Source: Pavona decussata (taxonomy: Eukaryota). From it: 64,000 nt of DNA. The notes under the pieces are model-generated. The model searched no databases, was not told where the DNA came from, and saw only the letters and a list, made by a program, of their open reading frames with translations. The stretch lies in the NCBI GenBank assembly GCA_977016875.1, contig CDRNST010000080.1:806001-870000 (forward strand), in the 5' to 3' direction. The translations under genes were made by a program, and so were the position numbers. This document shows, one piece after another, positions 1 to 64,000 of the stretch (its first letter is position 1; each line of letters starts with the position of its first letter).

Positions 1-1205
1 GAAAGTGAAGAAACCTTTTCTTTGTCGACATCTATCACTGTAGCGCACTGGTCAGATTTGGCGGTTAGCTATCCGGAGTTTCTTGAAAAACTTCTCTGGT
101 TGGGCTGCCAAAAGAATTAAACGTCCGAAAAATTCAGTAAACATCCAAACTAAACACAACTATACATGATGTCGCAATAAGTTTGATATTAGAAGGAGTT
201 TGGAAGTTTTATTTGACGTTTAACTGTCGACTGATATAAAACGCCTGCAGTATTGAACACTCGACTTTGTGTGCCGATAAGGCAGATATTACGAATTATT
301 AACGACGAATCATCTAAATATATCGATTCAGTGAATGTAGCAAAACAGGCCTCACAATCCGGCGCACGGTGTTTATTGAATGATTGTCAGTTGCTCACGC
401 AGCGAAGTATTTGATAAAGTCGATAAATTTCTCTCCTGAATTCATTTCAGTCGTAATTCTTCGTGTACAGTCACCTTTGCCTTCTATGAAGAGTCAAACT
501 TCTAAGTGTGCCCATTCGTGTGAAATCTTCGCTTACCGTCCCCTTCCCGGCTTTTTCGTTTAAAAGCTTGTAGTGAGAGAGCCCAGAGCCCTATAAGCCG
601 CATAGATTGTGCTGGTCTTCCTTGCAGCTCAGTATTTAACTTAGTATATAGAAGATGTCGTATAAATTCATTCAGTTGCAAAGTAAATTACAGACTTGCC
701 ACAGTGACAAACGTCTGGGAAGGAAAGGGTTAATTAATTTAATGTGGAAGTTATGATGATCCCTTGAGGGAATGATTAATTGTGTCAGAAAGTGGCTTGA
801 ACAATACTATTAACTGACTGCCTTCCAAACAACGTCCAAAATAATCCCTATCCGAAACGTTTAAAGAAAAAGGCTTTTCTCTTCGGTTTTCTCTTTTTCG
901 CCTTATTTTAAAAATCCTGCTTGTAAATCTCACAATGAAACATTCAATGAAGCTGACAATGTATTATTTCAAAATCCTGATGCATATCATGATCACTGCT
1001 CACTATCTGATTACTAGCTTAAATTTTATCAGTTTTGTATATTGTGGCATTAATAAAGAAGGTTTTAATTCTTCGCGAATGTTTAATATTCTTAAGAGAC
1101 CTTAAGTAACGATAAAGTGAATTTAGTCATAAGGCGCCTAAACTTTACACCACTTTTCAAAAACTTATGAATGGACGCTCCGGTGCCGTCGTTAGCTTAC
1201 GACAC

Positions 1206-1349
1206 NNNNNNNNNNNNNNNNNNNNNNNNNNNNNNNNNNNNNNNNNNNNNNNNNNNNNNNNNNNNNNNNNNNNNNNNNNNNNNNNNNNNNNNNNNNNNNN
1301 NNNNNNNNNNNNNNNNNNNNNNNNNNNNNNNNNNNNNNNNNNNNNNNNN
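1206..1349. other. Assembly gap (144 N)
   Basis: Run of N characters. Confidence 0.99.
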
Positions 1350-1514
1350 TTGTGCTTGAAAATAGCTCTGTTGTGCTTGGAAATAGTCGCTTTTTTTAAT
1401 CGAAATGAATTTTAAATATTGAATTGTAAATAGGTTTTAATAGCTCTTTTTTCTACTTTTAACTTGTAAATATCAATTTTGCTTGGAATATTATAATAAA
1501 GAAAGATATTATTT

Positions 1515-1523
1515 TCATCATCA

Positions 1524-1556
<33 letters not shown>
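1515..1556. repeat. Compound microsatellite (TCA)4(TTA)10
   Basis: Read directly from the sequence. Confidence 0.95.
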
Positions 1557-1558
<2 letters not shown>

Positions 1559-2007
1559 TTCAAGCAGGAACTGTTTGAGTATAAGGTACCATTTGCAAGA
1601 AACGGTTTTGCAAATCAGACAGCTTTACGACAAGCACTCGTCCGTGCCCACAGAAACGATATTATGGAGACAATTTAAAAATGTCTCAAACTTCGACAAA
1701 AACATCTTCCGTGTGTTGTTTGCAACACTTGTGACAAACTTCTAGGTTGGACGTAAACGAATAAACAATTTGTGACGTTAACATGCCCTTACTGACAAAT
1801 TGCAAGTTTGCTAAAGATGTACTTCAAAAGTGGCTCAAGCTTTAAAAGACATTAATTGTGACTGAGTGTCGTTAAGTATTTCCGAAAAACATTATCGTTC
1901 CATTGTGATAAAAGCTGTGACAATATATAAATAAGGGTTACACGGATATATTCTAAACAGTAAAATAGTGAGCAATTTATGAATCAAATATTTTACTTTG
2001 CGTCCAC

Positions 2008-2320
2008 GTAATGTTTAAAACACGAGCAGCAGTTTTTATCGGGATTTAAAGCCACGAGGCGCAGCCGAGTGGTTTTAGACCCGATAAAACACGTGCTACG
2101 AGTTTTTTGAACGCTTCAAAAACATTCCTGGAAAAGCGTGTGTCAAGAGAGTTCATAACAATGATGCTTTTGTGAACGTTGGAAATTAGCGTAGGAGAAA
2201 AACATAAAACGCCGCATACTAATAAGGAGGAGGTTTTATCGGATATAAAACCACTGCACGTGATGTTTTATCGACCATCAGTGATAGGTCAATGGGCGTA
2301 TGAATTATTAATGAGTTTTT
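2008..2320. mobile_element. Palindromic non-autonomous repeat (MITE-like) with a CGAGGCGCAGCCGAG core
   Basis: Inverted arms TTTTATCGGG...AAAGCCAC / GTGGTTTT...CCCGATAAAA around the core, with a partial internal repeat near 2235-2270. Boundaries approximate. Confidence 0.55.
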
Positions 2321-5300
2321 GATTGAACTTTAATTATGCAGTGTTCTCCGTTTTGGGAACAGTTTGATATAATTACAGTCGGTTTAATTTCTCTGTTATG
2401 AGATCCTATGCTGTTTTTAAGTGTTGTTTCTAGAAACTGACCACAAATTATGACCAATTTGGCAGCGGTCGCAACTGAGAACCCGCGGTCATCAGATGTG
2501 TTTAGGAAGCTCGGGCTGAAGATAGCAAAAGGAAAACGTCAAGCGAAAGACAAGAGCATGAGGAGTGTATGAAGAGCTTCATTTTGCATCAGCACATTCA
2601 GGCAGCTAATATTTTTTGCCTGCAGAAATTGTTTGTCTCCCACCATGACAAGGCTTAGGAGCTCATTCAGTGATTGAAGTGCTTTCTCCTCTGAAAACGC
2701 ATTTCCACTGTCAGGTGGGCTGAAGACAACGAAGCCATTATAAAGAATACGTCCATTGAATTTCGTATTGGACGGTATAAAAACCCTTACATTTTTTGTT
2801 ATTTCGCAATCATATATGGCGCTCAAAATATAAGACAAGCTGAATACAATGATTTGTGAGCAAGAGAGGAGTGATCCTCTCTTGCTTGTGAGCAATCTAT
2901 TGCGCAACTGCTCGGAAAAAGATGGTCAGTCAAGTCGCTTACTTTTCTCAGCATCGTCAATTTACGGTTGAATCGTTTGAGTTTCTAAACCACTATATGG
3001 TAAACATCTCTTCCCATTCTTTCCTACCGTTCTGATCGAGTTATTTACAATGATGAAAAACCCAAGCCAGTTTGTATTGAATTGATACTTTTTTGCCTAA
3101 AATATTCACAATGTTGAATAGTAGCCAGTATTGATTGAAAGAATAGGAGACTTGATTGTCTAAAATATTCAATACTGAATCTTCGCTATAAAAACCCGAG
3201 AGCCTTGTAGACCTACAAAGTCTCAAGTAAAATTATAATTATAAAGCGCTTTGTTAGCATTTTTGGTATTTTCGTTGCGCAACGAAGTAACATATAGTCG
3301 TTCCATCTCTGTTATGTCCCTCTCCTGCACAAGTGGCGCGAGGTTTTCCAGTTCATATCGCCCGATTTAATCAGATCAACTCCTCAATTCAGAAGGCATG
3401 TAACAACATACAAATTACTTAAAGGCATAAAGTTTACATTGAGTTGCAACTGAAGTATATTGGCAGGTCGGCTTGTTAACCACAGAGCCATTATTACATG
3501 AGGAGTCTCAAGCCTCCTATGACTGCCGATTTCGCAGAGGAGTTTGTCTCCGCTTTAAATATCGCCAACATCGTGATAACCATTTGATTTCATTGTTTTA
3601 AATCAGTATGAGGCAGTCCGTTTTCCTGGATATACTTTACTGTCTGTTCGTATTTATTTTGAGTTATTCCGCTTTATTTTAATATAATTGTTTCATTTAA
3701 CCTTTGTATATTTGGTAAGTTTTGTTTCATTCCGCTCTCTGACGTTGTTATCAACAGTGACTGCCATTCGTTAACTGACCACACTAAAACCGTTTGTTGT
3801 CTTATCAAATACCTCGCTGTCTACTTGCGTTTATGCATGTGGTTTCATGTTTTGAACATTTTTGCCACATGCTTGTTTCTTTCTCTTCTCCACCCAACCT
3901 CCTTCCGATGCTATCGTGATTATAAAACATATTATGAAATATCTCAAAGTTTAATATTAATGGCGCTCTTCGCTTGTCCACGTTTCCACCCAGCCCTCCC
4001 TTCCTAAAGTGATAAGCCTTTAAGTCTTGACATACCTTATTACCTGTAAATCGCTTTGCAATTAGAGCATACTTATCGCAATGCAATTACATGATATTAA
4101 TCAAGCTCTTGAACATTCCGTGCGTGTTAAGCAAAACCAAAATGAGGCGAGTGCGTTTCTTCGGTCTATGTTGCCTGCCTGTCAGACGAGAATGACAATT
4201 CTATATTTGATAAATGTGGCGCTTCGAGCTCCAGAAATAGCAAGTCATTGTCGTCGGACTGCCCCTGTTTGATAGTAAGCTCTGGTATGTTACTCCTTTC
4301 CGGTCAAAGAAATCGGATGGCAGTGAGGAAAAAAGCGCAAAAAAGCTGCCAGCAGTTATAAGAATTTCTGGATCCATTTATCTTCTTTGGCGGTGATGTA
4401 ATCTCAGTAGGAAGTACTAGTGGAATTCCGAAAAATTTGCTAGAATGAATCACAAAACTAGTAAGCTTCACAGATAGTCTGAGCCATATTCTGCCAAACT
4501 TCTACTCTTCAGACTGAGTTGTTGGAAAGACCTATATTACTTAAGAACTCATATAGAATACGCCGGAATGATCGAGCGCTGACTGCGTTCAGTACGAGGC
4601 TGAATGTGTTACTTTCTCTGAGAGCAATGGCAGCTAGAAATGTCTGACTAATTAGTGAACTTTTTGGAATCAATTCTTCGAGGTGTGAGCCTTTTTGAGT
4701 AGATTAACAAAAGACCCCCAACTTAATTAAAGAACCTTGAATGGGATTTTGGCGTCAACGTTGTTAACCCAGCAGACAAACATATTTGACGTGGGATTAC
4801 GAATGGCTTAAGAATTTCAGAAATTTCCAAATTGTTTTGAGTGTTTCGAGTACAAATTGTGGTGGCTCGTTTTGGTTCTCGATTGGCCTTAAGCTTTCTT
4901 GTCTGTCTTGGCTTGAGAGTTTGAAAATATGCGTCTATATTTTGGTTCTTTTGGAATCGATAACAATTTATTCGGTCAAACAAGAATCTTGACCTGTCAA
5001 ATATTTTCCACTAGTTCCTGATATTATTGAAATTTCCTGGATGTAGAACAAGCCGCACAGCTTCACCCCTCCCTTGAAGAGATGACTTTGCGATCACTTT
5101 TAAAATATACAAATTGAGCTTTTCTTTGCATATTACTAATAAAAAGTGTTGTACATACATTTAAACAGCTGCCTGTAGAGATATAGAACAATTAAGAGAC
5201 CAAAAAGATGGGATTTTATTGTTAGTATTTTACCCCCTGTCGTGGGAAGGGTTTTCAGATATCAGAGAGGTCATAATCGACGTGCTGTTGTCAGTAATAA

Positions 5301-5612
5301 CAAAGTTATTAACCACACAATAGGTAAATGACTTCCTAGCTGTCAAAACGAGCGATCAGGAGATTCATAGCTTTCTACCGCAAATTTCTGATCTACATAA
5401 CCGATGGACAATGCCCGAAAGCAGTGCTCAACATCGAGAACACCACACGTCAATTCTATTTGCGGGCGACCAATATCCGTTGAGTGAAAAACCACAAGGA
5501 AGAAATAAGTGCTGTAGCTATTTGAATAATCACAAGGTTTATAAGGAACACACCACGTCACAAGATGTTTGCTATCACTTGTTTGTGAACCGCCAAAGCC
5601 TTTATACACAAC

Positions 5613-7124
5613 ATGTTATGCGGCCCGATGACCATGAAAGACACGAGTTATGAGATGTCCCTGTGGAGCAAAAGTAACTCAAATGAAGAAATGATGTACA
5701 AAGAGTGGAGCGTACAGCGAGATATAAACAGCTGGGATCAAGCCAAGCTGAAAGTTTCGCGATCTCTTGATGACGTTCAGAAAAGTATTCCAACCGCAAC
5801 AACAGGCGCAAAACCTTATCGATTTAACGGCAGTGATCTGGCAAATTCTGTAAGTGGAGGCCTGACAACGGAAGCCGGGGCAAAAGAAATGAAAAGACCC
5901 CAATTTCAAATAACAATTGAACAACCGATCCGCCACGTTACGCCTTCTTGCAACGTTACATTTCCTTTGTGGTCAAAGCTCCAAAGCACTTACGGTAACG
6001 GGCGCCGTGCTTCGGACGGCTTACTGGCTTCCTCTGCACCGTTCTCTGGTAGAAACGCTATGGTGTATAGTACTTTATCAGAGGAACAGAGTTCGAATGA
6101 AAGCCCGTCTTGTGTAAACCCCGCTAACAATTACAACAGCGGGGTTTCTTCGCTAAATTACCGCCGATTTTCCGATGGATGCTTTCGCAGTGTTCCAACG
6201 CACAAAGGATACAAAAAGGTCAGCGTGGTTTTACCCCAGCCGCGGAGAAGCGTGAACGAAGAACCTGCGATAAGTTGCAACGCTGAAGAAGCTACGCGCG
6301 TCAAAGACGATGTGAAGGATTTTGAAAGTGCTGATTGCAGCAAAAACGAGGAAGACGACCGCTGGAAGGAACTAGTCGCTAAAGCGCAAGGATTTAAGTG
6401 TGGTAAAGCGAATGGTGCTATCAGACCAAGAGGTGCACTCATGGAAGACGTGAAAGGGAACGTTAGTCGCTCTTTAGAGATTGAGGAAGTTTATAGCGAC
6501 ATTGGCAGCGAAGCATCTTTTTCATCAAGCAGTTCGTATCACTCATCGTCTGATAGTGATAGCAATGTATGTAGCGCCCTAACATTTAAGCCGATATCCG
6601 GCGAATTAGCGAATTACAAGGCTGAAGGCCACACAAGTGTAACCTCGAACGCTGTAAACAAAATCCGGCGAGCTTCGCTTCAACCTTCGTTCAGCTCTAA
6701 TTCGACCAAAAATCAACCGCGCAGGTATTCAGTAGCGGCCATTAGCCCTGCGCATTCACTGGATCCAACGAAAACGGCAAAACTGTCTGGATACAGCACG
6801 CAAAGCGCGTTAGAGCAGGCGCGGCAACTTCTGAGCAAGCTGCAGTCGGAGGGAAAGTACAAGAATAAGAAAGAGAGACTGGAAGAATTGAGCACAGCGC
6901 TTAAGTGGATTCTAGAGGAGCTTAATCGTATCGAAACCCCGGACAGGGAACTTGTTAGTTTGTTTATAAGCTTGCGTGCGAAAATTGTAAACTTGAAGGC
7001 TGATCTGAAAACGGAAGAGTTTGATGCGACCTCTGTTGACCCCGCTGAAGAAACCAGCGCCCAAAAACTGCTGACAGAAGACAGCATCACAAACGCTCGT
7101 TCCAGACGTTTCAGCTGGTGTTGA
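5613..7124 (+). CDS. FAM167: FAM167-family protein with a long, Ser-rich disordered N-terminus (503 aa, single coding exon)
   Basis: Uninterrupted ORF. C-terminal LEELSTALKWILEELNRIETPDRELVSLFISLRAKIVNLK matches the FAM167 coiled-coil pattern (A-x-x-W-x-x-x-EL...D...L), and the terminus SRRFSWC matches vertebrate FAM167A SRRFSLC as recalled. The start could be one of several nearby ATGs. Confidence 0.85.
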   Translation: MLCGPMTMKDTSYEMSLWSKSNSNEEMMYKEWSVQRDINSWDQAKLKVSRSLDDVQKSIPTATTGAKPYRFNGSDLANSVSGGLTTEAGAKEMKRPQFQITIEQPIRHVTPSCNVTFPLWSKLQSTYGNGRRASDGLLASSAPFSGRNAMVYSTLSEEQSSNESPSCVNPANNYNSGVSSLNYRRFSDGCFRSVPTHKGYKKVSVVLPQPRRSVNEEPAISCNAEEATRVKDDVKDFESADCSKNEEDDRWKELVAKAQGFKCGKANGAIRPRGALMEDVKGNVSRSLEIEEVYSDIGSEASFSSSSSYHSSSDSDSNVCSALTFKPISGELANYKAEGHTSVTSNAVNKIRRASLQPSFSSNSTKNQPRRYSVAAISPAHSLDPTKTAKLSGYSTQSALEQARQLLSKLQSEGKYKNKKERLEELSTALKWILEELNRIETPDRELVSLFISLRAKIVNLKADLKTEEFDATSVDPAEETSAQKLLTEDSITNARSRRFSWC

Positions 7125-7974
7125 AAGGAAAATATTTTCTCTTGAGGGTAAGTTGTGAAGAAATGTGTTTTCTTTCATAACAGTTATTGTTTCCGGCACA
7201 CGTTTAGCACTGGTGAACTGCTGTTATACTTTATAGCCTAACAACCGGTTTACATTCAAAACCTCATACTCTCTGCTTGAAGATATCAAATTGTGGCATT
7301 GTTTGTGTCACACCTTAGGATTAAAACAAGTCTCAGCGTACACAGAAGGAAGTTGTAAGCAATGCGAAAGAGCGAATTGGGTGTATTAAAAATGACAACT
7401 TCAAGGGAAATTGAAAGTTCCCTTTGTAATTCCCAGCTGTTGTCATGAAGCGAAAATAGGTTGCGTGGGAAAACCATTCTACCGCGACAACGTTATTTAA
7501 GCTCAATGATCAATTTTTTCATAGCCAAAACAATTTTATTGTCTTCTATTCTTTCCATGAATTCCCTTTGTTTTGCAAATTACGTTCATTTTCCTTTCAA
7601 ACCGCAGCATCGATCGAACGCAAACACTTGTTCGGGCCGAGCTAAATGCTTGAAATTTCTTCCCGTTGAAGGGGTTTTGAAAGAAAACATTCGGCTCTTG
7701 AAGACGAAATCGCGAACAAATAGATGCTTCAAAACGGATCATAACATTTGCCATCTGCCACTTCCGATAGCTTGTCACGAAGGGAATGATTTGTTCATTT
7801 TCGTTCTGTAAACAAAAGTAGTTTTAATTACATTGCTCGTTCGCAAATGTGCTTCAGTCCCTTAGCGAACAATGTCGTGTTTTGATACTACCGACCAGAA
7901 AATGCTGAGCAAAGATTCGTGTCAATGTCCACGTCACCTTTCCGTGTTTAGGCAGAAAATATCCAAACAGTTAC

Positions 7975-10068
7975 ACAATATTTGGCTGAGAGGTCAGGGG
8001 TGCAACTTAAGTAATCCTGCTTCAAAGAAAAACGCAAGGCAAAAATTTGAGCTCGTACGTCAAAATAATGAGTCGTTTTTAATTCTTTTGTTTCAACCCT
8101 TCAAAGGTATTTAGATAGCACTTAATATTAATCCAGGTTTCGTTTAGGATTGTTTTGATTCATAAAAAGAGTGACGTAAAATTGTCATGAATGTACCCAA
8201 AATAAATGATTAAATTGTTAGCTTACTTGACAACGTCGCTTTCAAGTCTTTCCGTTTCGATTTTTGAAATTTTTTTATGCTGACACCGAATCCAAATGTA
8301 GCTTATTTGTATTCACTACTTGCGGTGGTTTGTTTCCTTGATAGCGAAGATTACTCTCCAGGAAAAAAAAAATTCTCGGCCTTTTTTCACGAAATCTTTC
8401 TCAATTGGCTATACTTTTTTTGTCTTTGTTTAGTTCCCTGATGTTAACGAGACCGTGTTCTGTTGTACAAAAATTAATTAATTTTGAGCGAGTGTGGTTA
8501 GAACCCAGTCCTCTGCCGCTTATCGTCTCTTGCAGAGACAATGGACGCCATTTTAGGTCGTTATCACTTCTTACAGAACGTGTTAAGGGAGCAGGGATGG
8601 CGCAGTAGTGAGAGCATTCGCTTCCCACCAGTGTGGCCCGGGTTCGATTCACAGACTCAGCGTCACATGTGGGTTGAGTTTGTTGTTTGGTCTCGTCTTT
8701 TGCTCCGAGAGGTTTTTCTCCGGTTGCTCCGGTTTTCCCCTCTTCTCAAAAACCAACATTTCCAAATTCCACTTCGATCTGGATTATTATCAAGCACTTT
8801 ATCATGAGCTTCTGGCTCTGGAGATTGCTCAAGCGCTCCTTGTGTTATTGACAATAAATGAATTACATTTTACTTTACGTAAAAATAAAGTTTAGAATCC
8901 TCAATCATTTCACATGAAATTTCACCTTTTTGGTAGAAGGAAAATATTGTCTAGAATGACCCTTTTAATACTTTGTCGTATAATAATCCCTTTAGTAATT
9001 CAAAGTATATTAAAATCAGTGCTGTGGTAAACGCAAGTTCAGTTTGAAGTTTGAAAGTGAAAGTCGTATGCCAATTTTAGCCACTGGTATAAAAATAGAT
9101 TTACAAAACAAATAGGTTTAATTCGCAATAATCCTCGTTTCAAAAAATAAGAGCAATTATCAAACCCTCTTTGTGTGCAGTTAATCCCATGTTATTCAGC
9201 GTATATTTGTATGTCGAGCAGGAAATCACGTTTCACTCGATGCCCAGACGAAATATGTTGTATTGGCATTTGTGGAACTTCAAATGAGTAGCTTAAGAGC
9301 ACATTACAATCTAAGTCTTTATTATCTTGAGGACTAGAACATTCTGGAAAACGCGCATTCAAAGGAAATACGTAACAGACAGCTTCGACTGAAATAAGCA
9401 TCACAGACTTTTGGCGCCAATCAATCACAGGTTTGTTCGGATAAAAAATGAAATTTAATGGTACATCAATACCAGAAAGGTTCTTGGACACTTAAAACAA
9501 TGACATAAACTGACCCTAAATTTCAAATCCCTCCTCACTAAATACTAGTTAATCCAAGGATTATATAATTCACAAGAATGCTGTGGTTAGTTTTCCGCGT
9601 TTGAAAGTTCAATCAGTTCAAATTGGAATGGGGTGCACGTTAAAGGAAATTACAGGAAAACCGAATATTCGTTTATTTGCAATATATCCATGCTTATCGG
9701 AAACGGCTTTTAATTAGCATAAGATTGCTGAACTGTACGGCCAAAGGTTATTGCTCCACTTGAACTTCTTTTGGATCGGCTGCAGAAAAACTGTTCTTTG
9801 GATCTGCGGAAGGAGAATGCGGTTTCCTTATTGAATTGGGGAATTATAAACTTCTACTATCCCATCAGCGTAGCAATTTCTGAGATGCGGCAAAAATGAC
9901 ACTTGTGCTGGATATTTGAAAATAAAACTTCTTAATGCTTTAACTATTTGGTAATCCCCGCTAATGTGTAGTACGTTGTTTGTAATTCTATTGCATTGTT
10001 CACCAAAAAATTAACACCATTTTATCAACAAACGCTATTTTTAACTCTCAGTTACCCGTATGTAGATG
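7975..10068 (+). repeat. Arm A of a ~2.1-kb inverted duplication (partner 14533-16720)
   Basis: Colinear reverse-complement match, e.g. 7975 ACAATATTTGGCTGAGAGG with ~16720 and 10041-10068 with 14533-14560. Arm A has ~300 extra bp (~8217-8523). Confidence 0.95.
8587..8880 (+). mobile_element. tRNA-derived SINE with a V-domain-like core
   Basis: Pol III A box TGGCGCAGTAGTG, B box GGTTCGATTC, core TTTTTCTCCGGTTGCTCCGGTTTTCCCC and a short TTTAC-type tail. Confidence 0.85.
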
Positions 10069-10076
10069 TATTTTCT

Positions 10077-10246
10077 AATAGCCCTTTTCACGGTTGATTT
10101 TTCTCATTTGCATTACAATGTTATCCAACGTGGATGCGAGGCAATTTCGGCCAGCTAAAACTACAAAATAGCCCGAAATTGCCTTACATACATGCTAGAT
10201 TTCATTGTAATTCAAATGAGCAGAGTTAACCGTGAAAAGGGCTATT
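10077..10246. mobile_element. MITE with 19-bp perfect terminal inverted repeats
   Basis: AATAGCCCTTTTCACGGTT ... AACCGTGAAAAGGGCTATT, with further internal complementarity. Confidence 0.8.
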
Positions 10247-13200
10247 GTTGTTGTAAACCAGAGCCTAAGCTAAATAACCCTTTGTGGTTACCCATACAGC
10301 AGTCTTCAGTTGAGTGTCGAACGTGACTTTGGTTTTGTTTTACTAAACTGGCGCCACTTTCTTAACCAATGGGAAGCAAACAAAAACCCAATGGCGACTT
10401 GCTCGCACGTGCTTTCCCGCGCTGGCTACACGTATTTGCTTCTAGTTCTGATTGTTCTTGGTATTGTTCACTGTCCTTTGGTTTTGTGACATTCAAATGA
10501 AAACCATTCTAACAAACGCACTGAATGGCGCGGTGAACTAATCAGAATCCCTACAAAAGGCGAACAATACAGTTCACTATGATTGGTTCAAAATGTTGTG
10601 CGTAGCCGGTTAAGCAGAAGTTGCAAAGAGACTGAAAAAGGTGTAAAATCGAAATCCGTTCGATTTCCTGATGATATTGTAGGGAGAATTTAGGTGTTGA
10701 TCACTACCGGGACTTGTCGATTTTAGCATTGCGTTTCGTGAACTGTATTTTGCTTCAACCCACTCTATCAAAGTAGTGTTACTAATGACAGCACACACAA
10801 TTAAGACCCTCCGTAGTAAAATCGCGCTTCGTCTTGTGTGTCGACTGGTGAAAACGAATATTTTTGAAAACGGTGACGTAATTAGCGTCACGCAACATCG
10901 GGTCTAGTCCAGATCCGAGAATCTGCAAATGGGCAGTCCAGGCCACGGTCGTTTTCACTATTTTCCAGCGTTTTAGTTTGGACAGTAAATGATATCCCCG
11001 GACGAAAATAGTTTTCTACGTTTTCGGCGAGATGTCATATCACCGGTTCACCTAGCTTTCCTACCTTCAAGAAACGAATGTACAAGTTTTCGTTGAAAGG
11101 ATTTCGAATTGTTCATGCAGCATGTTTTCGAGGTGTCCTCTTCATATAAGCCCGATGGTTCCTTGGGGTCTCCTCGCCATATTTTTAATGCTACTTTTGT
11201 CTTACATTAATGTGTTTGATGGCAAATAAAGAAAAAAGGAAAAGTCACCTTTGATGTTACAATCAAATACATATTGTCCAACTCTTTCAGCCCAGTTCGA
11301 AAAATTAATTCAAAGTTCCCAATACTCATTCATTTCTTTGAATACCATTTCTTAAAGTTTGTGGCTCTACATCAATATATTTTATGTCACTCACACTGAT
11401 AAATATCTGTTTATGTCTTCAGGTATGCAAGCAAGAGACAAAGGACGAAAATATTTTTTTATCAATAAGGACATTTTTGATAATATTAAACACAAAACCA
11501 AATATAAATTATATGTAGAAAGTAGAAGACGTAATCCGAAATATGATTTTTTTTTATTGTAGTTTTGGTGGAAAAAAGAGATTTAGCTTAGAAAAGTAGA
11601 TAAATAGTGATTTATATTGATAGATGATTTTTAATGCTGTAATTGTGCTAATTAGATTTCAAGATATACCCTTTGTAAATTTGTGTTTTGGATGCCATTT
11701 CAGTGAATATCAGTTCATAGAAGTACTGTGTTGAAAAATAGTACTTATCAAGGCATCGGACATTGAGATTTGAAACATTTTCACTCCAAGACAAAAATCT
11801 CAAACTGAGCTTTGTTTGTTTATGTGCAACTTTAAACGAAAGGGATGTCAGATGTTTTGAATTTACAGTGGTTGTTTTTGACTTCGAAGTAAAGGAGATA
11901 ACAAAATTCCGAAACCAACTTAACATAAGTACTCAATTTAGATTCATTTCCGGAAAATTTGGATCAGCATACTATATGTGACTGGTCCCTTCATTCTCCT
12001 TCCTGACCTCCAGGGGGTGGTGGTTACTTTTTAAGATAAGCCAGATATGTATGTGCCACCCAAGGGGTATGGTTTTTGAGCCGTTTAGTAGTCTGAAACT
12101 CCACCAAAAATTCCAAGAACTACACCACCCACAAGTGCCACATGCAAAGGAAAAGAAGATTTGAGACGATTTGGTCCGTCATGAGGAGTACTGCAAGTCA
12201 ACCGCAATCATATCGCAATCAAACCGCAGTCAAAACCGTACCACAGTTGTTTGACTTCGTACTTATGTTAAACACAGTGATGCCGCAACGTAACCGCAGA
12301 GATGCCGCAAACATTCCGAATTTGTTGACTGTTGTAAATTGTTAGGATTGAAATACAGCTCGTGACTGGCTCAAATGGTTGAGAAACGACATCATTTTAT
12401 CATGCAAGTAGCTTATATGATAATTGCAAGCCATAAATATATATTTAAAAAATAGTTATATAGAAAGTGTGTCCACTAAATGGTAGTTGACTGAATTTAT
12501 GTTTCCGTACAAAGAAAACGGAATTTTCAGCGTGTGAGAGTCGGATTACTGCCAGATTACGATGCTTTGTAATCAAGCTGATCAAGCATTATAAAAAATA
12601 TATATAAATTTCAATTGATGATATCTTCAATCCTTGATCAATACGAATTTTGACGAAAAAACTTGACGTTTTTGTTAAACTCATATAAGCTGGTAATATA
12701 ATAAAACATGGATTGAAAGCAAGTCTCGCTTCATCTTTACTTGTCCATTCTTGCAAAACAGCGTGCAGCGTTAACATGCTATAGGAGGGAGTCGTCGGTT
12801 ATGTATGCTATTGAACAAGCGTGAAGTCCGTATTGGAAAAACATTGGTCGAGTTTTTTTTGTTGTTGTTGTTACGCGGGATGCCCTGAGGGGGCATACCG
12901 TGTCTAAAAACGGGACGATTTCTTTTTCTTCGTCGTAGCTTCAAATCGGTACATTAATTTATTCATTAAACTCACCCCTCTCCTACTCGGGGTGTATTGT
13001 TCTGATTGTCTTCAACAGAAGCAGGCCAATCAAAATCCATTCTTGTCGCTTACATCGCGAGGTAGGGGACCCTTTCACCCCTACCTGTGTGACGTCAACG
13101 CATCATTTGATCTATTTATTAAAAACGGATTAAATTTGGGGCGATATTGTTTATCACATGTTCTGGACTCAAGTGTGCCGTTTTCAAACGGAAATTTCAC

Positions 13201-15543
13201 CATTTTGAAGCGGCAAATCGAAAGAATAACTTCTTAGAAGCACTCGACATTTAAAACGGTAGAAATTGGTGAGTTCATGGCGAAGGAATCGTGCTTTGTT
13301 TGACAGTCCTTGACCACGACGCGAGACTAAAAAGAGGTCATTGAGAAGCTTACGTTATCGTAATGGAATTCCACACATTTCCGGTGAAAGTCTGAGTCGC
13401 GTAACACAAGGAAAACAACGTAACGCGATCGTCGTGACTCAAACTATTCCATTAGCAAGGATAGTTTTATCAATCGGCGAAGCATACAGTTGGAAAAAAT
13501 GAATCAGCCCCAGCATCACGCGTAATGCCAGTAAAGCAGGCATCTTGTTGTTGCTGTTGTTGTTGTTTTTTGTTGTTTTTTTTTTTTTTCATTGTTTTGT
13601 TTTTTTACTTGCAAAGAAGAACAGGACGAGACCAATCACAATGTTCCTTTTCAGCGCAGACCAGTTCAGCTATATCATAAATGCCAATTGGAACAAGGCG
13701 GTTATCACGTCAGGGTTTGTTTGTTTGTTTGTTTTCCTAATAGCAGCCTCCGTCCATTATCCGTCGTTTAACCCTTAAGCCCTAACAGTGATCAACATCA
13801 AATTTCTCCTTAAATAAATAAATACACCGTTTATTTGCCACTTTGCAGGACTGGCAACGGAATTAAAGGGCTGTAAATTTACTATCAATAAATAATTAAA
13901 CTACAACTACTATAGGAACAATAAAAAATATCTTGAAATAACTATTCACATATTTACTAGCTAGCAAATGAAATAAAGAAACCTGAACGCTGGGTCCGGC
14001 AACAACTTCTATCAGCGTAAACATTATTTCTATTGTTGCCGCCGGGCCGCAGAATGTAACTATGACCGCTAGTTGCTGTTCTCGGCTTGAGGAGGTTAAT
14101 GGGGTGATCATTTTGAGACATCTTCTGAATATATTTATGGAAGAGCTGAGTTCCTTGTAATATCAATGCTTATTCAACCCTTGAGGTCATGAGAATTATT
14201 AAAGGATATGATCACCCAAGTGAATTTTCCCTTACTTTTATCATAAAAGAACTGCGGAGAAGTTATTAATATGTCAAACTAAGCTGAGCAAATGTGCATG
14301 ACGGTACATTTTTTTTTTCTGTCTCAACTTTAACGCTTTTTCTATCAATTTAGTTCCTGGATACTTTGGCTACATTACAGATATTGAACAAGTTGATTGG
14401 AATAACCGCCAAATAGTGCAAGTAACGAGAACACATATTCTCAAGTGAAGTTTTCTTCTCAAATGAACAGCACCGTGTGGGTAACCACAAGGGGTAATTT
14501 AGGCTCTGGTTTACAACAACAATTAGTAAACTCATCTACATACGGGTAACTGAGAGTTAAACTAACGTTTGTTGATAAAATGGTGTTAATTTTTGTGTTA
14601 ACAATGCAATAGAATTACAAACAACGTACTGCACATTAGCGGAGATTACCAAATAGTCAAAGCATTAAGAAGTTTTATTTTCAAATATCCAGCACAAGTG
14701 TCATTTTTGCGGCATCTCAGAAATTGCTATGTTGATAGGATAGTAGAAGTTTATAATTCCCCAATTCAATAAGGAAACCGCCTTCCGCCGATCCAAACAA
14801 CAGTTTTTCTGCTGCCGATCCAAATGAAGTTTAAGTGGAGCAGTAACCGTTGGCCGTGCAGTTCAGCAATCTTTTTTTTTCCGTTTCCGATAAGCATGGA
14901 AATATTGCAATAAACGAAAACTCGGTTTTCCTGTAATTTCCTTTAACGTGCACCCCAATTTGAACTGATTGAATTTTCAAACGCGGAAAACTAACCACAG
15001 CATTCTTGTGAATTATATAATCCTTGGATTAACTAGTATTAAGTGGGCATTAGGAGTGATTTGAACTTTTCTAAGTGAAATTTAGGGTCTTATACCATTG
15101 TTTCAAGTGTCCAAGAACGTTTCTGGTATTGATGTACCATTAAATTTCATTTTATCCGAACAAACCTGTAATTAATCGGCGCCAAAAGTTTGTGATGCTT
15201 ATTTCAGTCGAAGCTGTCTGCTAGGTATTTCCTTTAAATACGAGTTTTCCAGATTGCTCTAGTCCTCAAGATCCAGTAATACAGACTTAGATTGTAATGC
15301 TCTTAAGCTACTCATTTGAAGTTCCACAAACGCTAATACAACACATTTCGTCTGGGCATCAAGTGAAACGTGATTTCCTGCTTGACACAAATATACGATG
15401 AATCATGGGATTAGCTGCACATAAAGAGGGTTTGATAATTGCTCTTATTTTCTGAAACGAGGATTATTGCGAATTAAACCTATTTGTTTTGTAAATCTAT
15501 TTTTATACCACTGGCTAAAATTGGCGTACGACTTTCACTTTAA

Positions 15544-15932
15544 AGGGGCGGTGTCACCTATTTATGGTGTTACTTTGAGCGGCCAGAAAACATATTTGAA
15601 TCAACGGAAACGTTAAACGTTAACGTAATTATTCAGTTTTGTTAACAATAATCCTACTACTACACAGAAACTAGTTTTATTTATCTTTGGCCGCGGATGG
15701 CCAAGATTAAAATGGATTGCAAATTGAAAAAATTGGCCAATTTTTTCAAGTTCTCCAAGGTATTTTGAAAAAATCACTCAAAAGCTTATTATACTTTGTT
15801 CTCCCCAAGAGAAATCACTTAAATATTATCCTCTCGGCGCTCTAAAAGCAATTTGATGCTAGAGAAAGTTCCCTTGTCAATAATTGAGCAGTTTCGACCA
15901 AAACACACAAGCATCTCCGTGACAGAACCTCT
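15544..15932. mobile_element. TTAA-flanked MITE (Kolobok-like, 389 bp)
   Basis: TTAA at 15540-15543 and 15933-15936. Imperfect TIRs AGGGGCGGTGTCAC / GTGACAGAACCTCT. The element is absent at the equivalent position in arm A (~9050). Confidence 0.85.
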
Positions 15933-16110
15933 TTAAAACTTCAAGCTGAACATACGTTAACCACGGCACTTTAATATACCTTGAATTACTAAAGGGACTA
16001 TTATACGACGAAGTATTAAAATGGTCATTATAGCCAATATTTTTCCTTCTAACAAAAAGGCGAAAATTTCATGTGAATTGATTGAGGATTCTAAACTTTA
16101 TTTAAAATAC

Positions 16111-16403
16111 GTAAAGTAAAAAGTAATTTATTTATTGTCAATAACACGGGGAGTGCCCGCGCAATCTCCTGAGCCAGAAGCCCATGATAAAGCCGGCTTG
16201 ACAATAATCCAGATCAAATTGGAATTTGGAAATATTGGTTTTTGAGGAGAGGGAAAAACCGAAGTACCCGGAGAAGAACCTCTCGGAGCAAGGACGAGAA
16301 CCAACAACAAACTCAACCCTCATATGACGCGGAGTCTGTGAATCGAACCCGGGCCACACTGTTGGGAAGCGAATGTTCTCCCTACTGCGCCATCCCTGCT
16401 CCC
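16111..16403 (-). mobile_element. tRNA-derived SINE (copy duplicated with the inverted arm)
   Basis: Reverse complement of 8587-8880 with the same flanks; A and B boxes present. Confidence 0.85.
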
Positions 16404-18198
16404 TTAACACATTCTGTAATTAAGAAGTGATAACGACCTAAAATGGCGTCCATTATCTCTGCAAGAGACAATGGAATTTAATCATCTATTTTGGGTAAAT
16501 TCATGATGGCAATTTTACGTCACTCTTTTTATGAACCAAAACAATCCCAAACGAAACCTGGATTAATATTAAGTGCTACTTAAATACCTTAGAAGGGTTG
16601 AAACAAAAGAATTGAAAGCGATTCATTTTTTTGACGCACAAGCTCAAAATTTTGCTTTGCGTTTTTCTTTGAAGGAGGATTACTTAAGTTGCACCCCCTG
16701 CCCTCTCAGCCAAATATTGTTTTCTGCGGTGATGCCGTGGCTACTTAAAGTATGTATCGTTTGTCGACTTTGTCATGTGGGAAAAAAGTATCGGTGGTTG
16801 CTATGATACCCGAAATGAAACAAATATGGGGGCGATCTGAGTTAATCAGATACCATCCAATCAACATTCAGTATTTTTGCTCATTTACACCCCGACTAAG
16901 ATAATTTACTTTGCTTGATTTTGCGTTTTTTCTTGACTGACAAGATTTAACCCTTAACTAAAACCTCCCTTTTCGATTTTTCAAATCTTTAGGCGGCGGA
17001 GGGAATTAATCATGAATGCTATTATGCATTGAAAACAAAACTCTTTATTAATTCAGAACACAGTTTAATTTGACGGTGCCAAGGTCTTCACCTCTACGCG
17101 TATACGTTAAATGCATGTCAAGGGTTGAAGCCAACATTCTCTAACAGTTTTATGCGCTCCTGCCGAGGCTTAACTACAATAACTGCTGCCGTTCCAGGGT
17201 TTTCTCAACGCTAACTAACAGCTGCACCGAGCCCTGAGCTCCATGCGTTGTTCATAAAAACGCGGGAAAAAATAACTAACAACAAATAGGAATCAAATAG
17301 TCACTCACGCGAACCGGAAACAGGGCGCCTATAGTGAGTGATTAACAGATTTCGTTCGATTTACACAGCTATTGTGCCGCTAAAATGCATTTAACAACAA
17401 AAGAATTATTTGCATTCAGTTAACACTTCATGTCTGACTGTTAACAAACTTGAGCATAATCAATACGCGTGAAATTTTACTTACACTGAATCACATTGTT
17501 CAAGAAACTTTGACTCTTAAATTCTCGTTGCGGAAAATTGAATGTTTTCCTATCAGGTACTTGTTGCTTAGATTTTTCAAATTCCCTAAACAATAGCATA
17601 TTGTTGTCAGGGAATGCAACCGAGAAAATTTATGATTACTGGGAAACTTTCGGTTTGACAAATTAGCTTCACAAATTATCAGGGAAGGGTTGATTATTTT
17701 CTTTTCAAGTTTCCGCGTAACCGGACTTCATGTAACCTCACAGCGGGTATGTAACTTAAACACACGTGGTTACTACCACACTATAAATTTATTTTACAAA
17801 CGGCACTATTCCGATAGCTGACAATACAATAATGTTAACTCCATAATAACTTAATTTACATACGATTTTAGATTGTCAACCTTCTAATGTACAGCTTCAA
17901 GTGCTTTGTTACACACTAGAATTTCAGTTAAAATTGCTTCTTTGGAACGATAGCGCGATTATAATTTCTCGTTACCACATGTAGACTACATGTGATCTGA
18001 ATTATTTCTTTACAACTAATGAGTGTTGCATGCTCCGATAGCATGCCAAACTTGTGCTGATTTTCACAACTAAAAACCCGCTTATCTCTCCTTCATAACT
18101 CCTACTTCGTTTTGCAAACTCAACAACCAAACAGCCGATAATTACAGTAGCAGCATCTGAATGCTCTGAATGCATCTGAATGCTCTGAATCTAACCTA

Positions 18199-19803
18199 TC
18201 AAATCAGACTAGCTCGCCTTGGAAAAGTATTATGAAAGTCTTTAACCAAGGGAACGTACGAAAAGCTAGCGCTTAAATCGACCGAATGGTCAACAACGTC
18301 AAATTCATAAGGTTCGTCCATATCGTTGCTAAAGGCCCTTTGAAGTTTAATCTTCCTTATCCCTGCTTGAATCTTCGTAAATGTCCGCATAATGTCTTTG
18401 TCCTGTGCTCGCAGTTCAGCAAGTTCTTTTCTTATCCACTCAAAAGCTTTCTCGATTTGCTGAATTCGTTCTTTCTCTGTTTTATGAGAAGCGTTCGCTA
18501 TGTTCTCCAAGAGAGCCTTGGCGGTTGGTCGGCTTGATTTCCGCCGCCTGGTAATGGAATTATTCAGTTCTGAAAAGCGCCGAAGTGGCTGAGAGTCCAA
18601 ACTTTCCTTTGTACCGACTTCTGGTAATGTATAAAGCTTGTTAAAGCTCCCCTCTTCGATCTCGGCTCTGTCCAGTTCGAGAGAAACTTTCTTCAACTTT
18701 TTGAACTGTTCTTCAAGTTCTTTTCGTTGTTCTTTCGTGATTCCATTGCTCATTTTCACCGCTGGCTGATTAACGTAGTTGTCTTTCGTCCGCGGGGACG
18801 GTTGGCTGACTACAGCGTAAGTGCAACCGAGTGAAAAAGTATTCTGTAATGTTTTTGACCTGTCATTGTTTGTTCTCATTTCAGATGCATCTTTGACAAC
18901 CGTACTGTTCAGCCCCCAAGAAGGCTCCATTGGGCTCTCAACCGTGTCCATGAAAGTAACCTCGGGCTTGCGCATCTGAAAATTTGGCGAGGCTGGCATG
19001 CTCATCGGTTGCGGCGGGATCTCCACTCGTACCGCCTCTATAATTAGATTGTTTACAGATTTCCCACTGGCCATGTCAGCTGTCTTGGCTGATTTACCTT
19101 CAAATTCCTCGCTCACAGGTTGCACCACTATCGGAGGGCGTTCATTTTCTCGGATATCTTCGGAAACTTTTCGTAGCCGCTGCGAACGCTTAATGAAAAT
19201 TTCCGAAGTTGTTTCCACCGCTTGTTTGCCACTGCTTTTGTTTTTTTGTTCAACATTTAACGGCTTGATTTCAGCTTCATTTGTTCCCTCCATCTTGTTT
19301 TGATCAGCAGTTGGTAGGCTGTTTTGTTTATTTGGAATTTGAAGTGTTACCCTGAACTGTTGTCCTAACTTTCTTCGTCTCTTTTCCAATTGAGGCGAGG
19401 ATCCTTGCGTGCTCCGTTCCACCGTGTTATTGTTGAAATCCAGGGTCTGCATTGCATTTTGTTCCTTGATAACCTCCATAGCGCTCACTCCGATTGTCCA
19501 GCAACGAGGCCTGAAAACGTTCTCCTGTAGGACATGAAAGCTGTTTTTCCTGGCCGGCTGTCGTCTCTGATCTTTTCCGTCGGACGTGAAGTTTGGTGCT
19601 GATGTGAGAGACATACTTCGCATGCGTCTCGTGGACCTGGTTCCTTCGCCCCGCGCACGTTTCCACTTACTGTACAATGTCTCCGAGTTGAGATTTTCAA
19701 GAGACCTTGAAAACGTCCGCAGTTTTTCGATGTTTAGTTCTTCACTGCGAGAATTTTCTTTCTTGGCATCTCCTGTTGGTAAATCTGACATTTCTTGAAC
19801 CAT
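18199..19803 (-). CDS. FAM167: FAM167-family protein, paralogue 2 (~534 aa, single coding exon)
   Basis: C-terminal IQQIEKAFEWIRKELAELRAQDKDIMRTFTKIQAGIRKIKLQ and terminal PRRASLI match the FAM167 pattern. First in-frame ATG at 19803; the ORF-track start at 19911 is GTG and lies upstream of a likely acceptor (exon edge 19874). Probable 5'UTR exon donor at 20738. Confidence 0.85.
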   Translation of the reverse strand: MVQEMSDLPTGDAKKENSRSEELNIEKLRTFSRSLENLNSETLYSKWKRARGEGTRSTRRMRSMSLTSAPNFTSDGKDQRRQPARKNSFHVLQENVFRPRCWTIGVSAMEVIKEQNAMQTLDFNNNTVERSTQGSSPQLEKRRRKLGQQFRVTLQIPNKQNSLPTADQNKMEGTNEAEIKPLNVEQKNKSSGKQAVETTSEIFIKRSQRLRKVSEDIRENERPPIVVQPVSEEFEGKSAKTADMASGKSVNNLIIEAVRVEIPPQPMSMPASPNFQMRKPEVTFMDTVESPMEPSWGLNSTVVKDASEMRTNNDRSKTLQNTFSLGCTYAVVSQPSPRTKDNYVNQPAVKMSNGITKEQRKELEEQFKKLKKVSLELDRAEIEEGSFNKLYTLPEVGTKESLDSQPLRRFSELNNSITRRRKSSRPTAKALLENIANASHKTEKERIQQIEKAFEWIRKELAELRAQDKDIMRTFTKIQAGIRKIKLQRAFSNDMDEPYEFDVVDHSVDLSASFSYVPLVKDFHNTFPRRASLI

Positions 19804-22800
19804 TAGAGCCACCTTGCAAAGCGCGCAAATTTGTCCAAGTTCAGCCCAAGGCTTCGTCTTCAGACTTTCATAAGCTGATATTAAACAAATAAACGGTAAC
19901 AAGTCACACAAACCGAATAAAACTTTTTCACCAACAGGTTGGAGGGTACCTTAAACACTCTTTAATTTCCCGCGCTGAAATTTTTAGTTAACTCTTACTT
20001 GACAAATCAACTTAAGTTTCAAACTAAGACCAAGACTTATACGTTTTAGAAATAAATCCGATGTGTTCGAAAAACTTGCCGTAATGTTCCTTTCAGGGTA
20101 GAAAGAGTTAAAATCCTTTAGTCCGAAAAAATTCAGCTCAAGGGTATCGTTTAACACTCGCGCGGAATCAGCTAATGTCAACGTTTACAAGCTTAATGTG
20201 TGAAAGAGAACAAAAGCCTTTTAGTTTCAGAGGTGAAAATATTGTTTGCTTCCGTTTGGGGGCAGGTTAAGCTTTTAGTTATGGTTGCTTGCTTTGTGTT
20301 TCTGCAAATCTGACTTCTCACATTAAGTAAAGTACGTAGCTCAACGCAAAATGCAGTGATAAAAAATCCCTTAACGCCTTGTTCGAACATGCGAACTGCA
20401 CTTATCGCGAAACACAGTGTTTTAAAATAATAGTGTGATTCGAGGTACCTGGACAAACTTTTGATGTTTTCACTAGAAGGTATAGCTTACTGTTCTATTG
20501 CAGCTTAAAATAGTTCCCATAATTCGCATTGACAAATCAGTGAAGCAGCCTGTCGGGATGTTCAGGTTATTTCAAAACAACTGCATGTACCCAACATTTT
20601 GCAGGTTATGCCGGAATTTCAACGAACAGTTTACTGCAACCGGCTTTTTGAAAATAATATACCATAAACGCTGTCTACTTCTTAGCAATTCAGTGTCGGT
20701 GATGTCTTGAGATCAAACGAAAAATTCTTCTCCCTTACCTCGATTAGCTGGCAATGTCCCTTCACGATGTTTTGTTTTTCACGATTTGAAGCAACTAACA
20801 ATTTTGAATACCAGCACAAGGCTTTTGTTGTGTTTATGGAATGTACTTAGCATTCCTTGATCTATGACAGGACATTAAGACAATACCTCATTTCCATCGT
20901 TAATCTCTTAAAACAGGTTCCCAAGAACGGGACTATAGCTTCTTTTCATGAACATTTGATATCACATCATGTGAACCACAATGATGAATAAGACGTCTAT
21001 TGTACGCATCTTGGACAGCATAACATTACAATGTCGTTATTAATTGTCATGGAAATGTTGCATTGCTTGAGGAGTAAAACAAATTAGTAAGTTATCCGTG
21101 CATTTGATTGTACTTTGACGAACTTACTTCCCAAGGCAGGCACGTACAAACTATACTACGTGACAAACGTTTCTATGCCGGACAAACCAGTAAATCGGCG
21201 TCAATTCCTGACCAAATCCCCATTCAATATGAAATTGCTCTTTTCTCATGCAAAGAAAAAAAGTTATGTTAATTTATACTCCGTGTAAAAATCTCAAGAG
21301 GCCAGAAATAATTTAATTTTAGTTGTTTGTGAAGTTTTGGTCACCTGAAGTAAACAATTTTTCGAAAAGTTAATAACCTTTTGTCTCCCAGTACAAAAAT
21401 CGTCGGTTTTAGGCCTCAAGAAATACTCAAATAAACTTTCTCTGACATCGTGCATGAATTTGTTCACGTGAACACTTCGAATTGCGTGCAAGAGATATCT
21501 GCAAAACTGTGTTAGCACACGAAAAAGAAAGGCCAGTTATCAGATTTGTCTCACAAAACGTCAGATGTCACATGAATCGCTGTTTTCGCTGAGTACAAAT
21601 CATGATCTGTCAGTTTTAAGAGCACATACTCAGTCTGCAATTAACTTGAGGTCGTTATACCTAACGCAGGCAATTACTAAGGAATTAGGAGGAGCAGTGG
21701 CGAGTTCAATAACAAAACTCCGCCTTTGACCCAACATCTTTTGTCTTTTTTTGTTGTTTATTTCCGTTAAATCCAACAAAAAAATTCCAGTAAAGACATG
21801 AAATCACGTTCGCACCACAGATTAAAGTCTATTATAGGTTTTGAGTTACTCTGAAGATATCGCAAGTTCTTTCAATACGAACATCTGTGAAATGTTAATA
21901 TGCACCATGACGGAGCCTTTGTTTTATAACCACCAAGCATTATTAATACCACTTTGTCAGGAAACAATCGATGTAAAACAGTTTAGCATAACATGTCGAC
22001 GCGTGTTTAATGAGTCAACCATGGACCAATTTCTAGTTGCACTTCTTTTCATTCTTCTACATGAAAACTTTTAAAGCGATTCTGCAAGAAATGACTGGTC
22101 TGCGCTTACCACAGAAAACATAATACTGAAGGACTTCAATTTTGTTTTCTTGAAGAGAGACTCGATCAATGATTCTATAATCCACCGCATAATCGAGTTC
22201 AGTTATGTCATACTTGGATTATATAACTTTTATTTAGTAGATATTCACAGTGTATGCGTTACTTAATCAGTGATAAAACAAGATCCATTTTGCTATCAAA
22301 TTGACCTGCATGATTTGGAGTGCATTACAAATTACATAATCGAGAACTGAAATCATTGTTCAGATACAGAAGTTCTGGTCTACTGCAAGTCTGATGTGCA
22401 TGGGATAAAAAATGTTTTTGTCGCCTTTCTTAGTGCCATCTAGTCACGTAATAATGCATGCTATAAACGGTGAACCGCACATTAATGACAACAGGCCATA
22501 AAGGAGTCGTGAGTTTTATAAATTGGGGTAGGTTTCTAAAGAGAGCTGATATACCTAAGGAAATAGAACGCGAGAATTCAGGTTATAAGTTTGACGGTTC
22601 ATTTAGAAACACTAAAAAAATGAGGGGCTCAATACGTTTCGCTTTAACAAAGTTTGAGCATGCACGTAGAAGTACAACAGCAGAACATTTAAAACAATAT
22701 TAGTAATGCTTTCAGTGCTTCTCTGTTTTACCCTGTAGGCAGGACAATATACGGTGTACTTTGCTAGAATTTTGTCAAGATTGAAAGCTTTATTTCCTCT

Positions 22801-22893
22801 CTACGAGAAAGAGAGCCGGAGTTGAAAACTGAACCTGTCCAGCCCCGTCCTTAGTCGCCCAAGGCGCGCGTGAATCTGACGTCACCTATTGAG

Positions 22894-23027
22894 CAGGCCC
22901 CACTTGTTCAAAGAGCGGATAACTCTATCAAGCGGGTAATTTTCTATCCGGCGGATAAACTATTGTTTGGAGTTCAGCGATTTATCCACTGGATAGAGTT
23001 ATCCGCACGCTCTTTTGACGGGGCCTG
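22894..23027. mobile_element. Short MITE
   Basis: CAGGCCCC...GGGGCCTG ends with internal inverted GCGGATAACTCTATC / GATAGAGTTATCCGC. Confidence 0.7.
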
Positions 23028-23200
23028 AACGGGAAGATGCGAGCGCAAGCGAGTTCAGTCCCAAGCCTCCGAGGCATGCTCGATCAGCATATTGAGGCTT
23101 GATAACGAGGCTGTAGCACGTCGTTTGTCTGGAGGAATTCTCCTTCACGTAGCAATTACCAGGGAACCGAATTATATACCGGACGACGCGAGGTAACTAA

Positions 23201-23377
23201 TCCTCGGAGACCCAAGGGGCGGATAGTCAGGAAAGGACGAAGATTTCATGGGCGAAATCAGACTTGTGGCAGTTTACACGGCGTACGTTCGTCCGTCTTG
23301 TAAACTTTTGCTTGTCTTTGCCCGGCCCGACTATCTGTTCCTGGGTCCCTGGGGATGTAGGTGCATGGCAAGGAGCC
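23201..23377. mobile_element. Short MITE
   Basis: Imperfect inverted ends TCCTCGGAGACCCAAGGGGCGGATAGTC / GACTATCTGTTCCTGGGTCCCTGGGGA. Confidence 0.6.
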
Positions 23378-24931
23378 CGGGACTAAATGGTGACTCACAA
23401 AGGATTCGTTTTCTTTTTACTTCATTTGACAACATCATCACTAACCCGATATGCAATTCTTACCTTTTTTGCTTTTATTTAACCTTAATTTAGATGTCAT
23501 GCCCTGCGTTCGCGATCACGAATCCGCCTTGTAAGGAATCCCTGCATTTCGATAGGTGAGTGAAATGGAAGACATCGTTGCGATAAGTTACCAAAAACTA
23601 ATCTGATAAAACTGCGTTCAGCACTATAAAAAGACCTGTAGAAATCTCTCAACAAAGAGCTCTTGAGAAATGTAAGGTCTTTTTTTTCTTCTTTTGTCCA
23701 TGTTTTGTTCACAAAACGCGTCATCTTAAATGATGTATTGTTTGTAATTACGAGGCAATATCAAAGATTCAAACTGACTTTATATTTACAGGTACAGGCA
23801 TACTGATTCCTCACACAAGTCCATCAGCAATAAATAAAAATAAATTAACATTTTATATTAACTTATACTATAAATCCACAAGCGTTCTATCACGAATGCT
23901 GTTCTCTTACTGGGTACGCTACTCACTATCTATTCTGTTGTAGATAGTGAGTATGAGTGAGTAGTCTAACAGTGTGCGGTTGTCAACAAAATGGAGGCCG
24001 CTTCTCCACGGTTTGGAAGTGTCTGTTAAGAGGATTTGGATAATTTACTAGCAGTCGAGGCATTTCAGAAAAAAAACATGCCGTGACATCCCAAGTTTAT
24101 CAGCAGTCAAACACCCATCTTCCACAATCGTTTAGTTTGCATGGTTGCACGGTCTCCATTGTAAACAACAACTTTTTTCGTTAAACCATGTTCAACTTTT
24201 CATAAATTTCTACTATTGATGTTTTTTGTATTAAAAAAATTTGGCTTCCAAAGGGCAATTTATGTCAGCATACCTTGATTGTCATTCAGTTTCGAGTGAA
24301 TGACGGTTTCAATATTGATCTTGAATGGAATGCAAAGGCGTGCACGCAGAAGCCAATGGAATGTGGTGCAGGCTTTGCTTGTGCTTTGTGACGAAGATAT
24401 GTTACAAATACCTTCAAACCACTTTCGGAGCCATTTCGAGTGAGCCTTTTGCTCACAAAGATGAAATTCCTTTCCCACAAACCGTGAAAGAAAACCGTGC
24501 AAAAAAAGAGGCAAATAGATGTCTGGTTCGATTTTTCCTCAAATTCCCACCTCACGAGCACTGATGCACAATCAAATACCCGACCCTAAAAACTTTTAGC
24601 TTCAAAATTTATCGAGTAAAAATAAAGGCTATATCTATCTAGGGTGTGAATAACGAAACTTCGAATGGATCGGTCGATTAAGCCAAATCTGTTGGTGCTC
24701 TGGTTAACCCGTTCTCTCATTTCCTCAACGCCACTCGTCGACTTACGTATAACGTAGACTTAAAAGCCAACTCTAAATCTTAAGGCTCAAGATTATTTCC
24801 TCTAAAGGCTTTCATAAGCGCTATAATATAGCGCTTGTTCTCATTGACGTTTATGCCTTACTATCGAGTTTTCATTTTCAGCAACTGTTGTTTGCTAGAT
24901 GCCGGCCTTACAGTCCAATAACACACTTCAT

Positions 24932-27900
24932 TTAATTTGCTTCATTTATCCACGTGAATTCGCTATAGTCAATTTCTCCATCGCCGTCTTCATCCAGCAT
25001 GTCAATCAATTTGGTCAGCTGATCATCCGTCATGGGAACTCCAATGCCCTTTAGTCCCGTTCGAAACTCCTCCCTGGTCACTGACAAGCTATTATCTTTG
25101 TCAAACTGGTTAAACAGGTCTATCAACCGGTAATTCTTGTCCTCTACGTACTTTTTAAGGATGTAGATCAGGTCATTCTTCTTGTTTTTCCCGTAAATAT
25201 CGTCAAGGGCGTCCAATTTTTCCGATCTTTTGCTAAAAGTGCAGGTGATTGTTAAACCTGGGTGTTGCCCCATTAGCAACTTTACAAGTTCTTGGGTCTC
25301 TAATGTGACTACAACACTGTTGAGAAGGATTTTCTCCAAGGCGGTGTCCACGTTGTTTTTCATAGCTGTGAGCAAGGCAAACGCGCCGTTATTTTGTAGT
25401 GGATTTAGTCCAATCCTGCAAGATACAAAAAAAATCCCGGTGTGTGGACTAGTATGTTTAGTCTCTTCTGTAATTAAAGGGAAGTATCATGGGTTTTTTG
25501 GTATCTTTTGTTAAAAATGATGAAATATGACCTTCAATCAGCTGCCAAATAATTATAGAATGACGAGAGGAAAGAAATCAACTCAATTCTTGAAAGGAAC
25601 AACTCGTGATATGTTCTGGCGCATTTTGGAAACAAAAATGCGAGAACTTGAAAAACATTAGGCTAATATTTTTCAAGTTTCAGTCCATACTGGCCTACTC
25701 TGTCTCTAGTCAGAGGCACTAATCGACAGTTTCATCGCACTGGGATGATAATTTAAAACAAAATTAGACAATTATTTCTTTGTTTCTGCTGACAGAGAAA
25801 CATTTTTGGGTTTTGAAATGACAGCAAATTTGCGTGTACTTCCCCTTTAAAGGGACTATGTAAGCTGGGGCACATGCGCAGCAGAGTCCGGTTGAGACTA
25901 ATTTACATGTAACTCGTCGCAGGATTTTTGCTTTTCCGCCATTGCAAAAGCTTTCAAAAATATCGCAACAAACATCTTCTGTAATTACTAAAGGACGTTT
26001 GTAAATTAAACATTCAGCTAACTTTCCCGAAATGAACGCGATTCAAACAGATTAAAACAGCTTCCTGAATTCTCCGATGGTATTTGAAAAAGTTGGCCAA
26101 CCATTGCAAAGAGATTCTCATCAACGCGCGCATGCGCCTGGGGTGACAGAGTGTCTTTAAGAAGACGAATGAGTTTAGCCCAATCTTGCAAACTACACAG
26201 ATCATGTGACTAACTCAATTCCAATTAAGTATAAGGCCTGGGTGCTAAATCAAATTCCAATGCCAAGTAATTTCGGCGTAAAATTTGATACCAAGAAATT
26301 AAAAAGAAAGCAGGTTAAATTAAAAAGGCAGCTTTTTCTGACAAAATTTGAGCAATGTAGCTGAGAAAAATTAAAGCAGTTACGTTTTCGACTGTTTCAA
26401 CTCGGCTTTGTAAGGGTTTATAGACAAATGCATGAAAGAAATAATACATGATTCAGACGTTTTCAACATCTACAAAATCCCTCAGATTATCTGATCGCTA
26501 ATTTGTTTATATTTCAAATTTAAGGAAATTGTCCAAGTCGGATTTGGGATATTTCCCAGTTTGGGCAATTGTTCCCTCATTTTCCAAAAGATAAAAGCTA
26601 TGATCCTTAATTATCGCCAATTATAGATTGTATTCCCGCAATAATACACTCAGAGTCCCAGAATTGACCGAAGTCAAGAAAACGATACCAACAGTGATAG
26701 TTCACAAACCTTAGAATTTTTAAAGTGTTGTTGATTTGAAGGCCTTTAGCAAACGCCAACGCCCCTTCAGTAGAGATTCTGTTGTTGGTCAAATCCAAAT
26801 CAGTCAATGTGTTATTCTCCTTCAGTGATTCCCCGAACGCCGCGGCCCCTTCGTCAGCTAAACCATTCCAGGATATGTCGAGATTCTGCAAGCTACAGTT
26901 GGCACGAAGACCTCTGCCGATGGCCACTCCTCCCTTGCCGCGCAAGTGATTCCAGCTGAGATTTAGATATTCTAATCCACCGTTCGCGTCAATGGCGGGA
27001 CCTAAAACAGATTTAGTTCCTTAGATTTAGAAACGATTTTTGGCACAGAGTGCAGACAATGACGCAATTAGGATTTTGCACTGATTTCAGTCGCCCAAGT
27101 CACAAATAAAAATTGAATTTTACGCACTCTCTTCTTCAACTTTTGTGCCATTTATTTCTCAAACTAAAGTGTAAGTTATATTGTTGGTTCATTCATCGCG
27201 TGGTTAGCTGTCCAATTTACGGCGATTTTTGGGAGCGGATTTTCTGAGGTTTGAATTACATTCAACTCGACTCAATGAAATATGATGTATGAAATGACCG
27301 TAACTTACTCCTAGAATTTATCATGATGAGTACTTCGCGGCGTGCTCTAAATCTAATAAGCCAGCAAAACGTTTAATGTGGTGCGACACACTTTCAAAAA
27401 GCTAATACAGCACATTATTATTTTTTTTTTTTCGAAAAGCGACCAATCGGGGCGATTTACTCTCAATAGAAATCACAAAGAAACTTCTGTATCTACGTTA
27501 TGCTCACCAAATAACATCCCGGCCTCCTCTGCAAACCCATTATGACTCAAGTCAAGCCATGTTAATGTTTGATTGACGCGGATGCCTTCCGCCAGACACT
27601 CTGCATCTTTGTCTTTAAAATCATTCCATGACAAGTTTAACTTCTTGATGGTGCTATTATCACTAAGCACCTCTGCCACGGCCTGGGCGCCAGGGCTCTT
27701 GATCTTGTTTTGAGACAGGTCCAATTCAGTTATGTAGAAGTTTTCTTTTAGTAACCTGGCGATGTAACCGGCGCCATCAGGACCTGGATAAAAAGAAATA
27801 ATACAGTGGCGATGGCTGAAGATAACTTGTGGTTATGAATGGGACAGTACTTCTATTTGACTCTACAAAACTCTTACAGCTTGTACGGTAGCGAGGCAGC

Positions 27901-30900
27901 CCTGACCAAGTGAATTCTCATTTTCTTGGTTGCACAGTAACCCGTTGAAATGAAGCACGATTCCTTCCTAGGATTTTAACCTCTTGTGAGCGAGGCGATC
28001 AACCACTCCCTCTTATTCACTCCGAAAGAGACTTTGCCATAGGGCTAGCCTCAAAAATACCCTGAAAGAGAAAGGCCGTGCCTTTCGAAATATTGGAAAA
28101 ATATATTTCCCTGACCCTGAAATCAACCTTCTTTTATTAGATTATTTTGTCTACAATTTTTTGCTGATTAGATCCTTGACTACAGGATTCGGTACTTTTC
28201 TTTCGTCGCGGTGGTCCTTTCAAACACAGTTATTGCTGTTTTACTGATTAGCTATGTCACCAAGACAACTCCTGAACTTTTTAAGTCGCTTCCGGGTCTC
28301 TTCTAACGTAACAGTTTAATCTGTGGACAAAACTCTGATATGATCAGATAAAAGCAAGGAGCAGTACTTTCATGTATTGGTTGTCGCATTGATGTATCTC
28401 GACATTTTCAAATTTTTACAAATTTCGAGCATGCATGAGTAGGAAATGATTGACAGATCACAATTTACCTATGGCGCAGTCTCGTAAGTTTACTGTTGTT
28501 GTTGTCGTGTTTCTCATGAGTGCAAACGCGATAGCCCGGGCGCCACTCGGTCCCAGTCCATGGTGGTTGATGTCAATTTTCTCCCGCGTGATGTGTTCTA
28601 CAACGAAGGAGACTGGGATGATTCCGAGTTGCGAACAAGCATCCCGGTACGCTTTGCGACCTAGAAAGATGGAGATAGCATACTTAGAGCTCACGACTAA
28701 ATAGTGTTTGCCATACTTAATTACCGTTAGACAACTGTTTCCCAAAAAAGACGACATGTAAAACTGTTGGTGTCTTAAAATGTGCAAAGGCAAGAAAACT
28801 GGCTAAACGGAATCGCGTACACGAACGTGGTAATGATAACGGCCTTGCTGGCGTCACTCCTAAAACAGTCTAAAAATTCCTAATTTGTTCTCTCCCGTGA
28901 AGCAATAATGGTGAGCTTACGTACAACACGGCTGAGGGAAGAGACTCAATTTTCGACTTAAACTGTTGGCCTTTGAAAGTTCACAGAATGAAAGAAGCGA
29001 GAGATAGGCAAGTCAGTTACAGTGAAATATCCGCGTGTAATATTTAGCTACTACGCTGGTTACACGAAGACAATTCAGTTTCCATCCCCCTAATTCCAGT
29101 AACAGTCTTGTTGCGTAAGCTCAATGTTGGGTACGAACCGTACAACAGAGTTTCAGAGCGTGTCCTTCCGATGAGTACGTCAACATTTGACATCGTTTAC
29201 ATGCGAAATTGTTGCGCGCGTCAATTTGGGGGGAGCCGTAATGTCATGTGCATCGTTACACTGTGCTTGCATCAGTGGTCATAAAACTCTATTAACGCTC
29301 TATTGAACAAAGCCTTGAACTTTAAAATTAGGTAAGATTGAAGTAAGTCATACATGTTCACGCTTACCAGGATTCTTGACAATTACCTAGCTTGCAAAGA
29401 CAGATACGCTGACAAAATTTGTACTGACTAATAGCTACTAATCCAGGTCTAGCATCTTGCTTCTGATCTTATTTGAATCTACCTCACCCTCACCTGTCGG
29501 ATCATACTCTTCACGAGGCTGTTCATACTCCAGATCTGTATCATAATCACTATCTTCAGCTGGCTCTCCGTCCGAGTACTGCTCCGATTTAGGTGCGTCT
29601 TCCGCTGGAGTGGGGACTGGGGTCAATCTACTCTTCCCAGTTCCTGCTCGCTTGGATTTTGCTGCAAATGGAGAACCTACTTGAAACGCCTCGTTTGAAA
29701 GAAAGAACAAGGACGCATCTAAACCAGTCAGTCGCTCAACGCTTTAATCTGCGTAACTACTCTGACAAACACATGGCAGTCTGTGGCATTTCCCTTCATC
29801 ATGGTAACTCAGAAACTCGCCAAACTTTAGAACAAAAATTTATCTTCTAAATCGCCACTCTTAATCCCCACGGAATCAACGAACGTTTTTCGTTCGACTA
29901 ATTCGCTTTCCACTTCACCATGATTTCATCATATAGCGTAGTTCCACTGCCCACTATATAAATACAAACAGCCTACCATTCCTTGATTCGCTCTGTCGAA
30001 GGGCTAATTAAGTTAAAGGCTCGAAACGTCAGCTCTTGAATCTCTTTATTACGGTGGCCAATTTACCTTTAGTTATCAACTGTTGAAAAACCAAACATTC
30101 GTTTCTACTCCCTACCCCACAGTTTCTATTGAAACTAACCCCCTTAGCCTAAGGTGTAATTATTGCTACTGTACTTTTATGCAAGAATAGCAAAAAATAT
30201 AGCACAGTTGTACAAAACACTGATTCACTCAACACTGCAAACAAATCGACTCACTCCGAGGGCAGTTCATTTTCATTCCTTGACTCTGAACTGAATACAG
30301 ATGAACAGATAATTCACAACATCTCAGTTTCAGCTTTCCCACAACACCTATGCCTTTTATACTATATGCTCTGTTTGATCCTAAGATATTCTCTGCAGTA
30401 GACCTAAAACTGAAGCTTTTTTGAATGTAACACCACAAGTTTTCGGGGATCTTTCGACTGAACGAATGGGCCAATCGAAAAGCCAAATTATAAATGCGGC
30501 GCAAGTCACGTTCTGTCATTATCAATTAGATTCTGCCTTAAGACTAGTTAACTGAAATATGGCCAACTTTTATGCAATAATTTCCCCGCCGCATTTAATA
30601 CATCGCATCGATTTCGTTAAATCAGCATTTTAATGTTAACAAAAAATACATTCATCGAAACTCCACAAATTTTCTTAATTATTGAGCAGTAAACGGCCAG
30701 ATGTGGAACGTATTTCACTCTAGATTTCTAACTTTATCCTGGCACGGATAACAATACCCTTTTTTGTCATGGAAATGAGTAATCCCATATACCGCTTATC
30801 TCATCCGTTGTTATCCTTTTTAACTTGAAAAAAGATAACTCCTTATTTTAGAGCTCTCTTACTCTTCACGATGTCATCGTACTCACCGCTGGAAAGCCTA

Positions 30901-31067
30901 CTTCTTCCGCTTTTCTGCCTGCTTTTGGAGTCGCTTTCAGTTATAATACCCTCTTTAACTTCGGTCCGGGAACTGTCAATCCTTATGTTGTGATTAGCGT
31001 CCACGTCTTGTACATTGAAAGCAGGCACGCTTTGCGTAGCTATCTTTTCTTCGTTTTCACCGGACAT
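24932..31067 (-). CDS. LRRC74: LRRC74-like RI-type leucine-rich-repeat protein with a C-terminal EF-hand pair (~530 aa, 6 coding exons)
   Basis: Exons 30887-31067, 29494-29661 (or -29676), 28469-28660, 27508-27783, 26710-27001 and 24932-25415, all with GT-AG boundaries and matching phases (1,1,1,1,2). Repeated LxxLDLSxNxI LRRs; YDPTGRKAYRDACSQLGIIPVS motif; EF loops DKDNSLSVTREE and DEDGDGEIDYSE. Probable 5'UTR exon with its donor edge at 32775. Confidence 0.88.
25478..25846. mobile_element. TTAA-flanked MITE (Kolobok-like) in LRRC74 intron 5
   Basis: TTAA|AGGGAAGTA ... TACTTCCCCT|TTAA. Confidence 0.75.
25851..26156. mobile_element. Second TTAA-flanked MITE, sharing the TTAA at 25847-25850
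   Basis: TTAA|AGGGACTATGTAAGCTGGGGCACATGCGC ... GCGCATGCGCCTGGGGTGACAGAGTGTCT|TTAA. Confidence 0.7.
28060..28096 (+). ncRNA. Degenerate minimal hammerhead ribozyme motif inside a retroelement-like repeat
   Basis: CC-CTGAAAGA-GAAAGGC-CGT-GCCTTTC-GAAA-TATT-GG: perfect 7-bp stem II and GAAA box; the CUGANGA box has one extra nucleotide. Confidence 0.4.
29695..30145 (+). mobile_element. Penelope-like retroelement 3' fragment (end of GIY-YIG endonuclease plus pLTR with a decayed hammerhead)
   Basis: Translates, across a 4-bp duplication and one stop, to KDASKPV/AQRFNLRNYSDKHMAVCGISLHHGNSETRQTLEQKFIF*IATLNPHGINERF, the typical PLE endonuclease C-terminus. Followed by GCT-CTGTCGA-AGGGC...GCTC-GAAA-CGTC-AGC (29990-30033). 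Confidence 0.8.
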
Positions 31068-32942
31068 TTTGCGTCAAGAATATCTGCAAGTCAACAGATA
31101 AGAGATACATTTGTTAGACTTAATCCTTCTGGATCATCTAAAATCCTATGCTCAAAATCTTTTCAAATCTACTACAATTGTATAATAGTCGTACAGTTCA
31201 AGAAGCGAATTTGGATCAGTCATTCCACGATTTCGGTTGACTTTCAATTGAGGATGACACCCTAAATATTTCAAAAGAAACAGTACACTGAACCTTCATT
31301 ATGTTCAAAAAACGAACACGTCTTTTTGCTTTTAGCCAAAAGGCATAAAAAGGTTATTTCCGACCGCAGTGAGCAGATGTTATTATGCAATTTTCGTTAA
31401 TTTTCGTAAGGCCATTAGTTTAGGAAAAGATTCATTTTGAGAGTTCTATTCGAGAGTTTTCCATTATCCTTCGCCGATCAATATATATCTGTCAGAATAT
31501 ACCTTTTTCGAGTATAATGCATTACTGATGCATTGCTTAATGGAGTTTTCGTCTTTAGGGAGTCGTAAATATAAAGTGCGTAATTTTACGAAATAAGAAC
31601 AAAGAACATGTGAAATAATTGCAGCTTTATTGAGAGAAAAGAGAAGCTACTTTATTTTCCATGCAAGAGATAATTAGTAGATGATGGCAGCAGGATTTCT
31701 TTTTATCACATTACATTACCTCTCAATACACGAAAAGTAACCAGCCGTTTGTTTTATTTTTATATTTATTTTTAATTTTTCTTATACGGGCTACGTGCTA
31801 GAGGACACATCTTTGGGTGTTCACAGGTTACTGGGAAATGATTCGAATAAAAAGCACAACGATTTTGAGTTTGAAAAACATGTTTTTATTTGAACATAAG
31901 CCATCTTCAGTTGTTCGAATCATTTCTTGTTTCCTGAGAAACAATTTCAAGAGCACGCTTATAAAACATCTTATGATATACCGTAGTAATGGTCAAATCC
32001 AAATAGCTTTGACAACGACGTTTTTAAATAGAGAAGAGGATATGAAAAGATGGATTGATCATGTCATGGTTACAAACTTTAGGTGCTATGAAAAAGACAT
32101 CGGTTTGCCGAGGAACTAATGTTTACGCGACCGAAACTATCCCATCAGATTTCGCGCTCACAAAATATTCGATGCCCACTTGTGCAAATAACCACAACAA
32201 ATAACTACTAAAGACATTTAAAATGTACTATCGTTTCAGTGTTTGACCGATTTGCATTTGATCGTAGTAGACTGGCCATGGCTGACTAGCTGCACTCTTT
32301 CATCAAGCAGAATTGCCGCACATTGTCCTTCTACTATCAAACCGCAACCATGATGATTTACGATAAGTCGGTTGTGACATTAATTTTTCCGGTTTTCTAA
32401 AGAAACTATAAATGTCATTATGCAAAGAAGTAAAGCTTTTGTAAAAATACGGTTCAATAGCATTCATGAACTGGCAATTTGCATTCGAATATGTTTCTTT
32501 CCAACAATACTCACTCACGGATATTTCCTAAACCAAACACTTCCTTAAAAACGAACATTTGTCGGCTCAATAACGACCAGACAGCAGTACATTTCACTTT
32601 ATCACCTCGCAGCAAATGCAAAAATCAAATTGATATGTAAACAAACAGTTACAAGCAAATATATTAAACCGAGAAGAAACAAACGAACACTTGACAAACA
32701 AATGATAATAATTCCGCGAAAAATCCAAATGAACAATAACATCTTAACTTTTAACAACATCGGACATACTTTACCAAGTCTTTCCTCTGTCGTACGTAAG
32801 TTATTTTCGTCTCTTTCGTGTGGTGCGCCTTCAGCTAATGGACGAAATTTACTGACTTGACGTTCGCAAATAATATCATGAATAAATTGCTTTGCTTTGA
32901 ATGTCGCAGGCAGCGCACTTGTGCGTAATTAGTTCAATAACC

Positions 32943-32955
32943 GCTGCTTAGCAAC
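32943..32955. promoter_or_regulatory. Putative RFX X-box upstream of the LRRC74-like gene
   Basis: GCTGCTTAGCAAC is a near-consensus X-box ~170 bp from the predicted first donor at 32775. X-boxes mark ciliary genes. Confidence 0.45.
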
Positions 32956-33902
32956 GCAGATGCTTTTCAATAAATATTACTCTAGTTCATTGTTTCCTGT
33001 TGTATCTCTTGAGTATTCACGCTCTAGCCTCATGGAAAAGTTGAATGGTATCTGGATGTAATAATCCTTTGTCATTTTGATGCTTTAGAAAGCGGACACA
33101 ACTCAAAATAACGGGTTGTTTACAACAAATTTCTGGCACCCTGTAATCTTGATAATGTGGGTGCATAATTGAATGTTATTCAAAAGTAGTGATTGTGTTC
33201 AACTTTGAATTCCTGTTTAAATTTTAAAATTGCCATGCAAACTAATAGACATAAATGCAACAGCAATTCACTGACGGTGTCCGCCAATGGAAGACATTTT
33301 CCTAGGACTTTTCAGGCCCCGTCCACAATTAAAGGTTCTCGTTTGAAAATGCGCACATTTCAAGGCGTTTTGGCCTGTTTGTCCAAACTGGAACGATCGA
33401 ATTCTGATCGTCTCACTGAACAGGCAAACATTCAGCTCTCCAGCGTTGAGTCATTTGAAAACGAAGCCTATTGTGTTTCTGTGGACAGCAAAAAGGAGTG
33501 CATTTGTCGCGTCCGCAAATGATGTCCCTCGGCGTGCCAGCCATTATCGACCTCAGAGCTTTTGGCTTGACTGCGCAAGTCCCTTGCGCAAAAGGGAAGC
33601 TGACTCTGGGACAATCTCGACCCCAGAGTCCGCATGCTTTTTAGGCCAGCGGACGCCACACGTCAGCGTCCAAGTACGGTACACGGCAAACGGGAGCCAG
33701 TTCGCTTTATGTTTTCTTTAAACAATTAGTGCATAGATGCCGAATAGTGCAAAATAATTCTGGCCTTTCATGCTAACGCAAAACTACTCAATTTTACTGA
33801 GAAACTGCGACCGGCAACTGGAAGGATAAACATAGTCACGTGGTCATTTCTTCCGGTGGCGTTTGCCGTACAGCATAATCATAAATCACTCCAATATCAC
33901 AG

Positions 33903-34158
33903 TAGCCTGCAGAACAGGCGTTATTAATTTATTTGTTTATTTATTTATTTTTGCGTTTTTCAGGCGAGCGGAGTCAAGCACGAGGAAAGCGCGGAGCGCG
34001 AGTCACGCGCTACGGGAGGGGCGCGAAAAAACTGATTAGTTATGTTTTTTCGCGCACCTCTCGTCGCGCGTGACTCGCGCTCCGCGCTAGCCTCGTGCTT
34101 GCCTCTGCTATTCTGAAAAAGCGTAAAAAAATAATAGTGACGCCTGTTCTTTAGGCTA
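33903..34158. mobile_element. Fold-back MITE
   Basis: TAGCCT...AGAACAGGCG / CGCCTGTTCT...AGGCTA ends and internal AGCGCGGAGCGCGAGTCACGCGC / GCGCGTGACTCGCGCTCCGCGCT. Confidence 0.8.
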
Positions 34159-35830
34159 ATATCACAGATAACAGCGTATTTTTTCTCCCCACTTTTGCGC
34201 TTTACAACTTCGCAGTGTAGCAAACTAGTTAGTCCCATCACCTTTACGTCCGTTATCTTGTTAGTTTCGGGAAGCTGACTAGCGGTCTTATAACATAAAA
34301 TCTAAAAAAAGAGCAAGGCTGATTTCACGGTCAGGGAAGTATAACATAAAAGCGGTTCTGAACCGGTAGCGTGGGAGCGAGCACGCTTCCCCACGCAGTT
34401 ATCGACGCTCAACGCGAGTACCCGCGTGATCATGTCTAGCGCAGTAAAAAAGATATCTTTTCTAAACTAAAACAATATACTCTTTTCCACGGGAACGTAA
34501 GCTCTTAGTTGATTGATGGATTGAATTAATTTTCGGTTCAGAGGGTAAGCCGAACGTTGCCCAGTTCATTCTATTGTTTAATAAATGCAAAAAAAAAAAA
34601 CGTTTCGTCGAGCTAGTCTATGAAAAAATTACCTCCCGACAACGAGTAAAAATAGACTAGTTGGGATGCGACTGAATCCAAACAAAAGATAGCATTGATG
34701 CGTCAGATATATAACTCATTCATTACTCCTCTTAACCTTCGAAATGTCGCCTTTGTTTTTATCTTGATAGCTATATATACAGTTCATTTAGATCGCAATT
34801 AAGAGAATTTAGCCAGTTTAGCAAGTTGACAGATTCACAACTGGTGATATCTTTCCATTTTGGCTGACACTCAAGTAATAAATGAAACTATAAGAAGAAA
34901 GTGCGATTATGTCGGGAATCCAAAACAGCTGATTTATCTTTGACAAAAACAACTGCGATTAATATTTTTAGCACGATTAAAGTCACGTTCCGGACCGCAG
35001 ATTTATAATCTTGAACAGCTTAAAGTAAAACCTAATTAAGTAACTACTTGGCCTGTAAATTACACTTAACCTTGACTTTCAAATGAGCCGCTACGTTAGT
35101 TAGGAAATTACCTCCTTTATTTAGAGTAAACGAATCAACCTGATTGGCTCGTATGCTGTCATTCGAGCGTTGCAGATGTACTGAGTCAAATAGCCTTTCA
35201 CCACCTCAGAGCTGGCGGTTAAACAATCTTAATTAGAAGAATACCCCTTTGCACCCATAGAACTATTCTTGTAGTCTGCTAGTATCTTTCGGAAGCTCGT
35301 GTTGACCCACTATCCTGAAACACCGGCTGTATACCGTACACGCCTGTTCAGCTCGCCTTGTTTACCGGAAACTGAAGGCGTAGCGGAATGGAGGCCGGTG
35401 CGGTCTGTACCCTACTTGTGTCAGTGGTTTGTACGGCCCAAGAAATGCCTTTTCAAAAATGCAGCAGATGTAGGAGTGTGATTTCAAGCATAACGAGAGA
35501 ATTGTTGTTTGTTTACTATACTAATTTTTTTCCGCTTTTTTCTTTCTTTTTTTTTTGTATTGGTGTACTATAGAAGTAATTCACGCTTCGAAAATCTTAA
35601 GCATTGTTTTCTAGATTATCTCATCTAAAATAATCAGCCTAGTTGTGGTTATCGAAAACAAAAAATATTAGTGAGGCCAAGCTAAAAGTAAGAAGTTATA
35701 ACTGATAAGTGACCGCAAGGGGATAACTTTAAGTTTTTTGTCAGCGATATGACGATTTATTTCATGAGTTTAAGTGAGGTTGACAAGTGAGATGTATTTT
35801 GCATACTCTCATGCAAAGTAAAAGCCAATG

Positions 35831-36068
35831 ATCATAACACGGTTCAACATTTGTTGAGCAACAAATGTTGCAGCTGCTGTTCAACAAATGTTGAACAGTG
35901 TATCATGTGATGTTGAACGTTGAAATATGCCGTTCAACATGTTGAAAGTTGTTGAACGAAAATAGAGCTTGGCTCTATTCCGTTCCACAAGTTACAAGTC
36001 AACAAGTGGCAACAATGTTCAACATTTGTTGATCAACAGAAGTTGAACGATGTTGAACCGTGTATGAT
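35831..36068. mobile_element. MITE rich in TCAACA/TGTTGA motifs
   Basis: Ends ATCATAACACGGTTCAACAT / ATGTTGAACCGTGTATGAT. Confidence 0.75.
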
Positions 36069-37308
36069 TCGCTAAGTTGCACCGTTTTGTGACTATAAAA
36101 AAAATACGTTGCGTTTCCCTGACAAACTGATTCTGGCAGCAGAATTGCAATGATGCAATGATGCCCTTGCCCCACATCTGCCGAGCTAGTAGCCGACTGA
36201 CAGAACTTTAATAAACTTTAATAAACGAATAACATTGCTGGTGGTGGTTTTCTTAAATTCACTTCTTCTTTCCAGGCTGGTTTACGGAAATCGTGCCCAT
36301 GATTTACACGCGTTTTGCATAATTTGGCACTCGACACTTTGAAAGCAATTTCTTCAAGAAAACAAAGTAAGAGAGATTAATATAGTGTATCCAAGGGAAA
36401 GATTTATATGATGTTCTATAATAATGTACAAAAATCAAGAAAAATCCTTTTAAACTCCGTCATCGATCAGTGTCGTGACGATATCGAACGAGCTTATCGT
36501 TCTGCCAGAGTGATGTTGAACGATCGGGAGGTGAATTAATATAGGTTCCCAATATATGTTATCAGAATATTGTCACGACACGTTTCTTAGATAGTACGTA
36601 ATTGTGAGCCCGTTCGCGTGTCGATCTAGCCGAAAATTTCAGACAAAGAGTATAAACGAACTACTTTTCTTGAAACAAGGGATTCGGTGGACACTGAAAC
36701 GTAGGTCATTCTGAAAACCAAGCACCAAATAAAGTTTAATTTAGTTTCGTGGATTAATGCCATATTCATTCAAATGACAAAAAATAGTTCATTGTCATAA
36801 AGTTGTTTTCTGTGCCGTTCACTGACAAAATACCAAGTCGGTCAGTATGGTTCTCAAACTTGAAAGAGATGTTTATAACTTCAACACAATTCCGCCAGGG
36901 GGAAATGATCAGCATTTTATCGCAAACTAGCAGTTTAGTAGCAAGTAGCTACGTGTAAGGTAACATTTTAGAACATTTAAGCAGTGCTCTTTGTCGAACA
37001 GTCTTGTCCGCGACACGTATGTGCTTGCTGTCTTCAATTAGTCGAAAGTATTCAAGTGTTGCGCTGTGGAGTCGGCCGGAAAGATCCCCACCGTAATACG
37101 GAAATGATTCGTTCACAGTCACAGAGAGGTACAGCCGCCAAGAAGTTCAGTTCTTTCTCCGTTGACTGATAGATTTATAATTATAATTAAGAGTGTTATG
37201 GCTCGTGACAGTAATTAAACTTAATATCATTAAACATGTTGAGTTTATAACCTGAAGTCTGATCTCAGTTCATTTCAGTTGGTCATCAATTCAGCTCATT
37301 TCGCTTTG

Positions 37309-37572
37309 TTAGACTTGACCGTTCCACTCGGTTGAGAGGTACAGACCAGTTCGGAAGTTACTAACGCCTCTGTCTGCTAACAAGTTCCTTTTCTTTCGAA
37401 TTTCGTCAAAATAGCTTGAAGCAAAATCCACCAAATCTTCAGGATTGGGTTTTTCATTTAGCGCAGTAATCGTGAATCCCTCCATGAGACAAATAAGTTC
37501 CTCTGTAATACAAGCACGGCGTACGAATTTAGACGACAACTTTCTGTCAGCAGAAGATATTTTTTGGTGCAT
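37309..37572 (-). CDS. RIIa D/D-domain microprotein 1 (87 aa)
   Basis: ITEELICLMEGFTITALNEKPNPEDLVDFASSYFDEIR fits the RIIa dimerisation/docking pattern. Ends EWNGQV*, as does its paralogue. Confidence 0.75.
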   Translation of the reverse strand: MHQKISSADRKLSSKFVRRACITEELICLMEGFTITALNEKPNPEDLVDFASSYFDEIRKKRNLLADRGVSNFRTGLYLSTEWNGQV

Positions 37573-40500
37573 AACTGTAGCAGTGTCGCTTTAAGTTCGT
37601 CTCACTTCTAGACCGATCACAGCGGAGAATCAGCGACTTCTTCGTGATTTTGTCGTTCACTGGACTTTGAGTAGGGTGCAATAGCGTGCTCACTTAATAA
37701 AACAAAATTACCTCTCACGCGATGTTCAGCGACAAAGAGTTTTCAAAACGCTTGGATGAAAATAAACGGCAGTGCAATCATTAATATAGATACCGCTTTT
37801 GACCAAATGAAGTGGCCGGAGATAGCACAATGAAATAACTCTCATATTGCCCGGTCTGGTTAGCCAAATAAGATGTTAAAACCCACATTTGTTCCTTGTA
37901 AGTCGCATAATTGGCTTAGGTGAGGGATTAGAACGGATAAACATAGCTTGTCATCCGATAAGTCGCTCACGGTACAATCACGCCGTGTCACAGGGCTTTT
38001 ATCGAAAAAATATCATAATGCTAAGGGTAATTAGTTCCTGTCGCAAATACAGCATATTTTGAATATCTATATGTTCAAGCACAGTATCAACTATTCAACG
38101 TAAATTTTGTAAGCCCCTTCGGTGTGAATTGGTAGACACTTTGGAAAAGTCTTCAATTTTATCTGCTCGCCATAGACCGAGCAACATTTGCTAAGCTATA
38201 GCTAGGCTTATCTAACTTCACTCAACCTAATCAATGACTTCTCTTTTTAAAGCAATATATTAGAGATTCATAGCTAGATAGTGTAGCCATGTTTTGGAGC
38301 CCCGCTGGGATACGTTTACCGCAACAAAAATAAAACATAACAAAAGCCGACATAAAAATCGCAGTAAAGAGGAGTGTAGAAAATTAAACGATGTAGCACA
38401 TGTTAACAAACACGTTCTCGTAGACACGAAACACGAAACCCTCGCTATTAAACGGTTTAGATCCTGATGAAAAGTCTGTTCACAATTGAAGAAACTTCGG
38501 CTCCCAAAACGGCACTTGCTCAGCAACTCTTTTAGAGTTTAACACTATGCAGGCCAGTTTACATAGAAAAAAATAAACTTAAAAACCCACAACTGCAGTC
38601 TAAAGTTTTTCATTTTGCACACATGATTTAGGCGGATTACGAAGAAGGAAAAAAATAGATTCACACTAGCGCGCGATTTCGTTCTTTTAGAATTATCTTA
38701 AACTGATAAACCACTTTTAAGAGTGAAGCTTTTGTAAATAGTGGAAAACGTTGACGTTAATTTTGTTTTCACTTTTAAAAACACTCTCGATCGACGAGAG
38801 TGCAAATGTAGGCTAAATTTAAACGCTCAGTAAACCTTTTCACAATCTCTGACGCAATCTTGGTTGGGGGCAAAGACACGTCTAAAATTAAGCTTACTGG
38901 AATCAGTAAGTGTATGAGATTTGGCCGACTCTTCAACCTCTGTAACTCCACTTGAAATTTGACTCCCAATATATCTATTTGTCTTAAATTTCTGTGAATA
39001 TGTTTAGACAATAGACTCAAGCTAGAACGGCCGTAAATCAAATTTCTAAACTTCATACAAACTCTTAACCAAAACTGATGTACGCCGAATTCCCGCGAAA
39101 CTACAAACGACACGAGGGGATTTCTCTAAGAAATGTGTGACGGTCTCGTTTTTCATCAGATGAATGATTAGTTGAGATATTTTAAAATAATTCTTAGTGT
39201 CTAAAATCTGTCAATTTGGAGCAGAGTTACAGACGGTTCAAGTCACCTAAATTTCCATATATCAGTTTAGTACAATTTTAGTTGTGTTTGTCTGCTCAAC
39301 CAAGATGGCGTCTGAGACGTTTAAAGAGGTGCTTTGTCGTAACGCTTTTGTTTCGACTGTATGCCTTAACTTCGCCACAAGATCGCGAAGGACCTTGCTC
39401 TCATTATGTATGTATTCATTTAAGGAGTATGCACGAATCGTGGTGATTGATCCCCCAGAGAATACGCGAAATATTTCTTACAAGATTTATTGTCGTTCTT
39501 AATAATTTATATAACATCACATGCTGTTTATAGCAGATCAATGGCGCAGGTTTAACAACAAGTTTGTAGGACTAATTAGCTTTGGACTTAACTGCAGCTG
39601 AATTCGAAAAACAAAATCTAGTCTCTAAAATTAATGGTAAAAACCAAAAACTATCTTATAATATGACACTCAACCAGCTAGGGATAGATGAACTCTACGC
39701 TCAAATGGGTCTCCATATGACATGTCCCCTTTCCGTTGGTTGAGAGCCAATCTTGATGGTCTGCAGTTCTCCTCACACTCTTGAATGCACGAATGTCCTT
39801 AACAAGATCACGGCACCCAGCAGCGAGGGCGTATTTCAGGATTCAGAGAGCCTCAAAAACTTAATACCGAATTTTTTTTTTAGGAGTAATTGAAAATATT
39901 TTCTCCTTGACTGTAATTCCACTACTACTGCTTGAAACAGACAAAGGTGTGCAAGTGCACTGGATTGCTACTTTGTAACAAATGAATCATAATTACATTC
40001 ATACCTTCATGAAGGTGCATGATGATGAATCATTCAGTGTTGGGAAGTGTGTTATTAATCTTTGTACATTTCTTGGCGGTCCTCAGAAAAACAACGGGAA
40101 ATGCCTTTAATTGAGGTTTTGTGGAGAACGTGAGAACATGACGGCAACTGAAATTTTCAATCTTTTTATCATCTTGGACAGTGTTCCTAACAATTTTGTT
40201 CCAGGATAATTCGGCTACAATGTACTAAGTTGAACGAATAAGTATAATGGTCAATAATCGCGAAGTAGTGCAAGTAACGAAAACATATATTTTCAATCAA
40301 TGCAAGCTGGAAACTTGGACACAAAAACTGCCAACTTTAGTAACCTAAACTATTACGGTAATGCGCTATTATGATATACTTTCATCATCTGCCAACATTA
40401 TATTCCTACATCAGATAAACACCTACCACAGAAATTTGGCTAATGAATTTTATTCTTTTTTTTTGTAGGCTGTTGAAATGTATCCTAAATTAACTCAGAG

Positions 40501-42298
40501 ACATTAGGATTCTGTTAACTTGAAATTTCATCCTCAGATAATTTGCAACGTATTTGTTTAACAAGCCTTCAAGCTGTGAAGTAATTTTTAGAAAAATACA
40601 AAAACAACAAACAAATTTGACTATGATAGAAAACCCACCTGGCGTCTGGGTCTGCCGGAAAACTCAACGGCACTTCAACCGGCAATGTAACTCATACAGT
40701 TCGATACACTGCTACTTTAATAATTATTTCTTTCGGCCTAGCGATACTAAATTCTGTGTTTTAACAGGAACATCTTACATCTATTAAAATTCAAAACTAA
40801 AACAGAACCCGTTTACTTCGGCTCAGCGTTTTACATGAGCGACGTTTTCAGTTCTTTTTTCAAGCGAATATAACCAATGGCCGGTATCAAAGAACTTTTG
40901 ACAAGTCTTAAAGGTTGACGGAATTTGGAAGCGTTAGTAAAGGAAATAAATAAGTATAAATAAAAATTTAAATATTAAAAAGAGAAGCGTCCTAAACTGA
41001 GTTTGGTTTACTCGCACCAGCATAGCCAACCAAAAAAATTCGCCGAAAATATCGGGAGACAATTCGACACGCTTTCGGCACGTTTCAGATGTTTGGCGAC
41101 CTGAAAAATGGCACGCGCCATTTTAATCACTACTGACAACGGAAAAGATGGGAAAAATGATCGGAAAAGATCTACTATAAAGATAAATCTTTTCCGTTAT
41201 GTACTAATTAAAGTAAATGTTGACAAACAAGAACTTAAACGTCACTGCGGGCAGGTGGAGTGCCCGGTATTTGACCCACTGACTCCTCCGGAGCCGCTAG
41301 ACAAACAAGGACAGGAACTGACACTCGAGAGTCAGGGTGCGGGTAATGCTTGGGATTTTAAACTACATGCCTCTCGAACACATGTTAGCTGCTGTTGTGT
41401 GATACACACGTACACAACTGACTTCAGCGGCTTTGCATTGAAGGTAATCTGTGAGTGGCCTACTGGGCAGTTCATCTGGACTTTGACCAACCTGGCGTGC
41501 GTTTCTCAAACGGTCCTTAGAACTTATCAGTTTTTTTTCCGCGTGCACTACTTTCGCCATGACACTTCACTACTCCTCTTAGTTTCTTGAGTTCCTTAGG
41601 AAAGCCAGCCTCAAAAAATACTCCTACATGAATTAGATTATTCATTTTACACGTATCCGAACTTCACATTTCAGACTTTTGAGGTCTACGCATAAAGTCG
41701 ACTGATTAAGCCTACCACTACTTTTTCGCGCGCGCGTTCTAATTCTCTTTCGATTATCTTGGCGCTTCGCGTTCGATATTCGGGCCCAACCAGCTAAGAT
41801 GCCCCTGTCCATAGAATTAGAAAATGCGTTTCAGCAAATCTCGAACCCAGAGTCTTCAGGCTTTTTTGGTCGGGAGAGATTCTGGAGAATTCCAAAACTT
41901 ATTTTTTTTTTTTTTGATTGGCGGTAATAAAATTTTAGTTCGCCAGAGTCTCTTCCTAGCGACCAACCGCTGGCCGAAGAGCCAGAGGACTTTAGATACG
42001 AGATTGCTAAAGCTCATGTCGCCTCATGTGATACCGCTGGTCAAGAAGTGTGATTGCTCATTAAATTAAAATGCACACAACACCCAGTGTCTTCCAGCTG
42101 TACACACCGAGAACACCCTGGGGCATGTAATTCGGAGAAAAGAACGCGCGCAAATAAGGTGACGTAACAAATTATTATAACTACGTCACAACGACTCCGT
42201 AAGAAAATAAGTAAATAATTCGGTGTAAAAAGGACCGACTGATTTGAACTGACTAGCTTTTTTCGTGCAGTGATTCTCACTAAGACCAACCAAGACAG

Positions 42299-42538
42299 AT
42301 GGATTCCAATTTACCCATAGATTTGCCAAAACGAACCATTCCTCCTGGCCTTGTGGAGCTACTGGAAGGGTTTGTGCTTGTGGTACTTCGTGACAAGCCT
42401 CAGGACTTGGTGGAATACGCGTCGCAGTATTTTTCCCTGGCCAGAACAAGAAAGAATTCTCTGAAAGCCCATGGAGCTAGTGTGGATGATCTTGGAGTGG
42501 ATTTTTTCACTGCCTCAGAATGGAATGGACAGGTGTGA
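42299..42538 (+). CDS. RIIa D/D-domain microprotein 2 (79 aa)
   Basis: IPPGLVELLEGFVLVVLRDKPQDLVEYASQYF closely resembles PKA RII-alpha [32 protein letters not shown] as recalled. Ends EWNGQV*; AATAAA at 42684. Confidence 0.85.
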   Translation: MDSNLPIDLPKRTIPPGLVELLEGFVLVVLRDKPQDLVEYASQYFSLARTRKNSLKAHGASVDDLGVDFFTASEWNGQV

Positions 42539-42976
42539 ACGGGACAGTAACAAAGTCACAAGAGAACAATAGCGATTTGTACCGAACTGTATCATGTGCG
42601 AGCATTTGTGAAGGGTTAGAAATTGTCAAGAATGTGAAAATCGCTTTTGAAATTGTCCAGTTTCGTTCCTCTAACTTTCAATGAATAAAACTATAAAGCC
42701 AAAACCTGGTTAGCAGTCAGATACATTGGTTGAAAAAGTTGGTCTTTAAAACCAGCAAAAATTCGAATTTTAATAAAAATCACTTTTGAAACCTCGCTTG
42801 TTTACGGAGATATGGGCACAAGAATAGAGGCTTCTAGCACAACCGGGGTAGAGAGGAATTAAAGATTGAAAAGAAAAATTAAATTCAAGCGAACGTGTGA
42901 AAAAATAATCGCCTCCAAGGGCTCATTTCCTCTGACCAAGGGCTAATTCAGCACTCTAATCTCTTTTCGGTGGCCA

Positions 42977-43153
42977 AATAGGCCATTTCCGAGTTGCTGT
43001 GAACCTCATTTTGAAAGCGAGGCTAAGTGCAAAACTTTTCATATGAAAATTAGTTTTGTTTGCATATGAATGAAAACTAATTTTCATAATAAAAACTTTG
43101 CACTTAGCTTTGCTATCATAATGAGGTTCAAAGCAACTCGGAAATGGCCTATT
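42977..43153. mobile_element. Palindromic MITE nested in a Penelope-type pLTR remnant
   Basis: AATAGGCCATTTCCGAGTTGC ... GCAACTCGGAAATGGCCTATT. The flanks (CTGACCAAGGGCTAA...GGTGGCCAA | ACCTTA) resemble 29993-30070. Confidence 0.8.
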
Positions 43154-44227
43154 ACCTTACCAACGCTGTCAATAAAACCAAATATTCATAAAAATATAAT
43201 AGAGCCCGGGTAGCCCGACAGCTGTTTTGCCATTGCTAGGCCTTATCAGCAGGGGTATCATATGAACAAATCAAGTGATAACAGAGTGTACAAGGCTGCT
43301 GCCTAAGAAAAATTTTAGGGAGCCCTTCGGGCTCCTAAAGTTTAAAGTTAGGAGCCCGAGCCACATTGTTAGGAGCCCAGTTTGAAATCCATGTATTGTT
43401 TTTCCAAGATCATTACATAGGTTATAGAGGTTCTTGCACACTTTAATAAGAATTCGCCGGGCCTAATAAATAACACGTAAACAAGAATTAACCGAATTAT
43501 TTACTTTCATTTATTAATTTATTCAATTAACTTCCACATCTGTTGTGTTCAATGTGACCTAGAAGAGCCTTCAAAGAATTTTCTAAAATGTAACAATTAA
43601 ACTGCTTCTTACCTTTCTTATACACATTCATGAGCCGGAAAAATATTTGAGGGGCTTAATTTGCGTGTAAAAGGAATTTTCTCAATTTTCACAATAAAAG
43701 AATAACATAACAGTAGGTAATTTCAACTCAGAATTATTTACTTGACTTTCACATTTGTTCAGTAACAGTTGTGTTCCACATGACAACTTAACTAGTCTTC
43801 CAAAAACTTTCTAAAGTAGACCAATCCTCTCCTTGCCTTTTTTATACAAGAACAGGAAAAACAGAACAGAACATCAAGTGCCTTATGTAAACCTTAGCCT
43901 GGATGGATCTCATTAAATGAAGTGCTAAACATTTGAGGAATCATTTAAATTGAATAACATTTTCCTATCTGATTCTGTGCTATAAAAGAATTTTATGTCA
44001 ATGTAACTACATTGTAAATTCAAAAGATCATTTTTTTAAGTCTTATAAGTTCTCCAAAACAGCTCGGAGTTGTCCAAAACAGCTCCATTTTAGAAGAGCT
44101 TAATTAGCCCCTCAAATAGTACTGTATTTTACTCAAGGAAAAACTCCCAATTTTGGGTCCAAAACAGATCCTTTGAATTCACAGTGTAGTTTACAATAAA
44201 TTAAATCACAGCATTGAGCAATGTTCA

Positions 44228-47200
44228 TCAGTCTTTTGGTTTTGTCCCCTTAAGAGAACTCCAGGTTCTAGCCTCTGGATGTTTGTCCACCCAGTTCTCT
44301 CGTCGGGCTCTGACACTGTTTTCTCGCCAATGCTTGACTGCATTGGCAAGGTGCCCAGATTGAGCGAAGGCCTTGACTCTCTCTGATTTGTTCAGGCTGT
44401 GGTACTTAACTGAGATACGCAAGTTGTTGTCCAGTGTCCTAGTTGCAAGACTTGAACGCTGAATAGTTTTAGTGCGGTTCATGGAGCTGAAACCTCGCTC
44501 ACAAGCTGCGGTGGACAAAGGCCAGGTGAACACAATCTCGGCAATCAAAAGGAAGTTAGGAAATTCTTCTTGTTTAGAAAACAACACAGAGTAAATGTCA
44601 GGTGTTGTCTTGTGCTTCATTAGACTCACAAGGCTCTTAACTCCCTGCCACTCACTACTGACAGACTCAGCTTTAAAACCAGCTTTTTGCAACTGCTCTT
44701 GGTACCTGTTAGCGATTACACAGAGCTGATCACAACCATAAGACGCTAACTCTTCAGGATCTGTAGGCCACGTGTCTGGATCTAAAACTGAAGAAGCCTT
44801 TACAACTGGGTCGTTAAAGAGGTAATGGAATCGCTCCCCCATGCTCTGTCCAATTTCATCCAAAACAGACTTTCTGATCTTCTCAAATTGTTCAATATCA
44901 TTGTCTTCCCTTTTGATCTCAATTTCTCTGAACACACTGCCATCCCCTGCTTCTTTCAAAAACGCCTCAAGTCTTGGACCATTTAACGACTTCATATTAA
45001 GACACTGTAATTCAAATTTTCGAACTGCTGCCGCTGCGGTTGTAACTGTAAGAAACTCAGCTTGAAAAACCTTACTTAAATGAGCTGCTTCCTCCGCAAT
45101 GTCCCACAGAAAACTGGTAAAGAGCAACCCTCTGAATGAGGTTAAGAACTTGACCGAAAATGATGCTCGCCCCTGTCTACCACTTGATCCTACACGCATC
45201 TCTCTTGTGTTCTGGCAATGCATCATGAGAGTTTTATATCCCCGAAACAGTACCTGGAGTGCGGTTTGAAGATGTGGCAACCATCTAGCTCCAAACACAT
45301 TAGTAGGCTTAGAGATCTGGTTATCTAGTGCTTCAGCTAACTCTCTTAATTCCCTGAGGGCCTTGGCGCTGTAGTGATATTCCTGGTATAAACTGCGAAG
45401 GACATCACGTACTTTCACAAAATCTGGGTATTTTTCTAGGCACTTGACAACTGCCAATTCAAGCTTGTGTGCTCCGCACCAGAATCCCATAAATTCTCTA
45501 TTTTCTTGCCTCAATAAACCAACCACTCCGTTCTTCTCACCTGTCATTGCCGCACAGCCATCAGTTCCCAGGCCTGTAATTTTCTCCTTCCAGGTGACTG
45601 AATTCATGTTGGTTACTCTTTGGAAACAGGAATCAACCGCATCTAAATAACCTCTTCCAGTTCCAGCCTTAGGTTCTTCGATTCCAAGATATGCAGTGAC
45701 CGGTCTTCCAACTGACTTTTCCAAGTAGCGCACATACATAATGGCTTCCTCAATGACACCATGATCTGTACTTCCATCAATCATTAGGGAGAAAAAATTA
45801 CATTCCTTCAATTTGTCTGCGAGATCCTCCTTCATAACAGAGCTTATGTGCTCAATGAACTCAGTACATGCAGATCGTGTTAAGTAAGTTTCACCCAGCT
45901 CCACCCCATTTAACTTTTGAAGCGCACAGAGACTTTAATAGTCATCTAATGGCCGTTCTAATGCTGAAATGTAGAAGGCTGTTTTAAATTTCTTCTCCAT
46001 TTTTTCGTCTTCTTTTTCGTATAACTGCTTACAGCACTTGTACATTTCAGTTTTTTTCGGATCATTTATGGCTTTGTCCGCAGCAATACATTTTTTATGG
46101 TTCTGGCTTGTTTCATGTTTTTTTAATGTTTCGTTTTTGAAGTTGCTTGACCCACTTCTCTTAGCTATTTCACTGTCCTTTGATGCTAAAGAAGGGTGCT
46201 TCGAGCAAACACCACAGTACATTGATTTCACTGCTGTTCCAACAGGTTGTGAATTTGGGTAGGGTGTGTTAGTAATGAATGGCTGCATTGTGCCTTTTCT
46301 TACAAGGTTTATACGCAACCAAGAATGGGCTTGAAGCCACTTCCACTGAAATGACCTTGTCCGTTTTTGTTCATATTCCTTACGTTTGTCCATAGCATTA
46401 GCGTGATTTTCCCTTGTCCTATCCGATTCATCCTTTCCATCTTCTTCTATCTTCCTATTCACCTCAATCTTCCTTTTATCATCCATCGTCGTTGCACTCT
46501 TTACCTTTCTTTCACCCTCCATGTTCTTTTCTGCAGCCATTTTTCTTGCATCCATCTTCCCCTGATCATCCTCCATTTTTCTCTCATCTTCCATATCTGT
46601 TTCGTCCTGCATCTTAAATTCATCTGTCATCTTCGTTTCATCCTGCATCTTCAATTCCTTTTCCATCTTCATGTCATCCTGAATCTTTAATTCTTCCTCC
46701 ACCAGCATTTTTTCCTTCATCTTTATTTTGTCCTCTGTCTTCTTTTCTGTCTTCCCATCATCCCCCATTTTCATTCTTTTATTGTTTATGCCTGCTTCAT
46801 TTCTCTTTTTCTTTTTACATTCTGTTGGAAACCAAAAGTCTTCCAAACTAAACGACCTTTTCGGGGGGGATGCTTTTTTAGTGGACTGGTCAGCAACTTT
46901 GCGGTAGTCTTTAGCAGTTTTGACTGCATGATCGGCATATTCCTTTTTAAAAAGGGGGACAAAGTGGTTAGGAACATAAATAGCATTTGGGCGGCTGTCT
47001 AATCCACCATCCCTTGACCACAGAATATGAAAGCAATCATTATTGGAAAACACGTCTGGCCTGTTAATACGTGGTTTCACTAAGCCATGTAAGAGGGGGC
47101 GAATAGCTTCTGCACAACTTGGATAGATTGTAAAGACAGGCCTGGAAATCACTGTGGAAAGTGCCATGATGTGCATCAGCGACGACCATTCACCTAGCTG

Positions 47201-48770
47201 ACATCCCCCAATTGCCTCACTCTGGATAGCAGACTCACGGTTGCCACTGTGCTCCCACTCTGCTATTCCATTTTCTTTCAGTGCGAGCGTGAAAACGGTG
47301 ACTTCTCCAAAGGGACACCCACATTGAAGAGCTTCCCGGAATCGCGGATGGTTTCCATAGTAGGCAGTATTTTCAAACAGCTCAATGGCTGTCAGAATAC
47401 GAAGACAAGTAGAGTATTCTGTTGTACCCACAAGGGCCAGAGAAATGGCGTGGTACAGGCAATTTCCATCCCCAGCGACTTCATGAGCAATAAGGCCAGT
47501 TGGTGCATCACACGGAATAAGGGACTGTGCCAGTTGGTCTTGTTTTAGCTTATCAGATCTCGGGAAGGACTGGTTAAGGTTTAATTTTCGCGAATATTTG
47601 TCCCTTAACTTGCAACACAAATCTTGGTTATTGCTAATCAGGGCTTCTTTCAAAGTTTTTAAGTCAGCAACCTGAAATATAAAGAAAACCGGCCCACTCT
47701 GTGAACTGTTCAAAACTTGTTATATTTTATTGAGGACCTTGGCCTCAATGAGGCTAGACCAGTTATACACAGTGTAGCGTTACTATAAAGATATCAAGTG
47801 GCATTTCATTTTAAAATATCTTATATCTGTCACTAAAGGAATAAAGATTCCCGCGGCCAAACCCCGAAAGATTTTGTATTTGTAAGCGAATAAAAATATA
47901 GCCCAATTACAAGTCAGTATCAGAAGAAAACAATTGATAACCGAAGTACCGTATTTATTCACTTATAAGACGCACCTTTGTTTACGAAAATTTGTGCTTG
48001 CTCGATAAAAATTTTCTCAAAACTCGGGGTGCGTCTTATAACCGAGTATTTTCCCGCAACAAAATTTAACTTTGCCAAATTTCCTTATAATTAATGTTCA
48101 ACTAAGATGAGAATGAATAAACAAGAGATTCATCGTTGCATGGTCATCTTGAAGGTAAATTCCTGGTTTGGTTATGGAAAAGAGAGATTCTCCATCTGAG
48201 CCGTCAGAACTGGTTACCTAGCACGTGATCAAAATCTGCCCCGATCAAATTTCCTTCCACGACAAAAATAGCCGTGTCACGAAAATGATATTTGTTACAT
48301 TTCAAGCGCTACTGTCTTAAACTTTCTGCACTTTTCTGTGAGCATGTTCCAGAACCAAACTCAACATCAGTGTATCGAAGCTGTAGAAACTGTACGCGAA
48401 AAGAAGCCGTTTTTATTATAAGTGAAATATCAAGCTTACAGTATCTTTGATCTCAAAACAAACGCGGTTCAAATTTCATTAGTCAAAGAAAATTTGCATG
48501 AATTTGCGAGGCAATCACAGACAGCTACCTAGCTGATCTGCTATTTCGTTTAGAAGGTCAAGAATGTCAAGTTGTCACTACGGATTAAATAAAACCGCAT
48601 TGAATATAGGTCAAATGAAGGCACAGCATCTTCGGTTGTGTTTTAAAAGCGGGAAATATATTTCATTGTTTTGAAAGAGACAGTTTCCAAATCGTTATCT
48701 ATATTAATATAAATGTTCACATACGGAGTCGTAAGAAATAAACATTGCTTACCTGTTGCGAGAATTCCAT
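44228..48770 (-). pseudogene. OTU (Vertnin-like)-zinc finger-hAT transposase fusion, ~1150 codons, with one in-frame TAA at 45935-45937
   Basis: Predicted exon 1 48753-48770 (MEFSQQ|GTAAGC) splices in phase 0 to exon 2 44228-47671. The two track ORFs are in the same frame: LDDY*SLCALQKLNGVELGETY. OTU motifs GDGNCLY and PNHFVPL; Zn-finger MYCGVC...HETSQNH; ZNF862-like catalytic motifs IDGSTD, GTDG, CGAH, RW and STAACERGFS. Confidence 0.88.
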
Positions 48771-48801
48771 TGTAGTCACTGGGCTTAAGACAAATTGCTG
48801 A

Positions 48802-48887
48802 AACCTTTGTCGATTTTAGCGAGAAAAGAAGAACCTTTGCCGATTTTAGCGGGAAAAGCAGAACCTTTGCCGATTTTAGCGGGAAAG
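48802..48887. repeat. 30-bp tandem repeat (about 3 copies) in the transposon 5' region
   Basis: Unit AACCTTTGCCGATTTTAGCGGGAAAAGCAG, starting ~30 bp upstream of the predicted ATG. Confidence 0.85.
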
Positions 48888-50102
48888 GGCGCTAAGCACG
48901 TGCAGCAAGGCAGAAATACAACCAACACAAAGTTGATCATTACTTTAATTTCTTTATTCAAGGTAAAGACATCACATTACAAATATGAAATATCATACTG
49001 CGTTCTCTGGCGTGTTGTTTTTTAAAGTCTCTTGAAAATGCTGATACGTTGCAAACTGGTACATGAAATCGAACATCAAGCACGTCCAGTCGATAGCACG
49101 CAAGATAGCTTCCCATTCTCGCCACAAAAAAGTTATCAAATCGACGAAAACCCAAGCAAACGATGAACTGCACGAATGTCAACATAGGCAACAAACAGCC
49201 CATAATTTTGCTATTCCATATTTGGAAGTCAAATCTCAGACCCAGTCTTCAACTGCCATCCGGACTCGGAAACGATGGCTTCGTTCGTTTCGACAAAGCT
49301 TCACAGTTGAACACGTTAGGTTTACATAATTTACGGTTTACTTGTGGAAATTTTATACTGCCTAATCGCATCATCGCTAACCATATCAACAGTTCCACTG
49401 TTTAAAGTCCTACTCCAGCTAAAGGAATATAATGTACAAGGAGGTTAAGTCTAATGCCGTGTGTTAAGTCAGGCGCCCGCGCGGGCTCCTTGTACCGAAA
49501 TTTGGTCGCCCATGCTCTTACCTTGGGCGCCTCTGGCGACCGGGCGCCCGTTAGGCAGCAGCCTTGGTGTAACACTTGTGAGATGTGGCTAAGAATGACA
49601 GTCACTAGTACTGCACATGCACACAGTGCTAACTTATAGCTACTGAAATGGGAACCCAAGGCCACGTTTGTAGCATTACCTCCTTGATGTAACTTAAAAA
49701 AAATGTATATTAAGCTCGAGAGTCAGTTTTCAGCTGTAGTCTGTCTCGCCTGAGTGAAATGTAACAGTAAATACTAGCAACAAACTTTTCAAACTGGCAT
49801 TCTTTGGAGGAGACAAATGTCTAATGAGAATTTAAAGATAGCTTCCAATAAACCAACCCAAGTTTGTGTTCTTGAGTATTCTGCAATTCTGGGTTTAAAA
49901 GTACAACAATTATTTTAATATTTTCTAGGGCTTTCAACAACTACTAAAGATTGTCAAGGGCTCCAGATGAGCCCAAATTTCTCCAACTAAAACAACTGGA
50001 CCAACATATCTACAAGATAATCACTAAAATAATAATATTGTCCAAGACCTTCTATTACTAGAAAACATCACAACAGAACCTCAGGCCTTTCAGGATTTCC
50101 AG

Positions 50103-50192
50103 TAGTCTCCTTCGAGCCACTCGGGCTGGAGTCGCGCAATGCTCCCTGTGGGGAGCGTTGCGTGACTCCGGCCCGAGCGGCTGCAGAGACTA
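50103..50192. mobile_element. Short hairpin MITE
   Basis: TAGTCTC...CTCGGGCTGGAGTCGCGCAATGCTCCC / GGGAGCGTTGCGTGACTCCGGCCCGAG...GAGACTA. Confidence 0.75.
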
Positions 50193-50330
50193 GATTTCCA
50201 GGAGCTGAATGGACCCTGTACACAACATTTTCATGCCACAACAAATATTAATTATGTTAAAATAGTCAAAATCACACATCCATTTTCCAGTGAATTCATA
50301 GCTGTTTTATTGTTGATCTGTTTACAGCCT

Positions 50331-52156
50331 TTATTTTCCTTCCCTCTTCTTACTCAGCACAGCCTCTTTAGCTGCCCTCCTCCGCTCCACTGTAAGCATT
50401 TCAGCTCGTTTTACGCTCTTCGCATGAGGGTTCAGCTTCATTAGGATGCCGATGTTCTTCAGAGGATTCTTCTTACGGATGGCTCGGCGGGTCTTTGATG
50501 GCCTGAAAAAAAAGTTGGCAACTTATTACCCTTCCCGTCCTAACCTTGATGTAATAATTCCCTTTCCTGTATTTACTAATTGAAGGGGTGCATGGAAGAA
50601 GGCCCTAATTGACACTTGATGTAAGATCAAATTCTCCTTTTGTTTCACAAGTGATTACAAAGCAATTAGGAAGGAGAATCTGGCAATTTATTGGATTTCA
50701 CTAAGGGCTTTATTTTCAGGCACCCATTCAATTCTAGTATACAGGCCTCCTAAACGGGGGTGTTGTGGATCCTTAATTTTACAGGGGTTAGAATAACACG
50801 CGACCTACCGTCTTCAAAAGAGTCCGATAAAGTTACATTATGGTGGACGTCAATCAACGAAAAGCCATCTCAATTATTTTAAATTCTGACAAGATTCCAA
50901 GGTAACCCAGCAAGAAACTAAGAATTTTACCTCGCTAAGATAATAATAATAATCTTAATAATCTTTAAGAGAAGGTAAACTTTATTTAAATTGATTTCTG
51001 AGCCAGATCAACGGAAAATAAAAGGTATTTTTGAATTAAAAATTCTAATTTTTACTGCACGTGATAATTTGCTCACTTGCACACGTCACTGATTTTGCAA
51101 AATTATTATGGGTAGCTATTATAAAATGTTACAAAAAAGGTTTCATCTAAACAATGCCCATTCTTTTAGATAAACTGGCTTGGAAATCAAATAATTTCAA
51201 TGGCTTTTCTATGATTGATGTCCACCAAGGTCGTGTGTTATTGGTAACCACTGCAATATGTGCTTAATTCACATTCATTTCCTGTACTTCAGTCACTTTA
51301 CATGTAAAAGCTATTACCCATGAGGGTTCTGTCAACATTATAAATAAATTTACATTTACTTTGGAGAAACTCTCTAGAGAAGATCTGACAATCATTGTTA
51401 CGTTAAAGCTAGGGATAAAATGTACCATCTACAAATCTGTACATTTTTTAATAGTGGCACATATGTACAACGCTGCAAAATCTTACCTCTTACTTTCAGT
51501 GTATAGATTTTGGTTTCATATGTAAACAAATATTGTTTTTGCCCTTAGTTTTCAAGCAAACAGCCCACAAATGAGCCAGACAGACAAGAATCACCAAAAA
51601 CTGTGGCCTATTTTAGCCCTTTGAAATACCACTGTGTGATAACGAGAGAAATCTGGCAGCAGCTAAATGAAAGTTCTTACAAGCATTTGATGAAATCTCA
51701 TTCCTCAAAAAGTGACAGCTAAAGGCCCTCACAAAGCAAGGGAAGATAGTGTGCTTTTTCTTACCCTGCAGGTCTGATAACAGACTGTATCTCCTCGCTG
51801 TTGATCAGACGATTGAGGTCCGCATTGCTCATGATTGGCCGTGGAAGGCTGTTAAAACAAACAAAACTATCAAATAAATGCTACTTAGTTCTATACAAGA
51901 TTTAGCATGTTTCATTCACCAGAATTTACTTGGCGAGCATCAAGCCAAGCAAAGGCTTGACTATCAAATGAAATAACATCAACAATGAGGTATTAACTTA
52001 TAAAAAACTAACATTTGATTTGATTTGATTTGTGTTGTGTTTAGTTGAATTGATTTAAATTGCTTTGATTTAAAAGGGGATACCCTCGATAGGGATAACC
52101 TCTGGTATCTCCTGTTCATGGTATCGATGTTTACATTGTTCAGATTGAAGAAAGCC

Positions 52157-52202
<46 letters not shown>

Positions 52203-55200
52203 TATTATCATTAACTTACTTGAAATCCTTCTTTTCAGTGGATGGTTTCTTCCCTGTTCCATACAAGCCATCAAGCTTCTCAATTGCTCCTTTGCTCCAG
52301 ATACAGAACCTAAGAGTAAATGTATTGCCAAGAAATACATTGAAAACACACACCTTGGGGCTAGCAGTATTGACACTTTTTGCTAACATAGTGAGCTACT
52401 GGGAGCAACTGACTCAAGTCAAATTTTCTGCCTTTCTTCAGTTTTGTTCAGATTTCAAATTATTTCCAAAATAATGTGCCAGAATATTATGCTATTGATA
52501 TCACAAGTTTCATATTTCACCTAAAAGGTCATATTGCTGAACCGTAAATATGCAAGCTTCAGAGAGTTTTGTTCAGAAGAAAATTCATTAGTGAACTATA
52601 AAAACCTTAGAGTGCATATTTCTTGAGGCTATCAGTCTGATAGTTTCCCTTGGAAATTTGACGTTCTGAAAACTAGCCTACAAGTCCTCCAAGCTTTGCA
52701 TCACTTTTCCTACATCAAACAGTGATGTACCACGTATGAACACTTTTATGCCAGAAACTTGAGAAAATTTGGTAGTGAACTATAAAACAAGATAAAAAGT
52801 TGAACCACCTGTAAACTTCTGGTCCACTTAAGAGAGGTGTCCACTTATGGGGAATTAAAAAATTTAATGTAGTGTTTGTATATAGCTGAGAACATGACCA
52901 CGTGTCCGGTTACAAGAAGTGTCCGCCTACAGGAGGTGTTTGTTAGCTTTGGTTCAACTGTAATGATACTAAATTCCTTTTACCTGCCCATGTGACCACC
53001 GGGACAAAGCTTGAGGAGATTCAAACGATCCACTGACAGAATATCAACGCCTGGTAAATTGCGGAAGGCTTTACTGATCCCATGATCTTCATTGTAAATG
53101 ATGAGTGGTCCTTTGCGCATGACGGTCCTGCGGTTACGCATCTTGCCCTGATTTAAAATTTTGAAAGAAACAGTAAATGTAAATAACAACTTAAGCAAAC
53201 AGTCAGGTACAGAAGTCAATACCTGTAGTCCTTGCTTTACTACATATAAGATCCCTAGTTTGTTGCAGTACCAGTTAAAAGTTGACAACGAGGATCAAGT
53301 GGAGAATCGCAACTTGATTCACTCAAACTCTTCTTGACCCCTACTATTACATGTAGATTTTTCAGGAGAATTGCTGATTCAAAACATCCCTAATTATTCA
53401 TACAAGAATCTAGTTTTGGAGGAACTCTTTATATCTTGAGGAAAAAACAATAATTGCAGATGCTGGTCGCTTTACAAGCACAGAAAATAGAAAGGCTTGT
53501 GCCGCAGATCAGGTCAGTGGAATCAATCTGCATGTGAAAGATTGGGTAACAAGAATGGTCTCTATGGCCTACTGGGTGCAAATAAAAACCTTCAATAGCC
53601 CACTTTGAAAAAGAGTGATGGCCTGGGTCGAGAGTAACTACCCAAGTGATTGTGGGATTGTTTGGGGGGACGATGGCTATTGTTATCGTCCCCCCAAACA
53701 ATCCCACAATCGCTTGGGCAGCTACTCTCGACCCAGGCCATCACTCTTTTTCAAAGTGGGCTATGGAGCAACTTCTAGGTAAAGTTTCCGGTTGGATAAA
53801 GCCAAAATAGCAACTTCTACAAACAGAAACCCCTTTCAATGTCATAAAACGAAAACAGAAGCCTTTTAACTGCCCTGTTGAAAATTCTGGGAAGATTTCA
53901 CTTTTACTTCAAATCTTTTTTAATTGTTTTTACCACAGGGAGTCGCAAAATTAATAAATTTTCATCAATATTTATTATAGGCAGCATTACTGCTTCTCCC
54001 TTCGGCAGTTTTGCAAAGTTAGTATGAATCCTACATTCGCTGTTTATTTATTTGATCATCACAAGAGCGACAGTGCCTTTTCACTTCTTGCCAACTTGAG
54101 CCAATTTTAACCCTAACCCATTCAAAAAAACTTGGCAGCAACCTCTTGGAGTCTCAATGTTTCATTGATTGGCATTAAATATTTTTTGTTTTGGTTATAA
54201 AGTTTATCGAGGAATCAGTTAAGCAGCAAGCTCATTATTTTTTCTCAAACTCATGAGACGTGATACTCGACTCAACGAATGGGACTCAAAAGAGACTCTC
54301 AACTTACTTTTAACCGGTACGGTAAACATAACAATTAAAATTACTTAATAATGTGATCATCTAACTTATATAATAAGGAATTTTATGAGCAACAAAGTGA
54401 TTTAATTACAAAAAAAGACAATGTGGAAGTCTCAGCAGAAAAAGAAATATGCCAACCATATTCCTTTGAAAAACTGAGAAAGAACTAAATTCACCCCTGG
54501 CACTAACGCGAATATAATCAACTTACTTTGCCTGCACGGATCTTTTTAGATTCCTTGCACTTGTCGACATCCCCATACGCATTAACAGCTTTCAACAGTT
54601 TAACAGCAGCACTTGTCTTCTGCAGGGATTCAATGCTGTCAGATACAACAAGTGGGACCTCAGGGATCTCATCCACACGATGACCACGAGCCATGACCAG
54701 TGCGGGGAGAGCTGAGGCAGCCAGTGCTGAGCACATGGCAAAGCGACGCTGTTTCTGGTTGATCTTACGGTGCCAGCGGCGCCAGGTCTTTGTAGGTGCA
54801 AACATACGGCCACCACGGCACATCTAAAATTAATTACAAGTTAAGGATGCTAAAAAACAACAAAAAAGATAATGCTATCATAAGAACATCTAGCTCAGTT
54901 CACTGTGTATAATTATAATGGTTCTTAATTAACAGGAGACTAAGTATAAAATTTGCATTTTTGACTTCTCAAAATTCATTAACTGCTTTTATTTTGCACA
55001 ATGTCATTTTGAAGGAGATTCAACCCTCTCCTACCTCATGTACTATTTCTAATTTATTTTCAGTGACGAAGGTTTGAGGTTATGTCAGTCATCACAAGAC
55101 CAAAGGGGGCAGTGTTTGAAAAAGAACATTTAATCAACGGTGGGTACTTAACGAAGGAGATATGGTAATGAAATATGAGTTATTTTATCACATAAAAGTT

Positions 55201-57262
55201 ACTGAATGCTTAATTTCTGGAGAAGGCGTTTTAAATACTATACTGCCAAGTCCTTGCTAAAAGACAAGAGCAAAAACCTCTTATTTCTTCCAACAAACTC
55301 TGCTTTGCACTGCATTTTCAACTCAGCCACTGTGTGTTCATACATATAAGTAATGAAAACAATCCAATGTTTGAAACTTCCAGTACCAACAAAACCTAGC
55401 AAAAGCACAAAACTATCTGAATTTCTGAAGCTTTCCAAAACAATAAATGTGACTATATCCACCCTTGGCCTGTTCACCAGGAGTCAACAAAGATAACCTC
55501 ATACAGCAGAACCAATTTTACAGTACAATAATTTGAATATTTTATTGTGGAAAGGATACATTGCCAAAAGCACCCTGACCGGAGCGATGGGTTCCACCAC
55601 CCCTCACACGAGGAATCCTGGCCACAGCACGGCCTGTACCCCAGGACTCGGCAGAGGTCTGGTGGCCAGCAAGCTTGTTTACAGCGTACGCTTGCCGCTT
55701 ATTCTTGGCCATATTGGTGTGCACAAAGCCGACCACATCAGGACGGATTGGAGCTTTGAAGACAGCAGGGAGGGTGGTCTGACCTGCGTTTTCTCCTGCC
55801 TCATCATAGATCGTTATTAAAGGTCTAGCCGCCTTATTAATAATGAAACAGAACAGAATCAATACCACAATTGAGGTAATCTTGAAGGGGATTTTTAAAA
55901 AAATTATTTCCCTCTGCCTTTGAGAGTCACGAAGGCATGAATTGACAGTAAGAAGTTACTTTGTTTCAAATATAAATTAGAAACATTCTTATAACAAAGA
56001 ATTTGGTTTTCATTCATCAACCAAGCAATTTCACTTTTGGAAGTTGAAAGTAATGCTTAGAGACTTCTTGGTTGAATTATCAGCACAAGTTCAGGGTTGC
56101 GGACAGATACAAGTAACCTCATTTTGACATTTTTGCTAATTTTTGGAAATTTCCAAGTGAAACAACTAATTCCTTGTACAGCAGATTCAATTTCATATCC
56201 AAATTAACTGCCAAATTTCTGCCTAAATTGACTGTTTTGAACTGTACACAACATGAATTTGGAGTAAATTCAGCAAAAACTGCCAAACAACCAGGATTTA
56301 AGGCCGGTGTACACGCCGTGATTTGCCAGCCCAACTAGTCAGCTCGACAGTATCAAATCTTATCTATTTTGACAACCAAATTCAATGTTGAATTTGGACT
56401 GACATGGCAGTTTCTTTGAGATTGCTGGCCTGATTTAAAAAAAAATCAGACTTTCTGAATCGGGCTAAGTTCCATTTCACAAATCAGCTATAAATTGGGT
56501 GACTAAAAACACAATCTGCTCTAGCTGGATTAAGAAATCAGGCCAAGCCATCTCACCATGTAATCCGGCAAATACAGTGCAACAAGACATAAATAATAAT
56601 CACCAAGAAATTATGGTGCTACTGTATCAACAACTGTGTCAGTAATCAAACTATAACAGCAATGTTATTAGGAGAAGGAAGGGGGGGGGGGGGGGGGGGG
56701 CAGTGCTTACAAATGATTTTCGGATAAGTTCACTTGACAAGCAAATAATCTCGTCAGTACCAAATATATAAACACAGCAACCAAAAAATTGATAGTCTCC
56801 AAATTTGGCAGTGAATTCTGTTGGGTTATTGAAAGCAAGCAATAGACTCCCGCTAGGTGTTCTTTAATGTTCTGGAGCAATTCACAGAATAATTTTTTTT
56901 AAATCGAACTTCCTGGATAAAAGGGACACTTGGACGAAGTTTGAAGAAGGTTGTTCGTTTGGACCGGCTGAAGGCTTTCAATAGGAACAGTCCAATATGA
57001 TCCAACGAACCTACAACTGATCTTTTATACCAAAACCGAATTTATATATAAGACATAGAAGCTCACGAGAATCCACGTTGTGAAATTCGTGAAATGCAGT
57101 GGCCAACTACACAGAACATTCTGATAGAATCTGTGGATGTTTTACCCTCAAATCTGGCATATTTGTAACTTGGAATTTAATGAGTCTATTTGAACTACAT
57201 TTATGCTATTACATGAACAAGAAGGATACAAAAAGTTCAAATTATTCCCTTCCACCTACCAT
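50331..57262 (-). CDS. RPL4: 60S ribosomal protein L4 (uL4), 360 aa, 7 exons
   Basis: Exons 57260-57262 (ATG), 55560-55832, 54527-54823, 52984-53147, 52220-52309, 51765-51848 and 50331-50502, all GT-AG with consistent phases. Signature peptides [47 protein letters not shown] and KKNPLKN. AATAAA ~20 nt after the stop. Confidence 0.97.
52157..52208. repeat. (TTA)n microsatellite in RPL4 intron 5
   Basis: Read directly from the sequence. Confidence 0.95.
53595..53764. repeat. Near-perfect 170-bp palindrome (MITE-like) in RPL4 intron 3
   Basis: About 80-bp arms with 3 mismatches and a ~10-nt loop. Confidence 0.9.
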
Positions 57263-57275
57263 TTTATCGTAAATT

Positions 57276-57303
57276 CAAGATGGCCGGCGAAAAGAGAGAG
57301 AAT
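57276..57303 (-). promoter_or_regulatory. RPL4 TCT/5'TOP pyrimidine start with a downstream YY1-like site
   Basis: The minus strand reads ATTCTCTCTCTTTTCGCCGGCCATCTTG just upstream of ATG|GTAGGT, the standard ribosomal-protein promoter layout. Confidence 0.75.
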
Positions 57304-57959
57304 GTACCACGTGTGTTTGAATAAAAGGGGCGGCCCAGCGAAATCTCAAGGGTTAGTCCGGAGCCCAGTCTCCACGCTGAGGTAAATCGAAAAATTGACA
57401 TTTTGGCATTGAAACCGGTTGAGCCGGTATCCCCAGGTTGCTTGAGGTTGCTTGAGTGCCTACAATTTTAAACTATCGATATCTATCTATATTCCTACAA
57501 CGAGAAAACTAAGATCATGGAACTTTCTCCTTCCTTTCATGTAAAATAAATAATTTCATTGATCGTGAGTAGACCAACATGTTCCTATGAACGTACACTT
57601 CAAGTTGTATAATTTGCTGAAGCGTTTGGTACAACGCAATGTCCGAAATGTACTGTTATGCCGTACTAACGGTTAATAAAGTCGTAGCAAGAACTGTGTA
57701 CGTGTTGTAAGTAATCGTGTTGTGAAAAAGTAATATAAGTAAGTGCAGTGTAGTCTATATACCCGGCGTTCTGTTCCGTCAAGTAATGTGTTGCAGTAGG
57801 TAATGAAAGGAGACCAAAAACAGTTAAACACTAAATTTCTCCAAGTTGATTGGTTTAAATTGATCACGAACATAATCATAAACATCAACAAATGAAGAAT
57901 AAATGGCAAGGAACATCAGCTCGAAATAACAGCTTCATATGGTACAGGGAATCCACCAG

Positions 57960-58289
57960 CCCGGGGGGGGATTGCCGGGGACGCCAAGGAATTTTGGGTG
58001 GGGGTGTGTGGTTTGGTTGTCCAAACCCTGACCCTATTCCAAAGCAAAATGTACCATTTTCCGGTGCCCTTTTTCAGACCTGACCTCTGAAATTAAAACT
58101 AATTTTTAGACCTGGTTTCTAGGATCCATATCCGTTTCTGTAAAATCTATACCCGTTTTTCAGACTTTCCGAGGACCAAAATGGGTTAATATCTACACCC
58201 TATTTCTGACCTAAACGGCGCCCTATACCTTGGCGCCGCATACCTACATAGCTTATATAGGGGAGTACCTCCCACCCACCCCCCCCCCC
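57960..58289. mobile_element. Degraded MITE with CCCGGGGG / GGGAGTAC-CCCC ends
   Basis: G/C-rich termini and repeated internal ACCC(G/T)TTTTCAGAC motifs. Boundaries approximate. Confidence 0.55.
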
Positions 58290-59544
58290 TCAATCCTCAA
58301 GACAATGGACAATAGAAATGCATTATTCAACTTGCATGGTTTACCATGTCTTTTCATTTTAATCTATCGCCTAAAAGGCAAATTGGTGAAATGTAAATTT
58401 TCACTTGAAAATTCTGCAATTAAAATAATTTAGAGTGATTCTAGTTCGCACGACTAGCGGTCTGATAGTGTCCCCTGGAAACTTTTTTTTATGCCCCTTT
58501 AGCACTTAATCCCTTGCAGTCCGCTTCGGGTTTATTTGCTTTTATATCAGCTTCCAAATTTTTGCCGACGACTTTTAGCCGATCTGAACCCTTCGGTTGC
58601 TTCTGTTGTTTAAATAGAAAAGGAAATAGAGCAAGTTTGAATTCAGCATTGGATGGAGAGGTGGACTGAAGAGGCTGGCCCGGAAAGGCCAGTCAATTTT
58701 CACTGGAATGGTCAGACCGTCTTGGCTTTACGTACTGAAACTTCCGGTAATCCGAAAACAACAAACTACGCCCATTTATATAAGACCAAGAGAGGATGTC
58801 TCTTGATAAGACATATTCTATTTCACAACCTGTAGTTCTGGTAGTTAGTCACCGTACACCGTTAGCCATCATAACTATAGCAAGATCAAGTACCGTACGT
58901 ATATTTTCTATAAATATAAGCATGCATGTATAAATATCATGGGTTTATTCAGGGATTTGCTCAGTGATGGAGTTTAACCGGATTGCTGGATGGAATTGGC
59001 CAAAAATCCTGAACTGTCAACAGAGAAAAGCCGCATTTTCTTAATCGTGAGAAAAGAAGCCAAACAAATTATTGAAAGTTGATGAATAACTATAAAAACG
59101 TTAACATAAAGCTAAAAAGTGGTCAAACATTTAACGGATAACTGTGAAGAGATTTCAGCTCCCCACATTTAGAACTAAAGACCCTCCTATACTCTACAAG
59201 ACGGCTTCAAATACCTGCACTTTAAACAACAGTATGAACTAATTATATATAATTATATCAAGGATTAGTGAAGCCTTTACATTAGCAAGCTTTTAATCAA
59301 CAGTTTACTATAACAACATACTTTAATAAGCACTATCTTTGAAAGTGAGGAAAGAATTTTACATTAGCATAAGTCAGTTCAAAATTGTTCAACAGAGTAA
59401 ATGCACACTAAACTGCTTTAGTTACAATGAGACCGCGCTACCGTCGGTAAATGAACCGATACTATGTATTCAGGTTAAGCCAGAAAGCGATTTACGTCCA
59501 GTTCCTCATGAATAATGATATATCTCGCAAGGTCTGATGCACAG

Positions 59545-60042
59545 TCAAGTGTAAACAACAGTATAAACGCTCACTCCAAAGGCAGCAACATTGATCAGAA
59601 CTCGCACTAAATGAGCCCTAGCCCACTTGACAACACGATCCACCACATACGCGTGTTCCTTCTTGGAGCAGGTATTCTCATCAAGGATAGGATCGATGAA
59701 ATACGGCTTCAAAACCAGCAAGGTGTAAGGCATGTTAAACAAGAGCAAGCCAGCGACGATCAGCCAAGGAAAACCCCGGGAACGGTCCATATAGTACACG
59801 GCAACACCGGAGAGCTGAGGGAACACGGACAGGCTCATCATGAGACGGGCACAGCGATGGAAGCTTGTCAGCCATTGGCGGTGAATTGCTACAGGGTCTT
59901 TCATGGTCATTCGTGACGGTTGCTCCACAGCTACCACGTACATTGCTATGCCCGTCATAAGGCCGCAAAGAAACGTGTTGATGAACTCGATCAGAAGAAA
60001 AATCTTCTCTGGATTCAAATCGGACACGTCAAAGCTTGCCAT
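59545..60042 (-). CDS. DUF1772 / anthrone-oxygenase-like four-helix membrane protein (165 aa, intronless)
   Basis: ATG at 60042; the ORF-track extension upstream uses a non-ATG start. Motifs G.AMYVVAVEQPSR, RQW..SF.R, PYT..V.KP and W...H.VR; clearly paralogous to 61855-62328. Confidence 0.8.
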   Translation of the reverse strand: MASFDVSDLNPEKIFLLIEFINTFLCGLMTGIAMYVVAVEQPSRMTMKDPVAIHRQWLTSFHRCARLMMSLSVFPQLSGVAVYYMDRSRGFPWLIVAGLLLFNMPYTLLVLKPYFIDPILDENTCSKKEHAYVVDRVVKWARAHLVRVLINVAAFGVSVYTVVYT

Positions 60043-61854
60043 AGCAAAGTCGTTTTGGTTGCACTTTTGATCGCCGAAAAAAAATTTAGAGAGTATAAAC
60101 TGACGCTTACTATAATTAGCATTTGGCAAAGGGACGCTAACCGCTTGTCAAAATATACAATCACATTACACCACCCATGGCGTGATAGCGTGACATGACC
60201 TAAATTAATTTTTAGGAGCAAAGAAAAACTGTGACAGTTGTCAATAATGGAAAAGGGTTAGGTTCTTGGGCAGGTAGGCCAAGAGCAACGTAAATTCTTG
60301 TGTGCATGCAGAAAATAATCAAAATAAATCAAGCCGTCTATTCCCAAATTTATTGGTGAGAAAGCGAAATTGTGATTGGTCATTATCTTGTTGAAGGTAG
60401 AATGGACAAGATACGGTTGAAATTAATTTACATTGGCAGGTTATTGACACGCAACTTGTGACAGCAGGGGTTTCATTTGGTAACAAGTCACGAAATACGT
60501 CTCCTTTCTTCTCAGTCCTAGAGCCGATGTACAATGTAAGCCCCGCTCTAACCTTGCAGCGTAACAATACAAATAATTTTCATGCACCGGCAGCTTAATT
60601 AAACTATAGTGCTGCTTATTTCTCCAAATTTTACCATAAAATATTTTCTTTTCACTTCTGAGACGTGAATGGGTCAAAAGTTCAAAGGGAATATCAAAGA
60701 AAAGTTTAATTTAAAAAGCGTAAGTGATCCCTCCCTGGTACAATAATAGCGTATGCAAATCAGCCGAGGATTCTGTGACGATCCATCTTGTGTTCAACTC
60801 AGACAGAAAACTGACCTCAAAAGTAACACAGCTGTAAAATGAAACCAGAAGACACTTTGAAGTTAATCAAACTCGCCTCAACAATAACCACGGGAATCAT
60901 GGCTGGCGCGGCGCTTTATACCATATCAACCATAGGGGGCCCACACAATGTGTCTGTGTAGCCGATTGTTATTATATAGTAAATGCACTGGATTTACCGT
61001 TTGCTTCACCTATAGCGATATATCGCTAACTATGTATATAAATCAATGATAAACAAACGTTGAATTACCTTATCTGTGGTATATAGTCGTCCTTTTACCT
61101 CAAAAGCGGTTTTGTGAGCGATATATATGGAACAGTCAACGGCGAACTCAAACTCCTTCAAAATCGCTCACAAAAGAGACCAAGGTTTAGACTACAGACT
61201 AGTTACACACGTACACCACGGTTATAATCTGTGCTATGGTAATTCTGCACCAGTTAGCCGTATGTCAACAGAACAAACAAATTAAACATTATTTCCATGC
61301 CGGACTCTCATAATCTTCGCTCTTTGCGTTGATATATATATTTCATTTTGTAATAAATATAATTCACTAATCTGACCCCCACTGTAATTCAGTTACACGT
61401 AGCCTGCAAAAGTGGTGAATAAACGTATTTCACATTGTATTAGACTGTAGATGGATATTCCACGTTCAATGATACTGGAACCAACCGATAAATTCCGGAT
61501 ATAAGCTCCTTCGAAAATTAAAGCCCACCGCCTGAATGAAAGCCCCACAAATTTCGGAAGCCGCAAACATGCTTCCGGATTTACTATAACAGAATTCCTT
61601 TTTGTCTTCCTATCAGTATATTATGTTTTTGAACTTATTTCATTTTCTATTTTCTTTTTCTTATTACTTTTTGTGTTTACGTCCTTTGCGTGTAATTTAT
61701 GCAGCTGTTATCATGAATTAAAAATTCCACCCTTTCTGTAATTAAATTCACCAGTGTCTGTTCACGTAAGCTGTACTGAGACTGCGAGCCGGAACGGACA
61801 TCGCGCGCGAAGGCAAAACTTGTGTCGTGAATCGTAATCAATCTTTATTGAAGC

Positions 61855-62328
61855 ATGGAGGCCGAGGACGCTCTCAAGGTTTTGAAATTCGCATCTACAG
61901 TCGCTACTGGAGTTATAGCTGGTGGTGCGATCTACATTAACCTTGTGGAACACCCAGCAAGGATGGAACTTGATGACGTGCAGTCGCTTCATCGCCAGTG
62001 GAGAGAGAGCTTCGACCGAGCGAAATATTTGATGGCGGGTACGTCGCTATTACCGATAGCCGGTGGAATTGCCGCATTCGCTATCGACCAGACCAAAGGA
62101 AAACCTTGGCTTATTACAGCAGGATTGTTGGCGTGTAATGTACCGTACACTGCAATAGTCATGAAGCCTCGAGTCATTGATCCTATATATGATTATGAAG
62201 TCGCTGGCAAGAAGGACCCGGGTGAAGTTAGGGATACAGTCGATGAATGGAACACTTTTCACAAGTTTCGCACTGTCGTCGATTTGTCAGCTCTAGCCTG
62301 GTGTGTCTACAACTTAGTGTACAATTGA
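61855..62328 (+). CDS. DUF1772 / anthrone-oxygenase-like four-helix membrane protein (157 aa, intronless)
   Basis: Strong Kozak context (AGCATGG). Motifs GGAIYINLVEHPAR, RQWRESFDRA, PYTAIVMKP and EWNTFHKFRT. Confidence 0.85.
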   Translation: MEAEDALKVLKFASTVATGVIAGGAIYINLVEHPARMELDDVQSLHRQWRESFDRAKYLMAGTSLLPIAGGIAAFAIDQTKGKPWLITAGLLACNVPYTAIVMKPRVIDPIYDYEVAGKKDPGEVRDTVDEWNTFHKFRTVVDLSALAWCVYNLVYN

Positions 62329-63083
62329 ACGAGAATTTCTTCAACTTTGAACGCTTTTTCACTGGGAAAATTGCTCGCGTCGGATACGTAGGGTGTTGTC
62401 GTGATTCTCGTGATACTGGTTAAATATCTCTTCCAATTTATTTCGTTACTTTTCAGACACATGACAGTAGTTATAACGTCTTATTTTCGTTTTTTTTTTA
62501 CGCTTGGGACTTGACTGAGTATATTTTGAACTGGTGTGGTTTATTTTCGGCTTCATGCATCCTTTGTACAGCCGGTGGTTATCTCATTTGCATGTGTTGT
62601 ACAAAGAATATAGTTCAAGAATTGAAAGCAATAAAGCCTATAACACCCGACTTTTTGAGGCAGATGTTTCTCTTTAAATCTTCCAGAGCCCCGTCTTGAA
62701 CGCGTATATTTTCCACAGATATTTTGACTCAAAGTTCAGAAATTTGAAAGGAGATTTCGAATAATTATTGAATGATTGCATGGCGCGCCCAGATATCATA
62801 TGATTTATCCATATCCTGTCTAGAGTTATCCCTGAATTGAATAATTTAGACGTTCAAATATTTTATGGTATTGTTTTTGTAAACAAAATGACAACGAAAC
62901 CGAGGAGCGTCAACATCTACGATTAGCATTTCAGGCGTACGGCTGCGACAGTGTGAAGGTGACTAACAAGCGGAGAAACGCATATTTTTCAGAGCCGATG
63001 TAAAAGTTCCCTTTTCAATTTGTTCTCTATGTTCTGTGATCAAAATAAACTCTACTAAACTAAAAATTATATATGTATGCTTA

Positions 63084-63150
63084 CGTGTAATAAAGTGGCT
63101 AAAGCCGTTAAACAGAGCTCAATACACTTTTTAAGTGTAGAGCTTTGAAT

Positions 63151-63198
<48 letters not shown>

Positions 63199-63249
63199 GC
63201 TCACGCACTCATCAGACAGTATTTTCTGAATGATGAGTGCGTGAGCACA

Positions 63250-63285
<36 letters not shown>

Positions 63286-63296
63286 CTTCTTATTCT
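63084..63296. mobile_element. Penelope-type insertion with inverted hammerhead-bearing arms and a 14-bp TSD
   Basis: TATATGTATGCTTA at 63070-63083 and 63297-63310. Inverted arms 63147-63214 and 63231-63295. Confidence 0.7.
63184..63221 (-). ncRNA. Minimal type I hammerhead ribozyme motif with an intact core
   Basis: The minus strand reads TACTGT-CTGATGA-GTGC-GTGA-GCAC-GAAA-CTC-GGAGTA: both core boxes intact, GNRA-capped stem II, CUC site, imperfect stem I and essentially no stem III. Confidence 0.65.
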
Positions 63297-64000
63297 TATA
63301 TGTATGCTTATGAATCTTATCCACACTCCTGTGTGACTTGCTTGAGTGTATTCGAGGTTGTTAATTGTACCGGCTGACTTTCATGAGTGAACCAGTGATG
63401 ATGATGATGATGATGTCATGAGTTCCCAGATCCTCTGTTCGCGTGTCACAAAATTGCCCTATTAAATTAAATGACCAACCGGGCCCGACCAACCGTATAT
63501 ATTTCTGGTCCTGGGCGAAATGTTCGAGTTATTGTACACTAAAGATGTGACTCTCGTTTAAGAAGAAATCGTTCAGTGCCAGTGCACTTCCGTTTTAGAC
63601 TACTCTACTTCTACCGTGATACACCTGCCATACGGTCCGCGCGTCTGAAATTTAAATCAACCAATCAGATTTCAGCAACGGGTCAAAACTGAGTTTTCAT
63701 ACGTCATTGATATCTGCGCTCTGTGATTGGTTGTGCCAAGCAAGAGAAATTACATGAAGTGGTTATTGAAAGCGCAAGAAAAATATTTAGCATGGCCTGC
63801 AGTGTGGTTTTCTGTTTCGTCCTTTTGATTTTATCGAGTTCACGACGTAGCACGGCGACTATAAGTATTGATCGATTTACTGTGTCGTTTTGTTTTCGGT
63901 TGAATGACCAGTATATAGTGATCTTCGCCGCGTGAGGTTCACAGTGAAGACTCCGACCCTTTGGCCGACTGGACTCGTCGTACAATTTATGGACAGCTTT

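Follow-up and report, generated by a model that had tools for sequence, protein, structure and literature searches.

A 64 kb stretch of Pavona decussata DNA, called the window below, contains two divergent genes, A and B, which on their genomic sequence are paralogues with a single coding exon each and encode little more than an RII-type D/D domain and a conserved C-terminal tail. The reading that we prefer, and to which we give about an even chance, is that their products are RII-derived proteins whose D/D dimers dock AKAP helices as an R-side decoy or a small adaptor. Strong purifying selection acts on both coding sequences, and the same module recurs in an unannotated family of small and longer proteins.

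Results

Gene pair and selection

The positions of both genes and of their features are given in Table 1. The two open reading frames of the first-pass annotation (87 and 79 aa, divergent, with a shared EWNGQV end) agree with the ORF list, its description of them as intronless holds for the coding part of each, and the basic segments that it named, RKKRNLL in A and RTRKNSL in B, were found. The genes lie head to head, and an in-frame stop precedes the ATG by 5-6 codons in both. The proteins share 38% identity across a 71-residue alignment (E 2e-16), as expected of paralogues, and with homology at this level the shared tail reflects common descent and not chance. The head-to-head arrangement is kept in the lineages L017, L018 and L052, in which the orthologues of A also have 87 aa and are 77-89% identical to it. 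For B, homologous clusters number about 20, at 64-96% identity. Estimated dN/dS is 0.04-0.11 for A and 0.05-0.16 for B (0.04-0.16 overall), in comparisons where dS reaches 1-2.6. A dN/dS estimate and a homologue search had been proposed as checks on the first reading; the ratios are not near 1, and the clusters of small proteins make this a conserved family, not a lone pair.

Table 1 Features of genes A and B in the window, with strand and the basis of each assignment
Feature	Position	Strand	Residues	Basis or remark
Gene A, coding sequence	37309..37572	-	87 aa	TAA stop
A, tail GLYLSTEWNGQV	37312..37347	-	76-87	stop after V in three A copies checked
A, basic segment RKKRNLL	37378..37398	-	59-65	predicted within helix II
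A, divergent RII-type D/D	37387..37509	-	~22-62	Pfam 21.2 bits; PDB RIIα match
A, conserved non-coding block	37686..37933	-		blastn; ~115-360 nt 5' of A ATG
B, CRE-like pair TGACGTAA and CGTCA	42160..42188	+		139 and 115 nt 5' of B ATG
Gene B, coding sequence	42299..42538	+	79 aa	TGA stop
B, RII-type D/D	42335..42448	+	13-50	Pfam RIIa, PDB RIIα, AlphaFold2, Foldseek
B, basic segment RTRKNSL	42443..42463	+	49-55	predicted within helix II
B, G-V-D-F-F motif and C-terminal tail	42494..42535	+	66-79	alignment

C-terminal tail

The EWNGQV end is the real C-terminus of both proteins and not a splice donor. The tail codons are GAG TGG AAC GGT CAA GTC TAA in A and GAA TGG AAT GGA CAG GTG TGA in B, and every codon that is able to vary, the stop included, differs synonymously between the two, as the first-pass annotation had pointed out. 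Its conclusion that the tail is selected at the protein level and is a real terminus is borne out by the dN/dS values and by the stop, which always follows V. This was seen in 8 of 8 copies with flanking DNA inspected, from up to five genomes, the V codon being GTG, GTT or GTC and the stop TGA or TAA, and likewise in copies from L042, L050 and L052. Across the whole family the tail W and G show little or no variation, and G66, W75, N76, G77 and V79 are invariant in the B-type alignment (A1).

It is scarcely credible that A and B merely open longer genes as their first coding exons, spliced from a donor at the GT after the Gln codon, or that they are decaying RII fragments. A GT does follow the Gln codon in both window copies. 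In relatives, however, the residue before V is L, M, E or Q with the stop always next, GTTTAA and GTCTAA are poor donors, and the final RPL4 exon, which is encoded on the other strand, lies 255 nt (L052) or ~380 nt (L019) past the stop of B and leaves no downstream room in these two lineages. A donor at this site is thus already contradicted and was rejected. Shared downstream exons were ruled out by a tblastn of A flanks against B flanks, which returned chance matches only and no further shared coding similarity. When the genome's own RII was used as tblastn query, the matches in the 64 kb window were the two D/D domains only, with no RII cAMP-binding sequence, and cNMP_binding (PF00027) had no match in either ORF or anywhere on the contig (C80), which agrees with the earlier statement that cAMP-binding domains are absent from A and B. 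Complete RII genes sit on other contigs of this genome. Decay is ruled out because of the low dN/dS.

D/D domain and predicted structure

Against Pfam RIIa (PF02197), whose curated gathering cut-off is 22.4 bits, B scores 27.8 bits (E 2e-6; 28.2 bits in a six-frame genome search), and A scores 21.2 bits alone and 22.4 with its in-frame neighbours in the six-frame search. The HMMER check proposed for the claim of an RIIa D/D domain in each ORF therefore supports it for B and leaves A around the cut-off. The PDB RIIα D/D matches B at E 1e-9 with ~50% identity, and A at E 3.7e-4; weaker PDB matches of B are SPA17 (E 1e-4), ROPN1L (0.02) and RSP11. B starts with I-P-P-G-L and has YF in helix II, which is RII-like; A has no P-P-G turn. 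D/D domains that bind AKAPs hold the amphipathic helix in a groove to which both protomers contribute helix I. As mapped by eye on the PDB alignment, the groove positions of B are hydrophobic (I14, V19, L22, V26, L27, L30), and an Arg occupies the position matching Ile3, which in RIIα is one of two AKAP determinants at the N-terminus.

AlphaFold2 models B with a mean pLDDT of 84 and helices at 18-32 and 37-57, and A with a mean pLDDT of 80, a low-confidence N-terminal helix, and predicted helices at 24-40 and 44-67 in the same layout. Foldseek superposes the B model on 2izy and 2hwn at an rmsd of 0.8-1.5 A, with an E of only 0.07 because the domain is short, so that the structure prediction suggested for the first reading gave an RIIα-like helix-turn-helix; the Foldseek search with the A model gave no significant match. 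B is further predicted as an RIIα-like symmetric four-helix-bundle dimer. The homodimer prediction has an ipSAE of 0.34 (best control 0.00), a level that 21 of 30 proteins solved as pairs attain, as against 0 of 23 solved as single chains; the pass may come from solved RIIα D/D dimers that the model has memorised. Among the runs, agreement in contacts is at least 82%, the pLDDT of the partner is 58, and the interface covers residues 13-52, with interface residues that are those of RIIα.

Family and origin

Alignment and phylogeny place A and B in an unannotated family found in coral-associated assemblies and one octocoral. Its module consists of the D/D, a basic stretch that prolongs helix II, a motif of the form G/A-hydrophobic-x-aromatic and a W-x-G-x-[V/I] end. 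The B-type relatives have 74-87 aa, come mostly from coral metagenomes and all end in W-N-G-x-V; no NCBI or UniRef record was found for these small proteins. The same module is also found at the C-terminus of longer acidic proteins, one of them a Xenia protein of 901 aa, and the longer forms, XP_046858827.1 of Xenia among them, end in W-x-G-x-I. In the tree, small and longer forms make up one clade (support 99/99) on a long branch apart from RII and from SPA17-like domains, those of this genome included. An ESM Atlas search returned generic RIIa clusters only, all under 0.9.

The probable source of the family is a PKA RII gene, through its first coding exon. K-G-V-x-F occurs in RII exon 1, and B has G-V-x-F at the same spacing, ~20 residues after YF (BLASTP), which suggests an origin there. 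What follows the D/D, G-V-D-F-F included, seems to descend from the linker that RII exon 1 encodes, and the tail perhaps as well; in an hhalign comparison of the family profile with RII exon 1 only the D/D aligns, so that the homology of tail and linker rests on BLASTP and motif spacing. The first-pass rejection of a truncated RII retrocopy can thus be kept in part: they are not retrocopies, but the shared G-V-x-F means that they may be RII fragments derived from exon 1.

Some sequences were set aside. In P0066 and P0073 a W stands in place of the stop, probably a TGA read as Trp by the gene caller, and the apparent read-through was not counted. P0067 and P0078 look like degenerate relatives with C-to-T changes only, probably from bisulfite-converted DNA, and were not counted either. 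Logan contigs of ~1 kb with B were considered as transcripts and rejected: they are collinear with the genome, sister contigs of the same runs span 2-4.7 kb of intergenic DNA, and one B-carrying public contig includes RPL4 intron sequence, all of which identifies the B-carrying contigs as DNA. The ENA records are metagenome assemblies.

Upstream sequence

The block upstream of A is promoter-like, with a CCAAT box and invariant 12-16-mers, and is 70-77% identical (blastn) to its counterparts in L017, L018 and L052, where synonymous sites are saturated. Upstream of B, L017, L018, L019 and L052/L050 each have a full TGACGTCA, placed between -66 and -109; a CRE is present in 5 of 6 lineages and is degenerate, not perfect, in L042. 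CRE sites are common near promoters, and the 8-mer TGACGTMA has 6 sites in the window. The CRE before B hints at control by CREB/ATF factors. No ciliary RFX X-box-like motif was found within 500 nt 5' of A or B in any species checked (a weak regex test), and an Rfam scan of 36000-44000 found nothing.

Discussion

We infer a decoy or adaptor role for A and B along the following lines. Each would form an RIIα-like four-helix-bundle dimer, and the groove of the dimer would dock on AKAP-type amphipathic helices. Having no inhibitor or cAMP-binding region, such a dimer would occupy anchoring sites and bring no kinase, and would in this way be an R-side decoy or a small adaptor that cAMP does not release. 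Control of B by CREB/ATF factors through its CRE would allow feedback. Where the module terminates large acidic proteins, as in the longer forms, its appearance is that of a docking handle rather than a decoy. The Arg at the position of RIIα Ile3, the missing P-P-G turn of A, the score of A alone under the Pfam cut-off and the lack of a significant Foldseek match for A are points against this reading.

It seems somewhat unlikely to us that A and B are instead structural docking subunits comparable to the R2D2 proteins SPA17, ROPN1L and RSP7/11, with a D/D dimer that would grip an amphipathic helix in a scaffold, whether ciliary, flagellar or of another kind, and would have no PKA-regulatory role. 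In PMC8339350 the non-PKA RIIa proteins are mostly axonemal, the weaker PDB matches of B come from axoneme structures, and the module of the longer forms is a C-terminal handle of long acidic proteins. Against this, the D/D is much nearer to RII than to SPA17 or ROPN, the clade of the family is separate from the SPA17-like domains of this genome, and the X-box test, though weak, was negative. Small single-domain relatives of larger proteins commonly act as dominant-negative partners, and A and B could be microProteins of this kind, pairing with full-length RII through the D/D to give one-armed or differently anchored holoenzymes. We hold this to be very unlikely. The identity of about 50% between B and RII D/D domains and the RIIα-type dimer interface are in its favour, but the family clade stands on a long branch apart from RII, and the B-type proteins hardly differ from one another in their helices, as would suit proteins with their own partner.

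A role as a mini-R or PKI-like protein, whose basic segment would enter the cleft of PKA C and tether or inhibit the kinase independently of cAMP, is quite unlikely in our judgement. B would then be a substrate (R-K-N-S-L), and A and the longer forms pseudosubstrates (K-R-R-N-A-L). The basic-basic-x-x-Leu pattern is kept family-wide with Leu55 nearly invariant, the B segment matches R-[RK]-x-S-hydrophobic with its Ser kept in 20 of 21 B-type sequences, and two longer forms have R-R-N-A-L, which resembles the R-R-N-A-I of the PKI pseudosubstrate. However, AlphaFold2 places the segments of A and B inside helix II (pLDDT 89-93), whereas extended peptides bind kinase clefts, and this weakens the idea of a substrate or pseudosubstrate. 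The phospho-acceptor position also varies in the family (S, F, L, M, V, I, A, E), and the PKI family was not matched in a Pfam search of A and B, with E values up to 1 considered. The inhibitor site of true RII is found ~45 residues further along and depends on the cAMP-binding domain to bind tightly.

D/D domains are known from PKA R subunits and a short list of mostly ciliary proteins. A natural, conserved protein made up almost entirely of an RII-type D/D is not known to us, and a literature search for one found none. If AKAP binding is true, A and B would be an endogenous, cAMP-free way to tune kinase anchoring and a compact natural reagent for AKAP-PKA interfaces. They are also selected microproteins that the NCBI and UniRef records of these animals miss, and through the family K-G-V-x-F, a motif of the RII linker that is conserved but lacks an explanation, is tied to a function under selection.

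Comparison with known systems

The N-terminal D/D of PKA RII is the best match of B by both sequence and model. The likeness extends to the I-P-P-G-L start, the YF of helix II, the predicted symmetric dimer interface and G-V-x-F. A and B differ from RII in having no inhibitor-site linker and no cAMP-binding domains, in ending at 79-87 residues in W-x-G-x-[V/I], and in forming a separate clade; the inhibitor site and the two cyclic-nucleotide-binding domains that define a PKA regulatory subunit are both absent. As to PKI, the likeness is that of R-R-N-A-L in two longer forms and R-K-N-S-L in B to its pseudosubstrate; PKI has no D/D, the segment of A and B is predicted helical, and PKI itself was not matched.

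The R2D2 proteins (SPA17, ROPN1/ROPN1L, CABYR, RIIAD1, CATIP; PMC8339350) are likewise non-kinase proteins with an RIIa-type D/D that docks amphipathic helices, as A and B would, and RIIAD1 is similarly small. B is more distant from SPA17 and ROPN1L than from RIIα by the E values given above. The list of D/D families in the main text of PMC8339350 has none like the present family. As described there, an R2D2 domain has a Gly where helix I begins, the pair YF within helix II, a hydrophobic residue where the loop would otherwise have its second proline, and a strand, not a helix, at the N-terminus. Inspection of B gives G17, Y44-F45, the loop K-P-Q-D-L and a chain free of helix up to residue 18; in A the YF and the Leu of the loop are kept, the Gly is missing, and the N-terminus has the low-confidence helix.

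MicroProteins are small relatives of multi-domain proteins that have one interaction domain in common with them and interfere through it. By size (79 and 87 aa), by their content of a D/D only and by their closeness to the larger RII, A and B have the features of such proteins, and any interference would go through the D/D. AKAIN1 (PMC11814902), a naturally occurring microprotein, has been proposed to upset the anchoring of PKA by competition at the D/D-AKAP interface; it has no sequence relation to A and B, and since it binds PKA it acts on the AKAP side, the R side being the one where A and B would compete. A bolder version of the decoy reading, which we think unlikely, would make the pair a coral R-side mirror of AKAIN1: induced through the CRE at high cAMP, the proteins would dimerise, occupy AKAP helices and displace PKA, so acting as a cAMP-insensitive brake on anchoring by feedback, with W-x-G-x-[V/I] as a new docking motif and the module reused in octocoral-type long forms to anchor acidic proteins.

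ORFs and gene order

ORF listing recovered both small ORFs that the first-pass annotation had described, A and B, at the positions it reported; they are divergently oriented and 4.7 kb apart. The tail codons also read as it had quoted them, and all variable codons differ between A and B, the stop included. The two products are 38% identical (E 2e-16). With Pfam RIIa, B scored 27.8 bits, above the cut-off of 22.4, and A 21.2 bits, below it; among solved structures, both ORFs match the PKA RIIα D/D domain best (E 1e-9 for B, 3.7e-4 for A). Pairwise dN/dS, where defined, ranged from 0.04 to 0.11 among A copies and from 0.05 to 0.16 among B copies, with 0 in one near-identical pair; dS reached 1-2.6 and was saturated against L019 (L-numbers denote fetched loci, mostly from relatives carrying B). 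The feature is real, under selection and without annotation.

Features of the window and related sequences
Feature	Position	Strand	Remark
Run of N	1206-1349		144 N
EF-hand and TMOD/LMOD-type LRR gene	24938-27778	minus	74% identity to the L019 gene on B's far side
Segment downstream of A	36073-35821		~250 bp missing from contigs of a related species; interspecies indel
ORF A	37309-37572	minus	87 aa
Promoter-like block of A	~37686-37933		conserved; CCAAT box, invariant 12-16-mers
ORF B	42299-42538	plus	79 aa
RPL4 (60S ribosomal protein L4) gene	50334-55811	minus	last exon 50334-50513
Anthrone_oxy-like (PF08592) ORF	59548-60042	minus	87% identity to an L017 gene
Anthrone_oxy-like (PF08592) ORF	61852-62325	plus	paralogue of the preceding, 39% identity; the two divergent
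RII-like gene, contig C56 (L005)	928589-929629		RIIa and two cNMP-binding domains
Best cNMP_binding match, contig C93	2224052-2224318		
RII exon 1 with K-G-V-x-F	L001:1483-1719		further examples: proteins P0085, P0106, P0114, P0115, P0133, P0174, P0195, P0212

The gene order EF-hand/LRR gene, A, B, RPL4 is kept, and the L019 match of the EF-hand/LRR gene lengthens the shared order. RPL4, whose last exon matches Pfam Ribos_L4_asso_C (E 2e-12), lies downstream of B on the opposite strand in all relatives examined. This exon comes closest to B in L052/L050 (255 nt) and L019 (about 380 nt), followed by L017 (1.0 kb), L042 (1.8 kb) and L018 (3.3 kb); in the window the distance is 7.8 kb, and a transposon is reported inside that stretch. 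The head-to-head pair was also seen in L017 (2.9 kb spacing), in L018, where a retroelement sits in the 5.5 kb that separate the ORFs, and in L052 (1.06 kb); within the fetched DNA of L019 and L042, B stands without A. A CRE-like site is found 66-139 nt upstream of B's ATG in five of six lineages, as TGACGTCA in L017, L018, L019 and L052 and as TGACGTAA with CGTCA in the window and L009; it is degenerate in L042. The CRE 8-mer has about 6 sites in the whole 64 kb window. This site and the conserved block of A point to separate candidate promoters near each ATG.

The C-terminus

The main alternative for the tail was a splice donor after the Gln codon, and both A and B do have GT directly 3' of that codon. 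In all eight gene copies whose flanking DNA was inspected (B in the window, L009, L017, L018 and L019; A in the window, L017 and L018), the final Val (GTG, GTT or GTC) is followed at once by TGA or TAA; both GTTTAA and GTCTAA would make poor splice donors. Before the Val these copies have Q, L, M or E, and the stop follows directly in L042, L050 and L052 as well. In the two relatives where only 255 nt and about 380 nt separate B from RPL4, there is therefore no space for more B exons. The flanks, 37 kb past A and 21 kb past B, have no common coding similarity beyond the ORFs themselves; a search with this genome's full-length RII hit nothing in the window except the two D/D domains, and cNMP_binding found no match on contig C80, which holds the window. 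These four results speak against the splice donor, so that the first-pass claim of a real terminus holds.

A family of D/D microproteins

A word search returned 20 clusters with 64-96% identity to B, 74-87 aa long apart from one of 126 aa; all end in W-N-G-L/Q/M-V, none came from NCBI or UniRef and none was named. Tara Pacific coral metagenomes and long-read assemblies of holobionts are among the sources on record, which makes a stony coral the most likely host. An exhaustive profile search found A-type relatives as well, together with longer proteins (191-901 aa) that carry this module at their C-terminal end, behind a long acidic stretch; each of them ends in W-x-G-x-I, and one, XP_046858827.1, is an octocoral Xenia protein named 'titin homolog'. 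Positions E23, G24, F25, P34, A41, Y44, F45, L55, W75 and G77 (B numbering) are invariant or nearly so across all forms; the conservation of W75, G77 and L55 places the tail and the basic-segment Leu among the family-defining features. A and B are the only carriers of the complete module in this genome. In a maximum-likelihood tree, rooted at midpoint only, the A-type, B-type and long forms make one clade (support 99/99), set apart from both RII and the SPA17-like domains of this genome, and the B-type rows have the shortest branches.

Four of the recovered proteins are unusual. All differences of P0067 and P0078 from normal copies fit coding-strand C-to-T changes (P to L/F, A to V, T to I, R to C, H to Y), and these are probably assemblies from bisulfite-converted reads, not pseudogenes. 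P0066 and P0073 apparently read through the final V or L with W as next residue, likely because the gene was called with a genetic code that reads TGA as Trp.

The family is probably derived from a duplicated RII exon 1, as sequence comparison suggests. When B is compared by BLASTP with the first exon of this genome's canonical RII (contig C204), the alignment extends past the D/D domain to an E-W-N-G/E-V-N-G pair. In RII exon 1 of many other sources, K-G-V-x-F stands 19-23 residues past the YF motif, where B has L-G-V-D-F-F at +20. Profile-profile comparison of the family with RII exon 1 aligned the D/D domain alone, for which reason we keep the origin at probable. Human RIIβ has K-G-V-N-F at the same place. 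We know of no function assigned to this RII motif, which the B microproteins retain. The canonical RII is interrupted by introns; the RII-like subunit on C56 fills one open frame of 391 codons, counted between stops, and looks intronless, and the C93 match likewise lies inside an open frame of 391 codons.

Predicted structure and possible function

AlphaFold2, run with the family alignment as input, gave a B model of mean pLDDT 84 with helices at 18-32 and 37-57, a short helix at 67-71 across V-D-F-F-T and a tail of pLDDT about 66; the A model shares this layout (mean 80). Foldseek superposed B on D/D structures of RIIα with rmsd 0.8-1.5 Å and 47-57% identity, the short domain keeping E at only 0.07; the A model gave no significant match. 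A two-copy B model reached ipSAE 0.34 against 0.00 for the best control, a pass that may stem from the model's memory of solved RIIα dimers; among proteins of solved structure, 21 of 30 known as pairs attained this mark and none of 23 known as single chains. Contact agreement between runs was at least 82%, partner pLDDT was 58, and the predicted interface covers residues 13-52.

The first-pass annotation proposed AKAP decoys or mini-adaptors. A and B would dimerise through the D/D domain and dock onto AKAP-type amphipathic helices while bringing no kinase- or cAMP-binding part, thereby acting as an R-side competitor or small adaptor; this is the most likely reading, with about an even chance of being correct. 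The main rival, that they are structural, cilium-type docking proteins, agrees with the architecture of the long forms and with the known biology of other RIIa proteins (PMC8339350); we consider it rather unlikely. The further proposal of a PKA substrate or pseudosubstrate site in the basic segment has mixed support: R-[RK]-x-S-L is kept in 20 of 21 B-type sequences and two longer forms have R-R-N-A-L, but the residue at the acceptor position varies over the family and the segment lies within helix II (pLDDT 89-93) in both models.

Comparison with known systems

A survey of the D/D superfamily lists PKA-R, SPA17, ROPN1/1L, CABYR, RIIAD1, CATIP, TPGS1 and others, and no family resembling A and B was found in its available part (PMC8339350). 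RIIα D/D is their nearest solved relative, with SPA17, ROPN1L and RSP11 far behind as much weaker structural-database sequence matches; this genome's SPA17-like domains fall outside the family clade. The endogenous microprotein AKAIN1 competes from the AKAP side (PMC11814902), whereas A and B would be its R-side counterpart.

Follow-up and report, generated by a model that had tools for sequence, protein, structure and literature searches.

The minus strand of a hAT-type DNA transposon from the coral Pavona decussata carries, in one frame, an OTU cysteine-protease domain followed by a K/E-rich linker, the zinc finger zf-C17orf113, and the hAT transposase proper. The OTU domain is situated inside the TIRs of the element. 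The joint explanation that best accounts for these features, with a probability of roughly 0.7, is that the element is a young hAT whose N-terminal OTU domain is a deubiquitinase or Ubl protease that aids transposition, and that vertnin is a dead relative of this domain. The copy described here lies in the window, a stretch of 64,000 nucleotides (contig CDRNST010000080.1, positions 806,001 to 870,000), and its features are collected in Table 1.

The window copy itself is dead. A TAA codon at 45935-45937 (-) interrupts its frame after the zinc-finger region and before the catalytic core, and the fusion protein therefore cannot be made from this copy. The stop is private to the window copy; the five siblings with an open 1169-codon frame and all four RNA-library contigs read GAA at this position. 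The linker of the window copy also has an 18-bp in-frame deletion relative to the siblings, near 46565. The first-pass annotation had placed the OTU domain inside the TIRs and in frame with the zinc finger and DDE core, which holds by position and frame and in the open siblings but not for an uninterrupted reading of the window copy.

Table 1. Features of the transposon copy (positions in the window).
Feature	Position	Strand	Basis or remark
Whole hAT-type DNA transposon copy	43291..49566	gene on (-)	6276 bp; at 8 sibling loci similarity begins and ends at exactly these bases
TSD GTGTA (5 bp)	left 43286..43290, right 49567-49571	.	
Left TIR, 16 bp, CAAGGCTGCTGCCTAA	43291..43306	+	
Right TIR, 16 bp	49551..49566	-	perfect inverted copy of left TIR
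Exon 1, coding part	48753..48770	-	6 codons ATG GAA TTC TCG CAA CAG (MEFSQQ), then donor GTAAGC
Predicted intron	47672..48752	-	GT...AG, 1081 nt
Exon 2 coding region (OTU, linker, zinc finger, transposase)	44231..47671	-	one stop in window copy
OTU cysteine-protease domain (model residues 1-247), with N-terminal helical extension	46931..47671	-	Pfam PF02338, AF2, Foldseek, VIA
Motif GDGNCLYHAISLAL	47432-47473	-	
Catalytic Cys codon, in GDGNC	47459-47461	-	invariant in 79 aligned family members
Motif LRILTAIEL	47378-47404	-	
Motif WSSLMHIMALSTVISRPVFTIYP	47120-47188	-	
Motif ILWS	47015-47026	-	
Motif PNHFVPL	46952-46972	-	
Catalytic His codon, in PNHFVPL	46964-46966	-	invariant in 79 aligned family members
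PIP-box-like motif KRSFSLEDFWF	46829..46861	-	disordered tail after OTU
K/E/D/M-rich repetitive linker, 159 aa	46352..46828	-	
zf-C17orf113 zinc finger (BED-like DNA-binding domain of this hAT group)	46070..46228	-	Pfam PF25431, 32.9 bits vs cut-off 29.5
hAT transposase core	44231..45934	-	motif conservation; domains precomputed for P0001
Core motif LMIDGSTD	45764-45787	-	
Core motif GLGTDGCAAM	45545-45574	-	
Core motif WCGAHKLEL	45455-45481	-	
Core motif ARW	within 45272-45295	-	
Core motif CERGFS	within 44477-44515	-	
hAT C-terminal dimerisation domain	44429..44599	-	Pfam PF05699, 31.2 bits vs cut-off 21.4

A young hAT family and its gene

The element family, which resides in the genome of a scleractinian coral, is a very young, autonomous, mobile hAT-superfamily transposon of the 5-bp-TSD type. 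At least nine full-length copies are present in the genome, with a mean divergence of 0.16% and with singletons at 41 of the 44 sites that vary among them, together with four internal-deletion (non-autonomous) derivatives. The 16-bp TIRs are perfect, at least 13 insertions have flanks that differ, and the same TIR is found in L021 and L022, two relatives whose proteins are 66-67% identical. TSDs of 5 bp border the window copy, seven of the eight other full-length copies fetched, and the four deletion derivatives; the eighth copy (L013) is truncated at one end. All 12 insertions with both ends readable thus have a 5-bp TSD rather than the 8 bp of canonical hATs. This length fits the "hAT5" subgroup of Repbase/RepeatMasker and so speaks for a subgroup, not against membership in the hAT superfamily.

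The transposase core is probably DDE/RNase-H-like. Even against relatives of only ~20% identity, the D, D, CxxH, and RW motifs do not vary (D65, G138/G144/G148, C165, H168, R229, and W230). DUF4371 and FAM200-ZBED5_RNase-like domains are precomputed on relatives and on P0001, whose full length is ~99% identical to the sibling frame. A structural model of the core, built from a six-sequence alignment, is unusable (pLDDT 36), and PDB sequence and profile searches returned no solved hAT structure that matches the core. The DDE assignment thus rests on the motifs.

The gene is predicted to comprise two exons and would encode a transposase of ~1160 aa. Exon 1 is a mini exon that forms an invariant island in diverged upstream DNA when three families are compared, and this island has a unique match within the window. 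A pyrimidine tract and a CAG acceptor are conserved in the window element, L021, and L022, and the NCBI gene model of another coral (P0187) begins MEFSQQINDLK. The acceptor lies at 47671, the upper end of the interval assigned to the protease domain by the first-pass annotation, and exon 2 contains no in-frame ATG upstream of the catalytic Cys. Prokaryote-style gene calls begin with a TTG at 47653, which supplies the "M" of P0001-P0003; this start was rejected because the conserved acceptor, the mini exon, and the eukaryotic gene model better explain the N terminus. A sigma-70/terminator scan has no bearing on eukaryotic DNA. Contigs from four RNA libraries (three polyA/cDNA and one metatranscriptomic) contain the whole element, unspliced and collinear with the DNA, which such contigs cannot convert into a statement about expression. 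No exon 1-exon 2 joint is present in these contigs, which cannot exclude a spliced minority; a single internal-deletion joint is seen.

The OTU domain and the adjoining linker

The motifs quoted in the first-pass annotation and the catalytic Cys and His are all found in the minus-strand translation, and the proposed OTU fold is borne out by structure prediction. The AF2 model of the domain has a pLDDT of 82.3 and a pTM of 0.81, and with a score of 25.2 bits (E 2.6e-5) the Pfam OTU profile (PF02338) exceeds its cut-off of 23.3. Foldseek matches the model to Cezanne, A20, VCPIP1, and TRABID with a probability of 1.0 and to OTU structures with E 2e-5, and the top 50 VIA matches are all OTU domains, with Z scores of 12.6 to 12.0 for the best, including OTUD3 (Z 12.6, rmsd 3.2, 137 aligned) and VCPIP1 (Z 12.5, 182 aligned). 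A20 is also a weak direct sequence match (E 0.002). The OTU assignment is solid, and the domain is of an A20/VCPIP1-like kind.

The Asp/Asn, Cys, and His of the active site are preserved. Across 79 relatives, whose identity is otherwise 21-40%, G69, C71, and H236 never vary, as the first-pass annotation required of the catalytic residues, and the Asp of GDGNC, three residues before the Cys, fits the D/N-G-x-C pattern of OTU proteases. Because the near-identical copies differ by only 41 singletons, too small a number and one expected to reflect neutral change since insertion, dN/dS was taken between families (dS about 1). The values, 0.18-0.22 for the OTU domain versus 0.11 for the transposase core, indicate that the OTU domain is under purifying selection. 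The OTU protease is apparently in working order.

The disordered tail that follows the OTU domain carries a short motif resembling a PIP box. A similar motif is enriched at the same position in relatives, being observed 12 times versus 1.9 +/- 1.4 in shuffles (49 representative relatives), and the motif of the element is non-canonical in that it does not have the canonical Gln, whereas relatives have canonical forms, such as QxxLxxFF in P0004. The stretch of the element from the His motif to the zinc finger contains no Gly-Gly or LxGG-type site.

In agreement with the view taken at first pass, an OTU domain is outside the canonical hAT architecture. No description of an OTU domain on a hAT was found in the searched literature. 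The domain is retained in every full-length sibling. A survey of such fusions identifies at least seven further divergent hAT families in the genome with collinear OTU, zinc finger, and transposase, and the same fusion is found elsewhere (P0004, P0008, P0066, P0099, and P0100). The fusion is old and widespread on hAT elements. An exhaustive profile search yields 6463 family matches, and the same HMM-defined OTU clade is found on Helitrons (P0052, P0126, and P0152) and on other elements. Some family members are found in host-like surroundings, alongside Death or LRAT domains.

The link to vertnin and the role of the OTU domain

The resemblance to vertnin noted at first pass is upheld by structure and by motifs. 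When the Atlas is searched by shape, vertnin is the nearest match among non-cnidarian clusters (TM 0.72, 229 residues, rmsd 3.2) and ranks above all other named OTU families (at most 0.57). By eye, motifs such as SL[YI]P-DAP, G[ED]G, LR..T..E[ML], V..R.[IV][YF][ST]IYP, IRP, [RK]PR, LHI[ML]W, and F[AV]P[VL] are common to the two proteins and collinear with the vertnin alignment printed in Additional file 9 of PMC3024977. Vertnin was not retrieved by a word search with the OTU region, among the best 150 matches of the exhaustive profile search, or by the 79-sequence profile in a word search that admitted E values up to 10, and thus the link rests on structure and on the motif comparison by eye.

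The N-terminal domain of vertnin is the same OTU variant as that of the coral element, the N-terminal helical extension included. The coral domain keeps both catalytic residues, whereas in vertnin Leu stands in place of the Cys and Tyr in place of the His (PMC3024977, Additional file 9); vertnin is regarded as an inactive OTU homologue (PMC10318531). The coral domain is thus a relative of the vertnin module rather than a member of the vertnin family, and vertebrate vertnin would carry a catalytically dead relative of a transposon-borne OTU module. The proposal of a "mobile ancestor of VRTN" can be kept for the OTU module but not for the hAT element as a whole: outside its OTU-like domain, vertnin has IS3/IS911-type HTH motifs (PMC3024977), the OTU clade is also carried by Helitrons and other elements, and vertnin is a single-copy host gene without the hAT finger, core, or dimerisation domain. 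The Atlas cluster annotation likewise assigns IS3/IS911-type HTH motifs to vertnin, whose remainder also comprises Vertnin_mid (PF28388). A Pfam scan detects no HTH_Tnp_1 or HTH_23 domain in either ORF piece of the element.

As a mechanism, the OTU domain would be a catalytically active deubiquitinase or Ubl protease that accompanies the transposase and promotes transposition. Its likeliest substrate would be the ubiquitinated transposase itself or ubiquitinated proteins where the element is excised or integrated, and the PIP-like motif may, at a guess, recruit the protein to PCNA at sites of replication or repair. The roles suggested at first pass, namely avoidance of degradation, counteraction of chromatin silencing, and self-processing, are conjectural. 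A more far-reaching and tentative version, considered doubtful, would have the OTU domain and PIP-like motif form one portable, PCNA-tethered DUB module that has been acquired repeatedly by unrelated transposons (hAT, Helitron, and others). This module would act where DNA is replicated or repaired, with ubiquitinated PCNA or the transposase as examples of its substrates, and vertnin would be a domesticated, catalytically dead descendant.

It is unlikely that the OTU domain is catalytically silent, serving as a scaffold that binds ubiquitin or proteins, a role proposed for vertnin, or as a passenger exon with no role in transposition. Such a reading is in keeping with the inactivity of vertnin, its closest non-cnidarian structural relative, and with the fact that transposon OTU domains have never been assayed, so that activity has been measured for none (Erven et al. 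2022, PMC9741609). However, Gly-x-Cys and His do not vary among the 79 relatives, whereas vertnin has replaced both catalytic residues; dN/dS is ~0.2; many diverged hAT families retain the fusion; and the OTU domain is never lost alone, each copy keeping the whole ORF or losing all of it. Less likely again is a self-processing protease that, as in some RNA-virus polyproteins, cuts the fusion into a free OTU domain and a conventional hAT transposase, a role raised at first pass that is unsupported here. Viral OTU proteases do occur among the structural matches, and a long disordered linker separates the OTU domain from the DNA-binding and catalytic parts, but this linker has no Gly-Gly site, its sole conserved linear motif is PIP-box-like rather than a cleavage site, and the best structural matches are the cellular A20, VCPIP1, and OTUD3-type deubiquitinases.

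That the protein belongs to a domesticated host gene, or that annotation has fused a host OTU gene with a neighboring hAT remnant, is hardly credible. The family members found with Death or LRAT domains would fit such an origin, but the structure of the copies refutes it. Perfect TIRs and TSDs enclose the OTU domain, which has been copied with the element to at least nine loci (99.8% identity) and in siblings shares a continuous open frame with the transposase. The element also has non-autonomous derivatives, and its copies do not share flanks and are thus not segmental duplications.

An active OTU protease that assists transposition is the favored reading. Putative deubiquitinases are encoded by Helitrons and Ginger1 as well, and this family provides a compact system in which to address the part that such proteases may play in transposition, with young, intact copies, natural non-autonomous derivatives, a defined active site, and a candidate PCNA-docking motif beside the protease. 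At the level of structure and motifs, the family also links a mobile OTU module to vertnin, a vertebrate transcription factor and developmental regulator.

Comparison with known systems

The coral element resembles the Buster-like and FAM200-ZBED5-C17orf113-type hATs, with which it shares the zf-C17orf113 finger, DUF4371, the predicted FAM200-ZBED5 RNase-like core, and the dimerisation domain, as well as short TIRs and internal-deletion derivatives. It differs from these hATs in an added N-terminal module of ~290 aa (OTU and PIP-like motif), a charged linker of ~160 aa, and a TSD of 5 bp in place of the canonical 8 bp. The pogo transposase contains a PIP box, and LINE-1 ORF2p reportedly does as well; the coral protein is similar to both in having a short PCNA-interaction-type motif on a transposition protein, but its motif is non-canonical, adjoins a DUB domain, and is a putative PCNA binder.

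In fold and active-site layout, the OTU domain is like those of the cellular deubiquitinases A20, Cezanne, TRABID, and VCPIP1 and of the OTUD3 type (Z 12.0-12.6). It is only 14-21% identical to them, and the coral protein is encoded by a mobile element and has none of their zf-A20, UBX, or ankyrin accessory domains. Among mobile elements, Helitrons/Helentrons and Ginger1 DNA transposons carry OTU domains (Bao et al. 2010, PMC2836005; Erven et al. 2022, PMC9741609) and, like the coral element, encode an OTU cysteine protease with intact catalytic residues. The placement and the partner differ. The OTU domain of Ginger1 is C-terminal to an integrase-like DDE domain, whereas that of the coral hAT is N-terminal, and the OTU domain of Helitrons accompanies RepHel, whereas the partner in the coral element is a cut-and-paste hAT transposase.

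Architecture of the OTU-hAT reading frame

The transposase of a mobile hAT element carries a conserved OTU domain with an intact active site. The fusion is encoded by a single reading frame of ~1160 codons with one internal stop (window 44231-47713, minus strand), in whose translation all of the OTU motifs quoted in the first-pass annotation are found. Pfam scans place three domains above their cut-offs: OTU (residues 81-195, 25.2 versus 23.3 bits), the zf-C17orf113 finger (32.9 versus 29.5 bits) and, in the second ORF piece, the hAT dimerisation domain (31.2 versus 21.4 bits). The domains are thus in frame, as that annotation had proposed, but the full fusion protein cannot be made from the window copy, because the latter contains a TAA at 45935-45937, which is GAA in the siblings and in all four RNA-library contigs, and is 18 bp short in the repetitive linker, at about 46565. 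Five sibling frames are open, with 1169 codons. The linker shows an 18-bp in-frame indel between copies, and the inserted 18 bp occur in two variants among the RNA contigs.

Features of the fusion gene in the window
Feature	Position	Strand	Description
ATG mini exon	48753-48770	-	match to invariant island
Catalytic Cys codon	47459-47461	-	in GDGNC
Catalytic His codon	46964-46966	-	in PNHFVPL
PIP-box-like motif	46829-46861	-	KRSFSLEDFWF, after the OTU domain
OTU-zinc finger linker	46352-46828	-	159 aa, K/E/D/M-rich imperfect repeats

Translation of the minus strand reveals no in-frame ATG 5' of the catalytic Cys in the OTU-coding exon. Instead, a CAG acceptor with its pyrimidine tract lies directly upstream of VADLK and therefore places the exon start at 47671, which is also the upper boundary of the OTU region in the first-pass annotation. 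This acceptor is conserved in L021 and L022, two relatives with 66-67% protein identity to the window element; the "M" start of the L021 and L022 proteins was rejected as a TTG resulting from prokaryote-style gene calling. Common to these three families is one invariant island in otherwise diverged upstream DNA, ATGG(A/C)(A/G)(T/C)TCTCGCAACAG followed by GTAAGC, which comprises an ATG with a favourable Kozak context, then six codons and a splice donor. The N terminus of P0187, a eukaryotic gene model from the coral Desmophyllum pertusum, reads MEFSQQINDLK, the exact predicted splice product. The exon joint was absent from the RNA-library contigs of four studies, which carry the element whole and unspliced and may represent DNA carry-over or conceal a spliced minority. 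We infer that the fusion gene is spliced and expressed.

The remainder of the protein is of the hAT type. P0001, a protein ~99% identical to the sibling frame, contains DUF4371 and FAM200-ZBED5_RNase-like domains (precomputed Pfam), and the LMIDGSTD, TDG, CxxH, and RW motifs are invariant with relatives of ~20% identity. The window element also has the C-terminal CERGFS, which is located past the final invariant column of the alignment. The transposase core was modeled at a pLDDT of only 36, too low for use, and PDB sequence and profile searches matched no solved hAT structure to it.

Fold and conservation of the OTU domain

The A20 OTU domain was matched by a direct sequence search of the PDB (E 0.002), and an AlphaFold2 model based on an 11-sequence alignment (pLDDT 82.3, pTM 0.81) adopts the same fold, a Foldseek search of the PDB giving probabilities of 1.0 for the OTU domains of Cezanne, A20, VCPIP1, and TRABID. 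VIA-align Z scores were 12.6 for OTUD3, 12.5 for VCPIP1, and 12.3 for A20, and the top 50 entries were all OTU domains (50/50). Across an alignment of 79 relatives, most of them 21-40% identical to the window protein, just three residues never vary: Gly and Cys in G-x-C and His in NHF; the residue three before the catalytic Cys is Asp or Asn throughout. The assignment of an OTU domain with catalytic Cys and His in place is thereby borne out. dN/dS against L021 or L022 (dS ~1) is 0.18-0.22 for the OTU domain and 0.11 for the transposase core; the OTU domain is under purifying selection and its active site is intact. Named protein hits point to a scleractinian coral; a Porites lobata fragment, P0177, closely matches the OTU region (85%, BLASTP).

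The first-pass annotation also described the domain as vertnin-like. Vertnin has previously been catalogued among inactive OTU homologues (PMC10318531). In a search of the Atlas by shape, the vertnin cluster was second only to a cnidarian OTU cluster (TM 0.72 over 229 residues, rmsd 3.2, spanning residues 1-247 of the model, N-terminal helices included), with the remaining OTU families at 0.57 or less. A language-model search excluding PF02338 listed vertnin at 0.82, which is a lead only. Vertnin was not returned by a word search, among the best 150 matches checked of an exhaustive profile search, or with a 79-sequence profile. When compared by eye, rather than by formal alignment, with the vertnin alignment printed in Additional file 9 of PMC3024977, the motifs are collinear.

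Collinear motifs of vertnin and the element OTU domain
Vertnin	Element
SLYPEDAP	SLIPCDAP
GEG.LLF.AAS..L.G	GDGNCLYHAIS..L.G
LR.RT..EML	LRILTAIEL
W..YALASV..RNIYSIYP	W..MALSTV..RPVFTIYP
IRP....IRPR	IRP....VKPR
LHIMW	FHILW
YFAPV	HFVPL

Vertnin has Leu and Tyr at the positions of the Cys and His that are intact in the element, and its remainder comprises Vertnin_mid and IS3/IS911-type HTH motifs rather than hAT. Given the shape match and collinear motifs, yet a non-hAT remainder, the resemblance is genuine as far as the OTU module is concerned and lends no support to a hAT ancestor of VRTN.

Copies of the element and partners of the OTU clade

Alignment with eight sibling loci in the same genome is confined to window 43291-49566. 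The element ends in a perfect 16-bp inverted repeat, CAAGGCTGCTGCCTAA, and is flanked by a 5-bp duplication, GTGTA in the window and other pentamers at each other locus. The canonical hAT target site duplication is 8 bp rather than 5 bp; the element is in keeping with the 5-bp subgroup named hAT5 by Repbase. Immediately beyond its left end, window 43000-43130 contains a near-perfect hairpin whose 58-nt arms, 86% complementary, enclose a loop of 15 nt; it may be a small MITE or foldback repeat.

The 5' end is present at 13 loci, nine of which are full length. The full-length copies show a mean difference of 0.16%, with singletons at 41 of 44 variable sites, and therefore point to a very recent burst. 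In L015 (G000:C60), a sibling with an open frame, the predicted intron is interrupted by 647 bp of inserted sequence at about element position 980. Four internal-deletion derivatives of 1215-2243 bp (L036-L039, at G000 C10, C204, C122, and C126) have lost the whole ORF; each has distinct breakpoints, intact TIRs, and its own 5-bp duplication. A fifth deletion form is seen in an RNA-library contig (joint 44298->48656). These derivatives look like non-autonomous elements that arose by abortive gap repair and were mobilised in trans.

At least seven other, diverged families in the same genome (L024-L029, L031) have collinear OTU, zinc finger, and hAT core, with 30-43% identity to the window element in the OTU domain and 25-30% in the core. 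Protein collections contain further OTU-hAT fusions (P0002, P0003, P0004, P0008, P0066, P0099, and P0100), with a proper ATG in P0004. An exhaustive profile search returned 6463 OTU family members at E < 1e-3, 292 of them below 1e-30. Same-clade OTU domains are joined to Helitron RepHel (P0052, P0126, P0152), DUF7869 (P0047), a Death domain (P0142), and LRAT (P0006, a Dreissena polymorpha gene model with three tandem OTU repeats); P0142 and P0006 may be host domestications of a mobile OTU module. They also head large SAP-containing ORFs (L030 at G000:C256:38313-43289, L032, L033, and P0033/P0162) of up to 1659 aa, with a conserved W-Y-x-x-x-G-R motif and no recognisable transposase, which may constitute an unclassified mobile element. 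A quick tree placed 10 of 12 hAT-linked OTUs in one group and the other two, long-branched, elsewhere; the tree is compatible with a single acquisition by hAT without proving it.

Putative role and comparison with other mobile elements

A PIP-box-like motif, K/Q-x-x-[ILM]-x-x-[FY]-[FYLMW], often with Lys/Arg runs after it, occurs 25-45 residues past the OTU His in many relatives irrespective of the downstream partner (P0004, P0007, P0008, P0013, P0026, P0090, P0092, P0099, and the L024 group), including canonical PIP boxes in P0004 (QxxLxxFF) and P0013 (QxxIxxFF). It was found in 12 of 49 tails versus 1.9 +/- 1.4 expected from shuffled tails. As a lead, the motif suggests a putative PCNA docking site and action at sites of replication or repair.

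The OTU domain would act as a deubiquitinase for the element, its most economical role being to guard against ubiquitin-dependent turnover of the transposase or of its partners. Self-processing, also raised in the first-pass annotation, is unsupported because the linker contains no Gly-Gly site. According to Erven et al. 2022 (PMC9741609), no transposon OTU has ever been assayed. The domain lies outside the canonical hAT architecture. No paper on an OTU-hAT fusion was found in the literature searched, Repbase reports aside. OTU domains on Helitrons and Ginger1 have already been published (PMC2836005, PMC9741609), and the same protective role has been proposed for the Helitron-encoded VTD deubiquitinases (PMC9741609).
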